In this document: piece by piece, positions 1 to 64,000 of the stretch
Position numbering within the stretch: position 1 is the stretch's first letter
How the letters are laid out: the number at the start of each line of letters is the position of its first letter
Source: Escherichia phage Ptacy1479
Length of the DNA: 64,000 nucleotides
Reading direction: 5' to 3' (one strand)
Sequence record: PQ863256.1
Translations under genes and position numbers: made by a program
Notes under the pieces: generated by a model
Told to the model about the DNA's origin: nothing
The model's input: the letters and a program-made list of their open reading frames with translations, nothing else
Database searches by the model: none

Positions 1-23
1 GTTAATATATAGGAGACACTAAG

Positions 24-242
24 ATGAAAATGATGAAACAAGCTGTATATGGTTTAGTTTGCTTAGGTGCTGGGGTTGCTGTATCAACAGCAGTTCCTGT
101 TAGTGCAGTCCATCCATTAGTCACTACCCCTGCTCCAGTGGAGAAACTTAGTTCACAATGCAAGCAGCGAACCATTCAAAACAATTTGGTTGTTATTTGC
201 CCTGATGCTGAATCTAACGCTCTGAGAAAGATACTACCTTAA
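24..242 (+). CDS. small exported or membrane-anchored protein directly upstream of endolysin (lysis accessory candidate)
   Basis: ORF with N-terminal hydrophobic segment AVYGLVCLGAGVAVSTAVPV; AGGAG 9 nt upstream of ATG; position 5' of lysozyme gene. Confidence 0.3.
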   Translation: MKMMKQAVYGLVCLGAGVAVSTAVPVSAVHPLVTTPAPVEKLSSQCKQRTIQNNLVVICPDAESNALRKILP

Positions 243-271
243 TTTAAAGGGACCATGAAAGGAGGTTAGAA

Positions 272-763
272 ATGGATAACGTCGCATTGCCACCTGTACA
301 ATTAAACTTAAGCCCAGCTGGAATGGAATTCATCATGAAGCATGAGGGTATGAGAACCAAGGCTTATAAAGATTCCGCAGGTATCTGGACGATATGTGTA
401 GGGGCTACGCGCGATATGAATGGTTATCCGGTTAGGCAAGGATTAACATATTCTATAGAGGATTGTCTAGCTCTGCTAGATAGAGACACACAAGACTCTG
501 TTCGTGCTACTCAGAAAAACATAAGGGTTCCTTTGCTAGTTCATGAATTTGATGCACTCACATCCTTCAATTTCAATGTTGGGGGCGGTGCACTAAGCAC
601 ATCTAAGCTGAGGAAAGTTATCAATGGAGAAGTTAAGGGTGACATATACTCAGAGTTTCTTCGTTGGGATAAAATTACGGTGAAAGGAAAGAAGCAGAGA
701 AGTCAGGGTCTTCATAACAGAAGGGTTGCGGAAGCTGATCTTTATACCGAAGGTAAATATTAA
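272..763 (+). CDS. endolysin, phage lysozyme (GH24, lambda R / P22 gp19 / T4 e type)
   Basis: Motif HEGMRTKAYKDSAGIWTICVG matches the lysozyme catalytic region (E...D...T); FNFNVGGGAL and RRVAEADLY segments; strong RBS GAAAGGAGG. Confidence 0.85.
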   Translation: MDNVALPPVQLNLSPAGMEFIMKHEGMRTKAYKDSAGIWTICVGATRDMNGYPVRQGLTYSIEDCLALLDRDTQDSVRATQKNIRVPLLVHEFDALTSFNFNVGGGALSTSKLRKVINGEVKGDIYSEFLRWDKITVKGKKQRSQGLHNRRVAEADLYTEGKY

Positions 764-775
764 TGGAGGTGCCTT

Positions 776-1579
776 TTGGCTATTGAAACTAATGCGGTCG
801 TCATTACTGACCTGAACCCGCTCTATCCCAGAGATAGGGATTATATCTACGAAGGGGCGGCTCAAATCCGCCTCATCAAACAAACACTAAAGAACACATT
901 CCCTAATGTCACTGAACCTGTTGAGATTGATTCTGATACCTTTAAGATCATGTCAGAGAAACTCAAATTTACCGGTGATGCAATGGATGTTGGCGGTCTT
1001 ATGATTAAGAACGCTGCTCCGGGAACTGGAGATAAAGATGTTGTTACTAAAGGCCAGATGGAGGCTTTTATGAACAACTGGATGGAAAATAAAGTATTCC
1101 GTATTGGGTCTTACTATATCACTGAAGAAGATGTTAATCCAGGTGATTCTGTCTCTCTTGGATTTGGCTCTTGGGCTAAAGTTACTGGCGTTATCATGGG
1201 TACTGGTGTGGTCAACCCTGATGGTACAGTTCCTAATGCCTCTAGGGTTGAGTTTACTTCTGGGGCTACTGGTGGTAGGATCTTCAACACAGTTCAGACA
1301 GAGAACTTACCGTTGATGACTATTAATGGTTCGAGCTTTTCTGTTTCCAGTAACACTCACGCACACAACATTAACTTTGGTCGTGGGGATGCTAGCGGTC
1401 ACAACAGTTCCCCTAACTGGTATAGTCCCGGTTCTGGATTTACCCACAGAACAGAGTCTGATACTCACACCCACACAATATCTGGTTCTGTTAGTTTTGG
1501 ACGTGACGACATATCTCGTCAACCTATTAACACTTTGCCACCATTCAGAGCGGCTCATATTTGGAGACGTATTAGCTAA
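776..1579 (+). CDS. tail fibre / virion structural protein with His-rich C-terminal HxH motifs
   Basis: TTG start 6 nt after GGAGGT; C-terminus THAHNINFG...SDTHTHTISGS resembles metal-binding HxH motifs of phage fibre proteins; function tentative. Confidence 0.4.
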   Translation: MAIETNAVVITDLNPLYPRDRDYIYEGAAQIRLIKQTLKNTFPNVTEPVEIDSDTFKIMSEKLKFTGDAMDVGGLMIKNAAPGTGDKDVVTKGQMEAFMNNWMENKVFRIGSYYITEEDVNPGDSVSLGFGSWAKVTGVIMGTGVVNPDGTVPNASRVEFTSGATGGRIFNTVQTENLPLMTINGSSFSVSSNTHAHNINFGRGDASGHNSSPNWYSPGSGFTHRTESDTHTHTISGSVSFGRDDISRQPINTLPPFRAAHIWRRIS

Positions 1580-1588
1580 GGAGGAATT

Positions 1589-4500
1589 ATGGCGTTGTAT
1601 CCAATAAAATCACTCGGTGCTGTCGGTGTTATTGCTGACCAAGCACCTACTGATTTAGCTCCTAATGCTTTCACTAACGCTATAAACGCTCGGTTTGTTG
1701 AGCAGAGAGTTTTTAAGACGGGGGGCAACGCCCCTCTTTCTTACGTAGATGAAGATAAAGATTTAACTCCTCTGTCTTTCATATCTATGCCTTTCGATTA
1801 CTATAGTGCAGGTAATAGCTTTCTTATTGTAGGCACTGACAAGAAGCTATATAAACTGACAGATGAAAGCTTGACTGATATCAGCAGAAAAGTCGCTACG
1901 GTGACTAAAAAAGCCTCTGCTACTATCAAAATATATCCTGTAGTCTCTAAGATTACCCCTAAAGAGTCTACTATTTCCATGAACTTCAATCAAACTAAAT
2001 CTTTAGAAGTTACAATCTCTCCGGAAGATGCTAATAACCCTGAACTTGTTTGGAGTGTTAGTAACTCTTCTTACGGTCAGGTTACTGTAGACCCTACTGA
2101 CTCTAAGAAAGCCTCTTTGACCTCTTTGAATAAAGAAGGCAATCTTGTAGTGACAGTCCAGACTAAGGATGAATCTGTATCAGCTCAGATTGCTGTCAAC
2201 ATCATCGATGGGGATTCAGGTATTTTCTTGAGTCAAGATACCATAACCGTTCGTAAAGGTGGGAATACCACGATAACTGCGGTGACTGGTAAGACTCCTG
2301 TAAGTTGGTCTACTACCAATGGTTCTATCGTTTCTGTGACCCCTAATGCTAACACACTCACGGCAGTACTTGTAGCTAATGGAGAAGGGACAGCAACTAT
2401 TACAGCGGATAATGGAACAAAAGCTGCATCATGTGTTGTTAATGTAATCCCACAGATTGATAGCATCACTCTGAGCCAAACAGATGTTACCATTAACAGA
2501 GGGACTCAATATATCCTTACAGCTACAGTATCTCCAACGAATGCTCCTAATAAAAACATAACATGGACTTCCTCTAACCCGAATATTGCTACAGTATCTG
2601 GTACAGGTACAGAGGCAACCATTACTGCGATTACAGCTGGCTTCACTGAGATTACCGCTACTACTCAAGAAGGCAACAGAACCGCTGTCTGTATAGTTCG
2701 TGTAGATTTGTCTGGAAGGATGATGAGAACCTCTCTTATGGCTACGTCTTCTACTGAACCAGATGCTCCAGAAGTGGTTGAGGATATAGTAGTTCCTGAG
2801 TCAGAAGAGGTTTTGTATTTTGCATCACCTTCCTCTGGGATATATACTACTGGAATGTCTGAAGGAAATAGCTTCTATGATTACTCAAACGTGGATGACA
2901 TGGAGGGTTTTGCAAGAGCTTCTCTTTTTGCCACCCCTTTAGATTCTGTAACGTTAGATGTAGTTAGTGCTTCTCTGGATGTAGGGGAGGAGATTGTTAT
3001 TACAGCTACAGCTTCTCCAGAGGGTGATTATTCTTACTTGTGGTCTGTGGATAAGACTGGGTATGTCTCCACTACTTCTGTAACTGGCAAGTCTATCAAA
3101 CTTACAGCTCTTCGTAAAGGTGAGATTAACATAACATGTTCTGTCAGTCAAATGACGCAGAGGGATTATGATGCGTTTGATGATTACCCTTGGTATCATG
3201 CTGTTATATCAAACTGTGTTGTTGCTACCACTCACTATGAAACCCCTCAAGTAAAAGAGTTCGAATCTGAATATTTTACCGATCTTCCGGGATGGGGAGA
3301 ACAAACAGTAGTGGATAACGATGGGAACCCCTCGGTTAAGAAGTTCAACTGGAAGTGTGAAAGGGTTCGCTCTTTTAATAACAGACTCTTTGCTCTGAAT
3401 ATGAGGGAGTCAAACGCTTCTGGTGTTACAACTAACTACCCGCTTCGTCTTCGTTGGTCTAATTTTGCTAATGAGAACAAAGCTCCTACTCTGTGGGATG
3501 ACTTTGCCTATGATCGTTTAGTAACATCTGACTTGGCTTCGAACATAGTGGGACAGACTGAGGCTCTAGAAAATGGTTATGCTGGTTACATTGATTTAGC
3601 AGACTCTAACGGGAGTTTAATTGATATCCTACCTCTTAAAGATTACTTATTCGTTTACACAGAGTTTGAAACGTATATTGGTTCTCCAACTAATAACACG
3701 TACCAACCACTGATGTTCAAGAAACTCTTTAATGATTCTGGTATCCTTGCCCCAGAGTGTGTAGTAGAAGTTGAAGGCAGTCATTTCGTTGTTACTCAGA
3801 ATGATGTGATCTTGCATAATGGTGCAACTAAGAAGTCAATTGCTTCCAACCGTGTTAAGAATATGTTGATTAACGAGATATGTCTGGTCAACCCGTTAGC
3901 TACCAGAGTTCACTTACATCAAGATAAAAAGGAGGTTTGGATTCTTTATGTAGGTCCGGGAGAGCCTAAGGAAAGCTATGCTTGTACTAAAGCCGCTGTA
4001 TGGAATTATGAGTTTGATACTTGGTCTTTCCGTACTATTCCTTATGCCCAATGCATCGGTTTGGTTGATCCTCCTGTTCTTGAAAGAGGTCCAATTTGGG
4101 CTGACTTCCAAGAGATTTCTTGGGATGACCCATCAATCAAGGAGCTTGTCTGGAGAAAAGATGCAACAAACTTCCGTCAGAGGATAACCATAGTAGGTTC
4201 TTTCTTACGTGGATTCTATCAAGTGGATATTGGTGCTTTAGATTATTTCTATGATAGGCTCAATGACACTGTTATAGAAAAACCCTTGGAGATGAGGTTA
4301 GAGAGAACAGGCATTGATTTTGATAACGTCACTAATGAATGGAATCAGAAGCATGTCAACAGATTCAGACCTCAAACCACAGGTTCTGGGACTTACATAT
4401 TCGAAGCAGGAGGTAGTCAATTCTCAAACGAATATGGTCATCCACACACATCTAAAACATACACAATCGGTGTTGATAGGCATGTCTCTGTGAGACTGAA

Positions 4501-4600
4501 CCATCCATACCTTTTCTATAATGTTATAGATAATGATGTTAACAGTAATGCTGCTATCAATGGTTTAACGATAGAGTTTGCTGTTGGCGGGCGGAGATAA
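1589..4600 (+). CDS. large virion protein with tandem Ig-like (Big_2-type) repeats, probable tail fibre or spike
   Basis: 1003 aa ORF with RBS AAGGAGG; repeated about 80 aa segments (e.g. LVVTVQTKDESVSAQIAVNII, TATITADNGTKAASCVVNVIP) typical of bacterial Ig-like domains. Confidence 0.5.
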   Translation: MALYPIKSLGAVGVIADQAPTDLAPNAFTNAINARFVEQRVFKTGGNAPLSYVDEDKDLTPLSFISMPFDYYSAGNSFLIVGTDKKLYKLTDESLTDISRKVATVTKKASATIKIYPVVSKITPKESTISMNFNQTKSLEVTISPEDANNPELVWSVSNSSYGQVTVDPTDSKKASLTSLNKEGNLVVTVQTKDESVSAQIAVNIIDGDSGIFLSQDTITVRKGGNTTITAVTGKTPVSWSTTNGSIVSVTPNANTLTAVLVANGEGTATITADNGTKAASCVVNVIPQIDSITLSQTDVTINRGTQYILTATVSPTNAPNKNITWTSSNPNIATVSGTGTEATITAITAGFTEITATTQEGNRTAVCIVRVDLSGRMMRTSLMATSSTEPDAPEVVEDIVVPESEEVLYFASPSSGIYTTGMSEGNSFYDYSNVDDMEGFARASLFATPLDSVTLDVVSASLDVGEEIVITATASPEGDYSYLWSVDKTGYVSTTSVTGKSIKLTALRKGEINITCSVSQMTQRDYDAFDDYPWYHAVISNCVVATTHYETPQVKEFESEYFTDLPGWGEQTVVDNDGNPSVKKFNWKCERVRSFNNRLFALNMRESNASGVTTNYPLRLRWSNFANENKAPTLWDDFAYDRLVTSDLASNIVGQTEALENGYAGYIDLADSNGSLIDILPLKDYLFVYTEFETYIGSPTNNTYQPLMFKKLFNDSGILAPECVVEVEGSHFVVTQNDVILHNGATKKSIASNRVKNMLINEICLVNPLATRVHLHQDKKEVWILYVGPGEPKESYACTKAAVWNYEFDTWSFRTIPYAQCIGLVDPPVLERGPIWADFQEISWDDPSIKELVWRKDATNFRQRITIVGSFLRGFYQVDIGALDYFYDRLNDTVIEKPLEMRLERTGIDFDNVTNEWNQKHVNRFRPQTTGSGTYIFEAGGSQFSNEYGHPHTSKTYTIGVDRHVSVRLNHPYLFYNVIDNDVNSNAAINGLTIEFAVGGRR

Positions 4601-4604
4601 CAAC

Positions 4605-4633
4605 AAGGGGCTTCGTGCCCCTTTTATTGTTTT
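4605..4633 (+). terminator. rho-independent terminator (GGGGC-TTCGT-GCCCC followed by TTTTATTGTTTT)
   Basis: Perfect 5 bp GC stem plus T-tract immediately after the stop of the 1003 aa gene. Confidence 0.5.
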
Positions 4634-4643
4634 GGAGGAACTT

Positions 4644-5654
4644 ATGGGTGCAGGTGGTTTTCGTAAGAACACAGGTCGCAACAACACCACACTCCCGTAC
4701 AACGTTGGGTTTCTCAATAATGTACAGGATACAGAAAATTATAACGTAGCCGTATACGATGAATTACAGAAAGTAAGTACAGCTACTAATCAGATGTTCC
4801 AAGCTATAGATGAAATTCATGATGAAATAGATGTTCGTATCAAAGCTCTAAATGCGATGAATCTACAGTTTGATGAACTTGAGAATAGAATCACTACAGA
4901 GATTGAAACTGCTATTGCAGATATTCAAACACAGATGGGTAATCTATCCACTGATGACATTTGGGATAACTCGGTACAACCACCTGTCAAGCTTGAAAGT
5001 TCTATCTCAGGGATTAAGACTAGCATTGAAGGGAATGATCTAAAGATTCAAACTGTGCAAGGTATCGTCAATGACCAAGGGGAGGAGATAGCTCTAGTTC
5101 AAACAGAACTCACTTCACAAGGGCAACAGATTACCGATGTTGATGGAAGAGTAACTACAGTTCAGAACTCTCTTTCTCAGTATATGAAGCTATCTGAATA
5201 TGAAGCTACTTGGGGTGTTAACTCTTCTGTAAACGGAAAATATGCTGGTGTTAAATTAACTAACAATGGAGTTAACAGCCAATTCCAAGTAACAGCAGAT
5301 AAATTTGTTGTTGGTAATGGAACAACAGGGAACACTCCTTTTGTTTTTGAAAACGGTAGAGCAAAAATGGAGTTTGCTGACATAAAGAACGTCAACATAA
5401 CTACTGCTCAGATCGCTAACGCTAGAATACAGTGGGCCCAAATTGATAATGTCAACATCACAAACGCACAGATTCAGAGTTTGTCCGCTGATAAAATTAC
5501 AGCTGGTTCTATGAGTGGGTCTAATTGGAGACTAACTGTTGGTGGTGATTTTGTCATGGGTGGTACGGGTGGTTCTCAGTTGTGGATGAATGGAAACAGA
5601 ATAGATTTTTATGATGGAAGTGGTGTTCTCAGAATAAGAATAGGGAGTTGGTAA
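4644..5654 (+). CDS. tail fibre-like protein with coiled-coil region
   Basis: Start moved to ATG 4644 preceded by GGAGG and downstream of the terminator; heptad-like N-terminal half, beta-rich C-terminal half with repeated NVNIT(N/T)AQI segments. Confidence 0.4.
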   Translation: MGAGGFRKNTGRNNTTLPYNVGFLNNVQDTENYNVAVYDELQKVSTATNQMFQAIDEIHDEIDVRIKALNAMNLQFDELENRITTEIETAIADIQTQMGNLSTDDIWDNSVQPPVKLESSISGIKTSIEGNDLKIQTVQGIVNDQGEEIALVQTELTSQGQQITDVDGRVTTVQNSLSQYMKLSEYEATWGVNSSVNGKYAGVKLTNNGVNSQFQVTADKFVVGNGTTGNTPFVFENGRAKMEFADIKNVNITTAQIANARIQWAQIDNVNITNAQIQSLSADKITAGSMSGSNWRLTVGGDFVMGGTGGSQLWMNGNRIDFYDGSGVLRIRIGSW

Positions 5655-5655
5655 C

Positions 5656-6690
5656 ATGGCTTATGGAATATGGACAAGACCTGTCGGTCCCGGACCTGCG
5701 GCAGCTTCTGATATTTACATTGACAGTAATTCTACTTTCCCTCAATTTAAGAACAGGGTTAGTGGTAATTACAACTTTAATGGGGGTAGTAGAGATTTCC
5801 CTATTTCTGGATGGGATGGCTCAGGCCAAATCGTTGTAGTTCCTACCGGCTCTTTGTGTTGGCAATGGGAAGTACCTCCTAATCTTGTCCCTGATGTGTA
5901 TGTTGTAAACAATATCAGTATTGTAAATAACTCAACTTTCAGGGTTAGCATAAACATGAATCCCGGAAGTAACCCGCTGTTTGACGTAGCTTTCAACGTG
6001 TATCAAATATGGCCTAGAGCCAATAGAAACTATGGTATAACCTTTTCAAACACAGCTGATTACTTCTCTATATCAGATGCTGGAGTTGTTGGTCAATGCA
6101 TTTGGGCTTGGGAAGGAAATATTAATGGCTCTATGCAAGTTCCTGCCATTAGTGGTTTTGATATGTCAAGAGCTTCGGTATTTGCTAATTGGTCTGGAGG
6201 GCAAGGTTTACTATACGATGCAGGTAGTCGTAATATCAGAGTTTATCAAAATAGGACATACGACAATGGAAACAACAACCAAACAGGTACAATTAATAAT
6301 GTTAGGGTTGCAGTATTCTGTGACGGGGCTGGAGTCCCTACGCACAACGGTGGATTGAATATCTACTCACCTAATGGATCTCAATGCGTATTTTCTACCT
6401 ACAGGACGCCTTTTATAGTTGATCGTTTTATGGCGATGAGTGGAGGGAATACTGGATTATCATACCCTATGATTCCTCTGACAAATGGGGCTGGTTCGAT
6501 TAGAGGTCAAGCTGGTAGTTGGTATTTCCAACACGCAAGATCCCATATAATGAACGGGTCTTCTTTTGGCACAGGGTATGGTCGATATATGTTCCAGTGG
6601 GATAGAAGTTACGATATGGGTGGTGGTGGAGCTATCTCCCTTCAGGTTCCAGTGCTAGATGCTAGGAAGATTTTTAGAAGCATACAATAA
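5656..6690 (+). CDS. virion structural protein (unknown function)
   Basis: 344 aa ORF, RBS GGGAG, co-oriented and tightly packed within structural block. Confidence 0.4.
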   Translation: MAYGIWTRPVGPGPAAASDIYIDSNSTFPQFKNRVSGNYNFNGGSRDFPISGWDGSGQIVVVPTGSLCWQWEVPPNLVPDVYVVNNISIVNNSTFRVSINMNPGSNPLFDVAFNVYQIWPRANRNYGITFSNTADYFSISDAGVVGQCIWAWEGNINGSMQVPAISGFDMSRASVFANWSGGQGLLYDAGSRNIRVYQNRTYDNGNNNQTGTINNVRVAVFCDGAGVPTHNGGLNIYSPNGSQCVFSTYRTPFIVDRFMAMSGGNTGLSYPMIPLTNGAGSIRGQAGSWYFQHARSHIMNGSSFGTGYGRYMFQWDRSYDMGGGGAISLQVPVLDARKIFRSIQ

Positions 6691-6699
6691 GGAGAACTT

Positions 6700-7482
6700 A
6701 TGGCAATTAGAATGGGTATAGAAGAACTAGACCCGATGGTTCAACAGGCTTCAAAGAAGTATGGTATACCAGCTGCTTTGATTCATGCTGTAATTCAAAG
6801 GGAGTCTAGTGGTCGTCCTAAGGTGGCTTCCGGAACTGGTCCTGTTGGTTTGATGCAGATCAGTAAAGGATTAGCCAAAGATTATGGTTACAAGCTAGAA
6901 GATAGGCTTGACCCAGCCAAGAATATCGATATGGGTGTTCGTTACATCAGAGATAACCTGAAAGCTTTTAATGGTGATGTTAGGAAGGCAATGGTTGGCT
7001 ACTCAGAGGGAACTGGTGGTGCTAAGCAGATGTTCGCTGGTAAGAAAGGATTTACCCCTCAGGCTCTTGACTCAATGAACAACAAACACTTTCTTCCTTT
7101 CTATGGTGATGCAGCTTCTCAGATTGCTAACCCTATTGGGGCTTTACAAGCTGTTCAACCAGTTAATCAGTTTAATCCTGACTTGTTAGACAGAGAGAAG
7201 GCTGCACAAGCTCCAACTCAGGCAGAGATTGCTGCTTCTAAGACAGGTGCTTTAGGAGGTAATCCTGTAGAGTTCTACTCTGATGAAGTGCAGGAAGGAG
7301 AAGATCAGAAGCCTCGACAGAACTTTGGTAATGCAGTATTAGGGGTAGCTGCTATGCTTGCTGGTAAACCTCCTACTTCTCAAACAGTTCAGAGGGCAAG
7401 TGCACCACATGCAGCAGGTTCTCAGTACAGTCCACAAACACAAGCAGTGCTCAGACGTTTGGCTAGCATTGGTGTAAAGTAA
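6700..7482 (+). CDS. virion-associated lytic transglycosylase (SLT domain) protein
   Basis: Motif AVIQRESSGRPKVASGTGPVGLMQI matches the soluble lytic transglycosylase catalytic E-S signature; RBS AAGGAG. Confidence 0.75.
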   Translation: MAIRMGIEELDPMVQQASKKYGIPAALIHAVIQRESSGRPKVASGTGPVGLMQISKGLAKDYGYKLEDRLDPAKNIDMGVRYIRDNLKAFNGDVRKAMVGYSEGTGGAKQMFAGKKGFTPQALDSMNNKHFLPFYGDAASQIANPIGALQAVQPVNQFNPDLLDREKAAQAPTQAEIAASKTGALGGNPVEFYSDEVQEGEDQKPRQNFGNAVLGVAAMLAGKPPTSQTVQRASAPHAAGSQYSPQTQAVLRRLASIGVK

Positions 7483-7501
7483 TAATCTTTAAGGAGGACT
7501 T

Positions 7502-8554
7502 ATGTCTTTATTTGGAAAATCAGCTTCTAGCAAAACCACAGTGGCTCCTTCCTCTCAGGTTGATGCCCTGCTGAAGCAGATTGTTGCTAATGCTCAGAAT
7601 ATGCAGAACAACGATCCGGGATTCATTTCCCAACAGCTGGCTGGGTTTAATGGCAACCAACAGGGTGCTCTGAATAATTTGGCAGCTTCTACAACTCAGA
7701 AGCAACTAGCTGATATGTACACGCCTCGTACTCAGCAAGGGTTGGACCAACTAAACTCTCTTGCCCAACAGTATCAGGATATCATAAACGGTGGCGGTAT
7801 AACTGCTGATGGTGTTAATAACTTTAATAAAGGGTTGAATAATTCAGCTCTTGCTCAAGCCACTAGTAAAGCAGCTTCCAACGTATCTCTCGGGAATGGC
7901 TCTGATTCAGGTTCTCTTCGTAGAGCTGCTGCTCAGGGTGCTGCTTTGAATGGTGCTAATACAAACCTAGCTCGAACTATCAATGGAAAGAATATGGGAA
8001 TTAATGCCCTTCAACAAGACCAAAACTTCCAGAGAGGGTTACTTGGTGCTCAGTCGGGGTTAGCTGGACAGAATCTTAATCTTGGTGCACAAGGTGTTCA
8101 GGAAACCCAACAAGCTATCCAGAATCAACTCTTGGCTGGTAATTTACAACAGCGACAAGATCAAGCTCAAGCTGACATTAATTGGCAGAATGCTATTGGC
8201 TCTAGGCAGTATGGATGGAATCAGCTTAACAACCAGCTTAATGTATTAAACAGTGTAAGTCCAATGGCTGGATATACAATTAAGAATGCCGCTCCGGGTG
8301 TTAACACAGGACAGCAGATTCTTGGTGCTGGTATTACTGGATTAGGTATTGCAGGTCGTATGGGCGCTTTCTCTCCTAACCAGCAGACTCAAAATGCTTG
8401 GAGTTCCTATAACAACTCAGGTGGGCAATCTGGAATGGCTGGTCCTATGATTGGAGGTTCTAATCTCTCTCAACAGAGAGGTCAGTCTAACTGGTTATCC
8501 ACAGCAGGTAGTAATATCTTAGGTGGTGTCTTAGGGGCATTCGGAGCAAACTAA
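7502..8554 (+). CDS. Gln/Asn/Gly-rich internal virion or ejection protein
   Basis: 350 aa low-complexity Q/N/G/A-rich ORF with RBS AAGGAGG; paralogous to next gene. Confidence 0.4.
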   Translation: MSLFGKSASSKTTVAPSSQVDALLKQIVANAQNMQNNDPGFISQQLAGFNGNQQGALNNLAASTTQKQLADMYTPRTQQGLDQLNSLAQQYQDIINGGGITADGVNNFNKGLNNSALAQATSKAASNVSLGNGSDSGSLRRAAAQGAALNGANTNLARTINGKNMGINALQQDQNFQRGLLGAQSGLAGQNLNLGAQGVQETQQAIQNQLLAGNLQQRQDQAQADINWQNAIGSRQYGWNQLNNQLNVLNSVSPMAGYTIKNAAPGVNTGQQILGAGITGLGIAGRMGAFSPNQQTQNAWSSYNNSGGQSGMAGPMIGGSNLSQQRGQSNWLSTAGSNILGGVLGAFGAN

Positions 8555-8566
8555 AGGAGATTTGAT

Positions 8567-9535
8567 ATGGGACTTTTCGGAGGCGGGGGTAGTAAAACTA
8601 CTTCCCAAATGATTCGCCCTGAATACATTCAACAGTATATTGACCAGCTTAACAAGCAGATTGGTAATACCAGTTCAGGGGATTATGTTTATCGAGATAA
8701 TGTAGGGTTTAATAACAACCAGACAGAGGCACTTAACAACTTAGCACAATCTGGTGCTCTAGGAACTCTCTCACAGCAGTACATGGATGCAGCAGGTCAA
8801 GGGTTAGGGTATCTAGATAATGCTTATAAAGGCTATCAGAGCCTCTCTGGACAAGGTGGGATTACTGGAGAACAGATTGGTGCTCTCGCTGGTCAACTGT
8901 ATGATGATGACGCTGTGCAAGCAGCTATAACAGCTAATAACGAGCAGGTTCAACAGAACTTGGCACGTAATGCTCTTCCTCAGTTAGCTCAACAGTTTGC
9001 TGGTCAACAAGGATCAGGTGCTCGTATGGCTAAGTCTTTTGCCCAAGGTGATGCTCTGAATCAGATGCAAGGGCAAGCAACAGATATTACCAACAGTGCC
9101 TATAACTCGGCTATTAGCCAAGCTGAAAGCATCCTCTCTGGTAATAGACAGAATCAGGCAGCTGCTCTCTCAGGTCTTTCTAATATTGGTTCTAACCTTT
9201 CTAACCTAGGTCAGCAGGGTGCTAATTTGTCTCAACAGCAAATGATGAATCAATGGAATGCAGGGTTGCAGCAACAACAGCAACAACAGAATGAATATGA
9301 TAATGCCTACCAGAATGCTCAGAACGCAGCTAATTGGGGATGGCAGGATATCAACAACCAACTCGGTGCAGCAGGCGTACTTAACGGTGCTCTCGGACAA
9401 ACCACAACTACTAAAACATCTGGTGGCAAAGGTGGTTTCCTTGGTGGAGCTATGAGTGGTGCAGCAGCTGGCTCTTCCTTTGGGCCTTGGGGCGCATTAG
9501 CTGGGGGTGTAATCGGTGGGTTGGCTAGTACTTAA
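8567..9535 (+). CDS. Gln/Asn/Gly-rich internal virion or ejection protein (paralogue of 7502..8554)
   Basis: 322 aa, similar composition and N-terminal MxLFG motif as preceding gene; RBS AAAGGAG. Confidence 0.4.
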   Translation: MGLFGGGGSKTTSQMIRPEYIQQYIDQLNKQIGNTSSGDYVYRDNVGFNNNQTEALNNLAQSGALGTLSQQYMDAAGQGLGYLDNAYKGYQSLSGQGGITGEQIGALAGQLYDDDAVQAAITANNEQVQQNLARNALPQLAQQFAGQQGSGARMAKSFAQGDALNQMQGQATDITNSAYNSAISQAESILSGNRQNQAAALSGLSNIGSNLSNLGQQGANLSQQQMMNQWNAGLQQQQQQQNEYDNAYQNAQNAANWGWQDINNQLGAAGVLNGALGQTTTTKTSGGKGGFLGGAMSGAAAGSSFGPWGALAGGVIGGLAST

Positions 9536-9548
9536 TTAGGAGATAAAT

Positions 9549-11204
9549 ATGCAACAGACAACTTACGCTCAGGTCAGAAGTCGTGACCCGAGAAATACTT
9601 TCTATGGTGTTAATCCGGGAGCGGCTTCGGCCTCTCCTTATATGGCTAGACCAACTCAGACAGCAGATATTTCTATGTACCAACGTCCTGCTGTACCTTC
9701 ATCTCTTGCGGGTCTTGTCTCTCAGGCAGAAGAAGATCAGAATGCTATGATTAATCCTGGATTCCAGCAACGTCTTATGGAACAGCAGAATCAAGGAACC
9801 CCTACCAGTCTTCAGGGTATTGACATTGGAGCACCAGCCCCTGTAGTGGCTAATCCTAACCTATCCACTGATCAAGGTTTACAAGATGCAGGGCTTATGC
9901 CTAGTGACCCTCTTCCGGTAACACCTCCCCCTAAACCACTAGAAGCTGGTCCTATGGAGTTTACTCCCTCTCAGGTGGAACAGGCACAAGGTGTGATTAA
10001 CACTCTTGCTCAAGGACAAGACACTGGTGATGGGATGGCTGCTGCTACTCGTGCTAAAGATCAAGAACGTGTTAACAATGATATCTTACAGGTTGCGAAA
10101 GCTAAAGACCCCTCAGAAGCTTGGAACAAACTACAGAAAGAACCATTCTACCAAAACTCTAGTTTCTATACAGGTTTGATGGGTGTAGGTCTTTCAATCA
10201 TGTCAGGTAAGTCTCCTATCGAAGCTTTCCAGATTGGTCAGGGAATGGCTAATCAGGATGAGACTAAGAAACAACTAGAAGCTAACCGTGATGCTCTGAT
10301 AGAACAAGGTTTCTCTCAAGACTCAATTGCAGCTGCTATTGCTAATGGAGACCCGTCCCTGCTGAAGATGAAGGCTGTAGACCCTGCTCAGAAAGAAGCG
10401 TTGTATGCTGCTCGTGAAGAACGACAGAATGCTGAATGGGATAGACGTCAGCAGATTCAAGAACAGACTATGCGTGAGCGTGCTGATGAAACTCGTCGTG
10501 CCGCTGAAGAAAGAGCCAACATGAACTTCGAACGTCAGAAAGAACTTATTGGTTATCGTGATCAAGTTAAGGCTGAACGTGCTGAACAAGCTGCTCAGAG
10601 TTTTAACTTTAACCCGAAAGAAGTTCGTCTTGCTCAGAACACAGCTGAAGGTACAGTTGCTAAGCAGTGGGCAGAGAAAGGTGGTCTGTTTAACCAGTCC
10701 AACAAAGACTTGGATTTGGCTGACAAGGCTGTTAAGGATAAAGATTACCAGACAGCTCGTTCTGCTTACATGCAGGCTATCATGAACTCCGCAAGGGCTG
10801 AAATCGGTGCTACTCGTTCTCTTACCGAAGAAGACTTGGGGCACTTTGCAGAAGACCCATCAATCTTTGTTCGTGTTGGCAACAAGTTTGCACTGAAATC
10901 TGGGTGGCGTCCTACTGATTCAGCTCTTGCTTATGCTCGCAAGCAAGCTAACGTTGGTCACACCTCTGCAATGAAAGGCGTTGCTGATGCTAAGAGAGCT
11001 ACTATCGAAGCGTACATTGGTTCAGGTATGGATAAGAAGAGAGCTACTGCATTGGTTAACCGTGCAATTCCTTCTGGCGGTTTCTATGACCCTCTCGGTG
11101 TTTTCTCTGATGAAGCAGAAGAGTATGTTGGTGGTGCAGCAACCAACCCTAAACTGAACGGTGCTTTATCGGCTGTTGAAGACACTAGCTGGTTCACGCA
11201 ATAA
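9549..11204 (+). CDS. virion or ejection protein (unknown function)
   Basis: 551 aa ORF in structural block, charged coiled-coil-like C-terminal half. Confidence 0.4.
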   Translation: MQQTTYAQVRSRDPRNTFYGVNPGAASASPYMARPTQTADISMYQRPAVPSSLAGLVSQAEEDQNAMINPGFQQRLMEQQNQGTPTSLQGIDIGAPAPVVANPNLSTDQGLQDAGLMPSDPLPVTPPPKPLEAGPMEFTPSQVEQAQGVINTLAQGQDTGDGMAAATRAKDQERVNNDILQVAKAKDPSEAWNKLQKEPFYQNSSFYTGLMGVGLSIMSGKSPIEAFQIGQGMANQDETKKQLEANRDALIEQGFSQDSIAAAIANGDPSLLKMKAVDPAQKEALYAAREERQNAEWDRRQQIQEQTMRERADETRRAAEERANMNFERQKELIGYRDQVKAERAEQAAQSFNFNPKEVRLAQNTAEGTVAKQWAEKGGLFNQSNKDLDLADKAVKDKDYQTARSAYMQAIMNSARAEIGATRSLTEEDLGHFAEDPSIFVRVGNKFALKSGWRPTDSALAYARKQANVGHTSAMKGVADAKRATIEAYIGSGMDKKRATALVNRAIPSGGFYDPLGVFSDEAEEYVGGAATNPKLNGALSAVEDTSWFTQ

Positions 11205-11224
11205 GACCTAAGTCCTGCCTTCTA

Positions 11225-11233
11225 TAATGTATA
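11225..11233 (+). promoter_or_regulatory. TAATGTATA promoter-like motif upstream of large virion gene
   Basis: Motif TAATGTATATAGG lies about 40 nt upstream of ATG 11272; same core recurs upstream of four other genes. Confidence 0.4.
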
Positions 11234-11271
11234 TAGGGGGTAGGACATTTTTATTTATAAAAGGAGACGTT

Positions 11272-14200
11272 ATGGCTAACATTAAACCGTGGGAAGAAGC
11301 TTCCAAAGCTCCTGCGTATCTGAATGCCTCTCCGGAGCAACAAGCTCAAATGAGAGAACAATATAAGGCAGCAGGTGGCTCTATTCCTGAGGAACAACCA
11401 GTAGCACAACCACAACAAGAAGAACGTGGTGCTATAGGTGAGTTTGCTCAAGGTGTGTCAAATGCTCTTCAATCTGGTGGTGCAAATATTGCAGCTAGTG
11501 CTGCTAAAGGTATTGGTGGTTTAGTTGAGATTGGTGAGAATCTAGCTGGAACACAAACTAGTTATGGTAAGCGTATCCAAGAGAACTCTCAGAACCTTCT
11601 GAAAGAGCGTATGGATAAGATTGAGGATGGGGTTGGTAAAACTGTTGGTCAGTATGCTGGCGTTGCTGGTGATATTGGTATGACTGTTGCTAACCCATTG
11701 GCTGCTGCTGCTATCATCGCAGGTCGTGAGACAGGCCGTGCATACGCAGACCAAACCCCTGAAGAGGGAGAAGATAAGTCTATTCTAGATGCGGCCTTAG
11801 TGGGTGGTGCTAACTATGCGGCTCAGAGAATCCTTCCGGGTGCTGTTGGTACGGCTGAGTCCACACTTGGACGTATTGGTCAGAACGTTGCTAGTAACGC
11901 AGTGGCTGGTGCTAAAGGTGGCGCTCTTGTCGGTGCTGCTGAAGTTCAGAACAAGTATGGCGATGATAATGATCTAGCTAAGACATTGGAAGGTGTTATC
12001 GAAGAAGGTGCTATGGGTGCTGCATTCGGTGGTGCAGTTGGTGGGGTTCATGGTTTGATTAGCCGTCCGGATTCTGCTGTCTTCAAGAATACTCCAGAGT
12101 ATGCGAAGACTGATATTGCTGCTGATGATGAACTAATTCGCAGTGCTAAGAATATTGATGAATTGAAAGAAGCCTATTCTAAAGCTGAAACTGCTAACGC
12201 TGCTTCTGCTCTGAATCTTCTGGATGAGAATGGATTCCGTATTACAGATGCTGTTGCTGTAGATTCTCCTGCTGCTCAGCGTATTCTTAATACTGACCAA
12301 GCTCGTGCTGAGAAGGCTGCTTCCGTTCAGAAAGAACATTCCAACATTCCGGGCCTTAATCCTTTAGCTTCTCCTGCTAAGACTCGTGGTAAAGCCTTCG
12401 CTGATAACGAGCACAACCAGAAGCAGGCTGTTGCTATGAAGGATGCAATGGCTGATTACACCAAAGACAACACTAAAGCTCTTACGGATGTTCTAGATAA
12501 CCTAGACCGTGAATTAACATCTCTCCGAGCTTCTGGTGATTTTACTGGTAGTCCGATTGATATTAAGAATCGTACACAAGCCGACCGTGACTTCATTGAT
12601 GCTTACAAGACTTTCTACAACGAAGCAAACAGATTCAAAGCTCGTGAAGGTGAAGACTTTAACAACTTTGTAGAGAAAGCTGCTGAACTACAGAAGATGG
12701 CTGATAATGTCTCTCCAGAGATGAAGAAAGCTATCAGTGGGTTGAAGAAACTGAAAGGTATGCCTGAAGGTTTTAATCCTATCCAAGATGCTTACACTCT
12801 GAACAATACAGCTAAGTTCATGAGCAACCAAGATCGTGGTTGGACTTCCCTGACTGATGATGGATTCCGTGAGGCTTCTTCACCTAGTCTGGTAATGAAT
12901 ACTCTTGGTGCTGCTAAGTATGCTCTGAATCGCTTCTCTTCTCAGCGTGCTCGCTCTCAACGTGTTAAGCAACAAGAGTCTAACAGTGAAGCTATCCGCT
13001 CTCTTGCTCGTGGTGATTTGGAAGTTGCTCGTGCTAAATCTACTGCCGAGGAAGCTCGTGCTAGGATGGAAGAAGAACCAGTTGTTGATGACATTAAATT
13101 TAAGACGCAAAATGACGTAGAAACCGAACCGGTTCGGGAGCCTTCTTCTAGTACTGTGACGGAAGAAAATCTTCCTTCTTCTGCTCCTCAAGAAACTCCT
13201 CTTACAGCTCGTGATTTAGTTGCTCAAAGACGTGCTATCCGTCAGGCTGAACAGCGTCGCGCTGAAGAAGAGGCAGCTGCTGCTCAAGAAGCTCCGGTCG
13301 AACAAGCTCCACAGGCTGAACCTCTCCCTGCTCGTAACCCTCTAGAGGAGCGTCGTGCAATGGAACAGCAACGTGCTCAAGAAGAGGCCGCACAGGCTCC
13401 AGAACCAGCCGTAGAGGAACCAACAGTCAAAGCTGAGCCATTACCTGCTCGTGCTCCTAAAGCTCCTAAGGAAGCTGTACAGGACGTTAAACCGGCAAGT
13501 GGTGTAGAACGTTTAGCTGCTATGTCTAGTGCTGCTCGTCAGGCTACCAAAGATCGTGCAGAACGTTTTGCCCGTTCTCTGTACTCTAAGGCTGCTAAGG
13601 CTAAAGCTACTGCTGAAAACTTCTTGGCTTATAAGGGTGATCCTAAGGAATTGATGCGTCGTATTCGTCAGGAAGACAATGCTATCAATACTGAACGTCA
13701 TGAAGAAATGGCTCGTAACCAGCTGGCTTCTCAGCAAGGTATTGCTACTGCTAAGAACAACACTGTACGAACTAATTTTGCTGAATGGGTTAAAGAACGT
13801 GGTCTGCCAGAAGACATTGCTACTAAGGCATTACGTGCTGAAGAGAAAGGTTTAGGTGGGAACGTAACTAACTTGGATAGTCTGAAACGCCGTGCTGAAA
13901 GGTTGTATCAGAAGCAGCGTGAGGATGAATTTGATAGACTGTACCAACAGGCTCTAGAAGAGAACAAAGCTTTCGATAACAAGAATGCTCCTAAACTGAT
14001 TGACCAGAAGAAAGAGCTTCAGTCCGAGATTGACGCTTTGATTGATTCAGAACCTTTACGTCCTGCTCAGAAAGATGCTATGCGTAAGCTGATGAATGAT
14101 TTTGTAGATGGGAAGTTTAAATCTTCAGAGAAGGCTGGTAGGGAAGAGGCTTTGGAAGTTGGTCAGATGAAGGATATTTGGGATGGGTTTATTAATACCT

Positions 14201-15693
14201 ACAACAGAGAAGTGAATGCCTTCAACAAAGCTAACAAGAACTCTCAGTACGAAGCTGCTGCTAAGCACTTACAGGCTCGTGAAGAACGTCTTGCTACCCT
14301 CAGGAAAAAGGCTCAGGCTCGTTCAGATGCTAAGGCTGCTGTTGAGAATGAACGTAAAACTCTAGAGGCTATTGCAGCTCAGAAGAGTGAGATTGAGAAG
14401 ATGATGGAAGGTTTACCTAAACCTGTTCGTGAGGCTCAGGAATCTCGTACATTGAAACAGTTGGCTGCTCACCACGATAAGAATTCTCCAGTTCCTCCAG
14501 AGAAATTCCGTAGTTATATTGAACGTATCCACAACGCCGAGTCAGATTACCTTGATCGTCAGCGTCGTTTAACTGATGCAGAGGAAGATGCTCGTCAGGC
14601 TAAGTGGAATAAGATGTATGAGCAAGCGGAAGAGATGAACCGTAAGTTTGATGTGGACAAGAGAGTTAAGCGCAGTGAAGAGCTTAAAGCGGCCCAAGAG
14701 CGTGAGAATGACCTTATGGCAGTACAACGTCAACGTGATGACATTCATCGCCGCCTGATGCGTACTATGGAAGATAAGGGCATATCTAGAGAGGATGCTG
14801 AAGCATTTGCTGGTTCCTATATGGACAACCGTTATGCACTTCTTGAGAAGCCTATGACTCCTACTGAACATCAGAATGCTCGCTCTCGTATCGAAGCTGA
14901 TGTTGAGAAGTTTGCTAAGAAGTACGAATCAATGACTCCTATCGAGAAAGAGATTGTTAAGGTTACTGGAGATACTGAAGGTAAGCTTGATAACTTGGAT
15001 GCGGATACTAGGAAGGCTATTGAGGAGGCTCAGAAGGTTGACTCTGATATTAAGAAACTGCAAGAGGAAGAGATGGAGATGGAGAAGATTCGTTCTGCTC
15101 TGCCTGACGATGAAAGATCTCAAGCAAATTCTGATATCTTGGAAAGCATTAAACAACAGGAAGAGGTCTTTGCTGATAAAGTAGAGAAAGCTTTCTTGAG
15201 TGGGAAAAGCTTGGATGAATTGGTTAGTGTGGCTGAAGTTTTAGACAGGGTTCATGGTGCAGATAAGGCTGGTAACAACCGTCGCTTTGTACGTGCATTG
15301 CAGACTGCTGCTGAAAACAAGAAGAAGTATGGTGATAATCCGGTAGCTTGGTTTAGTGCTGATGATTACTCTGCCATTGCTAAACTTGGTGCTTCTTCCG
15401 CAGGTGGTAACAAATCCAGAGCACTGGAGAAGATCTTTGGTTCTACAGCTGAACAGGCTAAGAGTAAGTTGCTTGGTAGGGATGATGTAGCGAAGATGAG
15501 ACGTGTGATTGAAGAGAACCCTGATATTAAGATTCCTTCTTACAAGACAACGAATCGTACTGAGTACTTGCAGTTCTTGGAGAAGTTTAATGACGAAGGG
15601 AAGCCGAAGATTAAACGTGGCTCATTGTCAGAGAAGCTTGAACGCAGTAAGCGTCAATCGAGACTCCGTGTAAGAGTTCGACCTAAGGAGTGA
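11272..15693 (+). CDS. very large charged coiled-coil virion or ejection protein
   Basis: Start at ATG 11272 with RBS AAAGGAG; about 1470 aa, E/K/R/A-rich with internal AEPLPAR(N/A)P repeats; function unassigned. Confidence 0.45.
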   Translation: MANIKPWEEASKAPAYLNASPEQQAQMREQYKAAGGSIPEEQPVAQPQQEERGAIGEFAQGVSNALQSGGANIAASAAKGIGGLVEIGENLAGTQTSYGKRIQENSQNLLKERMDKIEDGVGKTVGQYAGVAGDIGMTVANPLAAAAIIAGRETGRAYADQTPEEGEDKSILDAALVGGANYAAQRILPGAVGTAESTLGRIGQNVASNAVAGAKGGALVGAAEVQNKYGDDNDLAKTLEGVIEEGAMGAAFGGAVGGVHGLISRPDSAVFKNTPEYAKTDIAADDELIRSAKNIDELKEAYSKAETANAASALNLLDENGFRITDAVAVDSPAAQRILNTDQARAEKAASVQKEHSNIPGLNPLASPAKTRGKAFADNEHNQKQAVAMKDAMADYTKDNTKALTDVLDNLDRELTSLRASGDFTGSPIDIKNRTQADRDFIDAYKTFYNEANRFKAREGEDFNNFVEKAAELQKMADNVSPEMKKAISGLKKLKGMPEGFNPIQDAYTLNNTAKFMSNQDRGWTSLTDDGFREASSPSLVMNTLGAAKYALNRFSSQRARSQRVKQQESNSEAIRSLARGDLEVARAKSTAEEARARMEEEPVVDDIKFKTQNDVETEPVREPSSSTVTEENLPSSAPQETPLTARDLVAQRRAIRQAEQRRAEEEAAAAQEAPVEQAPQAEPLPARNPLEERRAMEQQRAQEEAAQAPEPAVEEPTVKAEPLPARAPKAPKEAVQDVKPASGVERLAAMSSAARQATKDRAERFARSLYSKAAKAKATAENFLAYKGDPKELMRRIRQEDNAINTERHEEMARNQLASQQGIATAKNNTVRTNFAEWVKERGLPEDIATKALRAEEKGLGGNVTNLDSLKRRAERLYQKQREDEFDRLYQQALEENKAFDNKNAPKLIDQKKELQSEIDALIDSEPLRPAQKDAMRKLMNDFVDGKFKSSEKAGREEALEVGQMKDIWDGFINTYNREVNAFNKANKNSQYEAAAKHLQAREERLATLRKKAQARSDAKAAVENERKTLEAIAAQKSEIEKMMEGLPKPVREAQESRTLKQLAAHHDKNSPVPPEKFRSYIERIHNAESDYLDRQRRLTDAEEDARQAKWNKMYEQAEEMNRKFDVDKRVKRSEELKAAQERENDLMAVQRQRDDIHRRLMRTMEDKGISREDAEAFAGSYMDNRYALLEKPMTPTEHQNARSRIEADVEKFAKKYESMTPIEKEIVKVTGDTEGKLDNLDADTRKAIEEAQKVDSDIKKLQEEEMEMEKIRSALPDDERSQANSDILESIKQQEEVFADKVEKAFLSGKSLDELVSVAEVLDRVHGADKAGNNRRFVRALQTAAENKKKYGDNPVAWFSADDYSAIAKLGASSAGGNKSRALEKIFGSTAEQAKSKLLGRDDVAKMRRVIEENPDIKIPSYKTTNRTEYLQFLEKFNDEGKPKIKRGSLSEKLERSKRQSRLRVRVRPKE

Positions 15694-15699
15694 TAAAAG

Positions 15700-15742
15700 A
15701 AAAGCCCTCAAGGAGAAATCCAAGAGGGCTTTATTTGTTTCT
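15700..15742. terminator. bidirectional rho-independent terminator at convergence of + and - gene blocks
   Basis: Stem GCCCTC...GAGGGC followed by TTTATTTGTTTC on + strand and a T-rich run on - strand, directly after stop of 11272..15693. Confidence 0.5.
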
Positions 15743-16057
15743 AAGTTTTAAAAACCATCAAATTCGTCATACATCCCAATTCTCTTCAGAGGTCTGGATG
15801 TTCATCTTCAAAGCACCCTGAGATGCCTCCGTAGAACCAATCTGATTTACTTCCAAGAATAACAACCTCTTCATTCATATAACCCCCTTAGATTGTGTTT
15901 ATAAAATTAATAAGCTTCTCTTCACTTTCATCAAAAGCTTTTCCAGCTGCTTCCATCTCCCAAGTATCGGCATTGTCAATAAAGCTCTGAGCTTCTAATA
16001 GATCGTGGATTAAGTCGAAGAGTTTATTTTTATCTGATTGTGTGATCATGTCAGTTC

Positions 16058-16282
16058 CTAGATTAAATCGTAATACTGAATAATGTCAGAGAGTTTGAAC
16101 TCTCGAACCTCATCTTTCTCTACATCTATCGCTGTCATAATCCAACAAGGTTTGCCACCATTATGAAAACGGGAGCTAGCAACGGAGGTTCGGAGTGGAA
16201 TAACGGACCGGTCAGCAACCTCGCCTCTCCAATTGCGATAGCGAAAGCGAAGCACTTGTTGCGTAGATTTTTGATCATCACT
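16058..16282 (-). CDS. hypothetical protein
   Basis: ORF starting at internal Met (MSDDQK) abutting upstream HNH gene stop. Confidence 0.3.
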   Translation of the reverse strand, partial: SDDQKSTQQVLRFRYRNWRGEVADRSVIPLRTSVASSRFHNGGKPCWIMTAIDVEKDEVREFKLSDIIQYYDLI

Positions 16283-16679
16283 CATTTCCTTTTTTGAATT
16301 GTTTTCTTGCATCATTTTCCATCTTAGTTTTAATCTTATGACAAGGGTCTTTACACAGAACTTGAAACCCATCTTTCTCACACAGAGCACGAGAGATTAT
16401 TTCATCCCAAGTGGCTTCATGGTCAAGAGGAACTATAGGCTCTATGTGATCAATAGCCATATCCTTTACAGGGTGGTCAGAACCACACATGGCACACTTA
16501 AAGTGCATTGCCAGTCTACCTGTCTTTGGATTAATCTTCTGCTCTGTCTTGGCGTCTGCTAGTGCATCGAACATGGGCTTCCACTTTCTAGTCAGAGAAC
16601 GAATCCCTGACTTGATGAAAGAGTTGTAACGAGCTTCAGTCCACATTCCACTACAGCGAGTCTTCTCAGACTTCGCCAT
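16278..16679 (-). CDS. HNH endonuclease
   Basis: Cys/His pattern CAMCGSDHPVKDMAIDHIEPIV...LCKDPCHKIK consistent with HNH nuclease motif. Confidence 0.55.
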   Translation of the reverse strand: MAKSEKTRCSGMWTEARYNSFIKSGIRSLTRKWKPMFDALADAKTEQKINPKTGRLAMHFKCAMCGSDHPVKDMAIDHIEPIVPLDHEATWDEIISRALCEKDGFQVLCKDPCHKIKTKMENDARKQFKKGNE

Positions 16680-16858
16680 AATCAGCTTCTTCCCAAACTC
16701 GTTTGTTTACACGATGGCTCACTTTGCCCTCACGAGGAATACGACCAGTTCGCTGATCAAACAGTTGATGTTTAATCTTTTGGTCTTTACGAGATTCACG
16801 ATTGGAGGAGTTTTCATCATATGAACGATAATCAAATTTACCCATTATAATATCCTTA

Positions 16859-17677
16859 TTACCAAGATTTATCTAACCATGTCCAGTCGAACAGGTCTTC
16901 CGGAGTCTGACCAACAAAGAGTAGCCGAGCATTCTCAAGCATCTTCTCTTCATCTTCAGTATCGAACTTCTTATAATATTCCATTCGTACTATATGATAC
17001 ATGGTCCACTTATCTGTAACACCAGCCAATAGTTTAGCTGCTGCTTTCTTCCCTATTCCTTGACGTCGAAGCTGGAGCTTACCACCCCACATAACTTCTT
17101 TACGTTCTCCACACCCGGGGATATTATCTGTACCATCTCCAATAAGCATCTGATAGAAGAAATTTTGCCATGAAACTAAATCAGATACGTAGTGAGGAGG
17201 AACCTCTTTCTGTCTTTCTCCACAAGCCCAACGATAATGCCATCCGGGAGTTATCAACAAATCTTTGTCTCTAGTACAGATGATAGTGTTCTTATCTCTA
17301 CGTTGCCTTTCAGCTAGTGCATCATCAGCCTCTCTCCCAAATACATCTATGTATTCATATTTACCTTTAATGTAATCACCAACGTTTTGCCAGTGAAAAG
17401 GCCTTTCTCCGGGAGGTCTATTTGCTTTGTAGTCTTGCTGCTTAGCAACATCGAAACGGAAGTTACCACCTTCGCTGAAGTAGAACACAATCTTACTACA
17501 ACCTGATCGAGCTATGATTGTATCAATCTTATACTGAAGTCGTTCAATCATGAAATTGTAATCAACTGGAACACGTCCTGTGTCAAGAAAGGGATGCTCC
17601 TGAGTAAGAGCACCCACTTCATATCGAAGAACGTCAGCATCCACTATAGCTACTTCAGGGAGCTTAACGTCTTCCAT
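16859..17677 (-). CDS. 5'-3' exonuclease (FEN-type / T7 gene 6-like)
   Basis: Motifs IVDADVLRYEVG and IGDGTDNIPG typical of 5'-3' exonuclease PIN and H3TH regions. Confidence 0.7.
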   Translation of the reverse strand: MEDVKLPEVAIVDADVLRYEVGALTQEHPFLDTGRVPVDYNFMIERLQYKIDTIIARSGCSKIVFYFSEGGNFRFDVAKQQDYKANRPPGERPFHWQNVGDYIKGKYEYIDVFGREADDALAERQRRDKNTIICTRDKDLLITPGWHYRWACGERQKEVPPHYVSDLVSWQNFFYQMLIGDGTDNIPGCGERKEVMWGGKLQLRRQGIGKKAAAKLLAGVTDKWTMYHIVRMEYYKKFDTEDEEKMLENARLLFVGQTPEDLFDWTWLDKSW

Positions 17678-17678
17678 A

Positions 17679-18205
17679 TTATTCTCCTAGCAGCTTACGT
17701 ATTCCATTGCGGAAATTATCGTACTCTTCAGGGTATTCAAACCCACACTCAAGAAGAGCATAGTGAACAACCTTCAACAAATCCTGAACCTTATTCTTAT
17801 CTTTGTGTCGATAAGCATATTTGATCATGTTGGTTTGTTGGAAGTTCAACTGTGGGTTTGCATGATAAAACTCAACAGGTTGAATGATTTTAGATTCCGG
17901 GTTATAGTGTGCCCCACCAACCATAGTATCTAAAGCTGGACTTCTTTTGCTGGTTTGTTCGGTTGTAGGCTTAAAACTAACCACAGGAACAGATGAGTAG
18001 ATTGGGTATTCTTCGCCTACTGGTGGTTTTACTATCAACCTTTTCATTGTATACCGAATCTCTGTATCAGAGGAACCGGATGAAATCTCTTCAATAGATT
18101 TACGATAACTGTCAATAATTGCACGTAACATAGAGATTGTTTTAGTCTTCTCTTTTAATTTCTCTGTTAGTACAATAACTTCTGCTTTTTTGGATTCAAA
18201 CTCGG

Positions 18206-18215
<10 letters not shown>
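17679..18215 (-). CDS. hypothetical protein
   Basis: 178 aa ORF, translationally coupled neighbours. Confidence 0.4.
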
Positions 18216-19499
<1,284 letters not shown>

Positions 19500-19744
19500 A
19501 ATGCATCTCTTTATAAACAGTTTCCGTGTTCTTCTTCCAGTTAGATAAACCGGTAAGAACTCTCTGAGCAACTTCATCAGCTGCCCTACTTCTTTCAATC
19601 TCTAACTCTTGTTGATGCTTTTCTTTATCCAGATTGTTACTGTCTGTTCTGTACTCATTAAACTTCATGCCACCAAAGAATACAAGAGCTGAAAAGATAA
19701 CAAATCCTAGATTATCACTTAAAGTGCTTTGCATATTGTCTCCA

Positions 19745-19770
19745 ACGAAAAAAGCCACCCGGAGGTGGCT
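19745..19770 (-). terminator. rho-independent terminator
   Basis: - strand stem AGCCACC-TCCG-GGTGGCT followed by TTTTTTCG, directly downstream of SSB-like gene. Confidence 0.45.
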
Positions 19771-19791
19771 AAGCTATAACAAGGAGAGTTA

Positions 19792-20538
19792 TTAGAATGG
19801 GCTATCGTTGTCGTCTTCATAAGTAGAAGCAGGCTCTTTATCAATCGTAGGGATTGAAGGGGTAGCTTCTTTCTGCTCTGTTTCAGAAGCACGAGTAATT
19901 TCACGACCAGCCAGAGGCATGTTCTTAGCGTCATTAGCTTGAGTAAGCAGGTTGCGCTGGAACGGGAACATCAGTTGATAGGATGCTACGTTCTCATCGG
20001 TTTCAGCATACGGTTCGAAGAATACCAGAGGACTACGAGCTTCACCAACTGCTGCACGATATTTGGTTGGGATTGGAGAAATGGTCTTGATGGAGTTTTT
20101 AACTTCACCAGCTTTGTTAGTATAAGAGTTAACCAGAATGTTAACAGGCTGACCTAACAGAACATCCTTGAACCAAGACAGATCACCTTTCAGTGCTTGA
20201 ATGCTTGGGTCAATCATCTTGCAAAGATCAAGAATACCAGAGTTCTTAGCTCGTGGGTTTACATCATAGCTCTTGAACTGGCAAGCCGGACGTGGTTCTA
20301 ATGCCTTACCATCGGAATCTTTACCAGTAGCATCAACACCAATCAGCTCGAAAGCCAAATCCATACGGAAAGCCGGATTCTTAGGGGTTACTGCTTTGGT
20401 CTTCGGGTCAATCCAAGGGTCACGATTGTGAACACCCAAACCTACTACACGAACGATACGTGCTTCGTATTCACCATCAGGGATTACATCGTAGTTGGAT
20501 TTACGGGAAGCAGTTGCGATAGTTGGAATCATAGACAT
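19792..20538 (-). CDS. single-stranded DNA-binding protein (T7 gp2.5-like, tentative)
   Basis: 248 aa with acidic C-terminal tail ending EDDNDSPF, analogous to the acidic Phe-terminated SSB tail; located in replication block. Confidence 0.45.
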   Translation of the reverse strand: MSMIPTIATASRKSNYDVIPDGEYEARIVRVVGLGVHNRDPWIDPKTKAVTPKNPAFRMDLAFELIGVDATGKDSDGKALEPRPACQFKSYDVNPRAKNSGILDLCKMIDPSIQALKGDLSWFKDVLLGQPVNILVNSYTNKAGEVKNSIKTISPIPTKYRAAVGEARSPLVFFEPYAETDENVASYQLMFPFQRNLLTQANDAKNMPLAGREITRASETEQKEATPSIPTIDKEPASTYEDDNDSPF

Positions 20539-20597
20539 ATTGTAATTTCCTTATTTAGTTTGAAAGATTGTTGCTCTCTTTGAGCGGTTATGTATAG

Positions 20598-20606
20598 TAT
20601 ACATTA
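20598..20606 (-). promoter_or_regulatory. TAATGTATA promoter-like motif (palindromic with + strand TTATGTATA at 20588..20596)
   Basis: - strand TAATGTATACTATACAT about 55 nt upstream of SSB-like gene start. Confidence 0.35.
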
Positions 20607-20669
20607 CGCTTATACCGATAAGAGTACTATATAATATAAGTATCTTTGGTAGTAGATATAACACACTAG

Positions 20670-20678
20670 TAATGTATA
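20670..20678 (+). promoter_or_regulatory. TAATGTATA promoter-like motif on + strand inside a - strand gene region
   Basis: + strand AGTAATGTATATATTGTATAG in a 415 bp intergenic region; orientation is antisense to flanking genes. Confidence 0.3.
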
Positions 20679-21084
20679 TATTGTATAGCTGATAAAGTTA
20701 TTGCAGGCTTGTATATTGGGCAATTCACAGAATCCCTTGCAAGTACCGAAGGGCAGGAGCCACCTGCGAGATAAAAATAGAGAATTAAGGAATCCTTGAT
20801 TTAGGTTGTAGGGACTCCTAGGGACTTTGATTCTCTAATTAAAAGAATAATAATTACTTATTACCCAAATAATTAACTAACTTACTTAAACCAAATTCAA
20901 GAATAATAGATAAAAAGATTATTCCTAATAAAGCCAAGAAGTAAACAATATAAGTTACCATTCAAGTAAACCTTTAAAATTAGATTTTTCTACTATCCTC
21001 TGATAACGAAGATTAGAATCAGCTTGTTTCTTTAACATCTCATTATATTGATCTCTGATAGAGTCTTTATGAATTACAGGTTCT

Positions 21085-21588
21085 TTAAATAATGAGATCT
21101 TGTTCTTTTCTTCTTTCATCGAAAACCTTCCTAATCTCTTGCAGAGAAACAGCTTTATAATTAATTTGCTCCATTGATGTACAGAAATATCTCCAATCAT
21201 CAATTACATGATTATGTGTATGAGCATAAATATTAAACTTCCCTCTCATCTCATCAGAGTGAATAGGAATGTGAGTTATCCAAAACTCTTTATATTTATA
21301 ATCACCAGAGATTCTACGGAAGACTTTCATCATATCAGGGAGAAGTTCTAATCTGTCATGATTTCCTAAGACCAGATGTTTCTCTCCTTTTACTTCAGCG
21401 ATGATATCAAGGGCATACTTTTCAAACACCCAATCACCAGTAAAGAAAATTTTATCACGCTTAGTTACATGATCAAATGCAGCTAGAATTGCTTTGTCAT
21501 GTTCTTCGATGGTTTTAAATTGCTTACGAAAACTACAGATGTTGCGATGGCCTAAGTGACCGTCTCCTGCAAAATAAACTTCAGCCAT
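21085..21588 (-). CDS. metallophosphoesterase (calcineurin-like Ser/Thr phosphatase fold)
   Basis: Motifs GDGHLGH, GNHD and HTHNH match phosphoesterase metal-binding signatures. Confidence 0.65.
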   Translation of the reverse strand: MAEVYFAGDGHLGHRNICSFRKQFKTIEEHDKAILAAFDHVTKRDKIFFTGDWVFEKYALDIIAEVKGEKHLVLGNHDRLELLPDMMKVFRRISGDYKYKEFWITHIPIHSDEMRGKFNIYAHTHNHVIDDWRYFCTSMEQINYKAVSLQEIRKVFDERRKEQDLII

Positions 21589-21597
21589 AAAGACCTC

Positions 21598-21813
21598 TTA
21601 GATAGTACACCCATCGCAAGTTAAATCACCTAGAAGGGATAGAGAAAGTAATCTGGATTGCTCATCACTGTATAATTGATCAATCTCTTCTTTAAGTTTT
21701 GCCAACTCTGTGAAATTGATAAGTTGACCATGTTCAAGACAGTCTGTTTTTAGTATAAATAAAACTTCAGCGTCTGTTGAATCTTCACTTGAATATTTAT
21801 CAATGTATTCCAT
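21598..21813 (-). CDS. hypothetical protein
   Basis: 71 aa ORF co-oriented in operon. Confidence 0.3.
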   Translation of the reverse strand: MEYIDKYSSEDSTDAEVLFILKTDCLEHGQLINFTELAKLKEEIDQLYSDEQSRLLSLSLLGDLTCDGCTI

Positions 21814-22305
21814 TTTTACTCCTATTAATTATGACCAAGATTTAGCTTTTACTTCGACGTATGTTTTAACTTCACCTTTCAAGACTTCCTGAGAAGTCTT
21901 TGCACTTTCCTCAGAGTGATGTACAACGGTGATCTCTTTCTTTCCAATCTTATAAGTGTGAATCCAAATCATACTTCTTCCTTATATTCCCAATTTCTTT
22001 CATAATACCCAGAGTTGTAGTTTAGGGCGCACTTCTCGGCCTCTTCTATGTCGTCAGTGTTTAGGATATTTACCCATCCTCCAACTTCATCAAAACCTTC
22101 TTCTACTTCGTTAAACCATACGCTATACTTTTTCATCGAGAAGTTCTTCCCCAATCTTTTACATAGCATCGCCCGTTAACCCACTTTGTCTCTGACTTAA
22201 ACTCTTGAGACAATCTCACTTCACAGTCTTCTCTACTGGCATCTCCTCCGATATCAATCAGATATAGGAATAGGGCTATACCTAAAGACCAAAGAATTAT
22301 CTTCT

Positions 22306-22698
22306 TCATCGAATCACCAAAGGCTCTTCAGAGTACACAGGAGCGGCTATTTCTACAGGAGGTGCTGCCCTAAGGTCATTAAGTCTTACGCCCTTCAGCA
22401 TACCGTCTAGGTGGTCCTTTTTGGGGATTCCAACAGGGAAGTCGTCAATCCAGATATCTACAAAGAAACCTAGCTGCCGACATACCTCATCCTTCTGGAC
22501 ACCATTGCAAAAGATGATAGGAATTTGCAAACACTCTGCATCAATCTTAATATCGTGATTATCATACCCATTAGGTTCTGCAAAGCGATAAGTTACAAAA
22601 CGTACATCATAGCCTTTTTCTTGCATTAAAGCCACCACAGAGCGCCACAGCTTTTTATCTGAGGTGTAAGTGTCATCGTAATCTAAACCAATATTCAT
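22306..22698 (-). CDS. HAD-like phosphatase (tentative)
   Basis: N-terminal MNIGLDYDDT resembles HAD motif I (DxDxT); WIDDF resembles motif IV. Confidence 0.3.
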   Translation of the reverse strand: MNIGLDYDDTYTSDKKLWRSVVALMQEKGYDVRFVTYRFAEPNGYDNHDIKIDAECLQIPIIFCNGVQKDEVCRQLGFFVDIWIDDFPVGIPKKDHLDGMLKGVRLNDLRAAPPVEIAAPVYSEEPLVIR

Positions 22699-22832
22699 TC
22701 CCCTAACTCCTCATGTTCGTGACCACAAATAGGGCATTTGTATAAATGGACAGGTGTTTCGAAGATCTCTGACCATTGAGTATCTATCCTTTTAGATACC
22801 GAGCCACATTTATCACATTCAGATTCTAACAT
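22695..22832 (-). CDS. small zinc-ribbon protein
   Basis: 45 aa ORF MLESECDKCG...CPICGHEH with two CxxC pairs; stop overlaps next start (ATGA). Confidence 0.3.
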   Translation of the reverse strand: MLESECDKCGSVSKRIDTQWSEIFETPVHLYKCPICGHEHEELGE

Positions 22833-22847
22833 TTCTAAATCCTTTAG

Positions 22848-22880
22848 ACAAGAAAAGCCGCCCGAAGGCAGCTTCTTATT
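22848..22880 (-). terminator. rho-independent terminator-like hairpin
   Basis: Stem GCTGCC-TTCG-GGCGGC with flanking T-runs on both strands, just after stop of 22878..23058. Confidence 0.4.
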
Positions 22881-23058
22881 TAACTGTTCACTTTAGCTTC
22901 AAGTGTTTCATTTTCAATACTCAAGTCAATCACTACACCAGTAAGCTCAACGACTGCTTGGCGAAGTGCATCTTTACCCATAGAGTGTACTTGAGATAAG
23001 AAGAAAGCTTTACCTTCTTCCGTGGATAGGGTTTCTTTCAGTTCAGTTGCAGTCATTC
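22878..23058 (-). CDS. small hypothetical protein
   Basis: 59 aa ORF MTATELKETL... with GAGG RBS, below the ORF-track length cut-off. Confidence 0.25.
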
Positions 23059-23235
23059 TTTTCCTCTCTCTCTTTCCATAATTCAGCCAGTTCTAAATAA
23101 TATTGTGCTTCATCAGCACGTCCTTGTTCACTACAGATGGCGCTTTGACGATAACACCAATCCGATGGCATCTCTTCCACTTCAATCTCCTTGTTACGAA
23201 CTAATCAATAAGAATAGTTCATTCGTCTTGTTTGT

Positions 23236-23472
23236 TCACTCTGCCAATGCAGGTATCTCTAATCTCTTAATTGTGAATGCTTTGTCTGGAAACTTTCGAA
23301 CTAGCTCCGCTGCTTTGCTAATCGCTAAGTTCTCTGTTTCAAAGATACAGAATTGACCATTCAGAGCGGTAATAGTGGAGCCACCACTGAAGATGGCCCA
23401 AGATTTATAATAACCACGAACACTCATAACCCACCTTAGTGCGTATGCATCCAGTTGAGTCCAATCTGACAA
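23236..23472 (-). CDS. hypothetical protein
   Basis: 78 aa ORF, co-oriented. Confidence 0.3.
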   Translation of the reverse strand: MSDWTQLDAYALRWVMSVRGYYKSWAIFSGGSTITALNGQFCIFETENLAISKAAELVRKFPDKAFTIKRLEIPALAE

Positions 23473-25280
23473 TCAGAGGCCAGAGGACATTCCATGTTCA
23501 AGTACTCACCCGCTTTCTTAACACAAAGCTCAGTGTGTTCTTTGAGTTTCTGTACATCATTACGATTCACTGAGAATTGGCCCTCATCATGCATATCAAT
23601 TACCTTAGCACAACGAACCCCATCCCTCTCAATCCACTTGTTTAGGAACATCATAGCATATTTCATAACAACAGCACCAGCACATTGCAGTAGAGTGTTA
23701 AGTGCTTTATGAACCATAACCTTACCAGTGGCATCTCGTCTCATTGTAATCTTACGACCATCAACACCAATCAAGTATCCTTGAGCAGCTTTCTCTGTCA
23801 TACGATCAATGAGGATTGCAATACATGGGTTCTCTGCCAAGAAACGTGCTCGCATCACTGAACCTTCTTCAGCCCCACCACCTACAATTGAACCAAGCTT
23901 AGCGTCGCCAGCACCGTAGTTGAATGCATAGATAAATGTTTTAGCGTTGTCACGAGTAGGAAGACCAGCAAGTTTCTGGTTATGGGAGTGGATATCACCT
24001 TCAAGGAGAATATCACGATACATAATAGCAGAAGCTAAACCACGTTCTGCCAGAGCTTTCTTAGCCGGATTGTTCTCTTCAATTGCCTCAGCAAGCATAT
24101 CTCTACACTCTTTAATGAGGTAGTGAGCGAGCATACGAAGTTCAAGTCCAGAACCATCATACCCTAAGAATACTTCTTTACCAGCGGGTATGTAATATTT
24201 GTAAGCACCTACAGGTTTGTCTTTCTTCCTCGGCTTACCTTTCTCATAAATTACGTTAGTACCTTTTCGTATATAACAACCATCAGGAACAACGTTAGTA
24301 ATAACGAAAGGACGAGAATGATCACTGTCTGAGTTATAGTCAGACTCAAACAAACTGCGACACTCGTGACCAAACAAACCACGGGAGGGAATATTAACCA
24401 CGATACGATGTTTGAATCGAAAAGTTGGCGTAGCGCAGCTGTTAGCTTCTGCCGAAAGTTTACCATCTTCGCGTTCCTTTGCTATGAGTCCACTGATAAG
24501 ACCTAGCCTGTGAGCCGCTACAACGCGTCTCTTAAGCAAACTTCCGACACTCCCTAGATCACCCCCTAGCCCCTCTTCAAGAGTCTCCTCGAGGTTTGTA
24601 GGAGCTGTAGGCCACTTATTTGATGTGGCTAGTGCTTTCTTAATCTCATCAAACGTTACAGGATTACGGCGATTAGGGTTCAATCCCAAACCAAATACGT
24701 AAGCCTTCATATAGTTCTTAGTTTTAAACCTGAAATGCTTTTCTAAGAACTTCTTAATATCAGCGTCAACCATCTCGGCTGTCTGCTTTTGCTTAGCATT
24801 GCCTCTCATCCAAGCAGTATACCATGCTTGGTATGTTCCATACTTTCGCATATCTTTCTTAATTTCGAAAGTATTCCAAGGTTTCTTAGATACGTTAAAC
24901 TCTGGAGGAAGAAAGCCCTCATCCATAAGAGCCTCTTTAACTCGTGCATCTTTCGATGGGTCAAAGTCTACGTATTCGACACAGGTGAATGCTCCACCAA
25001 TATCTTCTCTCTTCAGCCCAACCCTATCACAATAGGCTTGAGGCCACTTCTGTAAAGCTCCAGACTTCTTAAACGGCTTCATGTAAGTAGAGCCATCTAA
25101 TCTCATCTTAGGTAAGAGAGGAATCAACTCTCTGTCAATATTAACAATAATCTCTTTAAGGAGGTGAACATACCACCGAGCATTTCTTCGGTTGAAACTC
25201 ACTCCGTGCTTTGCTTGCTTAGAGATTATATCAGCGACAGTCATCTCTGTCAAAAATGGAAGAGCGTCCGGGTTGCTCAC
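23436..25280 (-). CDS. DNA polymerase family A, polymerase domain only (split polymerase, part II)
   Basis: Motif A GYDGSGLELRMLAHY, motif B RDNAKTFIYAFNYGAG, motif C IDMHDEG; no exonuclease motifs in this ORF. Confidence 0.85.
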   Translation of the reverse strand: MSNPDALPFLTEMTVADIISKQAKHGVSFNRRNARWYVHLLKEIIVNIDRELIPLLPKMRLDGSTYMKPFKKSGALQKWPQAYCDRVGLKREDIGGAFTCVEYVDFDPSKDARVKEALMDEGFLPPEFNVSKKPWNTFEIKKDMRKYGTYQAWYTAWMRGNAKQKQTAEMVDADIKKFLEKHFRFKTKNYMKAYVFGLGLNPNRRNPVTFDEIKKALATSNKWPTAPTNLEETLEEGLGGDLGSVGSLLKRRVVAAHRLGLISGLIAKEREDGKLSAEANSCATPTFRFKHRIVVNIPSRGLFGHECRSLFESDYNSDSDHSRPFVITNVVPDGCYIRKGTNVIYEKGKPRKKDKPVGAYKYYIPAGKEVFLGYDGSGLELRMLAHYLIKECRDMLAEAIEENNPAKKALAERGLASAIMYRDILLEGDIHSHNQKLAGLPTRDNAKTFIYAFNYGAGDAKLGSIVGGGAEEGSVMRARFLAENPCIAILIDRMTEKAAQGYLIGVDGRKITMRRDATGKVMVHKALNTLLQCAGAVVMKYAMMFLNKWIERDGVRCAKVIDMHDEGQFSVNRNDVQKLKEHTELCVKKAGEYLNMECPLASDCQIGLNWMHTH

Positions 25281-25296
25281 TTTATACTCCTTTAAA

Positions 25297-25719
25297 TTAT
25301 TGGTAAAGTAAATCTGTAAATGCTTGGTTATCTTCTACTACATTCAGCATGGTTGCTTCATCACTATAAGCCCTAACTGTCCCGTTGACAACTGTCCAAG
25401 GAGGGGGCGGAGGAGGTGTATGTGCAGCTCTGGCTTCACGAGGTTGTTCTCGTACTAGATGATCCACAACCCTCTGACCAGCAAGTTCCTCTCTTTCTCT
25501 AATAGATCTTTGGATGTAAGCCAGCTTCATACCCCAAGCTTCTTCAAACTCTTGAGGGTGCTTATCACTGATAACCACATACTGTCGCTCTGGGCGTCCT
25601 GCCCTAATATCTGACAATAATTCATGGAACAAGTCAAGCTCATGTTCAGTGAGACTTTCTTCGATATCATCCCACTTGAGAACTAGGAAACGGTTTTGAT
25701 ATCTAGTTGGTAATGGCAT
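25297..25719 (-). CDS. hypothetical protein (Pro-rich segment PPPPPPW)
   Basis: 140 aa ORF directly upstream of polymerase gene. Confidence 0.35.
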   Translation of the reverse strand: MPLPTRYQNRFLVLKWDDIEESLTEHELDLFHELLSDIRAGRPERQYVVISDKHPQEFEEAWGMKLAYIQRSIREREELAGQRVVDHLVREQPREARAAHTPPPPPPWTVVNGTVRAYSDEATMLNVVEDNQAFTDLLYQ

Positions 25720-25722
25720 AAC

Positions 25723-26007
25723 TCAACCTTTTGGGAATGGCATTAAAGATTCCATAGCAGCTTTAATTTCGCTATTGATCCGTGAATCTCGATAAGAGAT
25801 AAACTTACCTTTGCTGTCACGTAGCATCACATGGGTTCTGGCTGTTTTGTGAGGGAGTAATGTGATACTGGTCGGGATAGCATCAACCCCCACAGAGTAT
25901 TTGTCAATAGTCTTGCTTTCAGCCAACAGATAAGACCAAGTACGCGGTTTCTGCTCCGGGCGGTTGGGGTATGTATCTCGAATCTGTACCATAGCTAACA
26001 TATTCAT
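25723..26007 (-). CDS. small protein, tandem paralogue pair member
   Basis: Shares KTARTxVxLRxxxGKFISY...PFPxG with 26009..26263. Confidence 0.35.
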   Translation of the reverse strand: MNMLAMVQIRDTYPNRPEQKPRTWSYLLAESKTIDKYSVGVDAIPTSITLLPHKTARTHVMLRDSKGKFISYRDSRINSEIKAAMESLMPFPKG

Positions 26008-26008
26008 A

Positions 26009-26263
26009 TTAAACTCCTTCAGGGAATGGGATGAGATTTTCTACTGCAACACGGAAAGATTTTTCTACGTTCTTATTCTTATAAGAGATGAATTTTCCAT
26101 CAGCTCCGCGAAGGAGTACATTAGTGCGAGCTGTTTTTGGGTTTTGTTGAATCATAGAACGAATGATGTGCTCTGAACCTCTGTGGTTATTGGTGAATTT
26201 CCAACTGGTGGTTTTACCGGTACGGGTTACATCAACGATATTTACGATTTTTACAATAGACAT
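26009..26263 (-). CDS. small protein, tandem paralogue pair member
   Basis: Shares conserved block with 25723..26007. Confidence 0.35.
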   Translation of the reverse strand: MSIVKIVNIVDVTRTGKTTSWKFTNNHRGSEHIIRSMIQQNPKTARTNVLLRGADGKFISYKNKNVEKSFRVAVENLIPFPEGV

Positions 26264-26332
26264 ATTTATTACCTAAGAAGTTTATTTTGGTTTATATAAA
26301 AGAAAAGGCCACCTGATTAGGCAGCCTTTGTT

Positions 26333-26626
26333 CTAGAGACGAAGCCAAGTTTGATAGTCAGCTTCAGTGTAATGGTTGTTCCGAGAGTTGTTTTTCATTT
26401 CCTTGAGAGTAGCTCTCAGGTCGATGTTATGCTCTCTCCTTGTTCTATTCGGGTCTGTATCTTCTAATAGATGGGAGTGATCACTACAAGAGTAGTGCTT
26501 ATAGTGGTCCCTGTACCCCCTATTTGTAGAATACTTGGTCATTAAAGTTGCAACTCTTTTTACACCCTCTGCTTTACAGAATTTACAGTAAGTGTGAATT
26601 GTACATCTTTTTGTTTCTGCTGACAC
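26333..26626 (-). CDS. hypothetical Cys/His-rich protein
   Basis: 97 aa ORF with CKFCK and HYKHYSCSDHSH. Confidence 0.3.
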   Translation of the reverse strand: MSAETKRCTIHTYCKFCKAEGVKRVATLMTKYSTNRGYRDHYKHYSCSDHSHLLEDTDPNRTRREHNIDLRATLKEMKNNSRNNHYTEADYQTWLRL

Positions 26627-26636
26627 TATAACCTCT

Positions 26637-26951
26637 TTATGAGCTTAAAGCTCCTTTGCGTGCTCCAGCTGCTTTTCCAGCTCGATCACCACTTTTGCCG
26701 CCGTTTGAACGGTTTGAGCTGACTGATTCAACACGTAAGTTGCTTGACGCATTAGAACCTCCAGACTTGACAGCTCGTTTGTGTCCAACATCTTTACCTC
26801 TGACAGCAGCTTTTCCATCGCGCTTTTCAACGATGCGACGTGCACGGTGGCGCTGAGCATCTCCGCTCTTGCTCCCAACGCCTGTCTCACCACGGGCAAT
26901 TGCGGTACGTCTTTCTTGTGCATAATCTCTCTTTCCTACATGATCTGCCAT
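26637..26951 (-). CDS. basic Gly/Ser/Lys/Arg-rich protein
   Basis: Strong RBS AAGGAG 7 nt upstream of ATG 26951 and promoter-like motif upstream; overlapping alternative-frame ORF 26645..26923 judged spurious. Confidence 0.4.
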   Translation of the reverse strand: MADHVGKRDYAQERRTAIARGETGVGSKSGDAQRHRARRIVEKRDGKAAVRGKDVGHKRAVKSGGSNASSNLRVESVSSNRSNGGKSGDRAGKAAGARKGALSS

Positions 26952-26987
26952 TTAAAACTCCTTAATATATCAGTGTACACTAAGGAG

Positions 26988-26996
26988 TATACATTA
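26988..26996 (-). promoter_or_regulatory. TAATGTATA promoter-like motif
   Basis: - strand ATAATGTATACTCC about 40 nt upstream of ATG 26951. Confidence 0.35.
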
Positions 26997-27368
26997 TGAA
27001 TGATGTTAAAACTCTGCTAAGTACTTAATATCAGAGGCATATACCTCATCAAAAGAAATAGGCTCTCCGTTGTAGAGGAGTTCTATTTTCAGTATACCAG
27101 AGCATTTGGTGTCTTTAGAGTCAACTCTGATAGAGAGTTTATCAACTATATGAGCTTTAATCTCTTCTATCATTAACTCTTGAGTATTACTCACTCCACC
27201 CTCCCGGTGGTACAAAATCATCAGGAACGTCAATGATAGTAGGTTCTCCATCATTCATGCAGGTGTCTTCATTGAACTCTTCACACTCAAAACATGCTCG
27301 TTCGATATTTTTGTAGAAGTCGATGGTTGCTGAACCATCACCACAATCTCGGATAACTAAAGCGACTT

Positions 27369-28112
27369 TCATTTATCTTGTTCCTTTTCCATAGCTTTAA
27401 CAATGGCTTTACAGAAACCAGAACGAACAATGTCATCTGACTCACCGTCTACAATCTCAGCAAACTCATACAGATCATGTTCATCAATAAAGTTAGTAGC
27501 CCAAGTCAGGCCACTCTCACGACCACGCATATCATGCTGGTTTGTATCACCCATGCAAAACAGCTGAGAGGTTTCTCCCAATCGAGTCATGATGGAGAAG
27601 GCTTCATCCTTAGTTGTGTTCTGGAACTCATCTACGATAACAATAGCATCATTGAAAGAACGACCACGGAGGTATTCCAGAGGTACGAACTCGATGTTGC
27701 TATTACCAAGTTGGCATTCATAGAACCCCTTACCATATCGCTGAGTAATAACATCAATGATAGGCATCAGGTAAGGTTCAAACTTCTCACGCATTCCTCC
27801 CGGAAGTAACCCAAGAGAATTGCCCATGCCAACCGAAGGACGACTCAGAATGATCTTCTGAATCTTACCACTCTTCAGTGCATCGATAACCGTGGAAGTG
27901 ATTACAAAGGTCTTACCACAGCCCGCAGGAGCGTCTGTGAACACAACTTGTTTAGTCTTAATAGCATTGAGTAGCTCAGACTGAAACTGGTTCTGAGGGA
28001 CTACAGGCTTTGCTAAAACCACCTCTTCATACTCTCGCTTACCTTTACGAGTAACAAGTGCTTCCCGACGAAGGTCTTTCCGTGATTCTTTCCGTGATTG
28101 ACGACGACTCAT
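27369..28112 (-). CDS. phoH: PhoH-like ATPase
   Basis: Walker A FTDAPAGCGKTF and Walker B-like IVIVDEFQN in PhoH-type arrangement. Confidence 0.7.
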   Translation of the reverse strand: MSRRQSRKESRKDLRREALVTRKGKREYEEVVLAKPVVPQNQFQSELLNAIKTKQVVFTDAPAGCGKTFVITSTVIDALKSGKIQKIILSRPSVGMGNSLGLLPGGMREKFEPYLMPIIDVITQRYGKGFYECQLGNSNIEFVPLEYLRGRSFNDAIVIVDEFQNTTKDEAFSIMTRLGETSQLFCMGDTNQHDMRGRESGLTWATNFIDEHDLYEFAEIVDGESDDIVRSGFCKAIVKAMEKEQDK

Positions 28113-28306
28113 TTACGCTCTCCAATTTCTTCGTAATGACACTCAGTAGTTAAGCAGTCTTTACAGATTGCTGTATAAACCCTGACGTTAGTAAATCGTT
28201 TGTTCTTCCCTTTGGTTGGAGAGCCTTTGGCAAGCTCTCTGATAACCTTGTTACTTAAATGAAGGTTTGTTCCTTCACATCTAGAGCACTTCACCACAAT
28301 GTCCAT
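28109..28306 (-). CDS. small zinc-ribbon protein
   Basis: 65 aa with CSRCEG...CKDC pairs. Confidence 0.3.
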   Translation of the reverse strand: MDIVVKCSRCEGTNLHLSNKVIRELAKGSPTKGKNKRFTNVRVYTAICKDCLTTECHYEEIGERK

Positions 28307-28653
28307 TCAGTAAGAGACCACAGGGAGTCACCTATGTGGGCATTGTCATTCCTGATGAGGTCTTTGATTTTATCAACATCAGTTAAGTGAGTCACATTCA
28401 AAATATCCTCAACATCCGGGGTATATTTAAATATGGCAATAATACTGTTGTGATCTTCAGCATATCTTTCTAGAACATAAACTACACTCATAAGGCATCA
28501 ACCTCTCTCAGATACCACCATTTAAACTCAACACCTTTACGACCACCACCATTCATAACCCAACGCATCATCTCATCAGGTATTCCAAAAGGTTTAAGTT
28601 TCGCATAGTTAGGTTTTTCTAAGAACACAGCTTCAAAATACTCACCATCTTGA

Positions 28654-29010
28654 TCATACTGGTTGATTGCTCTTGTTAGTACCCATACTTTCATTACTCT
28701 TCTCTTTATGAAGTCTATAAACAGCTGTCGCCATGCAAGCAACAGCTTCATTATGCGGAAGGTGCATCCCTGTAGAACCATCCCAATCTTTGAACTCATT
28801 GTCAAAGACTCCGGTAGGTTCTGGATACAGAGCTTGCAGCTCCACTAGATCATTAGCAACTTGTTGCCATTTATCATCAGACCAGATAGGGTCATCCAAC
28901 CAGTAATACAAATAGGAATGGATGATCAATTGCCTTCTATGCCGATTGATTACTTCAGCGGGACTTATTTCACTTCCATTTGAAGTCCTAAATGTATTAC
29001 CGTCGATCAT
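28654..29010 (-). CDS. stand-alone protein resembling NAD-dependent DNA ligase domain Ia
   Basis: IHSYLYYWLDDPIWSDDKWQQVANDLVELQALYPE aligns with LigA N-terminal HxYLYxxDxPxIxDxxYDxLxxELxxLExxHPE signature; no adenylation domain follows. Confidence 0.4.
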   Translation of the reverse strand: MIDGNTFRTSNGSEISPAEVINRHRRQLIIHSYLYYWLDDPIWSDDKWQQVANDLVELQALYPEPTGVFDNEFKDWDGSTGMHLPHNEAVACMATAVYRLHKEKSNESMGTNKSNQPV

Positions 29011-29755
29011 TATGAAAATTTCCGTTCTGTTAAAAAGTATATAACTTCACTATCTGGAGACCGAACTTTCTCTCCATTTACTAATTTCTTAGCATCTTCA
29101 TATGAAGCACAATCCAAAGCAGGGTTATCAGGTGTTGGCTTCCCTAGGAAATATTTCCAAGTCCAACGCTCTCCGTCATCATCTTGACAGTCAAGAGTCC
29201 ACAATGTTTTCATTTAACAACCTTAAATTTGAATGTTGTTGGGTGATAATAGTGCAACCTGTTGATAGTATGCTTTGTTTCAAGGTATGTCCTACAGGAG
29301 TGGCACATAACATGAGACAAACCAGTCACAGGATTGGGCTTAAAATTGATGATAAGCTTCTCTTTCTTACAGAAGCTACAGACTTTCTTTTCCATCTTTT
29401 CTCCAGTGGTCAACGAATTGCTGAAACACTTTATGGTCGAAGGTGAAACCACGAGCAATCCCACACTCTACGAAAGTAGAAGGCATATAGTCTACATCAC
29501 CTTTAGATGTATGACCATAAACTTGAATAAGCTTTTTAATCTTACCCTTCTCTCTTCGAGGAAGCATCCTAAATGCCTCCTGAATATCTGTAATATGTTT
29601 GACTTTCATCAGAAATTCCTGCTAATCCTCTGGATTATGAGAACAGCAATACTCACATACTCCGCAACATGGACAAATTTCTACACTTGGGTCATATGCA
29701 TCATCCACTGTCATTCCGCACTTGGTACAGAACACGTCGTCATCTTCTTCCAATA

Positions 29756-30412
29756 TTAAATCTCCAATGTTTTCTTCAGAGCTGCCCACGAGATTGGGTA
29801 GATCTTAGTCATCTCTTCGTCTACAGATTTAGCAAACACTCGAACTTCATATTGAGCGTGAGAGGAGAGTCGCTGACGACACAACTCAAACCAGCCATAC
29901 AAAGAACCGGTCCACACCCACTCAGTGATCATCCCCTGAGGAAGAACAAATCGAGCTTGCTCTGGTGCAATAAATTCAATCAACTTGTCATATGCTGCTA
30001 GAGAAGCTTCATATGCATCATTAATCAGCATTAATGCTTCAGCTCGTTCTCCGTCGATGAGTTGAATCCCTGAACCTGCATGGAGGTCCGAAGGTCTCGC
30101 AAAAATCTCTTTAGGGATGAAGACTTCAACTGCTCCATCTTTATACCGCCGGGACATTTCGTTCCACGAGAATCCAACCTGATGCTTGCCCAACTGTCTC
30201 GCAATTGCGATAGGTGCTTTGCATCGGAAACTGACTTGCGGGTGTCGGAATGGGGTAACATGCTTCTCTCTTGCGAGGAAGTTGATGAGACGTTCATCAC
30301 GTTCATTTAAATCACCTTCACGGGTTACGCCAAAGGAAACTCGAGCTGCGTTTACTACGCTACGATCACTTCCCATAGCTTCGATTAATGTTGCTTGTAA
30401 TTGTTCATTCAT
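29756..30412 (-). CDS. thyX: flavin-dependent thymidylate synthase (ThyX-like, divergent)
   Basis: HVTPFRHPQVSFRCKAPIAIARQLGKHQVGFSWNEMSRRY parallels the ThyX core with the RHR triad replaced by KHQ. Confidence 0.55.
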   Translation of the reverse strand: MNEQLQATLIEAMGSDRSVVNAARVSFGVTREGDLNERDERLINFLAREKHVTPFRHPQVSFRCKAPIAIARQLGKHQVGFSWNEMSRRYKDGAVEVFIPKEIFARPSDLHAGSGIQLIDGERAEALMLINDAYEASLAAYDKLIEFIAPEQARFVLPQGMITEWVWTGSLYGWFELCRQRLSSHAQYEVRVFAKSVDEEMTKIYPISWAALKKTLEI

Positions 30413-30427
30413 CCGTGAATTTCCTTA

Positions 30428-30637
30428 TTAATATTCCTTGATTGGGGATACCACAAAACCACCAAGAGGTGAGGTAAAAGATTTATGTAAGCTTATTTTG
30501 CTATAAATCTTTGGAGCCATCTTAAGAGCCTTCTTAAAACGACGAGCATCTTTACGAGTAGCAAAATGCTCTGTAACAGGTATAGAATGGTCTTGGTAGA
30601 TATAATACATCACCGTCCAGTATTTTCCCATAATCAA
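30428..30637 (-). CDS. small protein, member of a ~65 aa paralogue family (TRKxAR..KK ... Y-terminal)
   Basis: Shares TRKDARRFKK and C-terminal Tyr with 32114..32729 triplet. Confidence 0.3.
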   Translation of the reverse strand: MIMGKYWTVMYYIYQDHSIPVTEHFATRKDARRFKKALKMAPKIYSKISLHKSFTSPLGGFVVSPIKEY

Positions 30638-30906
30638 ACACCTAGTGCAGTAGTTAAAAATGCTTTCAGGTTTGCCTCAGTCTGCATACCAGAGAGGCTG
30701 TAGTGTGCGCCACTGTTACGGTCAGGTACGACGAAAGCGGGTATGCTTCGTACACCATATTTAACAGCTTGTTCACGACCATCTCCTTCAAGGATATTGA
30801 TCTCTTCCACTTCTACATCAAACTCCCTAACAACCCTCTCAAAGGTGGGAGCCATTGCTTTACATGGAGCACACTGATCACTATAAAACTTAATTACTTT
30901 AGACAT
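30634..30906 (-). CDS. thioredoxin-like protein
   Basis: CxxC active-site-like FYSDQCAPCK near N-terminus of a 90 aa thioredoxin-fold-sized protein. Confidence 0.6.
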   Translation of the reverse strand: MSKVIKFYSDQCAPCKAMAPTFERVVREFDVEVEEINILEGDGREQAVKYGVRSIPAFVVPDRNSGAHYSLSGMQTEANLKAFLTTALGV

Positions 30907-31155
30907 GTAAATCCTTATGCAGTCAGGAGGTGAAGCAGGAACGGGATAACAACAGCTACGATAACCATGATGGTTGATGCTGTTTGAATCTCACCTTTCT
31001 TATCAGGGGTTTCTTCAATAAGCTTACCAGAAGCCCAATAAATACCACCACCAATAAAGATAGCCCAAATACCCCATACGATTGCTGATAACATATATCT
31101 ATATCCTTATAAATAAGTTCGCCCCACCTCGGGTTAGGAGACAGGGCGGAGGTTT

Positions 31156-39948: not shown

Positions 39949-41979
39949 TTAACCTCTATTCAATGAACATTTAGGAGAATTACAATAAACTTGATTCATA
40001 GAACCAAGCGTACAACTTTCAGCATCGCGCCACGGAATCTGCTTAAAACACTCTGAACAGTAACCGAGGGTTGACCACATTGCTTTGGTGAAGTCAGTGC
40101 TTCGGTTTCCGTCGAAGCTGACAACAGTTTTGCGGAGAGCTGTTCGTGATTCAGGAAACACACCTGCTTTCTCAGCAGGTTCCTCCTTTTTTGGCTTAGT
40201 TGAGATTGCAAAAATACTGTTGCTACGTTTCTCAACATAAGCATCAACAACATCCTCCAGAGTGATGCCTGTCTGTTTCGCTGAGGAAGGTAATACAGTC
40301 ATACGACCAATCATGTCTTCAGTTACACGTAAAGCAAATTCAGGACGACGGGCGTTTGTTGTATCTGTTGCTTTAATCCAGACATAACCATCTTTGATCG
40401 TAGCATTAGACACTTTCTTCTTTACTTCTACAGCGCAGACTTTACAGATATCTTCACCACGAAGACGACTAAGTTCATCATCGAACTCGTTCTCTGTTTT
40501 AACTTCACCGCAGATTTCACAAACACCAATAGGAGTTTCCTCCTCTTCTTCCTCTTTAGGTTTAGTCAAACCTTCCAGACATTCAGGATGCCAGTAGCAT
40601 TGATATGCGAAGACCGCTTTAGGTGCATCCTTCCAATCAATGTGTTTGTCACAACCGCCACAGTCACCATGAGAGTGTGCTTCCCAGAATTTACGAGTGA
40701 TAGTAACGCCATTCTTGTTGACGAAACTATCATTCATGTCAAAAGGGATATCATCATCAAAGTCAGCAGTAGTAGACTCAGGCTCCTTTTTCTCCAGAGA
40801 TGGGTCAACAAAACGACCTGCTGTGATCACTAAACGGACCATAGCATTGACTTCGGAGATGCAGGATACTGTCCCACGGTAAACAATTTTAGGGTCTTTC
40901 AGGGCATCCTGATAAGCCTTAATGTCTACGTTATGAACATCACCTTCGATATACTCTTGAGACTTCTCATCGTAGATATAACCAATCATCTTACCACGAG
41001 AAGGAACAGCACCAGCAGTTGCATAAGGAATAAATTCATGTGGTGTAATCTCCACAGTCATGTCGCGGCGAATGTCAATATTTCGATCGCTTGCGATTTT
41101 GTTTTGACTTACCACTGCGTTTCTTCGACGAACGTCTGCCGCTGTCACGCCCGGCTTCGTGTCGTAAGGATTGCTTGTATTGCTTTTTGAGGAACTTTGA
41201 TAGTTGCTTTGGCTGTAGTTGTTCGAGTAATAACTGCCCCAACGATTGGCTACCGTAAAAACCGGAAGCTCGTGGGCGACCTCTTCAACCAGAGTCATGC
41301 CGTTGTTTGACATATCAAAGATATACTCTGTACCAACTTTACATTCAAAATGCTCGTCAATACGGTTCTTATGAGACTTAGAACGCTTCAGAATCCACAT
41401 CAACATATCTTCTTCAGAAGCACCAAACCAATCTCTGTTACAACGTGCGAGGTGGAATGGACGCTCTTCGTTACGGATGATATGAAGGCGGTTATCAGAA
41501 GCATCATGCCAGATTAAAGTGAAAGCACCATCCAGCTTTTGAATAGTCTCTGCTGCACCAATGGTGTTAATAGAGTGGCAGATGTTCTCACTGTCTACCT
41601 CGAAGTTTTTGCTGTCAGGTAACAGATCTTGGTCCATCAAGGTTCCATTATGAACCAGAGTGATGTTACCATGTTGGAAAGGATGGGCGTTCTTGGCGTT
41701 AACTGCACCTTTCGTTGCATGACGACTGTGACCAACAATCCATGAAGGTGCTACAGTGTAAGCTGTTTCACCAGTGGTGTGCTTCTTGTACTCATCTTGT
41801 AAGATGAATGCGAAAGAAGGAAGAGCTTCTTTATAAGTGAAGACTTCCTTAGTGCTTTTACGCTGACCAAAGATACCAGAGGAATGTTGTCCTCGGAATA
41901 CTCCAGCATAAAAGAGTTGGTTGAATACGTCTAAATCGGTGCTTGACAGATTACCGCCAGCTAATACGATGCCACAAAT
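39949..41979 (-). CDS. class-II (Ntn, PurF-type) glutamine amidotransferase domain fused to a Cys-rich C-terminal domain; catalytic Cys preceded by in-frame TAG
   Basis: My translation upstream of the listed ORF gives KICGIVLAGG...RGQHSSGI...GHSRHATKG...NAHPF...LVHNGTL...DSE, matching PurF/GlmS N-terminal motifs; no canonical start between TAG (41983..41985) and Cys codon (41974..41976); upstream SD-ATG at 42012. Confidence 0.6.
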   Translation of the reverse strand: MCGIVLAGGNLSSTDLDVFNQLFYAGVFRGQHSSGIFGQRKSTKEVFTYKEALPSFAFILQDEYKKHTTGETAYTVAPSWIVGHSRHATKGAVNAKNAHPFQHGNITLVHNGTLMDQDLLPDSKNFEVDSENICHSINTIGAAETIQKLDGAFTLIWHDASDNRLHIIRNEERPFHLARCNRDWFGASEEDMLMWILKRSKSHKNRIDEHFECKVGTEYIFDMSNNGMTLVEEVAHELPVFTVANRWGSYYSNNYSQSNYQSSSKSNTSNPYDTKPGVTAADVRRRNAVVSQNKIASDRNIDIRRDMTVEITPHEFIPYATAGAVPSRGKMIGYIYDEKSQEYIEGDVHNVDIKAYQDALKDPKIVYRGTVSCISEVNAMVRLVITAGRFVDPSLEKKEPESTTADFDDDIPFDMNDSFVNKNGVTITRKFWEAHSHGDCGGCDKHIDWKDAPKAVFAYQCYWHPECLEGLTKPKEEEEEETPIGVCEICGEVKTENEFDDELSRLRGEDICKVCAVEVKKKVSNATIKDGYVWIKATDTTNARRPEFALRVTEDMIGRMTVLPSSAKQTGITLEDVVDAYVEKRSNSIFAISTKPKKEEPAEKAGVFPESRTALRKTVVSFDGNRSTDFTKAMWSTLGYCSECFKQIPWRDAESCTLGSMNQVYCNSPKCSLNRG

Positions 41980-42058
41980 TTTCTAATCCACCTGAAGGGT
42001 AAACCCTTTCATCTAATTAACCTTTAAATTGTGCCCCTTTATCAGAGGCACCCATTGA

Positions 42059-43162
42059 TTACAGCGCTTGCTCTAACTGATTTTCCAGATGGTCTGGAAT
42101 GTACCCTGTGATATTGTTATCACTATGACCTGACTCACGCAGTAAGTCAAAAATAGCACGGATACGTTGTTCTGGAGCGTGTCTTACTTGAGACAGGTCA
42201 GTTGTACGAAGCATAACCAGAATCTCTTGGTACAAGTTGTTAGCGTTCCCTCGGACATACCCAAGGAATCCGTAGAAGTCTGACATAAGACGCAAGTCAA
42301 CAAGAACATCTCCGTTGGAGTTGGTTCGACGTAAACGAATACGACCAGACTGTTCTACTTCATGAGAACGACAATACAAAACATCACGGGCCATACAATA
42401 GCCTGAATGCAAATCCGATTCATCCAGATTGTAATCCAGAGGAAGGTAAGGAAGCATTGGGGCAAATCGTACAGTATTTAAGTGCTCAATAAACTGATCA
42501 TTGCTCATATCTGCGTTATCTAGAGCCAGCTTCTTCAACATCAAGAAGCGGTTAACCAGATTGAGAAGTTGACCACGTTTCCACTTAGGCTCACTGATAC
42601 GGAACTCAATTGAACCGTATTGGGCAAGTGGCAGAAGGTTCAGAGATGTATATTTATCCCATGAACGAACCAGACGGTTGAAGAATTCTTCACCATCGTA
42701 GTTAAATGCGTCAGAGGCATTCATTACCTGTGCTTGTACCACTGCAAACGCAGGGCAGAAATTGCTACGGTAACGATGGTAGCCTGAACACTTGAACAAC
42801 ATCTTTTCGTAGAAGGTCCAAGCAAGGATGGTCTTCTTGAGGATATTACTATCAGCATCCCTCATATCCATATGAACGTGAGTAGAGCAACGCCAAGTCC
42901 CCTCGGCGTGCGATTCAGCTACTGCTTCACTCAGGTTGTTGATAGCGTCTAACAACTCCTGTCCGTTGTAAGGTCGTGAACATACCATTTCACAACCATT
43001 ACGCAGGGAACCATCCTCTGTGCAATCCCACATATCTGCTTCGATATGTTCAGAACCTTCGAGTTCAAGTTCAATACCGACACCGCACTGAAGTGCAATT
43101 GAACTATGCGCCTCAGTTAAACGACCTTCTCGATATCCAAAAGTTTGCGCTACAGTTGTCAT
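42059..43162 (-). CDS. COOH-NH2 ligase-type amidoligase (glutamine-synthetase-like fold)
   Basis: GVGIELELEG, GSLRNGCE and CSTHVHMD segments resemble amidoligase / GCS2-type carboxylate-amine ligase motifs. Confidence 0.5.
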   Translation of the reverse strand: MTTVAQTFGYREGRLTEAHSSIALQCGVGIELELEGSEHIEADMWDCTEDGSLRNGCEMVCSRPYNGQELLDAINNLSEAVAESHAEGTWRCSTHVHMDMRDADSNILKKTILAWTFYEKMLFKCSGYHRYRSNFCPAFAVVQAQVMNASDAFNYDGEEFFNRLVRSWDKYTSLNLLPLAQYGSIEFRISEPKWKRGQLLNLVNRFLMLKKLALDNADMSNDQFIEHLNTVRFAPMLPYLPLDYNLDESDLHSGYCMARDVLYCRSHEVEQSGRIRLRRTNSNGDVLVDLRLMSDFYGFLGYVRGNANNLYQEILVMLRTTDLSQVRHAPEQRIRAIFDLLRESGHSDNNITGYIPDHLENQLEQAL

Positions 43163-43776
43163 AACGAATCCACCAACGTAATATTATAATTGCTAAGGTT
43201 TTCAGAGATGTGATGAAAATACTCCAGAAGTCGCATCGGTTGTTGACCGTAAGAGTCACGAGGCGCTTCCAGATCTACCTGACCTACCAGTGCACCTTTA
43301 TAATGCACTTTACCATCTGTAGGATTGATGTAAATATAACGAGTAACCAATCCATCAAATTCAGGATTGAACAGACTGTAAACCATTTCACCAGAGATAG
43401 AACGACCAATCCCCGGAGCGTTTCGAATCTTATTACCCATCAAACCCTTCGCTCTCTGACGAACAGGGTTGATATGAGTCCAGCTTACGGTATTACCGTT
43501 ATGGAACAGATAACCAACATCAGGTGATTCAAGAATCAAGGTTGGGTCGAACACTGGAATATTCATCGTAGTGTTTCGGAGATTCCCATGCTCATTCTTG
43601 TACCACTGCTCTACAACAAAGTATAGAGCCTGTTCTGCTTCGTGTGAGAAGTCATCGCTGCGGAAGTTACCGCTCTGCTCAACACCAATCACAAAACACG
43701 GAAGGTTGATATTGCCTGCTCGTTTAGCAATCCATGTACCATTATAGTAATGAGAAAAATCAGCTACTAAGCTCAC
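43159..43776 (-). CDS. hypothetical protein in amidoligase island
   Basis: 205 aa ORF, overlapping stop/start with amidoligase. Confidence 0.4.
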   Translation of the reverse strand: MSLVADFSHYYNGTWIAKRAGNINLPCFVIGVEQSGNFRSDDFSHEAEQALYFVVEQWYKNEHGNLRNTTMNIPVFDPTLILESPDVGYLFHNGNTVSWTHINPVRQRAKGLMGNKIRNAPGIGRSISGEMVYSLFNPEFDGLVTRYIYINPTDGKVHYKGALVGQVDLEAPRDSYGQQPMRLLEYFHHISENLSNYNITLVDSL

Positions 43777-43785
43777 GATAACCTC

Positions 43786-44592
43786 TTATGCTACCTGAAG
43801 GAGTTTGATCTGCTGGTCCGCTTCTTTAACGTTGTTCCCGTTAATGATTTCATGAAGCTTCTCAATCGGAAGGCGAGAATGCAATGCCATCAGAGTGGAC
43901 ATATCACACTGCTGAACAACCTTGTCAACCTGATCGTAAACAAACTTACGGTTTTCACGATCACTAATCCAGAAGTTGGACAGCGAACGATATTCGATAC
44001 CGTAGTCCTTATAACGGATTGCAGACGCTTTACCGTAGAGTTCTTTACGGCGAGTATCTTTGTCCATAATTACTGCTGGAAGTGACAGGAAGTAATCACA
44101 CAGCACACCAAGCATCATCTGAGTTTGCAGAGTGATATCCAAAGCACCAACTACGCCAAGATGTACGTGACCACCGGCAGTACGAAGCCCCTTGTTCTGA
44201 GAAGTTGGGGATGGGTTTTTCTGACCAGTGAAAGCGTTGAAGTCAGGAGTGCATCCAAAGATGAACGCTGATTCATTAAAGGTCTTCATCTCTTCTTCGG
44301 TGAAGATGTGAGAGCTGACACCCGGAGCTGTTTCCATATCCAGCTTGTTCAGGACATTATTGGTGAGATCAATACCACGTTGCATGTTATCGTTAAACGC
44401 TTCAAAACCGCTCTGTGGGTCGATATCAAACTCAGCCAATACGTTGTCCTCTTGAAGACGAACATCCTTAGCCAGAGCGATCTTATCGTCCTTAGAACAG
44501 CCTAATAGACCGGCTACAGAGGTGATGATACCGTTGCTGGTACGAACAAACATTTCCGGGTCCGACCCGATAAGGAATTTGCGCTTAGTCAT
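43786..44592 (-). CDS. hypothetical protein, possibly a second divergent carboxylate-amine ligase
   Basis: FLIGSDPEMF and GGHVHLGV loosely parallel GxExE and HVH segments of the adjacent amidoligase. Confidence 0.3.
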   Translation of the reverse strand: MTKRKFLIGSDPEMFVRTSNGIITSVAGLLGCSKDDKIALAKDVRLQEDNVLAEFDIDPQSGFEAFNDNMQRGIDLTNNVLNKLDMETAPGVSSHIFTEEEMKTFNESAFIFGCTPDFNAFTGQKNPSPTSQNKGLRTAGGHVHLGVVGALDITLQTQMMLGVLCDYFLSLPAVIMDKDTRRKELYGKASAIRYKDYGIEYRSLSNFWISDRENRKFVYDQVDKVVQQCDMSTLMALHSRLPIEKLHEIINGNNVKEADQQIKLLQVA

Positions 44593-45556
44593 TGTAATAC
44601 TCCACTAGTTCAGAAAAGAGAGATGAGATTGTGTTACCAACTTCTTCAAGAGTAAGACCGGAATCTGCTCCAGTTCTCTGAATCAGTCGGGCTGTAAAGT
44701 TTTGTACTGTAATGTTTCCCAACTTGTCGTCTATTGCTTCACGTTTGTGACCATAACAGTTGGACCAGAGTCTTAACCACTCTGACATTGTTTCATACTC
44801 GTCTGGGTCTTGATCTTTAGCACGAGCAAATCTTCGTAAGGCATCTTGGTTGTGGTTACGAACATAACCATTCTCATTGTCGCCAACACCGAAGGGGTTT
44901 TGAACCCATACTTGCTTCGTATATTCATCAGAGTCTACAACCAAAGGAAGGAAAGCTGCTGCTGACATATTGTTGTTAATAACAATAGAGGTGCTCTCGC
45001 TACTCCCATTGGCTCTCCCTCGTTGAGACCACCCACCAAAGAAGTCACGACCCAACCCAGCTAACACTAGAGCGATGCCGATGCGTTTACGCTTCAGCCA
45101 CTCTTCCCTGTCTTCAATTCCTTCTGCTAGGAAATCCATTCCACGATACTGTCCTTCCAGAATGCTACGGAAGAGCATAAGTCCTGTGAAGATCTGATCT
45201 GCTGGATGCTCACGGAGGTTGACAGCAACACTATTCGCTGAGGTGATCGTAAATACGTCACGATAGCAAGACATGGAGTTCATAATGTCTGCCGTTTCAA
45301 CCAAGTTCTTTTCAATATCAGATGCAATATGACCGTGAAAAGAGTGAGTCCAGTAATTCAACATCTCCAGTTGCAAGTTGATATCACGGTTGAAGCGACG
45401 ATAACGACCTTCTTCCGAGATAACTTCACCATTAATGTCATTTACACACTGGCCTTGCATGTAGTTGTGGATACCGAAGCACCCACGACCTAAGAACTTC
45501 TGTTCCCCTAAATCCTGTTGAAGATTAAGAGGTACGATCGTTGTGGAGATTGACAT
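44585..45556 (-). CDS. hypothetical protein in amidoligase island
   Basis: 323 aa ORF, overlapping neighbours. Confidence 0.4.
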   Translation of the reverse strand: MSISTTIVPLNLQQDLGEQKFLGRGCFGIHNYMQGQCVNDINGEVISEEGRYRRFNRDINLQLEMLNYWTHSFHGHIASDIEKNLVETADIMNSMSCYRDVFTITSANSVAVNLREHPADQIFTGLMLFRSILEGQYRGMDFLAEGIEDREEWLKRKRIGIALVLAGLGRDFFGGWSQRGRANGSSESTSIVINNNMSAAAFLPLVVDSDEYTKQVWVQNPFGVGDNENGYVRNHNQDALRRFARAKDQDPDEYETMSEWLRLWSNCYGHKREAIDDKLGNITVQNFTARLIQRTGADSGLTLEEVGNTISSLFSELVEYYND

Positions 45557-45566
45557 AACTAACCTT

Positions 45567-46760
45567 TTATTTTCCTAAAAATAATCCGCTCATAACACCA
45601 TCCCACTCAGAGGACGGAATCACTGAATACTCCGAACTTTGGTCCAGAGTTCCACTACTAAATCGCTGAACAATGTTATAGATGTTGAACAGATCTTTAG
45701 TCTCAGCACGAATGCCGTAGATTAACCTGTCAGCTGTTCTTTCATTTTTAGACACGCGACGGGTAAAGTTAACCAAAAGATTATCACCTTTAAGTATCTC
45801 TGACCCATCTTTTACTAGATCGGGGTGCATCACTGGCAAGAACATTGAGTTGTTAACTCGCAATTCTGCTGTTTCGTCGTTCTCATAATGAATCCACTTA
45901 AAGTCTTCATCACGGAAGTGACCGCATCCATCTCTGTATGACTGTTGACGCCAAGGAACTTGAAATGCTTCAGCGTATTTATCAGCCATGCCGACTGTAA
46001 ACAGCGACGCTGGGAAGATACAAGCATCCCAATCGTTACCAACCAGAGTTGCTTTCTTTTCCCCTAAGAGGTTAGTGTAAGTGCTAACCATTCGTGAGTA
46101 AGCATAAGCCTGAAGGATTGTCCAGCCTTCAACCAACCATTTATGAAGGAAGGTTTCAACTTGACTCTCTTCATCTTCACAATAGAAGGTTCGGTCTAGC
46201 ATCAAATAGAACAGACAACGATCAGCAGGGATGTTCTCAGTTGCTACCCCCATAAAACCTTTCTCGTGCCAGCGTAAACAGGAGGGACGATCTTTATCCA
46301 CAAATGCTTCCATAGCTTCCAGTACAGCACGAGGTGTGGTTCGATGTTCAGGGTTTTTGTCGTTCCAACGTTCGATGTTATTTTTAAGCTCGCCTTCATG
46401 ATCAATTGCACCCCAACCTAAAGCTGCGGATATAGGTTTTTCATCACGCCAACGTCTAAAACCTAACATCTTCATGTGAGTTCCGGAGTTCCAGATATGC
46501 TTGATTTTACACATATCCATCTCTCGGCTTAATAAGAACTCTTCCCCATCAGCACTACGAACGTTAGCTTCTTCATGCCACACTCGAACGTGCATATTCC
46601 ACCCATGAGTTGCCTCATACATGTTAGGGTCGAAGTATTCATCTTCGTCATCATCTTCATCAACGCCACCATTATAGTTGCGAAGCTGAAGGAACCCATA
46701 ACAAGGAGGATTGACCGTTAAAACATTACCTTCAGTATCTTCTAATGTTACTGGAAACAT
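45567..46760 (-). CDS. hypothetical protein in amidoligase island
   Basis: 397 aa ORF, first large gene of the island. Confidence 0.4.
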   Translation of the reverse strand: MFPVTLEDTEGNVLTVNPPCYGFLQLRNYNGGVDEDDDEDEYFDPNMYEATHGWNMHVRVWHEEANVRSADGEEFLLSREMDMCKIKHIWNSGTHMKMLGFRRWRDEKPISAALGWGAIDHEGELKNNIERWNDKNPEHRTTPRAVLEAMEAFVDKDRPSCLRWHEKGFMGVATENIPADRCLFYLMLDRTFYCEDEESQVETFLHKWLVEGWTILQAYAYSRMVSTYTNLLGEKKATLVGNDWDACIFPASLFTVGMADKYAEAFQVPWRQQSYRDGCGHFRDEDFKWIHYENDETAELRVNNSMFLPVMHPDLVKDGSEILKGDNLLVNFTRRVSKNERTADRLIYGIRAETKDLFNIYNIVQRFSSGTLDQSSEYSVIPSSEWDGVMSGLFLGK

Positions 46761-46771
46761 TACACCAACCT

Positions 46772-47134
46772 CTATTGGTTTTTAATCAACTCAATCGATT
46801 TACGGATATAGAGAATATCTCGGAAGTTTCGATAGTTGTTCATAAATTGATGCTTCTGGAAAGTAGCTTCTTCCAGAGCTTTCTTTGCGTCTGCGTAGCT
46901 TTTACGGGCAAGATGTACAACCCGTTCTGGTAGCATGTTTGCATGACGGATGACATACTTGTGAGCTTTCATGTTGCTTTGCTCACGAGCAATCTTACCT
47001 TTAGCAACTTTGATACCATTTGCAATCCAAGCAAGTTCCTGCTCAAGCTCATCGTTGGACATTCCACCGAGGTTTGATGCAACCTTGTTCAGAGTTTCAA
47101 TATTAACGTTGCCCTTGATGGGACGTGTATTCAT
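46772..47134 (-). CDS. hypothetical protein
   Basis: 120 aa ORF. Confidence 0.35.
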   Translation of the reverse strand: MNTRPIKGNVNIETLNKVASNLGGMSNDELEQELAWIANGIKVAKGKIAREQSNMKAHKYVIRHANMLPERVVHLARKSYADAKKALEEATFQKHQFMNNYRNFRDILYIRKSIELIKNQ

Positions 47135-47742
47135 ACTTACTCCTGTTGTTTACACTCGTCAATAACCCACTGATAAGTGGATTGCTCAGAAAAGAAACAC
47201 TGAATAAATCCAGATGTTCTCTGCGTTACCAGTGCTAGTGCACAAATCACTACCGCTGCTGCTAGCAGTTTTAAATCTAATTTAGACATATTTCCTCTCA
47301 TTGAATTTAAAAAAGGACTCTCCGAAAAGAGCCAAGCTTTAAATCCAAAAAAAAGATATTACCCAATATCTGTGGATAACCTGCTCTTAAAATATCTATC
47401 CGACGGATGTTTGAGGAACACTCCTCGCCCTAGCATCGGCCCCATACGGGAAATATATTAAGATTAGGTTAGTTGAGTCAGAATAACTCACATAGCCCTC
47501 CGAGGAAGGCTATAGGCGTTACTACAACTAAAAATCACCTGATTTTACAAAACTATCACTAAGAATTTCGTCAATCTCTTTGCTAGTCAAATCTTTCCTG
47601 AACCAGCAACAAGGAACATCCACTCATTGACCAGAGTTGTTCTCTACAGAACATCGATTCCCTGTCTTACTCTTGCATTTATAGGATTTTCCTTTATCTA
47701 GGCGATAGTGTAATCTGTAAACGACAGACACAAGTGTTATCA

Positions 47743-47976
47743 TCACTCGCCTTTCTTAGCACGATCTTTGGCAGTTTTGCCAGTGCGGATTCGATGAGAA
47801 ACGTTAACCAGAGTGCCACCATCAACTACGGTAACGCTCTTGTTTTTAGCCAGATCGAACACAGTCTTCTCTGTGCCGCCCAAGCGAATTTGCTTAGGCT
47901 CGCTGAAGGTTTGGGTTGATTTGGATTGGAACTGGAACGGTTGACGGATTGCGTCGATTGCGCTTACTTTAGACAT
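47743..47976 (-). CDS. hypothetical protein
   Basis: 77 aa ORF. Confidence 0.3.
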   Translation of the reverse strand: MSKVSAIDAIRQPFQFQSKSTQTFSEPKQIRLGGTEKTVFDLAKNKSVTVVDGGTLVNVSHRIRTGKTAKDRAKKGE

Positions 47977-48208
47977 AGGGGAAATTCCTTAAAAAGTCAT
48001 GGCTGCGTAGAGGGAATTCCCTACGCAAATTGGGCTGCCCACAGAGAGGCGTCATAGTACTAAAAGGAGGAGAGAAGAGGGCTTATTTAGTTACCTTTTT
48101 TCTGTCCGTTTACAAACCAGATAATTGAGCCGTCAGGCTGTCGTTGACCGAAGCCTTTTTGGTTAATCATATCGTCATAAGAATATGCTTTACGTCTCAT
48201 TTGTTTTC

Positions 48209-48451
48209 CTATGGAGTTAAGATAATTTCAGCCTTACTAAACTTCTCACCAACTTCAAGAGTATCAGCAACAGGACGAGGCACACCTGTACCCAAACAAA
48301 CAGCCCTTCGATACCCTCCAGTCACAGGCATCATCAAATAGATGACCTGATTATCATCTTCTTTTAAAGTGAAGATATCAGCGATCGCTAGATCTTTAAC
48401 AAAGAGTTTCTTTTCTTCTTCATGATGAACTTTGATATGTATTGTGCTCAT
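48209..48451 (-). CDS. ~80 aa multicopy family protein (array 1)
   Basis: Shares L..G..F and (N/C)L.TG motifs with about ten other ORFs. Confidence 0.4.
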   Translation of the reverse strand: MSTIHIKVHHEEEKKLFVKDLAIADIFTLKEDDNQVIYLMMPVTGGYRRAVCLGTGVPRPVADTLEVGEKFSKAEIILTP

Positions 48452-48453
48452 GC

Positions 48454-48705
48454 CTACTCCTGAACCACTGACATACGAATCATTTCTACCTGATCATCAA
48501 GACCTTTAACAGATAATACACCTGTGGAAAGGTTTATCACAGGAACCCAGCCACTGGCTATGCGAATGTTACCAGAAGCATTTTCAACCCTCATGTAATA
48601 CTGAGGAGAAGCACTTCCGTTCTGAACTACGAAGGGGTTTCCGGGAATGATTGTTTCCAATCGTACCGTAGTATCCTTTTTCTTAGGGATGATTTTCATT
48701 AGCAA
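48454..48705 (-). CDS. ~80 aa multicopy family protein (array 1)
   Basis: IPGNPFVVQN and VINLSTGVLSV motifs. Confidence 0.4.
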   Translation of the reverse strand: MLMKIIPKKKDTTVRLETIIPGNPFVVQNGSASPQYYMRVENASGNIRIASGWVPVINLSTGVLSVKGLDDQVEMIRMSVVQE

Positions 48706-48947
48706 TCACTCACTAAAAGTTCTGCCGACACAGGAATAACTTGGCACCAGCTAGACGGTGCTGTTACGTTACCATCAGATAGACGGAGAGAGAGTACTCG
48801 ATCAGAGTTAACGGTTACATTAGGACTTTCAGATACAGTCCCTTTGACATAGAGAGTAGCACTCTCGGGGAATTTAAACACTGCTCCGCTGGGAAGGGTG
48901 TTGAGATCAACCTTGGTCACTTCTTCTTTCTTGTGAGTAATCTTCAT
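48699..48947 (-). CDS. ~80 aa multicopy family protein (array 1)
   Basis: LPSGAVFKFPES motif; tandem with neighbours. Confidence 0.4.
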   Translation of the reverse strand: MKITHKKEEVTKVDLNTLPSGAVFKFPESATLYVKGTVSESPNVTVNSDRVLSLRLSDGNVTAPSSWCQVIPVSAELLVSDC

Positions 48948-49198
48948 TTAGAATCCTTAATAACGTTAGCTTCAACCTTAACAGGAATAACAGAGATGCC
49001 CTCAACGGGGCCACTTAAGTGTCCATCTTCCAGTCTAACACACACGACTCGATCTCGTGCAACTTCTACCCAATTAGTAGATGCCGCAGTACAGACCATA
49101 TGAATTGGACCGTTCTCTTCCAGCCGGAAGGTATCGCCCTTCTTCAGAGTGTGGAGTTTCACAGTCTTGATAGTTTTGTTCAATTCGTTAACTTTCAT
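48944..49198 (-). CDS. ~80 aa multicopy family protein (array 1)
   Basis: LKKGDTFRLEEN motif; tandem with neighbours. Confidence 0.4.
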   Translation of the reverse strand: MKVNELNKTIKTVKLHTLKKGDTFRLEENGPIHMVCTAASTNWVEVARDRVVCVRLEDGHLSGPVEGISVIPVKVEANVIKDSK

Positions 49199-49206
49199 AT
49201 TGATTC

Positions 49207-49518
49207 CTATTTGAGTTTCAGGCTAATATTAAGGTGCATACATGCCCTGTTCTGTACAGCAGCATAGCTTCTGCCGAGCATGTCAGCCATTCTCTGAATA
49301 GACATAAACCCGGCATTACGGATAAGGAACTGGTCTTCTTCTTTAGACCACTTAACTCGGATTACAGCTCTAGAGATACCAAACTTAGTGCAAGCTGTAT
49401 TAACTGCATTCTCCGTTACATTCATAATCTGAGCAACCTCTTGAACAGAGTACTCTTTGATTAGTCTCCGAAGATTTTCAATCTGTATCGGAGTCCATAT
49501 AGTTCTTCGAGCTTTCAT
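49207..49518 (-). CDS. putative DNA-binding protein with two tandem HTH-like repeats
   Basis: Two about 40 aa repeats (WTPIQIENLRRLIKEYSVQEVAQIMNVTENAV / WSKEEDQFLIRNAGFMSIQRMADMLGRSYAAV) resembling sigma region-4 or Myb-like HTH. Confidence 0.35.
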   Translation of the reverse strand: MKARRTIWTPIQIENLRRLIKEYSVQEVAQIMNVTENAVNTACTKFGISRAVIRVKWSKEEDQFLIRNAGFMSIQRMADMLGRSYAAVQNRACMHLNISLKLK

Positions 49519-49563
49519 ACATCCTCCAATTAAATATTTATATAAGACTTGCTTAGATAAAGA

Positions 49564-49597
49564 TTCAATAAAATAGGGGGAGGGGACGAATCCTCCC
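49564..49597 (-). terminator. rho-independent terminator
   Basis: - strand stem GGGAGG-ATTCGTCC-CCTCCC followed by CCTATTTTATTG. Confidence 0.4.
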
Positions 49598-49810
49598 TTA
49601 TCCTATTAATTAATATTGCATGTAAGATCTAACAATCGGTTGCCTTTGTAGGAATAAGCGTTATGCTAATCCAGCACTAAACTCCCGCCCCCCTTAGTGG
49701 GCTGGGTTATTAAAGGGTAACGCCCTTATGGGCTAGTTACGTGAATGTTAGTTTGATAGGAGATCTGAAGTCCTATCTCAAAGGACTCTCGTAAGAATCC
49801 TTCACGATAG

Positions 49811-49996
49811 TCACGCTTTGAGCGTGGTACAGATTAATGTTGCATGTCTTTGGTTATACAGTTCGAAGTAACGAGGCTTGCTCCAGTCTCTGTCTCTGGT
49901 AAATGATTGAAGGATGAAGTGTCTGTCACACCCAAGCCACTCAGAAACATCCATCGCTAGACGTATAGGAGAACCTCTGAACTCTTTCCTTTCCAT
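49811..49996 (-). CDS. hypothetical protein
   Basis: 61 aa ORF. Confidence 0.25.
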   Translation of the reverse strand: MERKEFRGSPIRLAMDVSEWLGCDRHFILQSFTRDRDWSKPRYFELYNQRHATLICTTLKA

Positions 49997-50005
49997 CCTA
50001 ACCTC

Positions 50006-50239
50006 TTACTTTTTGACGGGAAGAATCATATCCCACAGCCATGCCCACAAAATAATGGATATAAGAATCACAGCAACGATGGGCCATAGAAAAACTATAA
50101 TCGCTATCTTTGATAAGTTTGGTTCGTTACCCCACCCTCTGAACTCGACACTACCTTTTACATCGAGGAGTTTTATCAGAGCTGAAACTGTCACCATACC
50201 TATCAAGTAGACAATCAAGATACTAACAAGACTGGTCAC
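50006..50239 (-). CDS. small integral membrane protein (two predicted TM helices)
   Basis: Hydrophobic segments LVSILIVYLIGMVTVSALI and IAIIVFLWPIVAVILISIILWAWLW. Confidence 0.4.
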   Translation of the reverse strand: MTSLVSILIVYLIGMVTVSALIKLLDVKGSVEFRGWGNEPNLSKIAIIVFLWPIVAVILISIILWAWLWDMILPVKK

Positions 50240-50396
50240 AAGGTTGATCTCCGCATGTTTTACAAATTACTGGTGAATAACTACAGGCAGGGTAGACAGA
50301 AACCCCATCCCACGTCTCACACCCACAATCAGGACATGTGCCGTTTGATTCCATGTCATCATCGTCATCTACTTCACCGCCACCAAAACAACTCAT
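50223..50396 (-). CDS. small Cys-rich acidic protein
   Basis: 57 aa ORF MSCFGGGEVDDDDDMESNGTCPDCGCE...CKTCGDQPC with GGGAG RBS; below ORF-track cut-off. Confidence 0.3.
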   Translation of the reverse strand: MSCFGGGEVDDDDDMESNGTCPDCGCETWDGVSVYPACSYSPVICKTCGDQPCDQSC

Positions 50397-50405
50397 ATGA
50401 ACTCC

Positions 50406-50678
50406 CTAGTAATTTACGCCGGTGAGAGTAGCATGTTTCATGGGAACTACTTTAGCGTGTGGAAGAAACCCATCCGTTTCACCATTGGTCAGGTTTACAG
50501 CTTTCTGATACCCACCGCGAAAGGTTGTTGTTTTTATCCAAAAACACCCATTCCATTTAAACACATCACCTCCTGAGAGAGTGGACATTTCTACCGGAGG
50601 TATTCCCTCAGTTGCATTAATTATCATAGCATGTATCCCAATACATATAGTTAACATACGTTCTCGGTTTGAGTCCAT
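50406..50678 (-). CDS. ~80 aa multicopy family protein (singleton copy)
   Basis: LSGGDVFKW and AVNLTNGETDG motifs. Confidence 0.35.
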   Translation of the reverse strand: MDSNRERMLTICIGIHAMIINATEGIPPVEMSTLSGGDVFKWNGCFWIKTTTFRGGYQKAVNLTNGETDGFLPHAKVVPMKHATLTGVNY

Positions 50679-50865
50679 ATATAATGAAGTGAGTCTTCTT
50701 AATTCTTTCCTTCAGTGTGTAATAAAGGCCATCACTGAAGTTACCAATCTTCACTTGGAAACGTAAGGAGCGAGCATCCATTCGAAGCATAGAGTTTAAC
50801 TGGAACTTACTACTCCCAGCCATCTCTTCAAGAAGCTTCTTCGTATTCCAATAATGAGCTGTCAT
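50617..50865 (-). CDS. hypothetical protein
   Basis: Start at ATG 50865 with TAAGGAG RBS. Confidence 0.35.
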   Translation of the reverse strand: MTAHYWNTKKLLEEMAGSSKFQLNSMLRMDARSLRFQVKIGNFSDGLYYTLKERIKKTHFIIYGLKPRTYVNYMYWDTCYDN

Positions 50866-50866
50866 A

Positions 50867-51148
50867 CTACCACTCCTTACCGGTCGTAGTCGTAGAACCA
50901 CCACACCACTGCGCATCTGACAAGGTTTTAGTTTCCTCATCTACTGCTGCACCGTTCAGGCATGAGATACCATTGTAACGCATATCAATTTCACCAGAAG
51001 GAACCTTCTCGCCTTTGTGCCAACGAGAAACACAAACACCTTCCACTGCTACTGCACACCATCCATCAGGACGGCTCTGTACGCAGCCTGTAAGGGCCAC
51101 ACAGACAAGGAAGATACAGATTAAGGATATTACACCACCCCAACTCAT
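50867..51148 (-). CDS. lipoprotein (candidate superinfection-exclusion or envelope protein)
   Basis: Signal peptide with lipobox LTGC (ISLICIFLVCVALTGC). Confidence 0.45.
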   Translation of the reverse strand: MSWGGVISLICIFLVCVALTGCVQSRPDGWCAVAVEGVCVSRWHKGEKVPSGEIDMRYNGISCLNGAAVDEETKTLSDAQWCGGSTTTTGKEW

Positions 51149-51160
51149 AACTACCTCCGA

Positions 51161-51409
51161 TTACATATTGAGAGCCAATTCTGCGTTCTTATAAACTACA
51201 CAGCGGCTGTTGTCAGAGAAGGTATCTAAGGATACAGCGTAACCTTCTTTCATATCCAGAACCCCCTCGAAAGGTTTACCTCTAAGATTACCGGTAATCT
51301 TCATATACAAACCCACCTCTCTTCCATTGAGTTCAAGGATAGAGAAAGGTACATTGAATGGGGTTTCTTTAAATGGAACAGTTGGTTTTGAACCTTCTTT
51401 GAATTTCAT
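51161..51409 (-). CDS. small protein, possible divergent member of the ~80 aa family
   Basis: Start at internal Met 51409 (GAGG RBS); ILELNGREVGLYMKITGNLRG segment. Confidence 0.3.
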   Translation of the reverse strand: MKFKEGSKPTVPFKETPFNVPFSILELNGREVGLYMKITGNLRGKPFEGVLDMKEGYAVSLDTFSDNSRCVVYKNAELALNM

Positions 51410-51426
51410 ATCAACCTCTTGGAATG

Positions 51427-51505
51427 TGGTGCGCCCTACAGGACTCGAACCTGTAACCAATAGCTTAGAAGTAAAGTTTCTATCCTTGTAATGAAGTTTT
51501 CATTG
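51427..51505 (-). other. tRNA-like 3' fragment or pseudo-tRNA (T-arm, acceptor 3' strand and CCA only)
   Basis: - strand ...ACAGG-TTCGAGT-CCTGT-AGGGCGC-A-CCA has a good T-arm and CCA; no complementary 5' acceptor strand or anticodon stem could be folded. Confidence 0.25.
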
Positions 51506-51580
51506 TGGCGTTCCCTCGTGGAATCGAACCACGAATAAGAGCTTAGAAGGCTCCAGTTATATCCGTTTAACTAAGGGAAC
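51506..51580 (-). tRNA. tRNA-Arg(UCU): tRNA-Arg (anticodon UCU)
   Basis: Manual fold: acceptor GTTCCCT/AGGGAAC, D-stem GTTA/TAAC, anticodon stem GGAGC/GCTCT with loop CTTCTAA, T-arm CGTGG-TTCGATT-CCACG, discriminator G, encoded CCA; 75 nt. Confidence 0.8.
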
Positions 51581-51586
51581 ATTACA

Positions 51587-51943
51587 ATGAAAACTTGCAC
51601 AACCTGTCACACCCAAAAGGAAGATTCAGATTTTTACAAGAAAGGAGATCGACTTCATTCTATGTGTAAACAATGCTTCAATGCCTACTGTATTGAACGT
51701 TGGAGACAAAGAAAGACTCAAGCGGTTAAAGATTTCGGAGGTAAATGTCATGACTGCAATCAAGAGTACCCAGATGCAGTCTTTGATTTCCACCACCTAG
51801 ACCCTTCTGAAAAAGATTTTGATTGGAATAAACTAAGACTCCGATCTATTGACTCTATCAGAGAGGAGTTAAGCAAGTGCGTAATGCTCTGTGCTAACTG
51901 TCACCGTATTCGTCACATCGATTGCTCTATACAATTGAGCTAA
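51587..51943 (+). CDS. HNH homing-type endonuclease
   Basis: Cys/His-rich MKTCTTCH...CKQCF...HHLDP...CANCHRIRH; lone + strand gene next to tRNA. Confidence 0.6.
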   Translation: MKTCTTCHTQKEDSDFYKKGDRLHSMCKQCFNAYCIERWRQRKTQAVKDFGGKCHDCNQEYPDAVFDFHHLDPSEKDFDWNKLRLRSIDSIREELSKCVMLCANCHRIRHIDCSIQLS

Positions 51944-51957
51944 CGGCGCAGGGTTAT

Positions 51958-52158
51958 TTAGATCATATCTCGCTTGGTGATATGACCACATGTTTTACAT
52001 CGAAGTATATAACGAGTTCCTGTACTTTCCAGTTTACCAAACTCATTGTATGTATTTAAACTAACCGCTTTGATTGTCTCCCACTCATGGAGGTGGAATA
52101 GGTATTTAAACCACTTGATCATGTCATGAACCTTTGATAGAAAAGGATATAGCTTCAT
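51958..52158 (-). CDS. hypothetical protein (CxxC-containing)
   Basis: 66 aa ORF with RCKTCGH. Confidence 0.25.
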   Translation of the reverse strand: MKLYPFLSKVHDMIKWFKYLFHLHEWETIKAVSLNTYNEFGKLESTGTRYILRCKTCGHITKRDMI

Positions 52159-52307
52159 TTAGGGAACGAAACCGTCCAACATACTGACCTGCGGCAGAGG
52201 TTACAACAAACCACTGACCTATAAGAGTGATTCCTGCAATCCGTCGGTTATCTTTATCAGCCACTCTCCAGTAGTCTTTGTGGATTTGCTTTACATTCAT
52301 ACCAACC

Positions 52308-52559
52308 TCAAGCACAAGCAGGGAGAGTAATGATTTTATACTGACCTTCAAACTCTCCAAATAAGCCCAAGAATGTAGGACTGTAAGTACCAGTGCAAAC
52401 AAACTCATCAAACAATGCGTTATAGCTAGGCTTAATCTTCCAAGCCCATACATAACCCATCTTGTCAATTGCAATGTAACGAGTGTTCAGAGGAACAGTC
52501 ATCATCACATCGTCAACCTCGATCACTTTAGTTATTGGTGCAGCTTGAAAGTTTTTCAT
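52308..52559 (-). CDS. hypothetical protein
   Basis: 83 aa ORF. Confidence 0.3.
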   Translation of the reverse strand: MKNFQAAPITKVIEVDDVMMTVPLNTRYIAIDKMGYVWAWKIKPSYNALFDEFVCTGTYSPTFLGLFGEFEGQYKIITLPACA

Positions 52560-52732
52560 ACTTTACCTTTGATAAAAATGTCATTACCACAGACACAGCA
52601 TGAACGAACAACAGTAGCGCCACGCTGAACGATACGAACCTCTTCCTTAACCAGATTAACACGAGCACCACAGCAAGGAGAGTTAACATAAGAGTAACCA
52701 GCTTGTGTATTCTTGATTGTTTGCTTAGACAT
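52556..52732 (-). CDS. small zinc-ribbon protein
   Basis: 58 aa ORF MSKQTIKNTQ...SPCCGARV...SCCVCGND; below ORF-track cut-off. Confidence 0.3.
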   Translation of the reverse strand: MSKQTIKNTQAGYSYVNSPCCGARVNLVKEEVRIVQRGATVVRSCCVCGNDIFIKGKV

Positions 52733-52733
52733 T

Positions 52734-53081
52734 TTATTCGAGATCTCTTAGTTGTTCAGCCAATTGTTCGCACTCGTTGATGCAGAACTCTTCTGTTCTT
52801 GGAACCCCATTAGGGTTGAACCGTGTCTTATCACACGCATGGGCACAATCAAATCCGACCGTATTTAAACCACCCATTTCTTCGAGAGAATCCTGCCACG
52901 TAACACCGCCATGGACGTCGACATAACAAACCTCTTCCTCGTCCCCATTATATCCGGTGAAGTTTTTACTGCTCAGAGTGTCTGGCAACTCCACATACCC
53001 ACAAAAGTGGGAGTCATTCATGTGCATAATAACAGCACGAAGACCTGATTTAGTTACCCAATCTTTAACCATGCGTCTCAT
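52734..53081 (-). CDS. hypothetical protein
   Basis: 115 aa ORF; VDVHGGVTW and GFDCAHA segments, family not recognised. Confidence 0.35.
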   Translation of the reverse strand: MRRMVKDWVTKSGLRAVIMHMNDSHFCGYVELPDTLSSKNFTGYNGDEEEVCYVDVHGGVTWQDSLEEMGGLNTVGFDCAHACDKTRFNPNGVPRTEEFCINECEQLAEQLRDLE

Positions 53082-53120
53082 ATAAGCACCTCTTGTTAGT
53101 TTAAGTAAGAGCTGACCCTT

Positions 53121-53153
53121 AATTAAAACAACAAAGGCCGCCCGAAGGCAGCC
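53121..53153 (-). terminator. rho-independent terminator
   Basis: - strand stem GGCTGCC-TTCG-GGCGGCC followed by TTTGTTGTTTTAATT, right after stop of 53159..53410. Confidence 0.5.
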
Positions 53154-53158
53154 TCTCT

Positions 53159-53410
53159 TTATTGACTAACACCACAAATCAGATGATTCTGTAGCATTTC
53201 GTCTTCTGCATTATACAGGAATGCAAACATCAACTCCTTAGCCACATCTCTTGAGCAATTAAGACACTTAGAGATTTGCGTTAGTTGCATGTTGCGTTCT
53301 GTGTGTTCCATCAAGGCAATGCGAATGATTTCTCGCATACCTATCACATGGGTTGTCTTAACCGGCATAGGTCCAACTGCCTTGCTTGTTACAGATGGCT
53401 GACATTGCAT
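53159..53410 (-). CDS. hypothetical protein
   Basis: 83 aa ORF followed by terminator. Confidence 0.3.
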   Translation of the reverse strand: MQCQPSVTSKAVGPMPVKTTHVIGMREIIRIALMEHTERNMQLTQISKCLNCSRDVAKELMFAFLYNAEDEMLQNHLICGVSQ

Positions 53411-53856
53411 GAATCCAGAAGCCTTCCAGTTTCAGAGCACCATTAGCTACTGCATCCATACGTTCAGGGCGGTTCATACGTTTGGTTGATACTTTCATAC
53501 CTATCTCTCTTTGTTAGTGGAGGCATTATTGCCAGTTGATATAAGGGATAGCCCTAGTCAGTAGACTAATCCTGACCGCGTACTCATTGCCGACCTTCTC
53601 TGCCTAAGAGTTCAGGTTCTAGAGCTATCTCTTATTCCAACTGGTGAAGACTCCCTACCCCTAGGAAGTCTCCTAAATCCCAAACCAATACGTACCCCTA
53701 CATATCGGAAAGTCTATCGAAAATTAACAGGTTTTAGTCTAACACCGGATGTTCGAGCAAGCTCTCCCTAGCGGTGCGGCATATGCCTGATTGATATAGT
53801 TAATGAGGAACACCCTCACATAGCCCTCTGATAAACACAAGGGCTATAAGTCGATG

Positions 53857-54168
53857 TTACTTAACTGATTCAATCATTTTACGAACGTTAGCCACACCTT
53901 TCTGAATCAAAGGCAGGAACTCATCACCCAAACTAGAAGATAGAAGACTCAAACTCCCCGTCTTAATGCCACGACATGCTGACTCTACTTCTTCCGGCAA
54001 CAATGTCATATTAAACCACGGAGATTTAATCTCTACTGTAAATCCGGGGTTATATCGGCTCTCGCTATGATTAAACTCCAGATAGGTAACACCGGAGCAG
54101 TGTTTCATTTGAGCACGAATTGTTACAGCGGGCTTACATATCACAAAAGAAGAAACAGACATAATCAC
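53857..54168 (-). CDS. hypothetical protein
   Basis: 103 aa ORF. Confidence 0.3.
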   Translation of the reverse strand: MIMSVSSFVICKPAVTIRAQMKHCSGVTYLEFNHSESRYNPGFTVEIKSPWFNMTLLPEEVESACRGIKTGSLSLLSSSLGDEFLPLIQKGVANVRKMIESVK

Positions 54169-54173
54169 TTACC

Positions 54174-54392
54174 TTACTTTTGAGTCACATGTAGATCAGG
54201 GCGAGGTGTAACAGTAGTGCCGCCCTTAAAAAGACCAACATGACCAGTACGAAGATTGGCTGCTTTATGTGAACCATTATTTGCTACCTCTTCAAGCAGC
54301 AACCAGAACCGGCTATCATAAAAGAAAACCGACCCACTTTCTAGATCACATATTTTTGAAAACTTAAGAGGTTTACCTTCATTGATTTCCAT
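54174..54392 (-). CDS. ~80 aa multicopy family protein (array 2)
   Basis: LESGSVFFY and AANLRTGHV motifs. Confidence 0.4.
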   Translation of the reverse strand: MEINEGKPLKFSKICDLESGSVFFYDSRFWLLLEEVANNGSHKAANLRTGHVGLFKGGTTVTPRPDLHVTQK

Positions 54393-54647
54393 TTACTTAC
54401 CCTTGTTGGTAATCACTGCATCAGGAATAAGGACTACAGGAATATCTGAAGCGAGCTTCATAACCTGATTGATGTTTAAATTAAGCACCACACAACCGGC
54501 ACTAGGCTTAACTTCGGCTACGTGTGGAGTGAAGAGTTGCACAATCATGTAATAACTTATACCGGTGTTTTTAACTTGGAACACATCCCCAAGCTTCAGA
54601 TCACTCAACTTAAGTTCTGGATTCTTCCACTCAAGATCAATCTTCAT
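54393..54647 (-). CDS. ~80 aa multicopy family protein (array 2)
   Basis: LKLGDVFQV motif. Confidence 0.4.
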   Translation of the reverse strand: MKIDLEWKNPELKLSDLKLGDVFQVKNTGISYYMIVQLFTPHVAEVKPSAGCVVLNLNINQVMKLASDIPVVLIPDAVITNKGK

Positions 54648-54883
54648 TCTTCCGCCTTGTTCGTGAGTCGAGCGTTGTGAACTTTCTTAACAACTTCATG
54701 AGTGAAACCATCAGAAATCACACCAGTTGAAAGGTTAATATATTTTCTCTGATCTCCTGATTTGTTATAAACACTTGAGGACATATAATAATCGCTCGTG
54801 TTCAGAGGGAATTGAAAAACCTCCCCCGACTCTAAATCACCAAGACAAATAATTTTAGGGGTGTAGTTCATGTCAATCTTCAT
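54644..54883 (-). CDS. ~80 aa multicopy family protein (array 2)
   Basis: LESGEVFQF and INLSTGVISDG motifs. Confidence 0.4.
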   Translation of the reverse strand: MKIDMNYTPKIICLGDLESGEVFQFPLNTSDYYMSSSVYNKSGDQRKYINLSTGVISDGFTHEVVKKVHNARLTNKAEE

Positions 54884-55109
54884 CTTTAGCCTCGATGTTG
54901 GTTATATGAAGATCACTACGTACCTGGCAGACTTCATCCCGTTTAAAAGGCATGAGCTTTCCAGTTACCACATCAACACAGTTCACATAGTTATCTGCGT
55001 ATAATGTGTCGGTTCTGATATAAAGAGAGTCTTTACGCTCAAATAGAACGCCCGGCTTCATGTTATTTAAGCGAAGCATTGTACGATCGGATTTAATATT
55101 AACTTTCAC
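54873..55109 (-). CDS. ~80 aa multicopy family protein (array 2)
   Basis: MKPGVLFER and VDVVTGKL motifs. Confidence 0.4.
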   Translation of the reverse strand: MKVNIKSDRTMLRLNNMKPGVLFERKDSLYIRTDTLYADNYVNCVDVVTGKLMPFKRDEVCQVRSDLHITNIEAKDED

Positions 55110-55111
55110 TG

Positions 55112-55369
55112 TTAATCCACCTTATTAGTAAGACGAACATTATCTACTATCTGAACAACAGTATCTTTTCTTAACATTGTTACTTTATCTGAAGTAAGAT
55201 CTACTACTACCCTTTCATCAGACTTCCAACTAGCCGAATAAACGGTTGAGGAATCTAGCTTTACTGTAAGATATAATTTATTTTTAGGTGGCACAGTTTC
55301 AAAAACACTTCCAACCTTCAGATCTTTCAGCTGCTTAACTACAGGGGCTGTATTAATGTCATGCTTCAT
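55112..55369 (-). CDS. ~80 aa multicopy family protein (array 2)
   Basis: Start at ATG 55369 with AGGAG RBS; LKVGSVFET motif. Confidence 0.4.
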   Translation of the reverse strand: MKHDINTAPVVKQLKDLKVGSVFETVPPKNKLYLTVKLDSSTVYSASWKSDERVVVDLTSDKVTMLRKDTVVQIVDNVRLTNKVD

Positions 55370-55655
55370 TGTTAATCTCCTGCTGCTTAGCAATAGCTAC
55401 TCGCAAGTCTTCATTAGCACGAGCAAGGCGTAATACTTCATGATTAAGGCTCTGAAGACGCTTATTTCTGTCTTCAACTTGCATAATAAGATCGTTAAGT
55501 GTTACTTTAACTTTCTCATTGTACATCTCGTCCACTCGGACTAGGGATTTATACATTCTCTCCCAGCTTGCTGCTTTGTTTCTGAGAACAATAAACCCTA
55601 TAACGCTGATAGTTAAACAGAGTACAAAAAGGAATTTATATACCTCTAAAGTCAT
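55359..55655 (-). CDS. membrane-anchored coiled-coil protein
   Basis: N-terminal TM FLFVLCLTISVIGFIVL followed by heptad-rich segment. Confidence 0.4.
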   Translation of the reverse strand: MTLEVYKFLFVLCLTISVIGFIVLRNKAASWERMYKSLVRVDEMYNEKVKVTLNDLIMQVEDRNKRLQSLNHEVLRLARANEDLRVAIAKQQEINNEA

Positions 55656-55854
55656 ATTATTTACCCTTTATCAGAGATTAAAAGTAATATTATTTAAGTA
55701 AGTTATATTTAGTAAACTTATTTTCTAAGAAATTTTCAAAGGGTCTATATACAGAGCATTACCCATAGTCCCAGAATACTACCATCTTTTTCAATAAATT
55801 TACTAAGTGGTTGGTTTATAAAGGAATTTAGTTTGTCAAATCTGGCACTAGTGA

Positions 55855-56244
55855 TTATTCCCTAGAGCTATTATCGAACACTAAATCACCACAATACATA
55901 GGATTGGCATACCATTTTGGCACCCCTTCGCTCTTACTCTGAAAGTAAGTCCCACTATACAGCGGAACATAATTCTTCTTAAGGGCACGTTTAGCCAGCC
56001 GCTCGCTTTCTCCAATGGCCTGCTTAGTCATCGGATTTTTATCACGAATCAGCTTTACATAACGTTTATAAGGTTTCTCCTGTTTTAATAGTACCGGAAT
56101 CCACTCAAACTGGTTCTTTTGTCTTATCACCTGTTCAGCGGTCAGTTTTCGTTGGGCCATTCTATTTATCACGGTATCCGCAACCATAGCTTTACATGCG
56201 GTTGGCTGATTCCCTGCCTCATAATAAATAGTCAATGTCAACAT
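55855..56244 (-). CDS. SleB/CwlJ-family cell-wall hydrolase-like protein
   Basis: TIYYEAGNQPTACKAMVADTVINRM resembles the conserved N-terminal IYGEARGE...VILNR block of the cell-wall hydrolase family. Confidence 0.45.
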   Translation of the reverse strand: MLTLTIYYEAGNQPTACKAMVADTVINRMAQRKLTAEQVIRQKNQFEWIPVLLKQEKPYKRYVKLIRDKNPMTKQAIGESERLAKRALKKNYVPLYSGTYFQSKSEGVPKWYANPMYCGDLVFDNSSRE

Positions 56245-56630
56245 TAGCTGGGCCGTTGTTATCAGAACTTGCTACCTCCTGTTTTACGGGCATAAAAAAG
56301 CCCCAGCCGTAGCCGGGGCAAACCTGAAAGCAACACATGACCGTTGCTATAAATACACTCGCAAATGCACTTACAGCAACGCAAAAAGCCGCTCAAAGGC
56401 GGCTATGCGGAAGCTTCAAATGGGGAGAGGGCACGGCGCGACAGAAAGAGCGTCATAGTACTAAAAAGAGAGACTATTGGAGAGGTTACTTATTGCCTTC
56501 CTTAATGCCTTGTTTTCTTGTTTAACCAATTCGTTTTCTTCTTGCAAGGATGCTACCAGATGGACCAGAACATCAACTACTGCATCACCTTGCCGCATCT
56601 CTCTGACTTTATTTAGAATCTCTGAATAAA

Positions 56631-57074
56631 TCATTTTACCCTCGCCTCTTTAATGGGGTCGATGTATTTCTCAACGCCCCACTTGTGTTTACTATCTGCG
56701 TAGAAAACATCAGGTGCACATTGGCTTGTTTTAGGGAAGGCTTGCGGGTCTTTCGTGCTCCCCTTAAACTTCTGTTTACCTCGAGTGCGACCATTACAGA
56801 AGATTTCTAACTTCTTCTCTTCTTCTGTTTTAGCGCCCCCGCTCTGTAATAGAGAACGTTTATGATCAGCTAACAACAACGCATCAGCCCGATGGACACG
56901 ATGGCCTACACGTTTTGCCACACTGGAAGGAACATGGGATTCAGCCTCAGCCTTTGCAGCACGACGTTTTAAACTACGCTTGCTAATATGATTGGTTGCC
57001 TTCGGTTTCTCTTTCTCCAGTTCAGAGATAGCAAAACAACGACCGCCCTTCATGCTGATTTTAGATTTAGCCAC
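56631..57074 (-). CDS. hypothetical basic protein
   Basis: 147 aa Lys/Arg-rich ORF. Confidence 0.35.
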   Translation of the reverse strand: MAKSKISMKGGRCFAISELEKEKPKATNHISKRSLKRRAAKAEAESHVPSSVAKRVGHRVHRADALLLADHKRSLLQSGGAKTEEEKKLEIFCNGRTRGKQKFKGSTKDPQAFPKTSQCAPDVFYADSKHKWGVEKYIDPIKEARVK

Positions 57075-57143
57075 AATCTTATTCCTTTCAGTGATAAGTT
57101 ATATCGGGCAAGCCCATCAAGGCGATAGGCTTGAACAAATAAC

Positions 57144-57353
57144 TTAATCAAGTAAACCAAATGATTTCCAACTACGTAACAGGATTGTACCATCGTCCAT
57201 AGCTACACTTAATTGCAATAACTTTTTATTGATACTACTCACCGTTGTAATTCGTCCGGTTGTACATTTACCTTTGTTGCTGTAAAGATATACAACACGA
57301 CGGCCTAACAGTCGGGAGGGAGCTTTCTTAAACTCTGAAATATTAGTGATCAT
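57144..57353 (-). CDS. hypothetical protein
   Basis: 69 aa ORF. Confidence 0.3.
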   Translation of the reverse strand: MITNISEFKKAPSRLLGRRVVYLYSNKGKCTTGRITTVSSINKKLLQLSVAMDDGTILLRSWKSFGLLD

Positions 57354-57574
57354 GATGCTTGATACCTTTGGATGTGTTCAATACGGGTGGATTGAGCAAA
57401 GGATGCTTTAACAGCCATTTTTCTAACTTCTTCTTTACGTTGGTTAGTGTGTACAGTATCCCAATGACTATTATCACGTTGGCGCTGTAATATCTTACTA
57501 CATTTTCGATGGTTGCCCGTGCTGCGATGTTTCTCACAAATAGGACACTTACCAAAATTGTTACTGAATATCAT
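57350..57574 (-). CDS. hypothetical Cys/His-containing protein
   Basis: CPICEKH...H..C near N-terminus. Confidence 0.3.
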   Translation of the reverse strand: MIFSNNFGKCPICEKHRSTGNHRKCSKILQRQRDNSHWDTVHTNQRKEEVRKMAVKASFAQSTRIEHIQRYQAS

Positions 57575-57798
57575 TTTCTTAATCCCAACTTTCTTAAGAT
57601 ACGGCCTAACGTTGTTTCTTGCGTGATAATATAGCTGATCGCTTCACGTTCCAACGTTTCAATCTTCATTGGCGACGGATACCATTCACCGGTAATAACA
57701 CATTTACATTCAACGCCATACTTTTTAGATAGGCGGTAATGTTGACCGTTGACAAGATTTCTATAGATCGTGGTATGTGTAATTAACATGATCGTCAC
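57571..57798 (-). CDS. hypothetical protein
   Basis: 75 aa ORF. Confidence 0.3.
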   Translation of the reverse strand: MTIMLITHTTIYRNLVNGQHYRLSKKYGVECKCVITGEWYPSPMKIETLEREAISYIITQETTLGRILRKLGLRK

Positions 57799-57900
57799 CT
57801 TTGATTAGATTCTTTGATTAATGCACTGAATCAATGCACTGATAAAAGAAAAGGCGCTACCCGTTAAGATAGCGCCTTATGTTTATTCAAATTGTCTTAC

Positions 57901-58800
57901 TTATGCCGCCTGACGTGCCGCCATAATTTCAGCCGCTTTACGCAACACTTCTTCCTCTTCTTCTTTCGCAGCTTGTTCGGTACGGGTAGCAACCGTTGAA
58001 GAGATACGACCGCGCAGGCTTTCTAACTTCTCCTGCATAGCTGCAACAGCCTTTTCCATTTCATCAGCGTATGAATCGAGGGATTCTAATTCCTTGCTTG
58101 ATGCGTTCATCAGATAATCATCAGAGATCGCTACCGTTGAGGCCGTGACTTTCTTGATGAGTGAATCAAAGGATTTTTTAACCTTCCCTACTTCTTCACT
58201 AAGGGCGATAGTGTTGTCGCTGGTAGCGCCATTGCGCTCATCAGCCAGTAATTTGGCTTCAATACGGATTGCGTTCAAGCGTTCAACCAAAGCGTAAATA
58301 TCTTGGTTAAAATCTTCCTTGTTTTTCGCCGGAATTTGCAGGTGTGCCGCCACGTTGTCATTACAACCCTTATAAAAGTTAGGGTTATCGACTTCAATTT
58401 CACGGCCTAAAGCAAAGTTTTCGAAAGCGTTTGACCAGCGAGCGCGGTTTTGTTCCATTTTAGCCTTGATTTGCGCTTCTTTCGCGTCTTCTTTAGCTTT
58501 CGCCTCACCTTCCAGATTAATCCACTTTTTACGACCGTTCGCCGCATCAGTGTTAAACTTGATAGGAGTTAAGAAAGTAATTGCAGTGGCAATAACATCC
58601 ATATCACGGAAACGTTCAGTTAACAAGAAGTCAACCGCCGCCTGCAATACGTCCAGCTTCTTACCATTACTGCGGAAGTGCTGTAAGTGCCCTAACAGGA
58701 AGTTAGAAACATCTTGTTTGATCGCCGCGTTATTACTGCGAATGTTGTTAGCCAGAGCATTAAAACCGGATTCGTTAACCAGAGTAAAGATTTTAGCCAT
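57901..58800 (-). CDS. hypothetical protein, first gene downstream of the long ORF-free region
   Basis: Start at ATG 58800 with AAAGGTGA RBS; about 300 aa with coiled-coil acidic C-terminus. Confidence 0.45.
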   Translation of the reverse strand: MAKIFTLVNESGFNALANNIRSNNAAIKQDVSNFLLGHLQHFRSNGKKLDVLQAAVDFLLTERFRDMDVIATAITFLTPIKFNTDAANGRKKWINLEGEAKAKEDAKEAQIKAKMEQNRARWSNAFENFALGREIEVDNPNFYKGCNDNVAAHLQIPAKNKEDFNQDIYALVERLNAIRIEAKLLADERNGATSDNTIALSEEVGKVKKSFDSLIKKVTASTVAISDDYLMNASSKELESLDSYADEMEKAVAAMQEKLESLRGRISSTVATRTEQAAKEEEEEVLRKAAEIMAARQAA

Positions 58801-59623
58801 GATATTCACCTTTCAATTGTAAGGGCGCTATTGCCCCGCTCTCTATGAGCTTGCTTAAGTCACTATTAACTTAACTCTAACCACTCACTATTAAGTAGTT
58901 ATAGGTAAGTGGGGCGGTCTTATCAGGAGTTAACCTTGCCGCCCCCTTATCCGTGATGTTTCATCTGGTATCTTTAATTAGTCGCTATAAACGAAGCCGA
59001 CCTGATAGCGATGATCAATCATCACAATAAGGCTATGCGTCCGACTCTAATTAGTTACGTTTATTGTAACCGTCGGCAATATCGTCTACTTTGTTTTCGC
59101 TCCCGCCTATCCTTTGTGCCAACTCCTAACCGCTAACCATCGCCCACTACGGGAGGTTATTGCGGAAAGGTCATTGACCGCCTAGTATTCCGGCGTTTTA
59201 TATCTTTCAGCAGGTTTACTACATAACCCGACTATGTACATTCCGATACTCTGGACTCTCAAGCCGTTCACATCGTAAACGTTCGCATTAAACCTTATTG
59301 TTAAATAGCAATTTGCCACTTTTTAACCACTCCCCGCCGCTCTCAATTGAGCGTTATTTCTTCGGGCTTGCCTACCCTGATTAACTTCTTTCACTGTAGC
59401 GCCTTGTTAGCGATGACCGCCGCTACCCTTAACCGTGGGCGATTAGCTTAAGTCTTTGCGTGCACTCAATGAATCCGTTTATCAGTGGTGACGTTTCCAG
59501 TAAGGGATTGTAAGGCTGTTTTCTCTGATAGTTTAGAGAGTCTTACACCGTTTTATCTGGTATGTTATCCGATGGTTATTATCATCTAACATATTCAACC
59601 GATATAGGAGAATGTTTAAATTA

Positions 59624-59634
59624 TTAAAGAGCGG
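59624..59634 (+). repeat. TTAAAGAGCGG repeat copy 1
   Basis: Exact 11-mer shared with the copies at 59859 and 60171. Confidence 0.5.
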
Positions 59635-59858
59635 TAAATCTATCAGCGTGCTTTCTCACGCTATGCAACTGTTAGCCGTTGTTGCGCTTTTCACTGAAGC
59701 GGTGATTTGCTTAGTGAGTGCTCATTATGAATCATGTTGTTTTCGCTGTCAACCACTTTTTTAATCTTTTTTCGTCGTTCCCGCTATTGGGAGGATATAT
59801 CAATCAGCTTTATTTGATTGAGGATTAAGCGGTGAGGCTTAACTTATGATTCATATTG

Positions 59859-59869
59859 TTAAAGAGCGG
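59859..59869 (+). repeat. TTAAAGAGCGG repeat copy 2
   Basis: Exact 11-mer. Confidence 0.5.
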
Positions 59870-60170
59870 TTACTACATTCACAGCTTAACACATCGTGTT
59901 AGCTTGTCAAACTCTTTTTATCATCTTCTTTTATTCCGTTCCCTTATCTCGCGTGAATCTTTGCGAAAGGGCAAGATGATAAGTCTGATTTATCTCTCAG
60001 GAATCTAGTGCGCTTTCAAGCGTTGACCATTTGAAAGTATCGAACAAATGAGGCTTATTTTGTTGCTCATCATCCGCCTGTTTCACGTATGAATCAGGAA
60101 TCAATTCTAGCGGTCAACTAAGCGCCTTATAGTAATGACATTAACGCCACCTGTAAGACAAATCATGTTT

Positions 60171-60181
60171 TTAAAGAGCGG
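60171..60181 (+). repeat. TTAAAGAGCGG repeat copy 3
   Basis: Exact 11-mer preceded by T-run. Confidence 0.5.
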
Positions 60182-60278
60182 GATTTTTCAAGTCATCGCT
60201 GACTTTGCTCATTATGTATCAGGCTTTTTTCGGTGTCAATACTCTTTTTAAGAATATTTTCACTTTCTAGCCTGATTT

Positions 60279-60288
60279 TTAAAGAGCG
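60279..60288 (+). repeat. TTAAAGAGCG repeat copy 4
   Basis: 10-mer core preceded by T-run. Confidence 0.5.
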
Positions 60289-60745
60289 TAGCACTTTCAT
60301 TGTGCGTCTTACTGTCGGTATTCCTACCGCTCCCCGTTGAAGCCTTTTACCGTGATGCTAATCACCTATCGAGGAGTTTTTACTTCTTGTTGCTTACTGC
60401 TTACTACGGGATTCATATTAATATATAGGAAAATCTTGTCAATACCCTTTTTTCAAATTATTTTATATCTTACTGTTTTATAAAGGAATTTATTTTAGGG
60501 AGGATAGGAACTACAAAGAAATCAGGGGATAGAGGAACGGGCGCGCGTGATACATCATAAGAAACGGCTTGTAAAGCAATAATAAGCGGCCTATAACGCA
60601 TCACAACGAGCTAAAGGGGAGTAAGGCATACAATCACCCTATAAAATAGAAAAGCCTCGCATAGAGGCTTATAGGAAGGATTAGAGAATCAGATAGATTA
60701 TGACCATAGGCATGACTACGGCACAATAAAGAAGAAAGAGTAAGC

Positions 60746-61111
60746 CTAAGGATTTACACATTGACCGTTACCGGATTCTACTTCGTTCATGGACTCATCA
60801 AAGAGTGTCAACGATGAGCGCATCAAGTGATCCACCGTGATTTGTTTACCAGTGGATTCATTTACCAACTGTATAGTTTTATCGTATGATTGCACATAAT
60901 CGAAATCATTTACATGCAAAATAATAACCTTAGGTGACTTTTTACCAGTCGAATAGTTTTCTATCAAATAGGTACACTGTAAACCTTCCACCGTAGCAGG
61001 GGAGAATGTTGCAGCTTTAACGCTACCCATAGCCGATAGCAGGACACCTAACAGAAGAATGACCAGAAAGAAGCCTACAACCGTTTTAACGACGAATTTA
61101 ATAAACCACAT
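60746..61111 (-). CDS. membrane-anchored (signal-anchor) protein
   Basis: N-terminal TM VVGFFLVILLLGVLLSAMG then soluble domain. Confidence 0.4.
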   Translation of the reverse strand: MWFIKFVVKTVVGFFLVILLLGVLLSAMGSVKAATFSPATVEGLQCTYLIENYSTGKKSPKVIILHVNDFDYVQSYDKTIQLVNESTGKQITVDHLMRSSLTLFDESMNEVESGNGQCVNP

Positions 61112-61215
61112 AGCAATAAACCTTTTTAATTAAAGAATGTAAGAATAAAGCATATCAGCGACGAATAACGCCACTGTAACAACGAACAAGCAACGCCAAA
61201 AATAATCATGAATCA

Positions 61216-61506
61216 TTAGTTGCCCTTACCTTTAAATAGTGCTACCCTAAGCAGTTCAACTTCTTCCAGCGATAAGAGAATCCGACGTTGCGCCAAATAC
61301 TGACCAGCTAGGATGGTATCCATGATTAAAGCAACAGCGGGAAAACTCACCGTTTTAATATTATCGCCGACAATAAACAAGATTAAGCACTTGTCGGAAT
61401 CGTCAGTATATGAGAAATCGATCTCACCATAATTATGAGTCGGTATAGTAAAGCTATGCTCTTTAGCCATTAGACCAATCCTTATTGTATTTAAGCATAG
61501 ACACAC
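61216..61506 (-). CDS. hypothetical protein
   Basis: 96 aa ORF. Confidence 0.3.
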   Translation of the reverse strand: MCLCLNTIRIGLMAKEHSFTIPTHNYGEIDFSYTDDSDKCLILFIVGDNIKTVSFPAVALIMDTILAGQYLAQRRILLSLEEVELLRVALFKGKGN

Positions 61507-61687
61507 ACTCAGGGCCGGACAAAGTGCCGCCTAAGTAAGTAACCGTCATTCGTGCGCTAAACTCTGAAAGATTGCACAATACGGCAAGGGGTACGCGACT
61601 TTCACCGTGACTACTTGCAACTAACACAACATTATCAAAGATGGTTACGCTATCATTAACAAGGATGTTATTCCCCATTGGTATCAT
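61463..61687 (-). CDS. hypothetical protein
   Basis: 74 aa ORF. Confidence 0.3.
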   Translation of the reverse strand: MIPMGNNILVNDSVTIFDNVVLVASSHGESRVPLAVLCNLSEFSARMTVTYLGGTLSGPECVSMLKYNKDWSNG

Positions 61688-61934
61688 CCTTAATTAGTCC
61701 ATGATTGAGCAGGTTAGCCAGTGATAATCCACCGTCAAAATAAACAGAACGAAAATCTGCGCGGGTAATTTCAAGGCCAGCAAACTTTAACCAGTTTTTA
61801 GCCGATTGAAAATCCATTTTGCAAAAAGTAATGATAGGAACAGTAAGCTGACCATCAAGCGTATTAAACATGATAGCGGTATCGCCAATAAAACAAGAAA
61901 AGCCACTAGATAATCTAATTTCTTTAATAGCCAT
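61668..61934 (-). CDS. hypothetical protein
   Basis: 88 aa ORF. Confidence 0.3.
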   Translation of the reverse strand: MAIKEIRLSSGFSCFIGDTAIMFNTLDGQLTVPIITFCKMDFQSAKNWLKFAGLEITRADFRSVYFDGGLSLANLLNHGLIKDDTNGE

Positions 61935-61970
61935 TATTTATACTCCCAAAAGATTGGCAAATTAATTTAT

Positions 61971-62843
61971 TCACTTACTAGCCTTAATACAGTTGGCTAA
62001 ATTAACGTGAACGGTATAAACAGCATTATCAGCGTTATTATAAACAGTTGTGGCGATCATCGACTCATTGACCGGACCGTAACTCACTAGATTCGTTACA
62101 GCTTTAACGTCTTCATAACGTTGTACAGTGCCAAATGTCACCATATCCGCATCGTTATCGGTACGCTTAAGCACCAAATCATTGTTAGGCTGACCGTCTA
62201 ACGTTTTAGATTGAAAGAGAACGCCATCATTAGTAACGTTGCTAAATTTCATCTTTAGCACGATGGAAGTGTCATCACTATCAGCACCGTTACAAATCAT
62301 CCAACCTTTATTGATGGAACTAGAGAAGACACTAGCCGCATCAGTTGCAGGAGCAGGACTAGCAACAGCCTTATCAGAAAGAGATGTGACCAGTGCACTA
62401 ACACCGATGGCTGCAACCAGTGCATAACTAGCCAGATTGACAGACTTCATTATCTTACTTGCAACAGTAGGCTTGATTGGCTGTTTCTTAGTTTTCTTGT
62501 TCCATGCTTCAACCATGACAGACAAGCGGGATAATTCAGCTTTCACATCGCGGCACGACTCGGGCCAATCCTTCTGATTCCAGCTATCTAAATTTGCCTG
62601 AATGTAACAATTGATAGCGTCCTGCATATCGGTAAAGCCATTCTCTTTGAACGTGCTTTCATCTTCACACTGTAAAGCGTTCGCAGTAGAGTTAATGATC
62701 AAGCAAGCCAACATAACGGAATTTTTGAATCCTTTACGTGCGCTTTCGTTTTCCATCCACGCAATAGGACTACCAACAGTTAAGCCCAAAGAGGAAAGAC
62801 TTTCGTTTGCTTTGTTCAAGTGGTTAATCGCTACTTTTGACAT
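61971..62843 (-). CDS. bitopic membrane protein, first gene of the - strand block
   Basis: 290 aa with central TM LASYALVAAIGVSALVTSL. Confidence 0.4.
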   Translation of the reverse strand: MSKVAINHLNKANESLSSLGLTVGSPIAWMENESARKGFKNSVMLACLIINSTANALQCEDESTFKENGFTDMQDAINCYIQANLDSWNQKDWPESCRDVKAELSRLSVMVEAWNKKTKKQPIKPTVASKIMKSVNLASYALVAAIGVSALVTSLSDKAVASPAPATDAASVFSSSINKGWMICNGADSDDTSIVLKMKFSNVTNDGVLFQSKTLDGQPNNDLVLKRTDNDADMVTFGTVQRYEDVKAVTNLVSYGPVNESMIATTVYNNADNAVYTVHVNLANCIKASK

Positions 62844-63626
62844 TTTGTTAATCCTTTTGGTTGATGAAAAACTACAAACTACACTCGCAACTATATATTA
62901 AAGGAAAAAGCTGTCAACCATTTATTTTCTAACTTTCTTGCATCTTACTGAAAACTAAAGGAATTTAATTTACTAAACTTCCCATACTCAGAGAATCAGC
63001 TTACTGACTATTGTTACTTTATAACACTAATCCTACGGGTAGCAGACCAACATACCAGGGCAAACGGGGATACAACAACCGCAGAACAGACCACGGGGAA
63101 ACATGCCAGATAGTGCGGTAATAATATACCACTTAAATAATTAGTTAACTATTAATGACTCAAACATCAAATACCCTTCGCTTACGCTCAGGTACGCTGA
63201 AAAAGAAAGTAATAAAAGAAACAATAAACATCAAACATAATCTTTCCACTTGATTAATACATATATCATTATTGCACTCATAATCATTACTATTGAAACT
63301 ATTTACAATCAAACTATGGGGGAAGTGGGCTATTACTTATGGGTATTATTAGACCTGTTATTATCACGCCTTAACAGAGTCTAGCCTTTCTCTCACTCTT
63401 TAAAGGGGTACTAAATAAACGGGTAGCTAATGAATAGGATGTTATACACGGGGAAAGAATAACGGGGAGTAGGCACGGGGAAAGGTGGAACGTTGAAAGG
63501 GAAGGTAAAGGCATTGCCAATAACCCTTTTTTAAATGAGGACTCCCCCTTTTTAGGAAACACGCGGGAAGCGGCTAGCCCCACTCGGTCAAATCAGAATT
63601 TTAAACTGTTATATATAAGGTTGAAT
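62844..63626. other. divergent intergenic region with G-rich ACGGGGA iteron-like repeats
   Basis: About 0.8 kb without ORFs, between - strand gene 61971..62843 and + strand genes from 63627; ACGGGGA at 63064, 63093, 63448, 63462, 63475. Confidence 0.5.
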
Positions 63627-63773
63627 ATGAATCTCGATACTAAAGAGTTTATTAAAATTGCAATAGAAGATAATCTAAAGAAGCTCGGTGATATTTCTTT
63701 ATCAGATAGAGAACGAGTGGAAGCAGCTAACATGCTAGTGTTACTAACTAAAGCATTACGGGAGTTGGAATGA
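63627..63773 (+). CDS. small hypothetical protein
   Basis: 48 aa ORF with AAGG RBS. Confidence 0.3.
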   Translation: MNLDTKEFIKIAIEDNLKKLGDISLSDRERVEAANMLVLLTKALRELE

Positions 63774-63931
63774 ATCTAATTAAAGTATTTAGACGGATGA
63801 AATGTAAACATGATTACTATCTTCTTCGTAAAGCTTACGGGGATGAAAGAATACACGGTCTTTACCTGTCAACATGGAAGTGTAAGGAATGTGGTAAGCT
63901 ACGGTTTAGTGAATGGATGGACAGGCCATAA
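63770..63931 (+). CDS. small zinc-ribbon-like protein
   Basis: 53 aa ORF with CKHD...CKECG; ATGA overlap with upstream gene. Confidence 0.3.
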   Translation: MNLIKVFRRMKCKHDYYLLRKAYGDERIHGLYLSTWKCKECGKLRFSEWMDRP

Positions 63932-64000
63932 TGGAATGGATATTCTGGTTAGTAATAATCTTCTCCTTATTCATCTGCTTCTCTATAGCAAGATGTATCA
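63931..64000 (+). CDS. small hydrophobic protein (3' truncated by window end)
   Basis: Starts MEWIFWLVIIFSLFICFSIARCI; TAATG overlap with previous gene. Confidence 0.25.
   Translation, partial: MEWIFWLVIIFSLFICFSIARCI

Follow-up and report, generated by a model that had tools for sequence, protein, structure and literature searches.

A conserved structured RNA element in the early operon of a Kuravirus-like coliphage and its occurrence in gamaleyaviruses

The gap of 292 nt at 49519-49810 in a Kuravirus-like coliphage (phiEco32 group) raises the question of whether a functional RNA is encoded there and, if so, how it would be made. Positions refer to the window, meaning the whole stretch of 64,000 nucleotides analysed from Escherichia phage Ptacy1479 (PQ863256.1). 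The gap is part of the minus-strand early operon, 27 kb in length, and is bounded by the minus-strand ORFs 49811..49996 and 49207..49518, the latter coding for the downstream HTH protein (Sigma70_r4_2, E=3e-7) as the initial annotation had proposed. That annotation described the gap as devoid of minus-strand ORFs and as a candidate structured non-coding RNA, with the pattern of a short discrete transcript of roughly 200 nt ending at a rho-independent terminator. The lack of ORFs was confirmed, as none of at least 20 aa lies inside the gap in any frame, and a 39-aa TTG ORF on the + strand (49457..49576) is the only one clipping its 3′ edge. The whole window matched Rfam 15 at gathering thresholds only with a tRNA at 51509-51580, the only tRNA in the window being tRNA-Arg (51506-51580) according to ARAGORN. 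An Rfam search, suggested as a check of the RNA, gave no family match in the gap even at E<=10, and the two + strand matches seen at this setting in 49300-50100 (SNORD20 with 17 bits and CssrA with 15 bits, threshold 93) are at chance level. ARAGORN made no tRNA call in the gap, no tRNA-clan match was present there at E<=10, and neither a standard nor a permuted tmRNA was found in the window by ARAGORN or Rfam. No E. coli chromosomal homologue of the element was found. In the deposited genomes inspected the element is unannotated, with only flanking genes, spurious edge ORFs or the adjacent tRNA under the match, and a literature search on kuravirus transcriptomes and the G7C non-coding region, the coverage of which did not extend to the primary phiEco32 transcription papers, yielded nothing relevant.

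The element spans about 235 nt on the minus strand (49805-49573) and consists, from 5′ to 3′, of the hairpins hp1 and hp2, a multi-branch domain closed by the long-range helix CUAAC/GUUAG and holding the exchangeable arms hpB, hpC1 and hpC2, the unpaired stretch UCUUACAUGCAA, and the hairpin hpD. hp1 (49779..49805) has the core AAGGAUUCU-UACG-AGAGUCCUU at 49802-49781, with 9 bp and a UNCG-type tetraloop; G-U and U-G pairs lengthen this core to 49805/49779, and the hairpin starts 3-5 nt past the upstream stop codon (-14.2 kcal/mol, z=-3.0). hp2 (49755..49777), GAUAGGA-CUUCAGAUC-UCCUAUC, has a 7-bp stem and a 9-nt loop of which the first seven nucleotides, CUUCAGA, are invariant (columns 57-63 identical in 28 sequences). 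Each of these two hairpins occurs once in the window. The helix P3 is formed by CUAAC at 49747..49751 and GUUAG at 49633-49629 and encloses hpB, hpC1 and hpC2. It is predicted both by the single-sequence MFE fold and by RNAalifold and is paired in 28 of 28 sequences, but since its sequence is invariant there is no covariation for or against it. These three parts, of which hp1 and hp2 are the best supported, had been overlooked among the hairpins listed earlier. That the hp2 loop mimics an anticodon loop (UUCAGAU) was considered and rejected, the signature being too weak.

Within the multi-branch domain, hpB (49717..49740) is a 9-bp bulged hairpin, GUAAC-UA-GCCC-AUAA-GGGC-GUUAC (-10.8 kcal/mol, z=-3.3). 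It contains GGGCGTTACCC, previously listed as a separate hairpin, the GGGC/GCCC and GUUAC/GUAAC pairs of which instead belong to hpB (49740-49717). hpB is the variable arm, and in the alignment GCUCA-AUGU-UGAGC takes its place in ECBP2-type kuraviruses and gamaleyaviruses. hpC1 (49684..49706) is an imperfect GC-rich arm, CCCAGCCC-ACUAA-GGGGGGCGGG, with z=-1.4. The pairing of CCCGCCCCCC with GGGCTGGG put forward earlier falls here; the two are not simple complements, but an imperfect bulged arm is indeed present at 49706-49684. RNAalifold supports hpC1 as a helix with two compensatory pairs; it is missing from G7C-type elements and replaced by AGCCC-CUCAU-GGGCU in the ECBP2 and L006 types. hpC2 (49651..49672), GGAUUAGC-AUAAC-GCUUAUUC(C), has an internal U-U mismatch and a G-U pair and is nested within a short helix P4, UGC/GCA. 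A further hairpin of the earlier list, CACGC...GCGTG (49826-49812), consists of the last codons of the upstream ORF and lies outside both the interval then proposed and the conserved element, which starts at 49809. A boxA reading of CCCUUUAAUAA after hpB was discarded, as the motif is not conserved in the other variants.

The most conserved stretch, UGUUAGAUCUUACAUGCAAU at 49615..49634, includes GUUAG as the 3′ strand of P3. Columns 199-214 of alignment A3 are invariant apart from one R, and in the most distant gamaleyaviruses only this block plus hpD aligns (query 175-245). UCUUACAUG is an invariant stretch predicted to be single-stranded, and UCUUACAUGCAA, between the multi-branch domain and hpD, is likewise invariant. 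A candidate pseudoknot would pair (A/G)UCU of the conserved stretch with AGAU of the hp2 loop and is pairable in 100% of the sequences (U-A 11, U-G 16, C-G 1) with no double change; it is, like P3, unproven because neither ever varies on both sides. hpD (49573..49606) is composed of an outer helix AUAGG/CCUAU, an internal loop AUAA, an inner helix GGGAGG/CCUCCC (49597-49578) and the loop AUUCGUCC (-18.1 kcal/mol, z=-2.4). This loop is sequence-invariant across both phage groups and, as read from the sequence, is 8 nt long with no counterpart of the conserved A58 position. The idea of hpD as a T-arm or tmRNA D-loop analogue (GGAUUCG) was rejected on the 8-nt loop, the lack of a CCA and the lack of a model match. 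Directly 3′ of hpD follows the U-tract UUUAUUG (49566..49572), and the downstream-gene leader (49516..49568) runs from TTGAAT to TTATATAAAT and on to GGAGG-N5-ATG, with the HTH start at 49518. This leader is kept even when the first downstream gene is a different one, as in phiEco32 and Paul.

A fold of 265 nt reached -80.9 kcal/mol (z=-4.0), and 0 of 200 shuffles were as stable. The opposite strand gave z=-3.99, and fold energy therefore cannot identify the strand, as both fold equally well. In the curated structure G-U occupies 107 cells versus 19 for A-C, and this excess points to the minus strand as the transcribed one, the count being biased in that the curated structure was drawn up on the sense strand. 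Read on the antisense strand, the 19 A-C cells are G-U. Structure conservation in related phages, also suggested earlier as a check, was found, with 96-98% of cells paired compared to 42-56% in slid controls. The MAFFT alignment analysed with RNAalifold had 97.8% of cells paired and nine pairs double-changed, and its covariation score of 0.222 versus 0.148 in shuffles was exceeded by 0 of 500. The hand-curated alignment had 95.6% of cells paired and 12 compensatory pairs (0 of 500 shuffles); the shuffle control takes no account of relatedness among the sequences.

Base pairs are thus maintained by compensatory substitutions, in few independent events, since most of the compensatory changes separate just two or three lineages. 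The internal U-G pair of hp1 is C-G in sequence L028 and U-A in L029, and gamaleyaviruses have a hairpin at the hp1 position with a compensatory U-A to C-G change in L030. Two pairs of hp2 are double-changed between kuraviruses and gamaleyaviruses (G-C to A-U and A-U to G-C; 13 versus 14-15 sequences) with 99% of cells paired. hpC2 has 84% of cells paired and five of its eight pairs double-changed; one pair is A-U in the window, G-U in phiEco32 and G-C in phage Paul, and in place of the U-U mismatch NJ01 has G-U and G7C has A-U. The inner helix of hpD is AGAGGG/CCCUCU in L018, with three pairs double-changed, and its outer helix is invariant in the 28 sequences. The loops of hp2 and hpD and the unpaired 9-nt stretch do not vary across both phage groups in these 28 sequences. 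UNCG tetraloops are an RNA-level feature. The proposal of a structured non-coding RNA is accordingly supported by the absence of ORFs, the fold z of -4, conservation above the flanking genes, the compensatory changes, the G-U excess and the UNCG tetraloops.

The element was found in 132 phage records, distributed over E. coli Gordonclarkvirinae (Kuravirus, Suseptimavirus, Nieuwekanaalvirus) and the unrelated Gamaleyavirus (G7C group, N4-like). Among 12 relatives of the window type (K1) its identity is 94-99%, and 97-99% in 11 of them, whereas in the same relatives the HTH gene has 81-97% and the next genes 66-94%. Essentially all matched Gordonclarkvirinae coliphages carry it at 96-99% identity, above the adjacent genes. 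It is also the only DNA found to be common to the window and the three gamaleyavirus loci compared. That it is conserved above its neighbouring genes and is the only sequence common to two virulent coliphage lineages with no relationship to each other suggests a function that phages would profit from exchanging. A search of IMG/VR with the hp2/P3 motif for wider relatives returned 17 new loci, all of them chance matches without the stem, and scans of metagenomes and GTDB recovered kuravirus-like or gamaleyavirus-like contigs only. One contig is binned in a Peptococcaceae MAG, yet is 90-94% identical to the window.

In both phage groups the element is oriented like the genes and tRNAs that flank it, but its setting differs. 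In kuraviruses it is flanked by protein genes at a distance of 1.7 kb from the tRNA-Arg. In gamaleyaviruses it opens a cluster of about 1.6 kb that holds RNA genes only, with tRNAs and a tmRNA-like tag template, no ORF for the element to regulate and a single strong terminator at the far end. Here the element ends 12 nt before a tRNA-like gene, and the tag-like template AUAAAU-GCA AAC GAU GAU ... GCG GCG UAA lies about 150 nt downstream of it, present in the gamaleyavirus relatives only. Together with module E, the long hairpin that precedes it, the template matches RF04321 with 33 bits (E=9e-5), below the family threshold of 47 bits, and no tmRNA was called in the cluster by ARAGORN. Module E is kept in SU10-type kuraviruses, and the window version, shorter than the SU10 type, lacks it. 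Parts of the element are mosaic between the groups, the ECBP2 type combining kuravirus hp1/hp2 with gamaleyavirus-type hpB/hpC1, and hp1-like hairpins recur at module borders: the gamaleyavirus cluster starts with a first copy, and ECBP2 has a second one behind hpD. Mosaic breakpoints lie on either side of the element, and in one 2-kb metagenome contig a PhAPEC7-like half is joined to an ECBP2-like half within it.

Signals for a transcript of its own were sought on the minus strand. No sigma-70-like promoter was called upstream of or inside the element by a consensus scan, which weak or atypical promoters could escape, nor was a sigma-70 site called in the TTGAAT region of the downstream-gene leader. 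Three candidates, TTGAGA-N17-TATCAA (inside hp2), TTGTTA-N17-TAATTA and TTGAAT-N17/18-TTATAT/TATATA, were judged by eye and rejected for their poor -10 hexamers. The phiEco32 gp36 promoter motif TAATGTATA (PMC4281155/PMC4331800) is absent from the transcribed strand. In the genome paper on SU10, early promoters were mapped only near CDS120/121 and CDS125, and the gp100/gp99 spacer has neither promoter nor terminator on the published map (PMC4281155); it follows that this spacer lies inside a long early operon with downstream genes that need read-through. The element does not resemble a T4-type PeSL cassette, an early promoter plus stem-loop at many gene borders, as hp1 and hp2 are single-copy and without promoter.

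The terminator proposed at the end of the gap is there as a terminator-like site, GGGAGGATTCGTCCCCTCCC (stem GGGAGG/CCTCCC, 49597-49578) followed by CCTATTTTAT and ending at 49568 in a consensus scan, and in the window hpD does conform to the definition of an intrinsic terminator by its GC-rich stem-loop and U-rich tract. The pattern is not beyond chance, however, with 3 in 2.5 kb versus 1.6 expected, and the U-tract is specific to the variant: SU10-type kuraviruses keep hpD followed by CCUAUUCAUAAAC and gamaleyaviruses all keep hpD followed by CCUAUUAUGAAC, in both cases with no U-run and no terminator called. Neither a conserved U-tract nor a position at the end of a transcription unit was thus found. 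In ECBP2 hpD is also terminator-like, and in the window variant a 17-bp hairpin results from pairing between the U-tract and an A-rich run upstream. As hpD has no U-tail in gamaleyaviruses, the family as a whole is not marked by a classical Hfq-type 3′ end. The short discrete transcript is unsupported as it had been stated, with no promoter, a mid-operon site, a variant-specific U-tract and no defined 5′ end that would give about 200 nt; the element is probably not a self-contained promoter-to-terminator gene. A discrete RNA could arise by processing.

Our preferred reading, held tentatively, is an RNA module that is released from the early transcript by processing, the copy at 49805-49573 (-) belonging to a so far undescribed family of structured RNA elements with a modular build, which would act in trans. 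The element would be transcribed within the long leftward early operon without its own promoter, starting directly after the upstream stop codon; host RNases would cut it from the polycistronic RNA, and what is released, either about 240 nt long or a shorter 3′ fragment, may persist as a stable RNA. The protective 3′ end would be formed by hpD, which in this phage would double as a leaky terminator or attenuator, and the hp2 loop CUUCAGA, the hpD loop and the UCUUACAUG stretch are likely recognition surfaces for an RNA or protein partner. No targets complementary to the invariant stretch or the hp2 loop were found above chance in the 64-kb window, one site with two mismatches (62451-62464) being at chance level (14 of 100 shuffles). 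A more far-reaching version, which we regard as unlikely, sees in the element a phage RNA gene, exchanged horizontally and here in its minimal, autonomous form, that acts in trans through its invariant loops and UCUUACAUGCAA on host RNA or protein (translation, ribosome rescue or RNA-targeting defence). In G7C-like phages it would stand at the head of an RNA-only operon that also codes for non-canonical tRNA-like RNAs and a tmRNA-like tag template, and in kuraviruses it would be kept alone; it would represent a new class of phage counter-host RNA. For a role like that of phi29 pRNA there was nothing in support.

The main rival to the preferred reading is an attenuator or processing site acting purely in cis, in which hp1 shields the upstream message at its 3′ end, partial termination at hpD with the U-tract sets the ratio of upstream to downstream early genes, and the hairpins guide RNase E or RNase III cuts with no functional RNA product. 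This punctuation agrees with the element reaching from the upstream gene's stop codon to the next gene's leader in every kuravirus examined, with the terminator-like hpD in the window and ECBP2, the 17-bp hairpin of the window variant, the hp1-like hairpins at module borders and the lack of a promoter. It is nevertheless doubtful, as stabiliser or terminator hairpins have no need of 235 nt with invariant loops and an invariant unpaired 9-mer, the element is conserved above its flanking genes, the terminator feature is not kept across the family and gamaleyaviruses have no downstream ORF to regulate. That the element is more than a plain hairpin or terminator is indicated by the invariant loops and 9-nt stretch, by the RNA-only setting in gamaleyaviruses and by its being the sole DNA found in common between the window and the three gamaleyavirus loci. 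The independent small-RNA gene, with its own promoter just upstream, the rho-independent terminator at 49597-49578 and a primary transcript of about 200 nt, is highly improbable. A structured, non-coding region with a terminator-like hairpin and U-tract would suit such a gene, as would the -10-like TATCGT at the 5′ edge, which in ECBP2, with GTGACA from the upstream gene, reaches a promoter score. But no promoter was called in the window, the sequence 5′ of TATCGT varies among relatives, so that no -35 or TG extension is conserved, and the U-tract is confined to one variant; an efficient terminator would moreover cut off the downstream early genes, for which the SU10 map has no nearer early promoter. 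The upstream neighbour is a different gene in different relatives, and the element begins right at the stop codon of each; this boundary, the lack of a called promoter and the absence of signals from the SU10 spacer argue together against an independent gene.

The element could also be a relic or act at the DNA level, as a captured fragment of the gamaleyavirus tRNA/tmRNA-like cluster serving as a homology patch or recombination linker (or as an origin or protein-binding site), with kuravirus hairpins inherited and not selected. Equal folding of both strands, the ECBP2-type mosaic, the flanking breakpoints, the recombinant metagenome contig and the shorter window version lacking module E would all fit. 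We nevertheless consider it rather unlikely, since the element is near-universal in matched Gordonclarkvirinae coliphages at higher identity than adjacent genes, changes that are compensatory or pass through G-U are seen within kuraviruses (hpC2 A-U, G-U and G-C; hp1 U-G, C-G and U-A), the transcribed strand has five G-U for every A-C, and UNCG tetraloops belong to RNA. A hidden translated ORF of less than 20 aa is scarcely credible as the reason for the conservation. One example is AUG CAA UAU UAA within the invariant stretch, and short CDSs annotated by depositors touch the 3′ edge in EK5, EK010 and EP335; these are antisense or 5′ extensions of the downstream gene and leave the core uncovered. 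The indels of 1-30 nt between variants ignore the reading frame, and the substitutions follow paired sites.

If the processed module is a stable RNA, it would add a new family to the short list of virulent-phage non-coding RNAs and open a way into the so far unexplored RNA-only cluster of gamaleyaviruses with its tmRNA-like template; should it be no more than an attenuator or processing site, the 27-kb early operon would still gain a finer transcription map. Phages of the phiEco32-like and G7C-like kinds are widely isolated with phage therapy in view, and phiEco32 serves as a model of sigma-factor takeover.

Several known systems resemble the element in part. T4 species 1 and species 2 RNAs (rnaC/rnaD) are small stable RNAs co-transcribed with phage tRNA clusters, and like them the element is structured, non-coding, phage-encoded and without its own promoter. 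The gamaleyavirus element, lying in a tRNA region and ending just before a tRNA-like gene, would be freed by tRNA-processing enzymes. Unlike the T4 RNAs, the element has no CCA-type 3′ end and is not related to them by sequence or Rfam, and in kuraviruses it is far from the tRNA. CpxQ and SroC are enterobacterial sRNAs derived from mRNA 3′ UTRs, and the element is similar in starting after a stop codon, in having no own promoter and in its conserved unpaired stretch just 5′ of the terminal hairpin, to which the window adds an A/U-rich spacer and U-tail. The seed-like UCUUACAUG and the terminal hairpin are present in all 28 sequences and the U-tail in the window-type variant only. It differs from these sRNAs in being much larger, about 235 nt with six hairpins, in having no family-wide U-tail and in yielding no target when the window was searched. 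hpD resembles intrinsic terminators and attenuators in its GC-rich stem followed by UUUAUUG, but it covaries in genomes without the U-tract, its loop is conserved and it sits mid-operon before read-through genes. The T7 early-gene RNase III sites (R0.3 to R1.3) each consist of one irregular duplex of about 20 bp or more; they too are conserved intergenic hairpins in a long host-polymerase early transcript, where cleavage leaves protective 3′ hairpins upstream, whereas the element is multi-domain with stems of mostly 5-11 bp and one copy per genome. The likeness of hpD to GGAUUCG in permuted tmRNA (RF04321) is superficial, the score is below threshold and the window has no module E, tag or tRNA-like domain, but in gamaleyaviruses the template and module E do match this family, and SU10-type kuraviruses retain module E.

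The gap at 49519-49810 lies among short, tightly packed early genes of the minus strand, upstream of the HTH gene (49207-49518, minus strand; Sigma70_r4_2, E=3e-7), which is labelled D5-like transcriptional regulator in the annotation of relatives; a tRNA-Arg(UCU) gene is found at 51506-51580. The initial annotation had described the gap as ORF-free, and no ORF of at least 20 aa was found within it in any frame; a 39-aa TTG ORF on the plus strand merely clips its 3′ edge. The surrounding 1.3 kb are 89-97% identical, in the aligning parts, to podoviruses related to phiEco32 (among them SU10, NJ01, 172-1, KBNP1711 and Paul), which are members of the subfamily Gordonclarkvirinae and belong mostly to the genus Kuravirus. 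Used as sole query, the gap matched 132 phage records, about 97 from Gordonclarkvirinae (76 at 95% identity or more, the Suseptimavirus/ECBP2 group at about 77%) and about 35 from Gamaleyavirus (G7C, PhAPEC5/7, Bp4, pSb-1; Schitoviridae, N4-like), the latter matching parts of the query only. The conserved portion is a 233-nt element (49805-49573, minus strand), the sole similarity between the window and the three gamaleyavirus loci compared. The upstream gene varies among kuravirus-like genomes, and in every one inspected the match starts at the first base past its stop codon, with no CDS covering the core of the element; nor was any annotation found over the core in the genomes inspected. Of 12 window-type relatives, 11 are 97-99% identical to the window across the element and one is 94% identical, against 81-97% for the HTH gene and 66-94% for the next two genes, so that nothing else in the neighbourhood is as well conserved as this non-coding stretch. 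No homologue was present in 5,426 E. coli genomes, and scanning IMG/VR, JGI/ENA metagenomes and GTDB genomes for its motifs brought up contigs of the two phage groups only. The initial observation is confirmed in part, and the element is a real, conserved and unannotated feature.

Read on the minus strand from 5′ to 3′, the element begins with hairpins hp1 (49805-49779; 9-bp core, UACG tetraloop) and hp2 (49777-49755; 7-bp stem, loop CUUCAGAUC). CUAAC at 49751-49747 would form the long-range helix P3 with GUUAG at 49633-49629, enclosing hpB (49740-49717; GUAAC-UA-GCCC-AUAA-GGGC-GUUAC, 9 bp, bulged, z=-3.3), hpC1 (49706-49684) and hpC2 (49672-49651), the last nested within the 3-bp helix P4. 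The block UGUUAGAUCUUACAUGCAAU (49634-49615) and an A/U-rich insert (49614-49607) precede hpD (49606-49573), which has an outer helix AUAGG/CCUAU, an internal loop, an inner helix GGGAGG/CCUCCC and the loop AUUCGUCC; UUUAUUG and then the leader and Shine-Dalgarno of the HTH gene follow. Two of the three hairpins first named in the gap needed correcting: GGGCGTTACCC is only part of hpB, and CACGC...GCGTG (49826-49812) falls in the final codons of the upstream ORF, beyond the conserved element. The GC-rich pair CCCGCCCCCC/GGGCTGGG corresponds to hpC1, an imperfect arm. The arms are modular between variants; hpB is replaced by GCUCA-AUGU-UGAGC in ECBP2-type kuraviruses and gamaleyaviruses, hpC1 has two distinct forms or is missing, and the gamaleyavirus hairpin at the place of hp1 differs from that of kuraviruses. 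In SU10-type kuraviruses and gamaleyaviruses hpD is followed by a further long hairpin (about 19 bp), module E (CUAUCGGAGAGUGCAUUAG...CUAGUGUACUCCCCGAUAG-UUUU; about 1445-1545 in the SU10 locus L013 and about 1640-1725 in the PhAPEC7 locus L003), with several compensatory changes between genomes. The window lacks module E and so has a shortened, truncated form of the element. ECBP2-type kuraviruses carry a second hp1-like hairpin with a UNCG tetraloop immediately past hpD (GAAAGCAUUCU-UCCG-AGAGUUCUUUC; minus strand, about 4785-4820 in the ECBP2 locus L011, also in L025 and L027), so that the element is bordered at each end by a hairpin of the hp1 type.

For the 265-nt RNA of the minus strand the computed fold energy is -80.9 kcal/mol (z=-4.0; 0/200 shuffles as stable), and since the plus strand folds alike (z=-3.99) the strand is not chosen by energy alone. 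RNAalifold, run on an automatic MAFFT alignment (28 distinct sequences), recovered hp1, hp2, P3, hpC1, P4 and hpD, with 97.8% of cells paired against 42-56% when partners were slid by 1-3 columns, both-sided change in 9 of 32 pairs and a covariation score of 0.222 against 0.148±0.007 in shuffles (0/500). A hand-curated alignment, with the structure defined on the sense strand and with hpC2, complete hpD and a candidate pseudoknot added, was 95.6% paired with compensatory change in 12 of 49 pairs (0/500 shuffles); most double changes divide just two or three lineages and hence reflect few independent events, and the shuffle control ignores relatedness. Examples are GAUAGGA/UCCUAUC in one group against GAUAAGG/CCUUAUC in the other for hp2, AGAGGG/CCCUCU in locus L018 against GGGAGG/CCUCCC in most sequences for the inner helix of hpD, an hpC2 pair that is A-U in the window, G-U in phiEco32 and G-C in Paul, and an hp1 pair that goes from U-G to C-G (L028) and U-A (L029). 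G-U cells outnumber A-C cells by 107 to 19 in the curated structure, set on the sense strand, and in either phage group the element is oriented like the genes and tRNAs beside it; together these point to a functional RNA from the minus strand of the window. Pairing is possible in every sequence for P3, for the outer helix of hpD and for the pseudoknot (AGAU of the hp2 loop with (A/G)UCU); these three remain proposals, because none of their pairs is altered on both sides. Tests of the gap against Rfam, tRNA and tmRNA models all failed, and no repeated promoter/stem-loop cassette was found in the window. The element belongs to no described family and is a phage-encoded structured non-coding RNA, and to this extent the initial interpretation holds: the absence of ORFs, the fold, the conservation and the compensatory pairs all support it.

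The same interpretation had the RNA end as a discrete transcript at a rho-independent terminator, a part that the evidence does not bear out as proposed. A terminator-like hairpin is present at 49597-49578 (GGGAGG-ATTCGTCC-CCTCCC) with CCTATTTTAT behind it, and the site fits the definition of an intrinsic terminator locally in the window, not across homologues; the 2.5 kb around it show no excess of such patterns (3 found, 1.6 expected). Past hpD, SU10 has CCUAUUCAUAAAC and gamaleyaviruses CCUAUUAUGAAC, and no terminator was called there by the scan. The U-tract is, judged from these sequences, a trait of the window variant, where it pairs with an upstream A-rich run to give a 17-bp hairpin of -18.1 kcal/mol. 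The hpD hairpin is conserved with covariation, its loop being nearly invariant, and its conservation elsewhere without the U-tract argues for a structural or recognition element, which would double as a leaky terminator in the window's lineage. The promoter scan called no sigma-70-type site upstream of or inside the element, whose upstream flank differs between relatives. For SU10, early promoters are listed at two places only, one upstream of CDS125 and the other in the interval from CDS120 to CDS121, and terminators at other sites; the gp100/gp99 spacer, the counterpart of the gap, has no entry of either kind (PMC4281155, main text and Table S2). The roughly 30 downstream early genes therefore rely on read-through.

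In gamaleyaviruses the element comes after the last ORF of a rightward gene block and opens about 1.6 kb without credible ORF, with a strong terminator at the end. The order of this cluster is a first hp1-hp2 unit with further hairpins, the shared element, module E and a tmRNA-like tag template (1776-1808 in L003; also in L002, L006, L012, L015, L017, L019 and L023), which in G7C-like members lies about 150 nt downstream of the element. The template AUAAAU-GCA AAC GAU GAU GUU GUU CUG AUG GCG GCG UAA gives ANDDVVLMAA* and a second allele ANEEAYLMVA*, the common pattern being AUAAAU-GCA AAC GAx GAx ... UAA; L015 differs at two third codon positions, both times synonymously (GCG GCG to GCA GCC). 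With module E it scored 33 bits (E=9e-5) against Rfam tmRNA_permuted, under the 47-bit threshold; ARAGORN called no tmRNA in the cluster, and no tRNA-like domain with alanine identity was located for the template in gamaleyaviruses. Next come genes for tRNAs (Ile, Ala-like, Cys) and fragments with a T-arm, and in ShWW44-type genomes a tRNA-like gene begins 12 nt past hpD. With RNA only in the cluster and no protein gene downstream, the element there is part of an RNA-gene cluster and has nothing coding to regulate. Several T-arm tRNA-like sequences of the cluster (L003 1898-2230; L019 1256-1331) were uncalled or oddly called by ARAGORN: one RNA is 121 nt and ends in ACCA, another appeared as 'tRNA-???', its anticodon being 2 nt long, and a 'tRNA-Ala(CGC)' lacks G3-U70 and gave a weak tRNA-Sec-like match only.

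Our tentative preference, a little short of an even chance, is that processing releases the element from the polycistronic early transcript as a lasting, stable RNA whose 3′ end would be hpD; a partner would contact it at the invariant loop of hp2, at the loop of hpD and at UCUUACAUG. The main rival is purely cis-acting punctuation, comprising protection of the upstream 3′ end, partial termination and processing sites. It is the less probable of the two, since plain stabiliser or terminator hairpins need no invariant loops, no invariant unpaired 9-mer and no 235 nt conserved above coding level, and since kuraviruses keep the element alone, apart from its RNA-cluster neighbours. A relic or a DNA-level recombination patch is improbable in view of the compensatory changes within kuraviruses and the G-U bias. 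The element is probably not a discrete promoter-to-terminator gene: such an independent gene, as initially proposed, is still more doubtful with no promoter called, a variant-specific U-tract and no entry for this spacer in the SU10 map, and a micro-ORF hidden in the gap is the least credible of all, given the negative ORF search.

Phage tRNA clusters can include small stable RNAs, as in T4 (species 1 and 2), and 3′-UTR-derived enterobacterial sRNAs are promoterless, begin after a stop codon and carry their seed beside the terminal hairpin. The element as a persisting stable RNA would work most like these two kinds, resembling the latter in its missing promoter, post-stop start and possible seed by the terminal hairpin.

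Some matches deserve separate mention. A looser hp2 motif returned chance matches only. The 2088 bp metagenome contig OERT01002574.1 (L025) is 92% identical to gamaleyavirus PhAPEC7 (1-1464) and 88% to kuravirus ECBP2 (1265-2066), and the two parts meet within the shared element; the contig is a chimera assembled through this repeat or else a genuine recombinant between the two families. An 8-kb contig in an uncultured Peptococcaceae MAG (CALKAR010000070.1, L035) matches the window at 90-94% identity from end to end and is, by this similarity, evidently kuravirus DNA wrongly binned with a Firmicutes genome. An identical 20-mer, GGGAGGATTCGTCCCCTCCC, occurs just past a stop codon (2499-2518) in the 63.8 kb viral contig IMGVR_UViG_3300020045_002007, which is GC-richer, apparently unrelated to the window and contains no other module of the element; there it supplies an arm of a small structure in the form of a Y (GCGACA ... 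TGTCGC).

The same early operon contains a second ORF-poor structured gap (53411-53856, minus strand; 446 nt, z=-2.5), 93-98% conserved in Gordonclarkvirinae. Within it, a segment some 67 nt long (roughly 53621-53555; core GTCGGCAATGAGTACGCGGTCAGGATTAGTC), preceded by a small covarying hairpin, is 79-81% identical to P22-like Lederbergvirus phages, where it lies in the repressor-to-N spacer in the same orientation, about 35 nt upstream of the start codon of antiterminator N. A third gap (47302-47742, minus strand; about 440 nt) has tiny ORFs only and a terminator-like hairpin at 47333-47316, GGCTCTTTTCGGAGAGTC, followed by CTTTTTTAAA.

Follow-up and report, generated by a model that had tools for sequence, protein, structure and literature searches.

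Organization of the locus

The window, the whole 64,000-nucleotide stretch analysed, is a Kuravirus (phiEco32-like) genome whose long ORFs between 16278 and about 62843 lie on the minus strand. The original prediction that an HNH gene is the only plus-strand gene in about 45 kb is roughly right, the one exception being a 136-aa plus-strand ORF at 29349..29759, for which a family search gave no match. The HNH ORF (51587..51943, plus strand; 118 aa) lies on the opposite strand to a complete tRNA-Arg(UCU) gene (51506..51580, minus strand), and these are the contents of a 451-bp insert at 51472..51922. The insert stands in place of nt 27–31 of a second, resident tRNA-Arg(UCU) gene, which has a sequence unlike that of the tRNA within the insert and an overall span of 51427..51949. 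The left-hand conserved flank is a phage lipoprotein gene (50867..51148, minus strand; Pfam PF24052, E = 2.8e-36), the start of which is about 20 nt past the tRNA in relatives, and the right-hand homology flank is a small conserved upstream ORF (51958..52158, minus strand; phrog_8294, E = 4e-22), whose counterpart adjoins the tRNA in WFI101126, Ptacy1532, YF01 and XT18. An orphan ORF at 51161..51412 has no match in Pfam, PHROG or tblastn searches. Immediately past the tRNA is a slot that acts as an indel hotspot: it contains this orphan ORF in the window, a tRNA-like piece of about 115 nt in some phages, and an extra ORF in SR02.

A resident tRNA-Arg gene in two halves

The 3′ half of the resident gene (51427..51471, minus strand) runs from nt 32 in the anticodon loop to the CCA, and matches the 3′ part of the intact WFI101126 tRNA-Arg at 45 of 45 positions; compared with other copies, it has no mismatches in Ptacy1532 and TH38, and two in Bas92. 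This sequence had been described as part of a decayed second tRNA (51427..51505) beside the cassette. The T-arm, 3′ acceptor strand and CCA are present as reported, but the fragment is not a second decayed gene, and its remainder consists of filler and the left arm of an inverted repeat. The filler (51472..51493; CATTACAAGGATAGAAACTTTA on the minus strand) forms the right end of the insert and replaces nt 27–31 of the resident tRNA. Homologous filler with a GGATAGA/GGTTAGA-type motif precedes the 3′ half in phage contigs L078, L079 and L083, and is more diverged in L077, L081 and L082.

The matching 5′ half, GCGCCGTTAGCTCAATTGTATAGAGCA, had been missed. Alignment to intact kuravirus alleles places it at 51923..51949 on the minus strand, beneath the 3′ end of the HNH ORF, where it corresponds to nt 1–27, comprising the acceptor strand, the D-arm, nt 26 and one base further. 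It is nearest to allele C of SDYTW1, whereas the 3′ half is allele A, and by this comparison the two halves derive from different resident alleles; as chimeric halves they mispair, with G6 opposite G67. Allele A is that of WFI101126 and Bas90, allele B that of phiEco32 and allele D that of KBNP1711.

Comparison with relatives lacking the HNH gene, as had been proposed, sets the insertion boundaries, since these have one intact tRNA-Arg(UCU) at the same spot. Such an empty site, with an intact tRNA-Arg between the same two flanking genes, is present in WFI101126, phiEco32, SkaterBoy, SR02, EP335, SDYTW1 and ES17; the seven sampled relatives are thus uninterrupted at the position where the cassette sporadically occurs. 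The complete tRNA at 51506..51580 had been taken to be the original gene, but the empty-site relatives identify it instead as an incoming replacement. The boundaries of the element follow from these two assignments, of the fragment to the resident 3′ half and of the complete tRNA to the insert. We conclude from the alignments that the resident gene is cut into two dead halves by the 451-bp insert.

The earlier reading had an intact original tRNA with either a decayed second one or the scar of a tandem duplication at its side, and an HNH gene beside rather than in a tRNA gene. Two direct-repeat families with 78–79 nt spacing do join the fragment to the complete tRNA, at 74% and 92% identity. 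Nevertheless, HNH-less relatives have a resident allele whose 3′ half is the same, base for base, as the fragment, the complete tRNA is foreign (91% identical to a Klebsiella phage tRNA), and the missing 5′ half is found past the HNH gene. The comparison with empty-site relatives contradicts this earlier reading, and we regard it as very improbable.

Bacterial tRNA anticodon loops can hold group I introns, and an alternative is that the halves are joined at the RNA level to give a functional second tRNA-Arg, as might be suggested by the full complementarity of the acceptor strands of the two halves in L082 and L083. In the window, by contrast, the halves are from different alleles and mispair as noted, nt 27–31, which would make up the anticodon stem's 5′ strand, are absent, and the HNH gene is antisense to the tRNA. 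A search for a second or intron-containing tRNA using ARAGORN, with its intron search and with lowered thresholds, gave no credible candidate, the low-threshold calls being noise, and Rfam in permissive mode (E up to 10) across 51000..52200 returned tRNA only, with no intron, tmRNA or other family. Joining of the halves is thus the least probable of the readings considered. The locus is likewise not a group I intron with an encoded endonuclease, as no ribozyme core was found and the exons do not come back together as an intact tRNA. Insertion by an integrase was also rejected: no integrase ORF is present in the 451-bp insert, the resident tRNA gene stays disrupted, and the carried tRNA differs in sequence and does not repeat the 3′ half.

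The carried tRNA

The original call of the tRNA-Arg(UCU) at 51506..51580 stands; it is predicted by ARAGORN and scores 59.3 bits against the Rfam tRNA model, relative to a gathering score of 29. The tRNA-Arg of Klebsiella phage KP12 shares 90.7% identity with it, and it is divergent from the resident tRNA through the D-arm and upper anticodon stem; most positions differ from allele A between nt 10 and nt 31. Together with the repeat arms it shows no differences at 103 positions in all of the copies compared. The suggested codon-usage comparison shows heavy use of AGA, which makes up 18.9% of arginine codons in the phage overall and 26.7% in the late block. AGA was reported earlier at about 20% in YF01 versus 3.6% in E. 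coli K-12 (PMC9965538).

The HNH gene and its expression signals

The HNH ORF matches PHROG 2255 'HNH endonuclease' (E = 3e-31). None of the Pfam models matches the window protein at cut-off, although Pfam HNH comes near the cut-off in relatives. An alignment of seven family members has nine invariant residues (C54, C57, H69, H70, C102, N104, C105, H106 and H110), in keeping with an HNH (beta-beta-alpha-metal) catalytic motif with zinc-binding cysteines, and the profile built from it finds the HNH domains of PDB 6me0 (E = 0.004) and 6ghc. All of the family matches are to HNH proteins, and membership of the GIY-YIG Seg group was rejected. An exact-protein look-up has no record of the 118-aa window protein; a 116-aa variant (P0001) is recorded and leads to metagenome copies of the cassette.

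The cassette copies differ by 15 synonymous changes and no non-synonymous ones, and 14 of 14 have an intact ORF. Over the 110-codon HNH core, Bas92 differs from the window by eight synonymous and TH38 by seven synonymous substitutions, neither having a non-synonymous one. These comparisons indicate that the HNH gene is intact and under purifying selection.

The antisense of the resident tRNA D-arm supplies the last codons and the stop codon of the HNH gene, and a Shine-Dalgarno-like TAAGG (51572..51576, plus strand), noted on reading the sequence, lies in the antisense of the 5′ acceptor strand of the carried tRNA. We take this to be the putative ribosome-binding site; the same arrangement, with TAAGGGAAC or AAGAGGAC, is seen in L078, L079 and L081. 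No sigma-70-type promoter was found on the plus strand upstream, nor is the phage gp36 motif TAATGTATA present nearby; several weak hexamer pairs were rejected on inspection by eye.

A 13-nt inverted repeat around the carried tRNA

The inverted repeat reported to flank the tRNA is present, although its length is 13 nt rather than 11 bp, and it is perfect. The left arm (AAGTTTTCATTGT, 51494..51506) is conserved in 14 of 14 copies of the window's cassette; the right arm (ACAATGAAAACTT, 51584..51596), located by an inverted-repeat search, covers the HNH start codon (ATG, 51587..51589), as had been noted. With arm separations of up to 120 nt allowed, it is the sole perfect inverted repeat of at least 11 nt in the 64 kb, where mononucleotide shuffles give an expectation of about 0.65 such 12-mers per window. 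The repeat is found only together with the HNH gene; the tRNA flanks in HNH-less kuraviruses differ and are unpaired. It is confined to the window's cassette, with the left arm absent from the 70%-identity relative L078, and from these comparisons is probably derived. The right arm is probably the original copy, because the MKTC start that it encodes (ATGAAAACTTG) is common to the HNH gene and FelixO1 ORF45.

It is somewhat short of an even chance that the repeat is functionless, a scar left when repair at the palindromic acceptor stem made a templated (snap-back) copy of the 5′ end of the HNH gene. This would fit with the right arm being the ancestral HNH start, shared with FelixO1 ORF45, and with the L078 filler, which is homologous and has none of the extra bases that make the left arm; moreover, the invariance of the repeat is not significant alone, with only about 0.6 changes expected per lineage. 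Against this, the arms extend the acceptor stem into a stable helix on either strand (-43.4 kcal/mol, z -4.8, and -45.1 kcal/mol, z -6.7), and on the HNH sense strand the helix buries the HNH AUG; T4 homing-endonuclease genes such as I-TevI are regulated by AUG burial of this kind. We ruled out the possibility that the arms are the ends of a small tRNA-bearing transposon, as the repeat is missing from relatives that share the layout, and no target duplications are present.

Distribution of the cassette and its relatives

The cassette is sporadic, being carried by three of 74 GenBank records that match the region, and its absence from most relatives is as the original prediction implied. Copies of the insert in three GenBank phages and 10 metagenome contigs are identical or differ only at synonymous sites, and are present within varied flanks. 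The window and Ptacy1532 are identical across 490 nt (51427..51916), whereas outside this tract there are mismatches at 4 of 33 positions of the 5′ half, and the adjoining spacers have 6 in 21 and 3 in 8; their flanks are 82–97% identical, the left flank 82%. Homology with TH38 spans 51423..51949 and ends there, and the metagenome copies have two upstream and two downstream flank types in combination. The identity tract, the chimeric halves and the mosaic flanks thus show the element to be decoupled from its flanks. Neither IMG/VR nor JGI metagenomes gave a match when scanned for exact patterns of the cassette junction and the replacement tRNA.

The same layout, with the break after the D-stem, is present in phage contigs L077, L078, L079, L081, L082 and L083, where the HNH proteins have 61–70% identity, and a comparable 5′ remnant is seen in L031 and L010, at 46–55% identity. 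L077 has the split and the HNH gene and no replacement tRNA, so rescue is not obligatory. In YF01, the same resident tRNA is interrupted following nt 30 by an HNH_3-type enzyme, which has brought along another tRNA-Arg(UCU); on sequence comparison, this HNH-plus-tRNA cassette is a second, unrelated and independent case. The literature covered, which was limited, does not describe a split tRNA or an HNH–tRNA cassette in kuraviruses, and absence from it is not proof.

One reading of these patterns is that the HNH gene inserted once and then lost homing, leaving an inherited relic whose varied flanks arose by ordinary recombination in a hypervariable region. Although the region past the tRNA is prone to indels in general and no HNH promoter was found upstream or nearby, the purely synonymous divergence and the intact ORF in 14 copies argue otherwise, the exact-identity tract stops at the tRNA boundaries, and the layout is retained at protein identities as low as 61%, which points to selection over a long time for an element that works. 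We therefore consider an inherited relic improbable.

A proposed homing mechanism

The locus is a cassette within the resident tRNA-Arg(UCU) gene, and we think it probable, with good but not complete confidence, that it is that of a free-standing HNH homing endonuclease. The original suggestion of a homing-endonuclease-associated tRNA cassette is supported by the HNH family match, the sporadic occurrence and the empty sites. The most likely mechanism is that the endonuclease would cut intact tRNA-Arg genes and bring with it an uncut replacement. During co-infection, the intact tRNA-Arg gene of a cassette-free phage would be cut or nicked by the HNH protein near the junction of the D-stem and anticodon stem, and recombinational repair would copy the cassette from the donor, using homology in the tRNA halves and the conserved neighbouring ORFs. 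The donor would be spared, its carried tRNA having a divergent sequence and its old gene being already split. The cost to the host phage would be low because the carried tRNA would keep AGA decoding. The replacement tRNA would be made from the phage early leftward transcript, running through the antisense HNH gene, and HNH expression would probably be low, with no recognisable promoter, a ribosome-binding site in the tRNA-acceptor antisense and an AUG in the 13-bp helix. Counting against homing, ordinary homologous recombination at a hotspot could also put identical cassettes in different flanks; the missing promoter, the sub-threshold Pfam scores and the L077 arrangement weigh on the same side.

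The presumed target, TTAGCTCAGTTGGATAGAGCA, also occurs in E. coli argU, and on a more tentative reading the host AGA tRNA gene might therefore be cut too. If so, both infected cells and competing phages would become dependent on the tRNA of the element.

Homing endonuclease genes usually spare their hosts by being intergenic or within self-splicing introns and inteins. The arrangement here appears to be a third route, in which the target gene would be destroyed and a working, uncuttable copy carried, a home-and-rescue design for an RNA gene. More tentatively, and somewhat against the odds in our view, the window's cassette could belong to a lineage of naturally occurring 'home-and-rescue' elements, ancient and widely distributed, in which an antisense HNH gene is specialised for breaking phage tRNA-Arg(UCU) genes and which would move between unrelated phage groups. 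Such elements would cut at the D-stem/anticodon-stem junction and would carry an interlocked, cut-resistant rescue tRNA whose acceptor-stem antisense serves as the ribosome-binding site of the nuclease. If true, this lineage would drive the striking allele diversity of the single kuravirus tRNA. Homing of this kind would account for at least six very different tRNA-Arg(UCU) alleles and the assorted tRNA fragments at this one locus, and where phage annotations have HNH ORFs with odd ends, or 'tRNA pseudogenes', these can be read as insertion scars. Kuraviruses serve as therapeutic coliphages.

Comparison with known systems

T4 SegB cleaves within a T2L tRNA gene, leading to inheritance of the T4 tRNA region (PMC2330249). 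Like the window's HNH gene, segB is a free-standing phage endonuclease gene among tRNA genes, neighbouring tRNA genes are co-carried, and the target, here a predicted one, is inside the tRNA gene of a related phage. In contrast, SegB is a GIY-YIG rather than an HNH enzyme, its gene is intergenic and splits no gene, it recognises a T-psi-C motif, and it comes without a dedicated replacement tRNA of the same anticodon. By analogy, the cassette would work like SegB and is not a member of the Seg endonucleases.

The T5 tRNA region has the HNH endonuclease genes hegA, hegC and hegD (F-TflI/II/IV as cited in PMC2330249), which are similarly interleaved with tRNA genes; hegC and hegD each have a 3′ end that overlaps a tRNA gene or pseudogene. 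However, the T5 genes are co-oriented with the tRNAs and the window HNH gene is opposite, and a split resident tRNA with a paired rescue copy is not described for T5. We rejected hegA, hegC and hegD as close homologues, the best BLASTP match (hegA, E = 0.027) being at motif level only. The closest named protein relatives, at 52% identity and with the MKTC start, are FelixO1 ORF45 (Felix01p088), a putative nuclease, and its Felixounavirus counterparts. ORF45 also belongs to a tRNA cluster, where it immediately follows the 3′ remnant of a tRNA, but is co-oriented with the tRNAs and has no adjacent tRNA-Arg(UCU).

In Aeromonas phage Aeh1, insertion of mobE reportedly splits nrdA into two protein pieces that reassemble into an active enzyme. 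MobE is also mentioned in PMC2330249. Both are instances of a free-standing HNH homing endonuclease gene that breaks a functional gene into pieces, although the tRNA halves in the window are dead and function would come from a second gene within the insert. A functional analogy may be drawn with synthetic drives, in which a nuclease aimed at a useful gene is linked to a recoded, cut-resistant copy. These 'home-and-rescue' or 'cleave-and-rescue' drives are engineered Cas9 systems in insects, whereas the window element is natural, protein-guided and phage-borne. Bas92, which has the cassette, and Bas90, which lacks it, appear to be from the same phage collection and would form a tractable homing pair.

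A resident tRNA-Arg gene is split by an HNH-containing insert

GenBank phage records matching this region number 74, and those listed all belong to the phiEco32-like coliphages (Gordonclarkvirinae), most of them Kuravirus, for which a single tRNA has been reported (PMC9965538). The HNH-less relatives that we compared (WFI101126, phiEco32, SkaterBoy_Bas90, SR02, EP335, SDYTW1 and ES17) represent empty sites, with one intact tRNA-Arg(UCU) gene between a small conserved ORF and a 'phage lipoprotein' gene; in WFI101126 its sequence is GCGCTCTTAGCTCAATGGATAGAGCA-GTAGC-CTTCTAAGCTATTGGTTACAGGTTCGAGTCCTGTAGGGCGCACCA. In the window this gene is in two pieces. The 3′ half, from CTTCTAAGC to CCA, is at 51427..51471 and matches WFI101126 at 45 of 45 positions, and the 5′ half, up to AGAGCA, is on the minus strand at 51923..51949, beneath the last HNH codons and the stop codon. 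A 451 bp insert (51472..51922) substitutes for GTAGC, the five bases forming the 5′ strand of the resident anticodon stem, and it contains the antisense HNH gene and, on the tRNA-sense strand, a complete tRNA called by ARAGORN. The ARAGORN-called tRNA has therefore arrived with the insert, leaving the resident gene as two dead halves. We found no composite tRNA across the halves using ARAGORN with intron search, and no intron family in the split-tRNA region using Rfam. This anatomy is essentially certain, and the segment originally described as a degenerate tRNA-like fragment is the unchanged 3′ half of the resident gene. Between this half and the lipoprotein gene is an 83-aa ORF (MKFKEGSKPTVPF..., 51161..51412, minus strand) with a plausible RBS; none of the relatives examined has it, and Pfam, PHROG and a tblastn search of the phage collection gave no match.

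The replacement tRNA reads a codon that the phage uses heavily

The predicted tRNA-Arg(UCU) at 51506..51580 (minus strand) is confirmed by ARAGORN, which calls it as the sole tRNA of the 64-kb window, and by the Rfam tRNA model (59.3 bits, threshold 29). It has a UCU anticodon and a normal cloverleaf but departs in sequence from all resident alleles in its acceptor stem, D-arm and upper anticodon stem; among GenBank phages the closest match (90.7% identity) is a tRNA-Arg from the tRNA cluster of the Klebsiella phage KP12 (Vequintavirinae). AGA constitutes 18.9% of Arg codons (10.5 per 1000 codons) in 41 long ORFs of the window and 26.7% (13.5 per 1000) in the plus-strand late block; the reported values are about 20% in YF01 versus 3.6% in E. 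coli K-12 (PMC9965538). Usage at this level indicates that the phage needs tRNA-Arg(UCU), in keeping with the proposed value of an AGA tRNA, which was already known for the group.

The HNH protein is conserved

The 118-aa ORF on the plus strand (51587..51943) matches PHROG 2255 'HNH endonuclease' (E = 3e-31), as expected of the opposite-strand endonuclease in the original prediction, and no Pfam model matches it at cut-off. When the protein is aligned with six relatives, two CxxC pairs, an HH pair, an Asn and the final His do not vary, and a profile built from these seven proteins matches the HNH domains of 6me0 (a group II intron maturase) and 6ghc (McrA). Over the 110-codon HNH core, Bas92 differs from the window by eight synonymous and no non-synonymous changes and TH38 by seven and none, and the remaining 11 cassette copies match the window throughout these 330 nt; the protein is thus under purifying selection. 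Scans for promoter sites found none for the HNH gene. Its Shine-Dalgarno-like TAAGG (51572..51576) is antisense to the 5′ acceptor strand of the tRNA, and its ATG (51587) is 6 nt past the tRNA, an arrangement also present in three contigs encoding related HNH proteins (L078, L079 and L081). The assertion that this is the only plus-strand gene in about 45 kb fails if a 136-aa ATG-initiated ORF at 29349..29759 (plus strand) is real; this ORF is within the long minus-strand block with no long minus-strand ORF overlapping it, and has no match in Pfam or PHROG.

The cassette is decoupled from its flanks

Besides the window, the only GenBank phages with the cassette are Ptacy1532, TH38 and Bas92, and further copies are present in ten short ENA metagenome contigs. 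The distribution is mosaic. There are no mismatches with Ptacy1532 from 51427 to 51916 (490 nt), but 4/33 in the 5′ half and 6/21 and 3/8 in the adjoining spacers, and the left flank is just 82% identical. Homology with TH38 extends from 51423 to 51949, coinciding with the split-tRNA span, and neighboring sequence on either side does not align; two upstream spacer types and two downstream sequence types occur in combination among the metagenome copies. The two resident halves are themselves of different origins, as the window 5′ half (GCGCCGT...AATTGTAT...) is nearest to allele C of SDYTW1 and the 3′ half is allele A, that of WFI101126 and Bas90, and their acceptor strands mispair at position 6:67. 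Such mismatched halves are what a conversion event would leave if the recipient had another allele. Together, the rarity of the insert, the purifying selection, the decoupling from flanks and the mismatched halves argue that the insert is mobile rather than a fixed peculiarity.

A second, independent cassette occupies the same resident tRNA in YF01 (L008, 1694..2230, minus strand), with a different enzyme that scores 24.2 bits against Pfam HNH_3, just under the cut-off of 24.8. The break is after nt 30 of the resident tRNA (..AGAGCAGTAG|GAGGTGA..), and is followed by a sense-strand HNH_3-type ORF and then by a complete tRNA-Arg(UCU) of yet another sequence. In the annotation the ORF start runs through the tRNA remnant, and the true start is probably the ATG after GGAGGTGA. 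Thus, two unrelated nucleases use one tRNA gene, each with its own spare tRNA, a pattern that argues strongly, if circumstantially, for the tRNA gene as target and the spare tRNA as compensation.

Across kuraviruses the locus has six or more tRNA-Arg(UCU) sequences that differ greatly. Allele D (KBNP1711 and XT18) resembles the HNH-linked tRNA type (GTCCCTATAGTTAAAAGGATATAAC..) yet stands without an HNH gene or remnants, and could be the end state after loss of the nuclease gene. XT18 also has two additional ORFs of unknown function upstream. Immediately downstream of the locus in several kuraviruses is a conserved piece of about 115 nt, GGGCTAGTATGGGTGCGG...GGTTCGATTCCAGATAGTCCACCA (Bas90, L061, ~350..470, minus strand; SR02, L062; EP335, L064; TH38, L007, ~1570..1685; YF01, L008, ~1570..1690). 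It terminates in a good T-arm, 3′ acceptor strand and CCA, and 6/7 acceptor pairs can form with its own 5′ end; neither ARAGORN nor Rfam calls it and the fold z-score is just -2. This piece is possibly a further disrupted tRNA, or else an RNA that resembles tRNA.

The same design recurs in other phages

A protein search identified HNH relatives at 61–70% identity, and we inspected the contigs of six (L077, L078, L079 and L081–L083). In all six the HNH gene is antisense to its neighbors, the resident tRNA is broken after the D-stem at about nt 26, and an orphan 3′ half beginning at the anticodon loop lies past the HNH start. The orphan 5′ half (acceptor strand and D-arm) adjoins the stop codon of the HNH gene in all but L078, in which the two are about 190 nt apart. 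The acceptor strands of the two halves are complementary at 7/7 positions in L082 and L083, and in L078, L079, L081 and L082 a few bases separate a complete tRNA-Arg(UCU) from the start codon of the HNH gene. In this position L083 (~1110..1190, minus strand) has a tRNA-like piece with anticodon stem-loop CCAGA-CTTCTAA-TCTGG, a long variable region, a T-arm and CCA, with no recognizable D-arm and no ARAGORN call. L077 (Logan ERR15402133, a 77.8-kb contig) has the split tRNA-Arg and antisense HNH gene at 1390..1860 without a replacement tRNA, in place of which is about 90 nt of AT-rich filler; either the AGA tRNA function is lost or a copy is elsewhere on the phage.

Among more distant relatives (46–55% identity), the HNH C-terminus in contig L031 overlaps a D-arm antisense, and the start codon lies 4 nt from a divergent tRNA-Arg; in contig L010 a complete tRNA-Arg follows the 5′ half without a gap, and the antisense HNH gene comes next. 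The nearest named relatives are in tRNA clusters of FelixO1-like phages (52% identity). The N-terminus of the annotated FelixO1 HNH protein ORF45 (L004, 2456..2500, plus strand), MRVRVLPPRPILDEI.., is the translated tRNA 3′ remnant GGTTCGAGTCCTGCCGCCTCGACCA, and the true start is probably the downstream ATGAAAACT (MKTC), resembling that of the window's HNH gene. KP12 (L005, 2562..2984, minus strand) has an unannotated 140-aa HNH ORF of the same architecture (31% identity) between tRNA-Leu and tRNA-Arg, abutting the latter, with tRNA-Arg remnants on either side: a partial tRNA with the Arg(UCU) anticodon stem-loop upstream of the HNH gene, and a 3′ remnant directly after tRNA-Arg.

An inverted repeat brackets the replacement tRNA

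The 11 bp inverted repeat noted around the tRNA is real, although it extends to 13 perfect bases (51494..51506 and 51584..51596), and its right arm does include the HNH ATG. It is the only perfect inverted repeat of at least 11 nt with arms no more than 120 nt apart in the window. The repeat and acceptor stem are predicted to form one long stacked helix on either strand (minus, -43.4 kcal/mol, z -4.8; plus, -45.1 kcal/mol, z -6.7). It is restricted to the window-type cassette, and tRNA flanks in HNH-less relatives are unrelated and unpaired; contig L078, whose HNH protein is 70% identical, has homologous filler without the extra bases forming the left arm, and the right arm is the ancestral HNH start, common to FelixO1. 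The repeat is therefore derived, and probably arose by templated copying at the palindromic acceptor stem.

On the HNH sense strand the helix would bury the AUG, and the repeat could now throttle HNH translation; on the tRNA strand it provides leader-trailer pairing and could aid tRNA processing. The tRNA and repeat show 0/103 changes among copies and are more conserved than HNH synonymous sites, but the invariance of the repeat alone is not statistically informative, and the repeat could also do nothing. We found no terminator-like site between the upstream genes and the tRNA, so the replacement tRNA is presumably cut from the leftward early transcript, which would also bear antisense HNH RNA.

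A proposed homing mechanism and its precedents

Starting from the observed anatomy, empty sites, selection on the protein and mosaic distribution, we propose that the HNH enzyme cuts or nicks intact tRNA-Arg genes close to the D-stem/anticodon-stem junction, and that repair templated by a cassette-bearing genome would then copy the insert; the carried tRNA would be both a functional replacement and an uncut allele. This cleavage-and-homing mechanism is well supported by comparison, and draws on the established behavior of free-standing phage homing endonucleases, particularly T4 SegB. SegB and T5 HNH genes are known homing endonucleases of phage tRNA clusters, and Aeh1 mobE in nrdA is reportedly a homing endonuclease gene splitting a protein gene. 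T4 SegB cleaves within the T2L tRNA-Asn gene, leading to inheritance of the T4 tRNA region (PMC2330249). In the searchable literature we found no conserved lineage residing in a tRNA gene body at a fixed point, antisense, with a replacement tRNA of the same anticodon; the YF01 paper covers the single tRNA, AGA usage and four HNH domains, and mentions neither homing nor a split gene (PMC9965538). E. coli K-12 argU (L085, 124..200) has TTAGCTCAGTTGGATAGAGCA in common with the resident phage alleles as far as the break point, so the host gene may also be a substrate of the HNH nuclease.

Follow-up and report, generated by a model that had tools for sequence, protein, structure and literature searches.

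A conserved structured RNA predicted in a 358-nt gap of the early gene cluster of a phiEco32-like Escherichia phage

The early genes of Escherichia phage Ptacy1479 (PQ863256.1) are separated at one point by a stretch of 358 nt in which no gene is apparent, which raises the question of what so long a gap does between small genes that are read from the same strand. A preliminary description of the locus had offered an internal promoter or other regulatory region, or a small RNA gene. Here we analyse the gap, which we also call IGR2 or the leader (53499..53856, minus strand; from the upstream stop codon to the ATG of a 46-aa gene). All coordinates refer to the window, the stretch of 64,000 nt of phage DNA that was analysed.

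The locus and its genes

A 1.1-kb query around the gap is 97% identical to Escherichia phage vB_EcoP_WFI101126, and the phage is a phiEco32-like Kuravirus (Gordonclarkvirinae). The region shares 96.7% identity over 763 nt with phiEco32, in which the equivalent of the gap is found at 67672-68029, between phi32_113 and phi32_112. The early genes of the region are on the minus strand, as they are in phiEco32-like records. On the upstream side is a 103-aa ORF (53857-54168, minus strand), the product of which was assigned to DUF7247 in a Pfam/PHROGs run on the four flanking proteins; the other three were assigned to families without known function. ARAGORN identified only a tRNA-Arg (51506-51580) in the window.

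The 46-aa gene on the downstream side (53358..53498, minus strand) is a homologue of phi32_112. It starts with an ATG (AUG at 53498) that is preceded by an A/G-rich ribosome-binding region, AAAGAGAGAUAGGU (53496..53512 with the AUG, minus strand). It is overlapped by the next small gene, a homologue of phi32_111 (53159..53410, minus strand), whose start is at 53368 by homology to the phiEco32 annotation. A scan identified an intrinsic-terminator-like hairpin 3' of these two small genes (stem 53156-53133, minus strand, followed by a T-rich tail), in agreement with the terminator that the preliminary description had placed at 53121..53153.

The first 25 residues of the 46-aa protein, MK.(S/T)TKRMNRPERMDAV.NGALK, form a basic segment that hardly varies. 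Synonymous changes occur within the first 65 nt of the ORF; thus, conservation there is at the protein level and does not reflect a prolonged RNA fold. The product has no Pfam match at E<=1 and matches only PHROGs without known function. A homologue search returned 10 clusters, none of them named and all from Kuravirus-type contigs, and detected no relation to the N protein of lambdoid phages. The basic N-terminus is the sole resemblance of the protein to an N-type antiterminator, and an N-like role for it would be speculation.

Conservation without coding

The gap is conserved in ~96 related phage records, most of which annotate no feature there, and its identity is 84-98% across three genera of the Gordonclarkvirinae (Kuravirus, Nieuwekanaalvirus and Suseptimavirus). 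Homology to most relatives stops at 53862, at the upstream stop codon (AAGUAAC), and the gene in front varies between phages. The preliminary description was right to report an ORF-free gap, although the start that it gave, 53515, falls slightly within the true extent of 53499-53856.

One reading, which follows the annotation of some relatives, is that the gap codes for at least one very small protein. The only ORF that we identified in the gap starts with TTG and has 33 aa (53739-53840), and it is not credible as a gene. A 34-aa ORF is annotated in the Bas93 and Bas94 records, and other ORFs are annotated in those of UKE3 and Bas86. These annotations disagree from record to record, however, and indels of 1-2 nt occur inside the stretch. 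Substitutions also track the pairing of the helices described below rather than codon position. We consider a coding function extremely improbable, and the small ORFs annotated in the gap in several GenBank records are probably spurious.

No known RNA family was recognized in the region. Rfam 15 gave no match at E<=10 in 53400-53950, only noise under the gathering score in 47200-47650 (where a related gap is located), and only the tRNA when the whole window was searched at the gathering threshold. The N leaders of lambda and phage L likewise have no Rfam match at E<=1. We found no literature describing the gap, the module discussed below or boxA in phiEco32-like phages, and literature searches on boxA, RNase III, transcriptomes, transcript ends or cleavage in the Kuravirus group returned nothing.

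A multi-domain fold on the sense strand

Folding gave z = -3.45 for the minus strand of the gap and a good value for the plus strand as well (z = -3.29). From an alignment of seven sequences, RNAalifold derived 14 helices with a total of 88 predicted pairs, of which 12 are compensatory. The consensus structure and the pair counts come from the same 7-sequence alignment, so the fairer test is a control in which the pairing partners are slid by 1-3 columns: 98.7% of the cells of the predicted pairs are paired, against 40-45% after sliding, and 13 pairs have compensatory changes on both sides, against 0-4 in the slid controls. None of 500 shuffles matched the observed pairing values. Many of the conserved pairs are G-U pairs that would become A-C on the opposite strand, and therefore it is the sense (minus) strand that is under selection. 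The comparative model shows the gap RNA as a predicted sense-strand, multi-domain fold under purifying and compensatory selection. The preliminary description was correct in seeing an element that acts as RNA, and its regulatory region is borne out by the conservation and structure of the gap and by the selection on base-pairing in its RNA.

Three domains can be distinguished in the predicted fold, which has about ten main helices: a 125-nt module of four hairpins, a pair of hairpins with GGGG loops, and an imperfect duplex of 21-26 bp that stops ~20 nt short of the 46-aa gene's ribosome-binding site. The fold is accompanied by a cluster of UAGGG motifs, with five in 215 nt (53552-53770) compared to 44 across the 64 kb of the same strand.

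The four-hairpin module and its second copy

A long-range helix, of which the upstream stop codon forms part, is predicted to close domain 1 (53710..53862, minus strand). AAGU (53862-53859) pairs with ACUU (53713-53710), and UCGA (53854-53851) pairs with UCGA (53720-53717). This closing helix has one covarying pair, U-A in four sequences and C-G in three; NJ01 and KBNP1711 have C.A at this position, as read from their sequences.

Hairpins 1 and 2 begin 9 nt past the upstream stop codon. Hairpin 1 (53819..53848, minus strand) pairs AUAGCCCU with AGGGCUAU across a 12-nt loop, and its core is an inverted repeat, ATAGCCCT-12 nt-AGGGCTAT, at 53820-53847. It is the hairpin of the preliminary description, where it was written on the plus strand; the hairpin is real, but the G-U pairs of the fold place the function on the minus, sense strand. 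Hairpin 2 (UGAGG-GUGUU-CCUCA; 53804..53818, minus strand) directly abuts hairpin 1 in the alifold structure, and a single G separates the two in an alternative parse. Its fifth and last pair is G-C, U-A or C-G across copies. Next is a small hairpin, GGC-AUAU-GCC (53778..53787, minus strand), the stem of which is GCC/GGC or CCC/GGG in other copies. Hairpin 3 (53742..53777, minus strand) has a 6-bp outer stem, a 7x7 internal loop, an inner stem of 3-5 bp and a tetraloop. The outer stem covaries (A-U to G-C and C-G to A-U), and the internal loop, CUAGGGA against GAACAUC, is invariant. A non-canonical pair beside the inner stem is A.G in 13 copies and C.A in five, and flips in both copy lineages, which suggests that the internal loop is structured. 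By inspection, the loop sequence is off the K-turn consensus, and we rejected a K-turn. Across 19 distinct copies of the module, from both gaps of about ten phages, every cell in the helices is canonical.

The module is present twice. The 11-mer CACATAGCCCT occurs exactly twice in the window, at 47489 and 53817, consistent with the second hairpin copy that had been reported. At <=1 mismatch, however, it has three matches compared to 0.94 expected, and three are reached in five of 100 shuffles; the recurrence of the 11-mer alone is within chance. The composite of hairpin 1, GTGAG, 43-53 nt and CTAGGG-N12-16-AACATCCG is found on the minus strand of both gaps, and the pattern CTAGGG-N8-22-AACATCCG has two matches in the window compared to 0.00 expected from 100 shuffles. 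In IMG/VR, the composite was identified only in 76-77 kb Kuravirus-type contigs, in two versions, of 81-85 and 95-98 nt, whose lengths match those in the two gaps. The first copy, in the gap at 47.4 kb (IGR1), comprises 125 nt (47400..47525, minus strand), with hairpin 1 at 47513-47492, hairpin 2 at 47490-47474 and hairpin 3 at 47439-47400. A fuzzy descriptor search identified no further copies in the window. The module is known only from phiEco32-like phages, at two per genome.

The locus could also be a DNA-level element, such as a recombination linker, a protein operator, or a replication or packaging site. The homology break exactly at the upstream edge, although the upstream genes vary, would fit this reading, as would the inverted repeat that forms hairpin 1. 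The arms of that repeat, however, are 12 nt apart in the 53.5-kb gap and in the IGR1 of SU7-type phages, compared to 6-8 nt in most IGR1 copies, and this variable spacing is unsuited to a dimeric operator. Furthermore, many of the conserved G-U pairs are A-C mismatches on the other strand, and the compensatory changes preserve pairing rather than sequence. We therefore judge a DNA-level function highly improbable.

The GGGG-loop hairpins and the long duplex

The second domain consists of hairpin 4 (53685..53708, minus strand; 10-bp stem, loop region GUA-GGGG-UAC) and hairpin 5 (53646..53673, minus strand; 12-bp stem, CUA-GGGG-UAG), the latter with four compensatory pairs. Both have UA-GGGG-UA ends, and their stems covary.

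Hairpin 6 (53532..53644, minus strand) is a long imperfect duplex in which CCAGUUGGAAUAAGAGAUAGCUCUAG pairs with CUAGGGCUAUCCCUUAUAUCAACUGG over 26 positions with two mismatches, and it is a candidate RNase III site. Four sequence versions of it occur in relatives, each with 21-24 bp and single mismatches (z -4.3 to -6.8). Beyond it is hairpin 7, GGCA-AUAA-UGCC followed by UCCA (53518..53533, minus strand); this UCCA is predicted to pair with UGGG (53682-53679) and thereby to close domain 3.

The tip of hairpin 6 is predicted to form a three-way-junction core of 63 nt (53557..53619, minus strand) with helices P2 and P3 and a loop-loop contact. Sixteen nucleotides of the core, CGGCAAUGAGUACGCG, are nearly invariant and unpaired. 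The 63-nt tip is present in this phage, phiEco32, EP335 and others; in MN05, NJ01, PE006, Bas93/94, SU7, UKE3, ECBP2, NC-B and Bas86, a loop of 5-7 nt closes the hairpin 6 stem instead. The core is thus missing from about a third of related Kuravirus-type phages and is therefore dispensable, and its sharing with the P22-like phages described next may say little about function.

A sensitive search found 67 nt of the tip to be ~80% identical to P22-like Salmonella phages. The match is located between the boxB of nutL and the start of N (gene 24) in BTP1 and phage L. A 21-nt core pattern identified 45 loci in IMG/VR, and when the Kuravirus contig is set aside, 36 of the 38 distinct versions have a boxA-like sequence upstream and an ATG downstream. 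In the lambdoid layout, a boxA-like sequence (mostly CGCTCTTTAAC, but differing by one base in some versions) comes first, then a boxB hairpin, of which there are several types, and then a long stem that leads into the core and is completed by its closing strand; a ribosome-binding site and the ATG come last. The core has no match in complete E. coli genomes, and in species-representative genomes the pattern has only three chance matches, in unrelated coding regions.

Six Kuravirus and 14 lambdoid sequences align without gaps over 96 columns. A junction model with an outer stem, a two-part P2, hairpin P3 and a four-pair loop-loop contact between columns 29-32 and 68-71 has 99.0% of cells paired, compared to 30-49% when slid, and ten pairs are compensatory across this combined alignment. 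The aligned sequences show the tip of hairpin 6, as modelled, to be homologous to the tip of the N-leader hairpin of P22-like phages. Some lambdoid versions share an identical lower stem, GGCUUUGGGGUG / CACCACCAAAGCU, with the lambda N leader, and we take the lambda hairpin with this shared lower stem to be lambda's RNase III site. Work of the Court laboratory reportedly places the RNase III cut in the N-leader hairpin and indicates that cleavage modulates translation of N.

Transcription of the leader

A scan identified no sigma70-like -35/-10 pair inside 53499-53856, and the motif TAATGTATA of the phage sigma factor gp36 was not found in either gap at <=1 mismatch. This motif has been described as tAATGTAtA, 6-8 nt upstream of the start site (PMC8948821). 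The early promoters of phiEco32 and SU10 have been placed in the 120/121 spacer and upstream of CDS125 (PMC4281155), and the published sites are ~6 kb upstream of the gap. No promoter-like site was identified within or just upstream of either copy of the module.

These results bear on the internal promoter, which the preliminary description had suggested and which our data do not support. Under this reading, the 46-aa gene and its neighbour would be transcribed from a start inside the gap. The length of the gap, its place ahead of two genes that end in a terminator-like hairpin, and its location at a mosaic junction could all suit a promoter. SU7-type phages also have a -10-like TATAAT between hairpins 2 and 3, but it is accompanied by no -35 and is not conserved elsewhere. 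Published promoter maps place none here, and the covariation records selection on RNA pairing throughout the gap, which a promoter does not need. We consider the internal promoter very improbable.

The gap could alternatively be an independent non-coding RNA of small or medium size, acting as a regulator in trans or as a sponge for a host protein via its UAGGG(G) motifs. Its strong structure and conservation, the lack of an Rfam family and the clustering of the five UAGGG motifs would be in keeping with such an RNA, and processing could release a stable structured fragment. The scan identified no intrinsic terminator inside the gap, however. Hairpin 1 was considered as one and rejected, because no U-run comes after its stem on either strand (minus, GUGAGGGUG; plus, AAGUCGAUG) and it was not called by the scan. 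With no promoter before it and no terminator after it, the separate small RNA gene of the preliminary description is not supported. The predicted helices take in the upstream stop codon and reach to within ~20 nt of the next ORF's ribosome-binding site, and we regard an independent RNA as improbable.

The boxA sequence GCTCTTTAA was not found on the minus strand of 53499-53856 at <=1 mismatch. The nearest exact copies are at 59624-60287, ~6 kb upstream. Exact boxA elements, CGCUCUUUAA, follow each early promoter of this phage and are also present in relatives; in five of these, a cluster of three to five copies occupies the same region. This placement after the promoters suggests that the early operon may run on Nus-type antitermination. 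A reverse complement of boxA in IGR1 was rejected as it is on the wrong strand; it came from a short-word BLAST against lambda and HK022 that gave chance matches only.

At IGR1, the module is followed within 20-90 nt by two tandem terminator-like hairpins, T1 (47380-47347, minus strand; read by eye and folding) and T2 (47333-47309, minus strand; picked up by the scan and conserved in every relative). Only a few bases separate the end of T2 from the ribosome-binding site of the next gene, so that polymerase must read through it, and this makes antitermination or attenuation a serious rival. In that case the module would be a processive antitermination signal or a terminator-control element (attenuator- or riboswitch-like), with the rest of the gap as its expression platform. 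The nascent RNA would bind the elongation complex, as does HK022 put, or a protein, as does nut/boxB with N, and so allow terminator read-through. Two copies per genome with a conserved fold and differing downstream sequence are consistent with this, as are the terminator-like hairpins that recur on the minus strand across the early cluster, the exact boxA after each early promoter, the adjacency of hairpins 1 and 2 (as in put RNA) and the position of the lambdoid core homologue beside nutL. However, the module is not directly 3' of a promoter and has no sequence similarity to the stretch of HK022 presumed to contain put. At 53.5 kb the first terminator after the module comes only beyond two genes, and polymerase modified at boxA could read through without the module. 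Thus, antitermination or attenuation seems unlikely to us, if still to be taken seriously.

Proposed function

We conclude, with a probability of roughly 0.55, that the gap is a structured leader internal to a long early operon, transcribed and acting in cis, and most likely concerned with processing and translation control. Transcription of the minus strand would begin at the sigma70 early promoters ~6 kb upstream. Host RNase III may then cut the duplex of hairpin 6, as in the lambda N leader and the T7 intercistronic sites. Such a cut would separate the upstream cistrons from the gp112-gp111 message, which would end at the terminator-like hairpin at 53133-53156, and would determine how stable that message is and how it is translated. 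The 3' end of the upstream fragment would subsequently be capped by hairpins 1 and 2 of domain 1. By analogy with these sites, we consider cleavage of the long duplex by RNase III, with these consequences, an evenly balanced proposition; we know of no reliable way to predict RNase III sites from sequence alone.

The module is probably the binding site for a factor that acts on the elongating or processing complex. A more specific and doubtful proposal is that it represents an undescribed class of cis-acting RNA that binds the elongation complex or a phage or host factor, and that decides whether terminators are read through at 47.3 kb and how the RNA is processed or translated at 53.5 kb. If true, then with boxA and the borrowed N-leader junction this would be a virulent podovirus that uses lambda- or rrn-style antitermination with an RNA component of its own.

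The phiEco32-like phages serve as a model system for how phages control the host RNA polymerase (via gp36 and gp79), and the published work on them concerns promoters and proteins only. A multi-domain RNA in the early operon would add a post-initiation layer to this control, as would the boxA elements. Part of the leader RNA appears to have been exchanged with temperate P22-like phages. Neither the Kuravirus module nor the N-leader three-way junction, both of them RNA motifs with covariation support, is represented in Rfam.

Comparison with known systems

The gap lies in an operon that boxA elements of the rrn or nut type would modify. Unlike these elements, the nearest sequence in the gap, CCUCAUUAAC, fits boxA at only 9/12 positions and is not conserved in the IGR1 copy.

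The putL and putR sites of HK022 act in cis, are two similar copies composed of adjacent stem-loop pairs, and have no obvious dedicated protein (PMC9378689). The module resembles them in its presumed action in cis, in occurring as two similar copies per genome, in its two adjacent stem-loops, in its location in early operons, ahead of terminators, and in having no obvious dedicated protein. It differs in that hairpins 1 and 2 span 45 nt compared to ~70, in that it does not adjoin a promoter, and in having two additional hairpins and an invariant internal loop. A blastn-short comparison to HK022 26500-31500, where we presume putL and putR to be located (they are not annotated in the record), returned only chance 9-10-mers. 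Identification of the module as put-like was thus rejected on both sequence and position.

The early RNase III sites of T7 and T3 (R0.3, R0.5, R1.1 and others) are also intercistronic hairpins with internal mismatches, in early polycistronic RNA that is transcribed by the host polymerase in a virulent podovirus. In both cases more than one junction has such an element, and the 3' ends of upstream fragments carry hairpins, or would carry them in the present phage. The T7 sites are single hairpins of ~60 nt, in contrast to the 358-nt multi-domain candidate fold here. Processing by RNase III is established for T7 early RNA (Dunn & Studier, 1973) and for the lambda N leader (Steege et al., 1987), both as cited in PMC5371410.

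The N leader of lambdoid and P22-like phages differs from the gap in several respects. Phages with N leaders are temperate lambdoid phages and the carrier here is a virulent podovirus. The Kuravirus leader has no boxA or boxB, the downstream protein of 46 aa has no detectable similarity to N, and the stem below the tip is of unrelated sequence. The Kuravirus hairpin is also preceded by ~230 nt of additional conserved structure, and roughly one relative in three lacks the tip. With neither an adjoining nut site nor an N gene behind it, the gap falls outside the nut-N leader class. The two nevertheless share a long imperfect hairpin that stops ~20 nt short of the ribosome-binding site for a small early gene, a homologous tip with the same helices and compensatory changes, and a place in an early operon with boxA after its promoters. 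The element probably works in the manner of the lambdoid N leader and of the T7 intercistronic sites.

Gene content around the leader

Comparison with related genomes indicates that the segment immediately upstream of the ORF-free leader (53857-54168, minus strand) is a mosaic junction. The upstream gene encodes a 103-aa DUF7247 protein that, apart from WFI101126, only a few other phages possess; in most relatives it is replaced by a homologue of phi32_113 or by a phi32_116-like gene. Homology to most relatives restarts at the stop codon of the 103-aa gene (AAGTAAC). On the minus strand at 54174-55393 are five successive small ORFs (72-93 aa) that look like tandem paralogues, with a common motif of the type L(K/E)xG(D/E/S)VF(Q/E) near the N-terminus.

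The gene following the leader (53358-53498, minus strand) encodes a 46-aa protein, relatives of which were found only in Kuravirus-type contigs. Its basic N-terminal half, MK.(S/T)TKRMNRPERMDAV.NGALK, is nearly invariant in three genera, across which the C-terminal half diverges strongly.

A 118-aa ORF (51587-51943) is on the plus strand, opposite to the early genes, and adjoins tRNA-Arg(TCT) (51506-51580). Its Cys pairs and HH...CANCHRIRH motif form a pattern typical of HNH homing endonucleases. phiEco32 lacks a counterpart at the same place.

A conserved junction in the P22-like leader

In P22-like phages, the leader of N / gene 24 contains a well conserved three-way-junction RNA (BTP1, L003:2485-2585; phage L, L004:1500-1600; and the 45 IMG/VR loci L005-L049, one of which is on a Kuravirus contig). 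A loop-loop contact is supported by covariation, and a 16-nt single strand is nearly invariant. No Rfam family exists for this junction. Among 5,426 complete genomes of E. coli, none matched the Kuravirus version of the junction core.

Early promoters, boxA-like elements and terminator-like hairpins

Four strong sigma70-like promoters were identified on the minus strand within 59624-60442, three by scan (60442-60415, 60239-60211 and 59752-59724; TTGACA-16/17-TAATAT or CATAAT) and one by eye (near 59909). At a distance of 20-130 nt downstream of each promoter lies one exact copy of the boxA-like CGCTCTTTAA (60287-60279, 60179-60171, 59867-59859 and 59632-59624, minus strand), a sequence found nowhere else in the 64 kb; a fifth, degenerate copy is present at 59309-59301 (minus strand). 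EP335, MN05, Bas94, SU7 and UKE3 have 3-5 clustered copies in the same region, on the sense strand. This arrangement suggests that early transcription is under Nus-factor antitermination of the rrn or nut type. No mention of boxA or Nus-type antitermination was found in the searchable phiEco32 literature.

The early operon contains two tandem terminator-like hairpins (47309-47380, minus strand), and thus read-through is needed for expression of the downstream early genes. The second hairpin, retained in all relatives, stops a few bases 5' of the ribosome-binding site of the next gene.

An untranslated RNA of ~830 nt (58810-59640, minus strand) separates the last boxA from the first early ORF, which has its ATG at 58808. 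The predicted folding energy of this RNA, -256.6 kcal/mol, is far below that of shuffles (-209.6 +/- 6.9 kcal/mol; z = -6.8). It had no Rfam match at E<=1, and no CDS is annotated at its counterpart in relatives. With promoters first, boxA next and a long structured RNA last, the layout of the phage early region resembles that of an rrn operon.

Follow-up and report, generated by a model that had tools for sequence, protein, structure and literature searches.

BoxA, the RNA site at which NusB and NusE bind, has the consensus GYTCTTTAANA in gammaproteobacteria (PMC5725501). Long untranslated RNAs are targets of Rho, and BoxA protects such transcripts in rrn operons (PMC6614797) and in CRISPR arrays (PMC7665894). 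In the rrn leader, BoxA is preceded by boxB, which is a hairpin with no sequence consensus, and the boxC element has been reported to be dispensable for antitermination (PMC6614797). As read from their sequences, the BoxA regions used here for comparison are TGCTCTTTAACAAT in the rrnB leader, CGCTCTTAAAAAT and CGCTCTTA in lambda nutL and nutR, respectively, and CGCTCTTTAACAAT in T7 (nucleotides 812 to 825, a BoxA-like sequence after promoter A3).

Escherichia phage Ptacy1479 is a phiEco32-like coliphage of Gordonclarkvirinae, a subfamily that is abundant, is used in therapy, and has been little studied. We analyzed 64,000 nucleotides of its DNA (PQ863256.1; here called the window), in which a first-pass annotation made from the sequence had pointed to an ORF-free region at 58810 to 60745, lying between minus-strand genes and carrying a dispersed repeat. 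The longest ORF on either strand of that region is indeed only 50 amino acids (aa), and minus-strand genes flank it on both sides (57901 to 58800 and 60746 to 61111). The true non-coding interval is 58801 to 60745, between genes 124 and 125. Gene 124, which heads a long leftward early operon, starts with the ATG at 58800, with AAGGTG just before it (Shine-Dalgarno sequence and ATG at 58798 to 58812, minus strand, based on start-site reading and codon periodicity); a GTG at 58809 was rejected as the start, being an extension made by the ORF caller. A homologous spacer is present in ~100 Escherichia and Shigella phage records (75% to 94% identity), in most of which it carries no annotation.

We consider it probable that the main early operon of the phage starts in this spacer, which would supply that leftward operon with its control region and a long 5' leader and be organized in the manner of an rrn operon; this would account for the mostly unannotated 1.9-kb blank in ~100 coliphage genomes. 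As in the rrn leader, tandem strong sigma70 promoters (here predicted) with A-rich upstream tracts are accompanied by a consensus-less hairpin 5' of BoxA, and a long, heavily folded untranslated RNA follows, with BoxA at the 5' base of a long-range helix. Unlike the rrn leader, the phage region has no boxC-like element and carries four BoxA copies, one per promoter. Its RNA of ~0.8 kb is unrelated in sequence to rRNA and runs into protein-coding genes, whereas the rrn product is stable rRNA, and an enclosing leader-trailer helix has no covariation support in the phage. With T7, also a podovirus, the phage shares tandem strong host promoters (A1, A2, and A3 in T7) at the early end of the genome and, within the untranslated leader, the same 14-mer upstream of the first early gene (0.3 in T7). 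However, T7 has a single copy, located after the last promoter and 63 nt from the A3 start in a leader of ~175 nt (from A3), whereas the phage studied here has four copies plus ~800 nt of structured RNA. In CRISPR arrays and the suhB 5' untranslated region, a consensus BoxA likewise precedes a long untranslated transcript and counters Rho (PMC7665894, PMC5725501), but these are chromosomal loci with one BoxA each, in contrast to a BoxA array and a folded leader in the early operon of a lytic phage. Neither the BoxA identity of the repeats nor the leader RNA is described in the searchable literature outside the two primary phiEco32 papers (PMC2587145, PMC3275717), and full-text searches returned nothing on boxA with phiEco32, on Gordonclarkvirinae with non-coding, or on boxA with T7 early promoters.

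Repeats and promoters of the spacer

The repeat reported in the first-pass annotation, TTAAAGAGCG, occurs in exact form at 59624, 59859, 60171, and 60279, always on the plus strand, and no further exact copy is present elsewhere in the 64 kb. On the transcribed minus strand, TTAAAGAGCG(G) reads (C)CGCTCTTTAA, and all four copies, which lie inside 59622 to 60287, match GYTCTTTAANA exactly. Four matches to this consensus compare with 0.53 expected for 64 kb and both strands (0/100 shuffles), and the four minus-strand matches to YGCTCTTTAA compare with 0.32 expected (0 of 100 shuffles reaching four). By its consensus match, the repeat is identified as BoxA, the host anti-termination signal; it had gone unrecognized because it was read on the non-transcribed strand. 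The T-run that had been described as preceding the motif is present, and it represents the A-rich 3' part of the minus-strand motif itself (CGCTCTTTAAAAAT).

The spacer features described from here on are on the minus strand. The spacer opens with a predicted intrinsic terminator (60640 to 60670), at which the preceding early operon (genes 128 to 125) would end; it was identified in a terminator scan and consists of the stem AAGCCTC-tatgc-GAGGCTT followed by a T-tract; the homologous site in SU10 is annotated as a terminator (PMC4281155, S2 Table). A promoter scan predicted four tandem sigma70-type promoters in the spacer, three of which had previously been predicted for SU10 and phiEco32 (PMC4281155, text and S2 Table), and this agrees with the early promoter or regulatory array that was among the candidates put forward earlier. 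P1 (60415 to 60442; TTGACA-16-TAATAT with an A-rich tract upstream; score, 10/12; estimated start, ~60408) is also found in phiEco32, SU10, EK010, and EP335 but is absent from the published SU10 list and hence is a prediction. P2 (60211 to 60239; TTGACA-17-CATAAT with an A-tract upstream; score, 11/12; estimated start, ~60204) corresponds to a homologous early promoter on the SU10 list (PMC4281155, S2 Table). P3 (59883 to 59910; TTGACA-16-TAAGCT) is predicted to have a weak -10 element here, and its homologue is listed in SU10 with an uncertain -10 (PMC4281155, S2 Table); in EK010, SU7, NC-B, TH34, and StefiGeyer, the same position is occupied by TTGACA-16-TAGAAT. P4 (59724 to 59752; TTGACA-17-CATAAT with an A-tract upstream; score, 11/12; estimated start, ~59717) belongs to a 46-nt repeat of P2 (78% identity; repeat family D2), is present in 13 of 13 spacers examined (with TTGACG as the -35 in two of them), and also has a homologue in the SU10 promoter list (PMC4281155, S2 Table). 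No credible site for the promoter motif of the phage sigma factor gp36, TAATGTATA, was identified in the spacer.

Each BoxA is located ~10 to 120 nt 3' of a predicted sigma70 start, three of the promoters concerned being published predictions. BoxA-1 (CGCTCTTTAAAAAT, 60275 to 60288; copy at 60279) is preceded by hairpins at 60329 to 60316 (GGAA loop) and 60305 to 60291 and lies ~40 nt upstream of the -35 element of P2. BoxA-2 (CGCTCTTTAAAAAC, 60167 to 60180; copy at 60171) is found at approximately +24 from the P2 start and follows the hairpin AAGTCA-GCGA-TGACTT (60205 to 60190). The 14-mer of BoxA-3 (CGCTCTTTAACAAT, 59855 to 59868; copy at 59859) is identical to the T7 sequence and matches E. 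coli rrnB boxA at 13 of 14 positions. BoxA-4 (CGCTCTTTAATAAT, 59620 to 59633; copy at 59624) is the last one and is common to the transcripts from all of the spacer promoters, and 820 nt of untranslated leader lies 3' of it.

In 23 related spacers, we identified 91 consensus BoxA copies, 3 to 5 per spacer, all of them in the sense orientation and none antisense. The core GCTCTTTAA is invariant among the 91 copies with a single exception, a T at the second position, while the flanks vary between relatives, and the likeness to rrn boxA extends past the minimal consensus (C-GCTCTTTAA-N-AAT). For 65 of 75 copies, a promoter-like start is located no more than 130 nt upstream. In Salmonella phage 7-11, a distant phiEco32 relative placed in another family, no BoxA array was found in the early half of the genome.

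A hairpin ends within 15 nt 5' of BoxA in 57 of 65 distinct contexts, compared with 49% of shuffles, whereas hairpins 3' of BoxA (37 of 62 contexts) are near background and not enriched. A 5' hairpin followed by BoxA corresponds to the rrn-type order of boxB and boxA; the support from these counts is moderate because the 65 contexts are not independent. The clearest candidate is the boxB-like hairpin uAGCGUG-AGAAAG-CACGCUg (helix 3; 59644 to 59663), 10 nt upstream of BoxA-4, in which three of seven pairs show compensatory changes, one of them occurring as CG, UA, AU, and GC, and in which the loop resembles that of rrnB boxB (UGAGAAA(A)AGC). No boxC-like GU-rich element (UGUGUGGG-like) was identified in the 27 to 40 nt that follow each BoxA copy. 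A long hairpin (UUAUCAUCUU ... AAGAUGAUAA; inverted repeat I8) is located just upstream of P3, at 59918 to 59982; its arms are complementary at 10 of 10 positions, its column identity is 0.92 to 0.96, and BoxA immediately precedes its homologue in several relatives. The palindrome CTTTCAA...TTGAAAG of the first-pass annotation is also present (60014 to 60038), as a hairpin in the variable part of the promoter cassettes.

The array has some features of lambda nut sites, namely, an A-rich spacer after the BoxA core CGCTCTT(T)A, and BoxA-1 and BoxA-2 (CGCTCTTTAAAAAT/C) resemble nutL CGCTCTTAAAAATTAA. However, the hairpin is 5' of BoxA in the phage and 3' in lambda, and a conserved boxB with a GNRA-like pentaloop is absent downstream of BoxA. 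Pfam and PHROGs searches with seven neighboring proteins gave no functional lead and no match to an N-like protein, and a lambda-type nut site was rejected.

The leader RNA

The ~800 nt after the last BoxA is a conserved structured RNA composed of three domains, in line with the non-coding RNA that had been listed among the possible functions of the region. RNAalifold predicted 237 consensus pairs at -246.6 kcal/mol for the minus-strand leader from 23 sequences, and 99.0% of the cells were paired. Counted on the same alignment from which the structure was derived, and among sequences that are related and recombining, 75 pairs had changed on both sides, compared with 31.3 ± 3.3 in shuffles (0 of 500 reaching 75), 4 to 11 in slid-partner controls, and 10 in the gene 124 coding sequence of the same phages (-61 kcal/mol); the slid, shuffle, and coding controls, which do not include a formal test such as R-scape, argue against an artifact. 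The reverse complement of the leader reached -158 kcal/mol, and single-sequence folding gave z-scores of -8.7 on the minus strand and -3.2 on the plus strand. Column identity is higher in the leader (0.911) than in gene 124 (0.863). Coding potential of the leader was rejected, as there is no codon periodicity, which is strong in gene 124, and no conserved ORF.

Domain I (59322 to 59620) is closed by a long-range helix between 59620 to 59608 and 59334 to 59322 and encloses helices 6 to 16. BoxA-4, where CCGCTCTTTAA does not vary among the 23 leaders in the alignment, lies directly against the 5' strand of this closing helix (helix 5 geometry). Helices 5, 7, 10, 12, and 13 have three to five compensatory pairs each, and helix 16 (GCUC-AAUUGA-GAGC), which corresponds to the palindrome CTCAATTGAG seen earlier, shows compensatory replacement of a UA pair by CG in 6 of 23 sequences. 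Hairpin 17 (59303 to 59321) contains most of an invariant BoxA-like sequence, UGCUAUUUAACAAU, at 59311 to 59298 (repeat family D1). Domain II (59024 to 59301) is closed by helices 18 and 19 (59301 to 59284 with 59039 to 59024) and encloses helices 20 to 30, among which helix 25 shows compensatory changes in six of six pairs and helix 27 in 9 of 13. Domain III (58822 to 59023) is a row of hairpins (helices 31 to 39), with five compensatory pairs each in helices 34 and 36. It includes an invariant segment, AGAGAGCGG (58844 to 58836), that is complementary to BoxA and is paired with BoxA-4 in the single-sequence minimum-free-energy structure, with no covariation. Helix 4, a long-range pairing between the BoxA-4 flank and the Shine-Dalgarno region, likewise lacks covariation, and two phages have it partly disrupted. 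These two pairings are the candidates for a leader-trailer helix around the structured RNA. The terminator scan found no terminator between the leader and gene 124.

GOLLD and ROOL are phage- or prophage-linked RNAs of several hundred nucleotides with many covarying helices and in these respects are like the leader RNA. The latter differs in being part of an mRNA 5' leader and in its enterobacterial host range, and it has no match in Rfam 15 up to an E value of 5. The Rfam covariance-model search, which the first-pass annotation had suggested, identified no family in the region at the gathering score (GOLLD, ROOL, 6S, riboswitches, and introns included), and the two matches with E values up to 5 were at chance level (E = 3 and 3.6). 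The leader is a large, strongly covarying RNA outside known families in a phage that is grown on E. coli. No homologue of it was found in 5,426 complete E. coli genomes, and it is therefore neither host nor prophage derived. Scans of IMG/VR and metagenomes retrieved close relatives only and no distant homologues. The sole match in a tRNA and tmRNA scan was a tRNA-Arg at 51506 to 51580.

Proposed mechanism and alternative explanations

On the minus strand, the proposed layout would run from the upstream terminator through four promoters, each followed by a hairpin and BoxA, to ~800 nt of RNA and the ribosome-binding site of gene 124. Host RNA polymerase would initiate at P1 to P4, and the nascent BoxA RNA would be bound by host NusB-NusE (S10). 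With NusA, NusG, and SuhB joining, the polymerase would become an rrn-type antitermination complex able to withstand Rho. Without such a complex, a transcript left untranslated for 0.9 to 1.6 kb would be terminated by Rho; the Rho-resistant polymerase would reach gene 124 and the genes past it. Nus factor binding, Rho resistance, and a function for the folded RNA are what we infer from the sequence features. The leader has more G than C overall, with only modest C-over-G bubbles, and its intrinsic sensitivity to Rho may therefore be low. Since BoxA-4 directly adjoins the first long-range helix at its 5' base, co-transcriptional folding of the leader may be aided by the complex as well, an idea that has been proposed for rRNA.

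If this is true, a lytic phage exploits the host rRNA antitermination machinery and needs no N-like protein, and control by BoxA and Nus factors is not confined to rRNA, lambdoid phages, suhB, and CRISPR arrays. Every round of transcription of the main early operon must go through the leader RNA, which makes the leader a plausible control point. A further, more tentative proposal, to which we give rather less than even chances, is that the leader is a large structured phage RNA of a new class, transcribed like rRNA from strong tandem promoters by a BoxA-loaded, Nus-modified polymerase and having an early function of its own. Such an RNA might be released by processing and act on host machinery or defense systems, or, acting in cis, it might provide the early operon with a large platform for regulation or folding; the BoxA array could in addition draw Nus factors away from host rrn operons. 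Growth of the phage on E. coli makes both the mechanism and the RNA function directly testable with Nus mutants, bicyclomycin, structure probing, and cryo-EM.

A single BoxA downstream of the last promoter would be enough, as in T7, so antitermination alone does not explain four copies. That BoxA on very abundant early transcripts acts mainly as a sponge, titrating NusB, NusE, and SuhB from the host rrn operons and aiding host shut-off instead of, or besides, protecting phage transcription, is an unlikely explanation of the array, although each phage has three to five consensus copies under strong promoters where T7 has one, and although the extended rrn boxA match exceeds the minimal consensus. 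Each BoxA is just 3' of its own promoter, as loading in cis needs, and the multiplicity is equally explained by duplication of the promoter cassette (repeat family D2). The interleaving of repeats and promoters, with BoxA-1 close to the P2 -35 element, could also suggest that TTAAAGAGCG is an operator at which a phage or host DNA-binding protein regulates the early promoters. This is very improbable for a non-palindromic motif that has one orientation relative to transcription in 91 of 91 copies and an offset to the -35 and -10 hexamers ranging from +9 to more than +120, and that exactly matches an RNA-level consensus as well as rrn and T7 sequences.

The rrn-like leader also has to be weighed against the two remaining functions suggested in the first-pass annotation, neither of which was supported, and against small proteins. 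In a transcription-activated replication origin, the G-rich structured transcript would serve as a primer or form an R-loop, as ColE1 RNA II does, with the repeats being iteron-like. ColE1 RNA II also has a conserved RNA structure, strong promoters adjoin a G-rich, C-poor transcript in the spacer (plus-strand GC skew of about -0.2 over 58850 to 59450), and no origin has been reported for such phages in the searched literature. Nevertheless, the region contains no DnaA box with one or fewer mismatches, cumulative GC skew does not turn here, and the repeats are ~14 nt long, irregularly spaced (108 to 312 nt), in one orientation, tied to transcription starts, and without an adjoining AT-rich unwinding element. 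An origin would also leave the BoxA match unexplained, and we give it as little weight as the operator. Several short ORFs encoding small proteins are more improbable still, even though hypothetical proteins are annotated here in CHD5UKE1 (10), Paul (1), and SU7 (gp104): variable columns are spread evenly over the codon positions (123/119/116, versus 55/245/85 in gene 124), helix substitutions are compensatory, frame-breaking indels are present, and reading frames without a stop on the RNA strand mostly extend over 28 to 46 aa (up to 66 and 90 aa in two phages) and are not conserved between phages. A packaging or terminal-repeat region has a negligible probability. The spacer is a repeat-bearing non-coding region near one end of the genome map, but the physical right end of phiEco32 maps to window position 63575, 2.8 kb away, and the right end has a separate ORF-poor stretch with TCCCCGT repeats of its own.

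Extent of the gene 124/125 spacer

The 1,936-nt interval matches ~100 Escherichia and Shigella phage records at 75% to 94% identity, including phiEco32 (72796 to 74730), SU10, and Paul; these three belong to the genera Kuravirus, Suseptimavirus, and Nieuwekanaalvirus (Gordonclarkvirinae). It corresponds to the phiEco32 spacer separating genes 124 and 125 and is unannotated in most records. The first-pass annotation described an ORF-free region with four dispersed repeats between minus-strand genes, and this description was borne out: the longest ORF within the interval is at most 50 aa, TTAAAGAGCG is present exactly where it had been placed and has no further exact copy in the 64-kb window, and both flanking genes lie on the minus strand. 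The true start of gene 124 is the ATG at 58800, preceded by AAGGTG, and the noncoding stretch is therefore 58801 to 60745.

Gene 125 (60746 to 61111, minus strand), located within an early operon, encodes a 121-aa protein with a hydrophobic N terminus. It is named "terminase" by PHROG 13168 and in several GenBank records, a name that looks doubtful; the sole Pfam match of the protein was a subthreshold YobH-like one. The only tRNA of the window is tRNA-Arg(TCT) at 51506 to 51580 (minus strand).

BoxA elements and promoters of the spacer

Because the flanking genes and all early genes lie on the minus strand, the spacer was read on that strand, where the repeat reads (C)CGCTCTTTAA. Each of the four copies matches the published gammaproteobacterial BoxA consensus GYTCTTTAANA (PMC5725501), which occurs four times in the window (0.53 expected), always on the minus strand and within the spacer. 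The comparators were taken straight from the rrnB, lambda, and T7 sequences. In the Escherichia coli rrnB leader, a boxB hairpin is followed by TGCTCTTTAACAATTTATCA and then by boxC TGTGTGGG, whereas in lambda boxB comes after both nutL CGCTCTTAAAAATTAA and nutR CGCTCTTACACATTCCA. T7 carries CGCTCTTTAACAAT 63 nt 3' of the A3 start, ahead of gene 0.3, and this 14-mer is identical to BoxA-3 of the window.

Four sigma70-type promoters (P1 to P4) are predicted on the minus strand. Downstream of the terminator of the gene 128-125 operon (60670 to 60640), which is also annotated in SU10, P1 (TTGACA-16-TAATAT; 60442 to 60415) is followed by two hairpins and BoxA-1 (60288 to 60275), and P2 (TTGACA-17-CATAAT; 60239 to 60211) is followed by a GCGA-loop hairpin and BoxA-2 (60180 to 60167). 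A variable segment and a conserved long hairpin (59982 to 59918) then precede P3 (TTGACA-16-TAAGCT; 59910 to 59883) and BoxA-3 (59868 to 59855), and P4 (TTGACA-17-CATAAT; 59752 to 59724) is followed by a hairpin (59663 to 59644) and BoxA-4 (59633 to 59620). After BoxA-4, ~820 ORF-free nucleotides lead to gene 124 with its Shine-Dalgarno sequence and ATG. A-tracts lie directly 5' of the -35 hexamer at all four promoters. The spacer promoters are already known or predicted: three sigma70 promoters, homologues of P2, P3, and P4, were listed for SU10 "like phage phiEco32" (PMC4281155). The gene 128-125 operon promoter (TTGACA-17-ATAGTT; 62890 to 62918, minus strand) has a leader of only ~45 nt and lacks BoxA, which occurs specifically in the long untranslated leader.

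Among 23 distinct related spacers from GenBank, IMG/VR, and metagenomes, the consensus BoxA occurs in 91 copies (3 to 5 per phage), all in the sense orientation. GCTCTTTAA is invariant save for a single T in position 2 and extends to the consensus C-GCTCTTTAA-N-AAT. The flanks represent many unrelated contexts, the upstream part of the spacer being rearranged among phages. Where a promoter-like site lies upstream (75 copies), the predicted start is at most 130 nt away for 65. Of 65 distinct contexts, 57 have a small hairpin whose end lies no more than 15 nt 5' of BoxA, compared with 49% of shuffles; no such enrichment was seen 3' of BoxA (37 of 62 contexts). This hairpin-then-BoxA order is the rrn arrangement, which is reversed relative to that of lambda; the rrn boxB is a hairpin without a consensus sequence, and boxA alone is essential (PMC6614797). 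No boxC-like element was seen near the copies. The upstream half of the spacer consists of promoter-hairpin-BoxA cassettes varying in number and order by phage (SU7, 3829 to 4029, and other relatives); in SU7, a 66-aa coding sequence is annotated 3' of the first BoxA. The array was not found in the early half of phage 7-11, a distant relative from another family.

Folding of the leader RNA

From 59980 to gene 124, 13 phages align nearly without gaps (column identity, 75% to 99%). In an alignment of 23 distinct sequences (59725 to 58781; 978 columns; mean column identity, 89%), RNAalifold predicted 237 pairs at -246.6 kcal/mol, with standard pairs in 99.0% of cells. Pair-preserving changes on both sides were found for 75 pairs, whereas column shuffles gave 31.3 ± 3.3 (none of 500 reached 75) and sliding the partners by 1 to 3 columns gave 4 to 11; cells changed on both sides numbered 299, compared with 7 to 25 in the slid controls. 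At least two pairs covary in each of 17 helices, and four or five pair types are seen at several pairs, so the signal does not merely reflect two recombining haplotypes. As a single alignment supplied both the structure and the counts, the coding sequence of gene 124, which is more divergent, was taken from these phages and processed identically as a control; it yielded only 148 pairs at -61 kcal/mol, of which 10 covaried. For the reverse complement of the leader, the energy was -158 kcal/mol and G-U pairs were far fewer. The window leader alone folds at -265.5 kcal/mol (shuffles, -213.6 ± 6.0; z = -8.7; plus strand, z = -3.2), largely in agreement with the consensus.

The fold comprises Domain I (59620 to 59322), Domain II (59301 to 59024), and a hairpin row (59023 to 58822), all on the minus strand. 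BoxA-4 directly adjoins the 5' strand of the helix closing Domain I, and the CTCAATTGAG palindrome noted earlier is helix 16 of this domain. Near the 3' end, AGAGAGCGG (58844 to 58836, minus strand) is nearly invariant (A to C in four phages). It is complementary to BoxA (CCGCUCUUU) and pairs with BoxA-4 in the single-sequence minimum free energy fold; since both sides are nearly fixed, covariation cannot test this pairing. Two alternative long-range closings, one between the BoxA-4 flank and the Shine-Dalgarno region and the other between BoxA and AGAGAGCGG, both lack covariation support. An invariant BoxA-like UGCUAUUUAACAAU (59298 to 59311, minus strand), with one core C-to-A change, is mostly paired in helices 17 and 18. 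YNGAURAAAC occurs four times (59559, 59485, 58967, and 58926, minus strand), partly at conserved unpaired positions, and may serve in tertiary contacts or protein binding.

Small translated ORFs in the region are contradicted by the variable columns of the leader, which lack codon periodicity (123/119/116, compared with 55/245/85 for gene 124), and by the absence of a conserved ORF across the aligned phages. Mean column identity among the 23 phages is higher in the leader (58801 to 59725; 0.911) than in gene 124 (57901 to 58800; 0.863). The covarying fold and the missing periodicity support the noncoding RNA proposed in the first-pass annotation. The covariance-model check suggested there, run on Rfam 15, matched the leader to no family; it contains no tRNA or tmRNA, and 5,426 complete E. 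coli genomes yielded no homologue. At blastn sensitivity, the RNA is confined to Gordonclarkvirinae.

Possible roles of the spacer and the genome right end

We read the spacer as an rrn-like transcription unit in which tandem strong promoters and hairpin-BoxA modules precede a large folded RNA leading into the early genes. Long untranslated transcripts are Rho targets, and BoxA-loaded Nus complexes prevent such termination on rRNA operons (PMC6614797) and CRISPR arrays (PMC7665894). The leader, which stays untranslated for 0.9 kb if transcription starts at P4 and for 1.6 kb if it starts at P1, is a transcript of just the type needing this protection, and a BoxA-bound Nus complex could make transcription Rho resistant across it. 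The complex has also been proposed to act as an rRNA chaperone keeping the 5' end close to the polymerase (PMC6614797; for leader-trailer helices, see PMC10250234). The position of BoxA-4 at the base of a helix spanning 290 nt fits such holding of the 5' end. The analysis shows the sequence elements, their strand, position, and conservation, and the RNA structure; from these, Nus binding, Rho resistance, chaperoning, and any function of the RNA itself are inferred. The rrn-like reading is not an easy fit with the four BoxA copies where one would suffice, the absence of boxC, the unsupported long-range closings, and the G-rich leader, in which C-over-G bubbles are only modest. A Nus-factor sponge would also be compatible with the sequence.

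A DNA operator is unlikely: the motif lacks symmetry, its copies all run in the sense orientation at varying distances from the promoter hexamers, and it is the same as a consensus that acts in RNA. Of the roles initially considered, the regulatory array and the noncoding RNA stand, whereas a replication origin lacks support, since DnaA boxes and a skew turn are absent and the copies are irregularly spaced; a transcription-primed origin, though unlikely, would be compatible with the sequence evidence. The phiEco32 right end (nucleotide 77554) maps to window position 63575, beside another repeat-bearing ORF-poor stretch, and this contradicts a role in packaging or as a terminal repeat.

Antitermination through BoxA is already known, as are large structured RNAs. 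The searchable literature, with the two primary phiEco32 papers outside the search, contained no link between boxA and phiEco32 and no noncoding RNA in Gordonclarkvirinae. We rate as new the BoxA array, this particular leader RNA, which would form a new family, and their combination in the early leader of a lytic coliphage.

The second ORF-poor stretch (62990 to 63575) adjoins the genome's physical right end. It carries five minus-strand copies of TCCCCGT (63064 to 63481; eight in the whole window, compared with 2.7 expected) and may function at the genome terminus, in packaging, or in entry. The window runs on to 64000, past the counterpart of the phiEco32 right terminus, so the assembly is either circularly permuted or joined over the terminal repeat.
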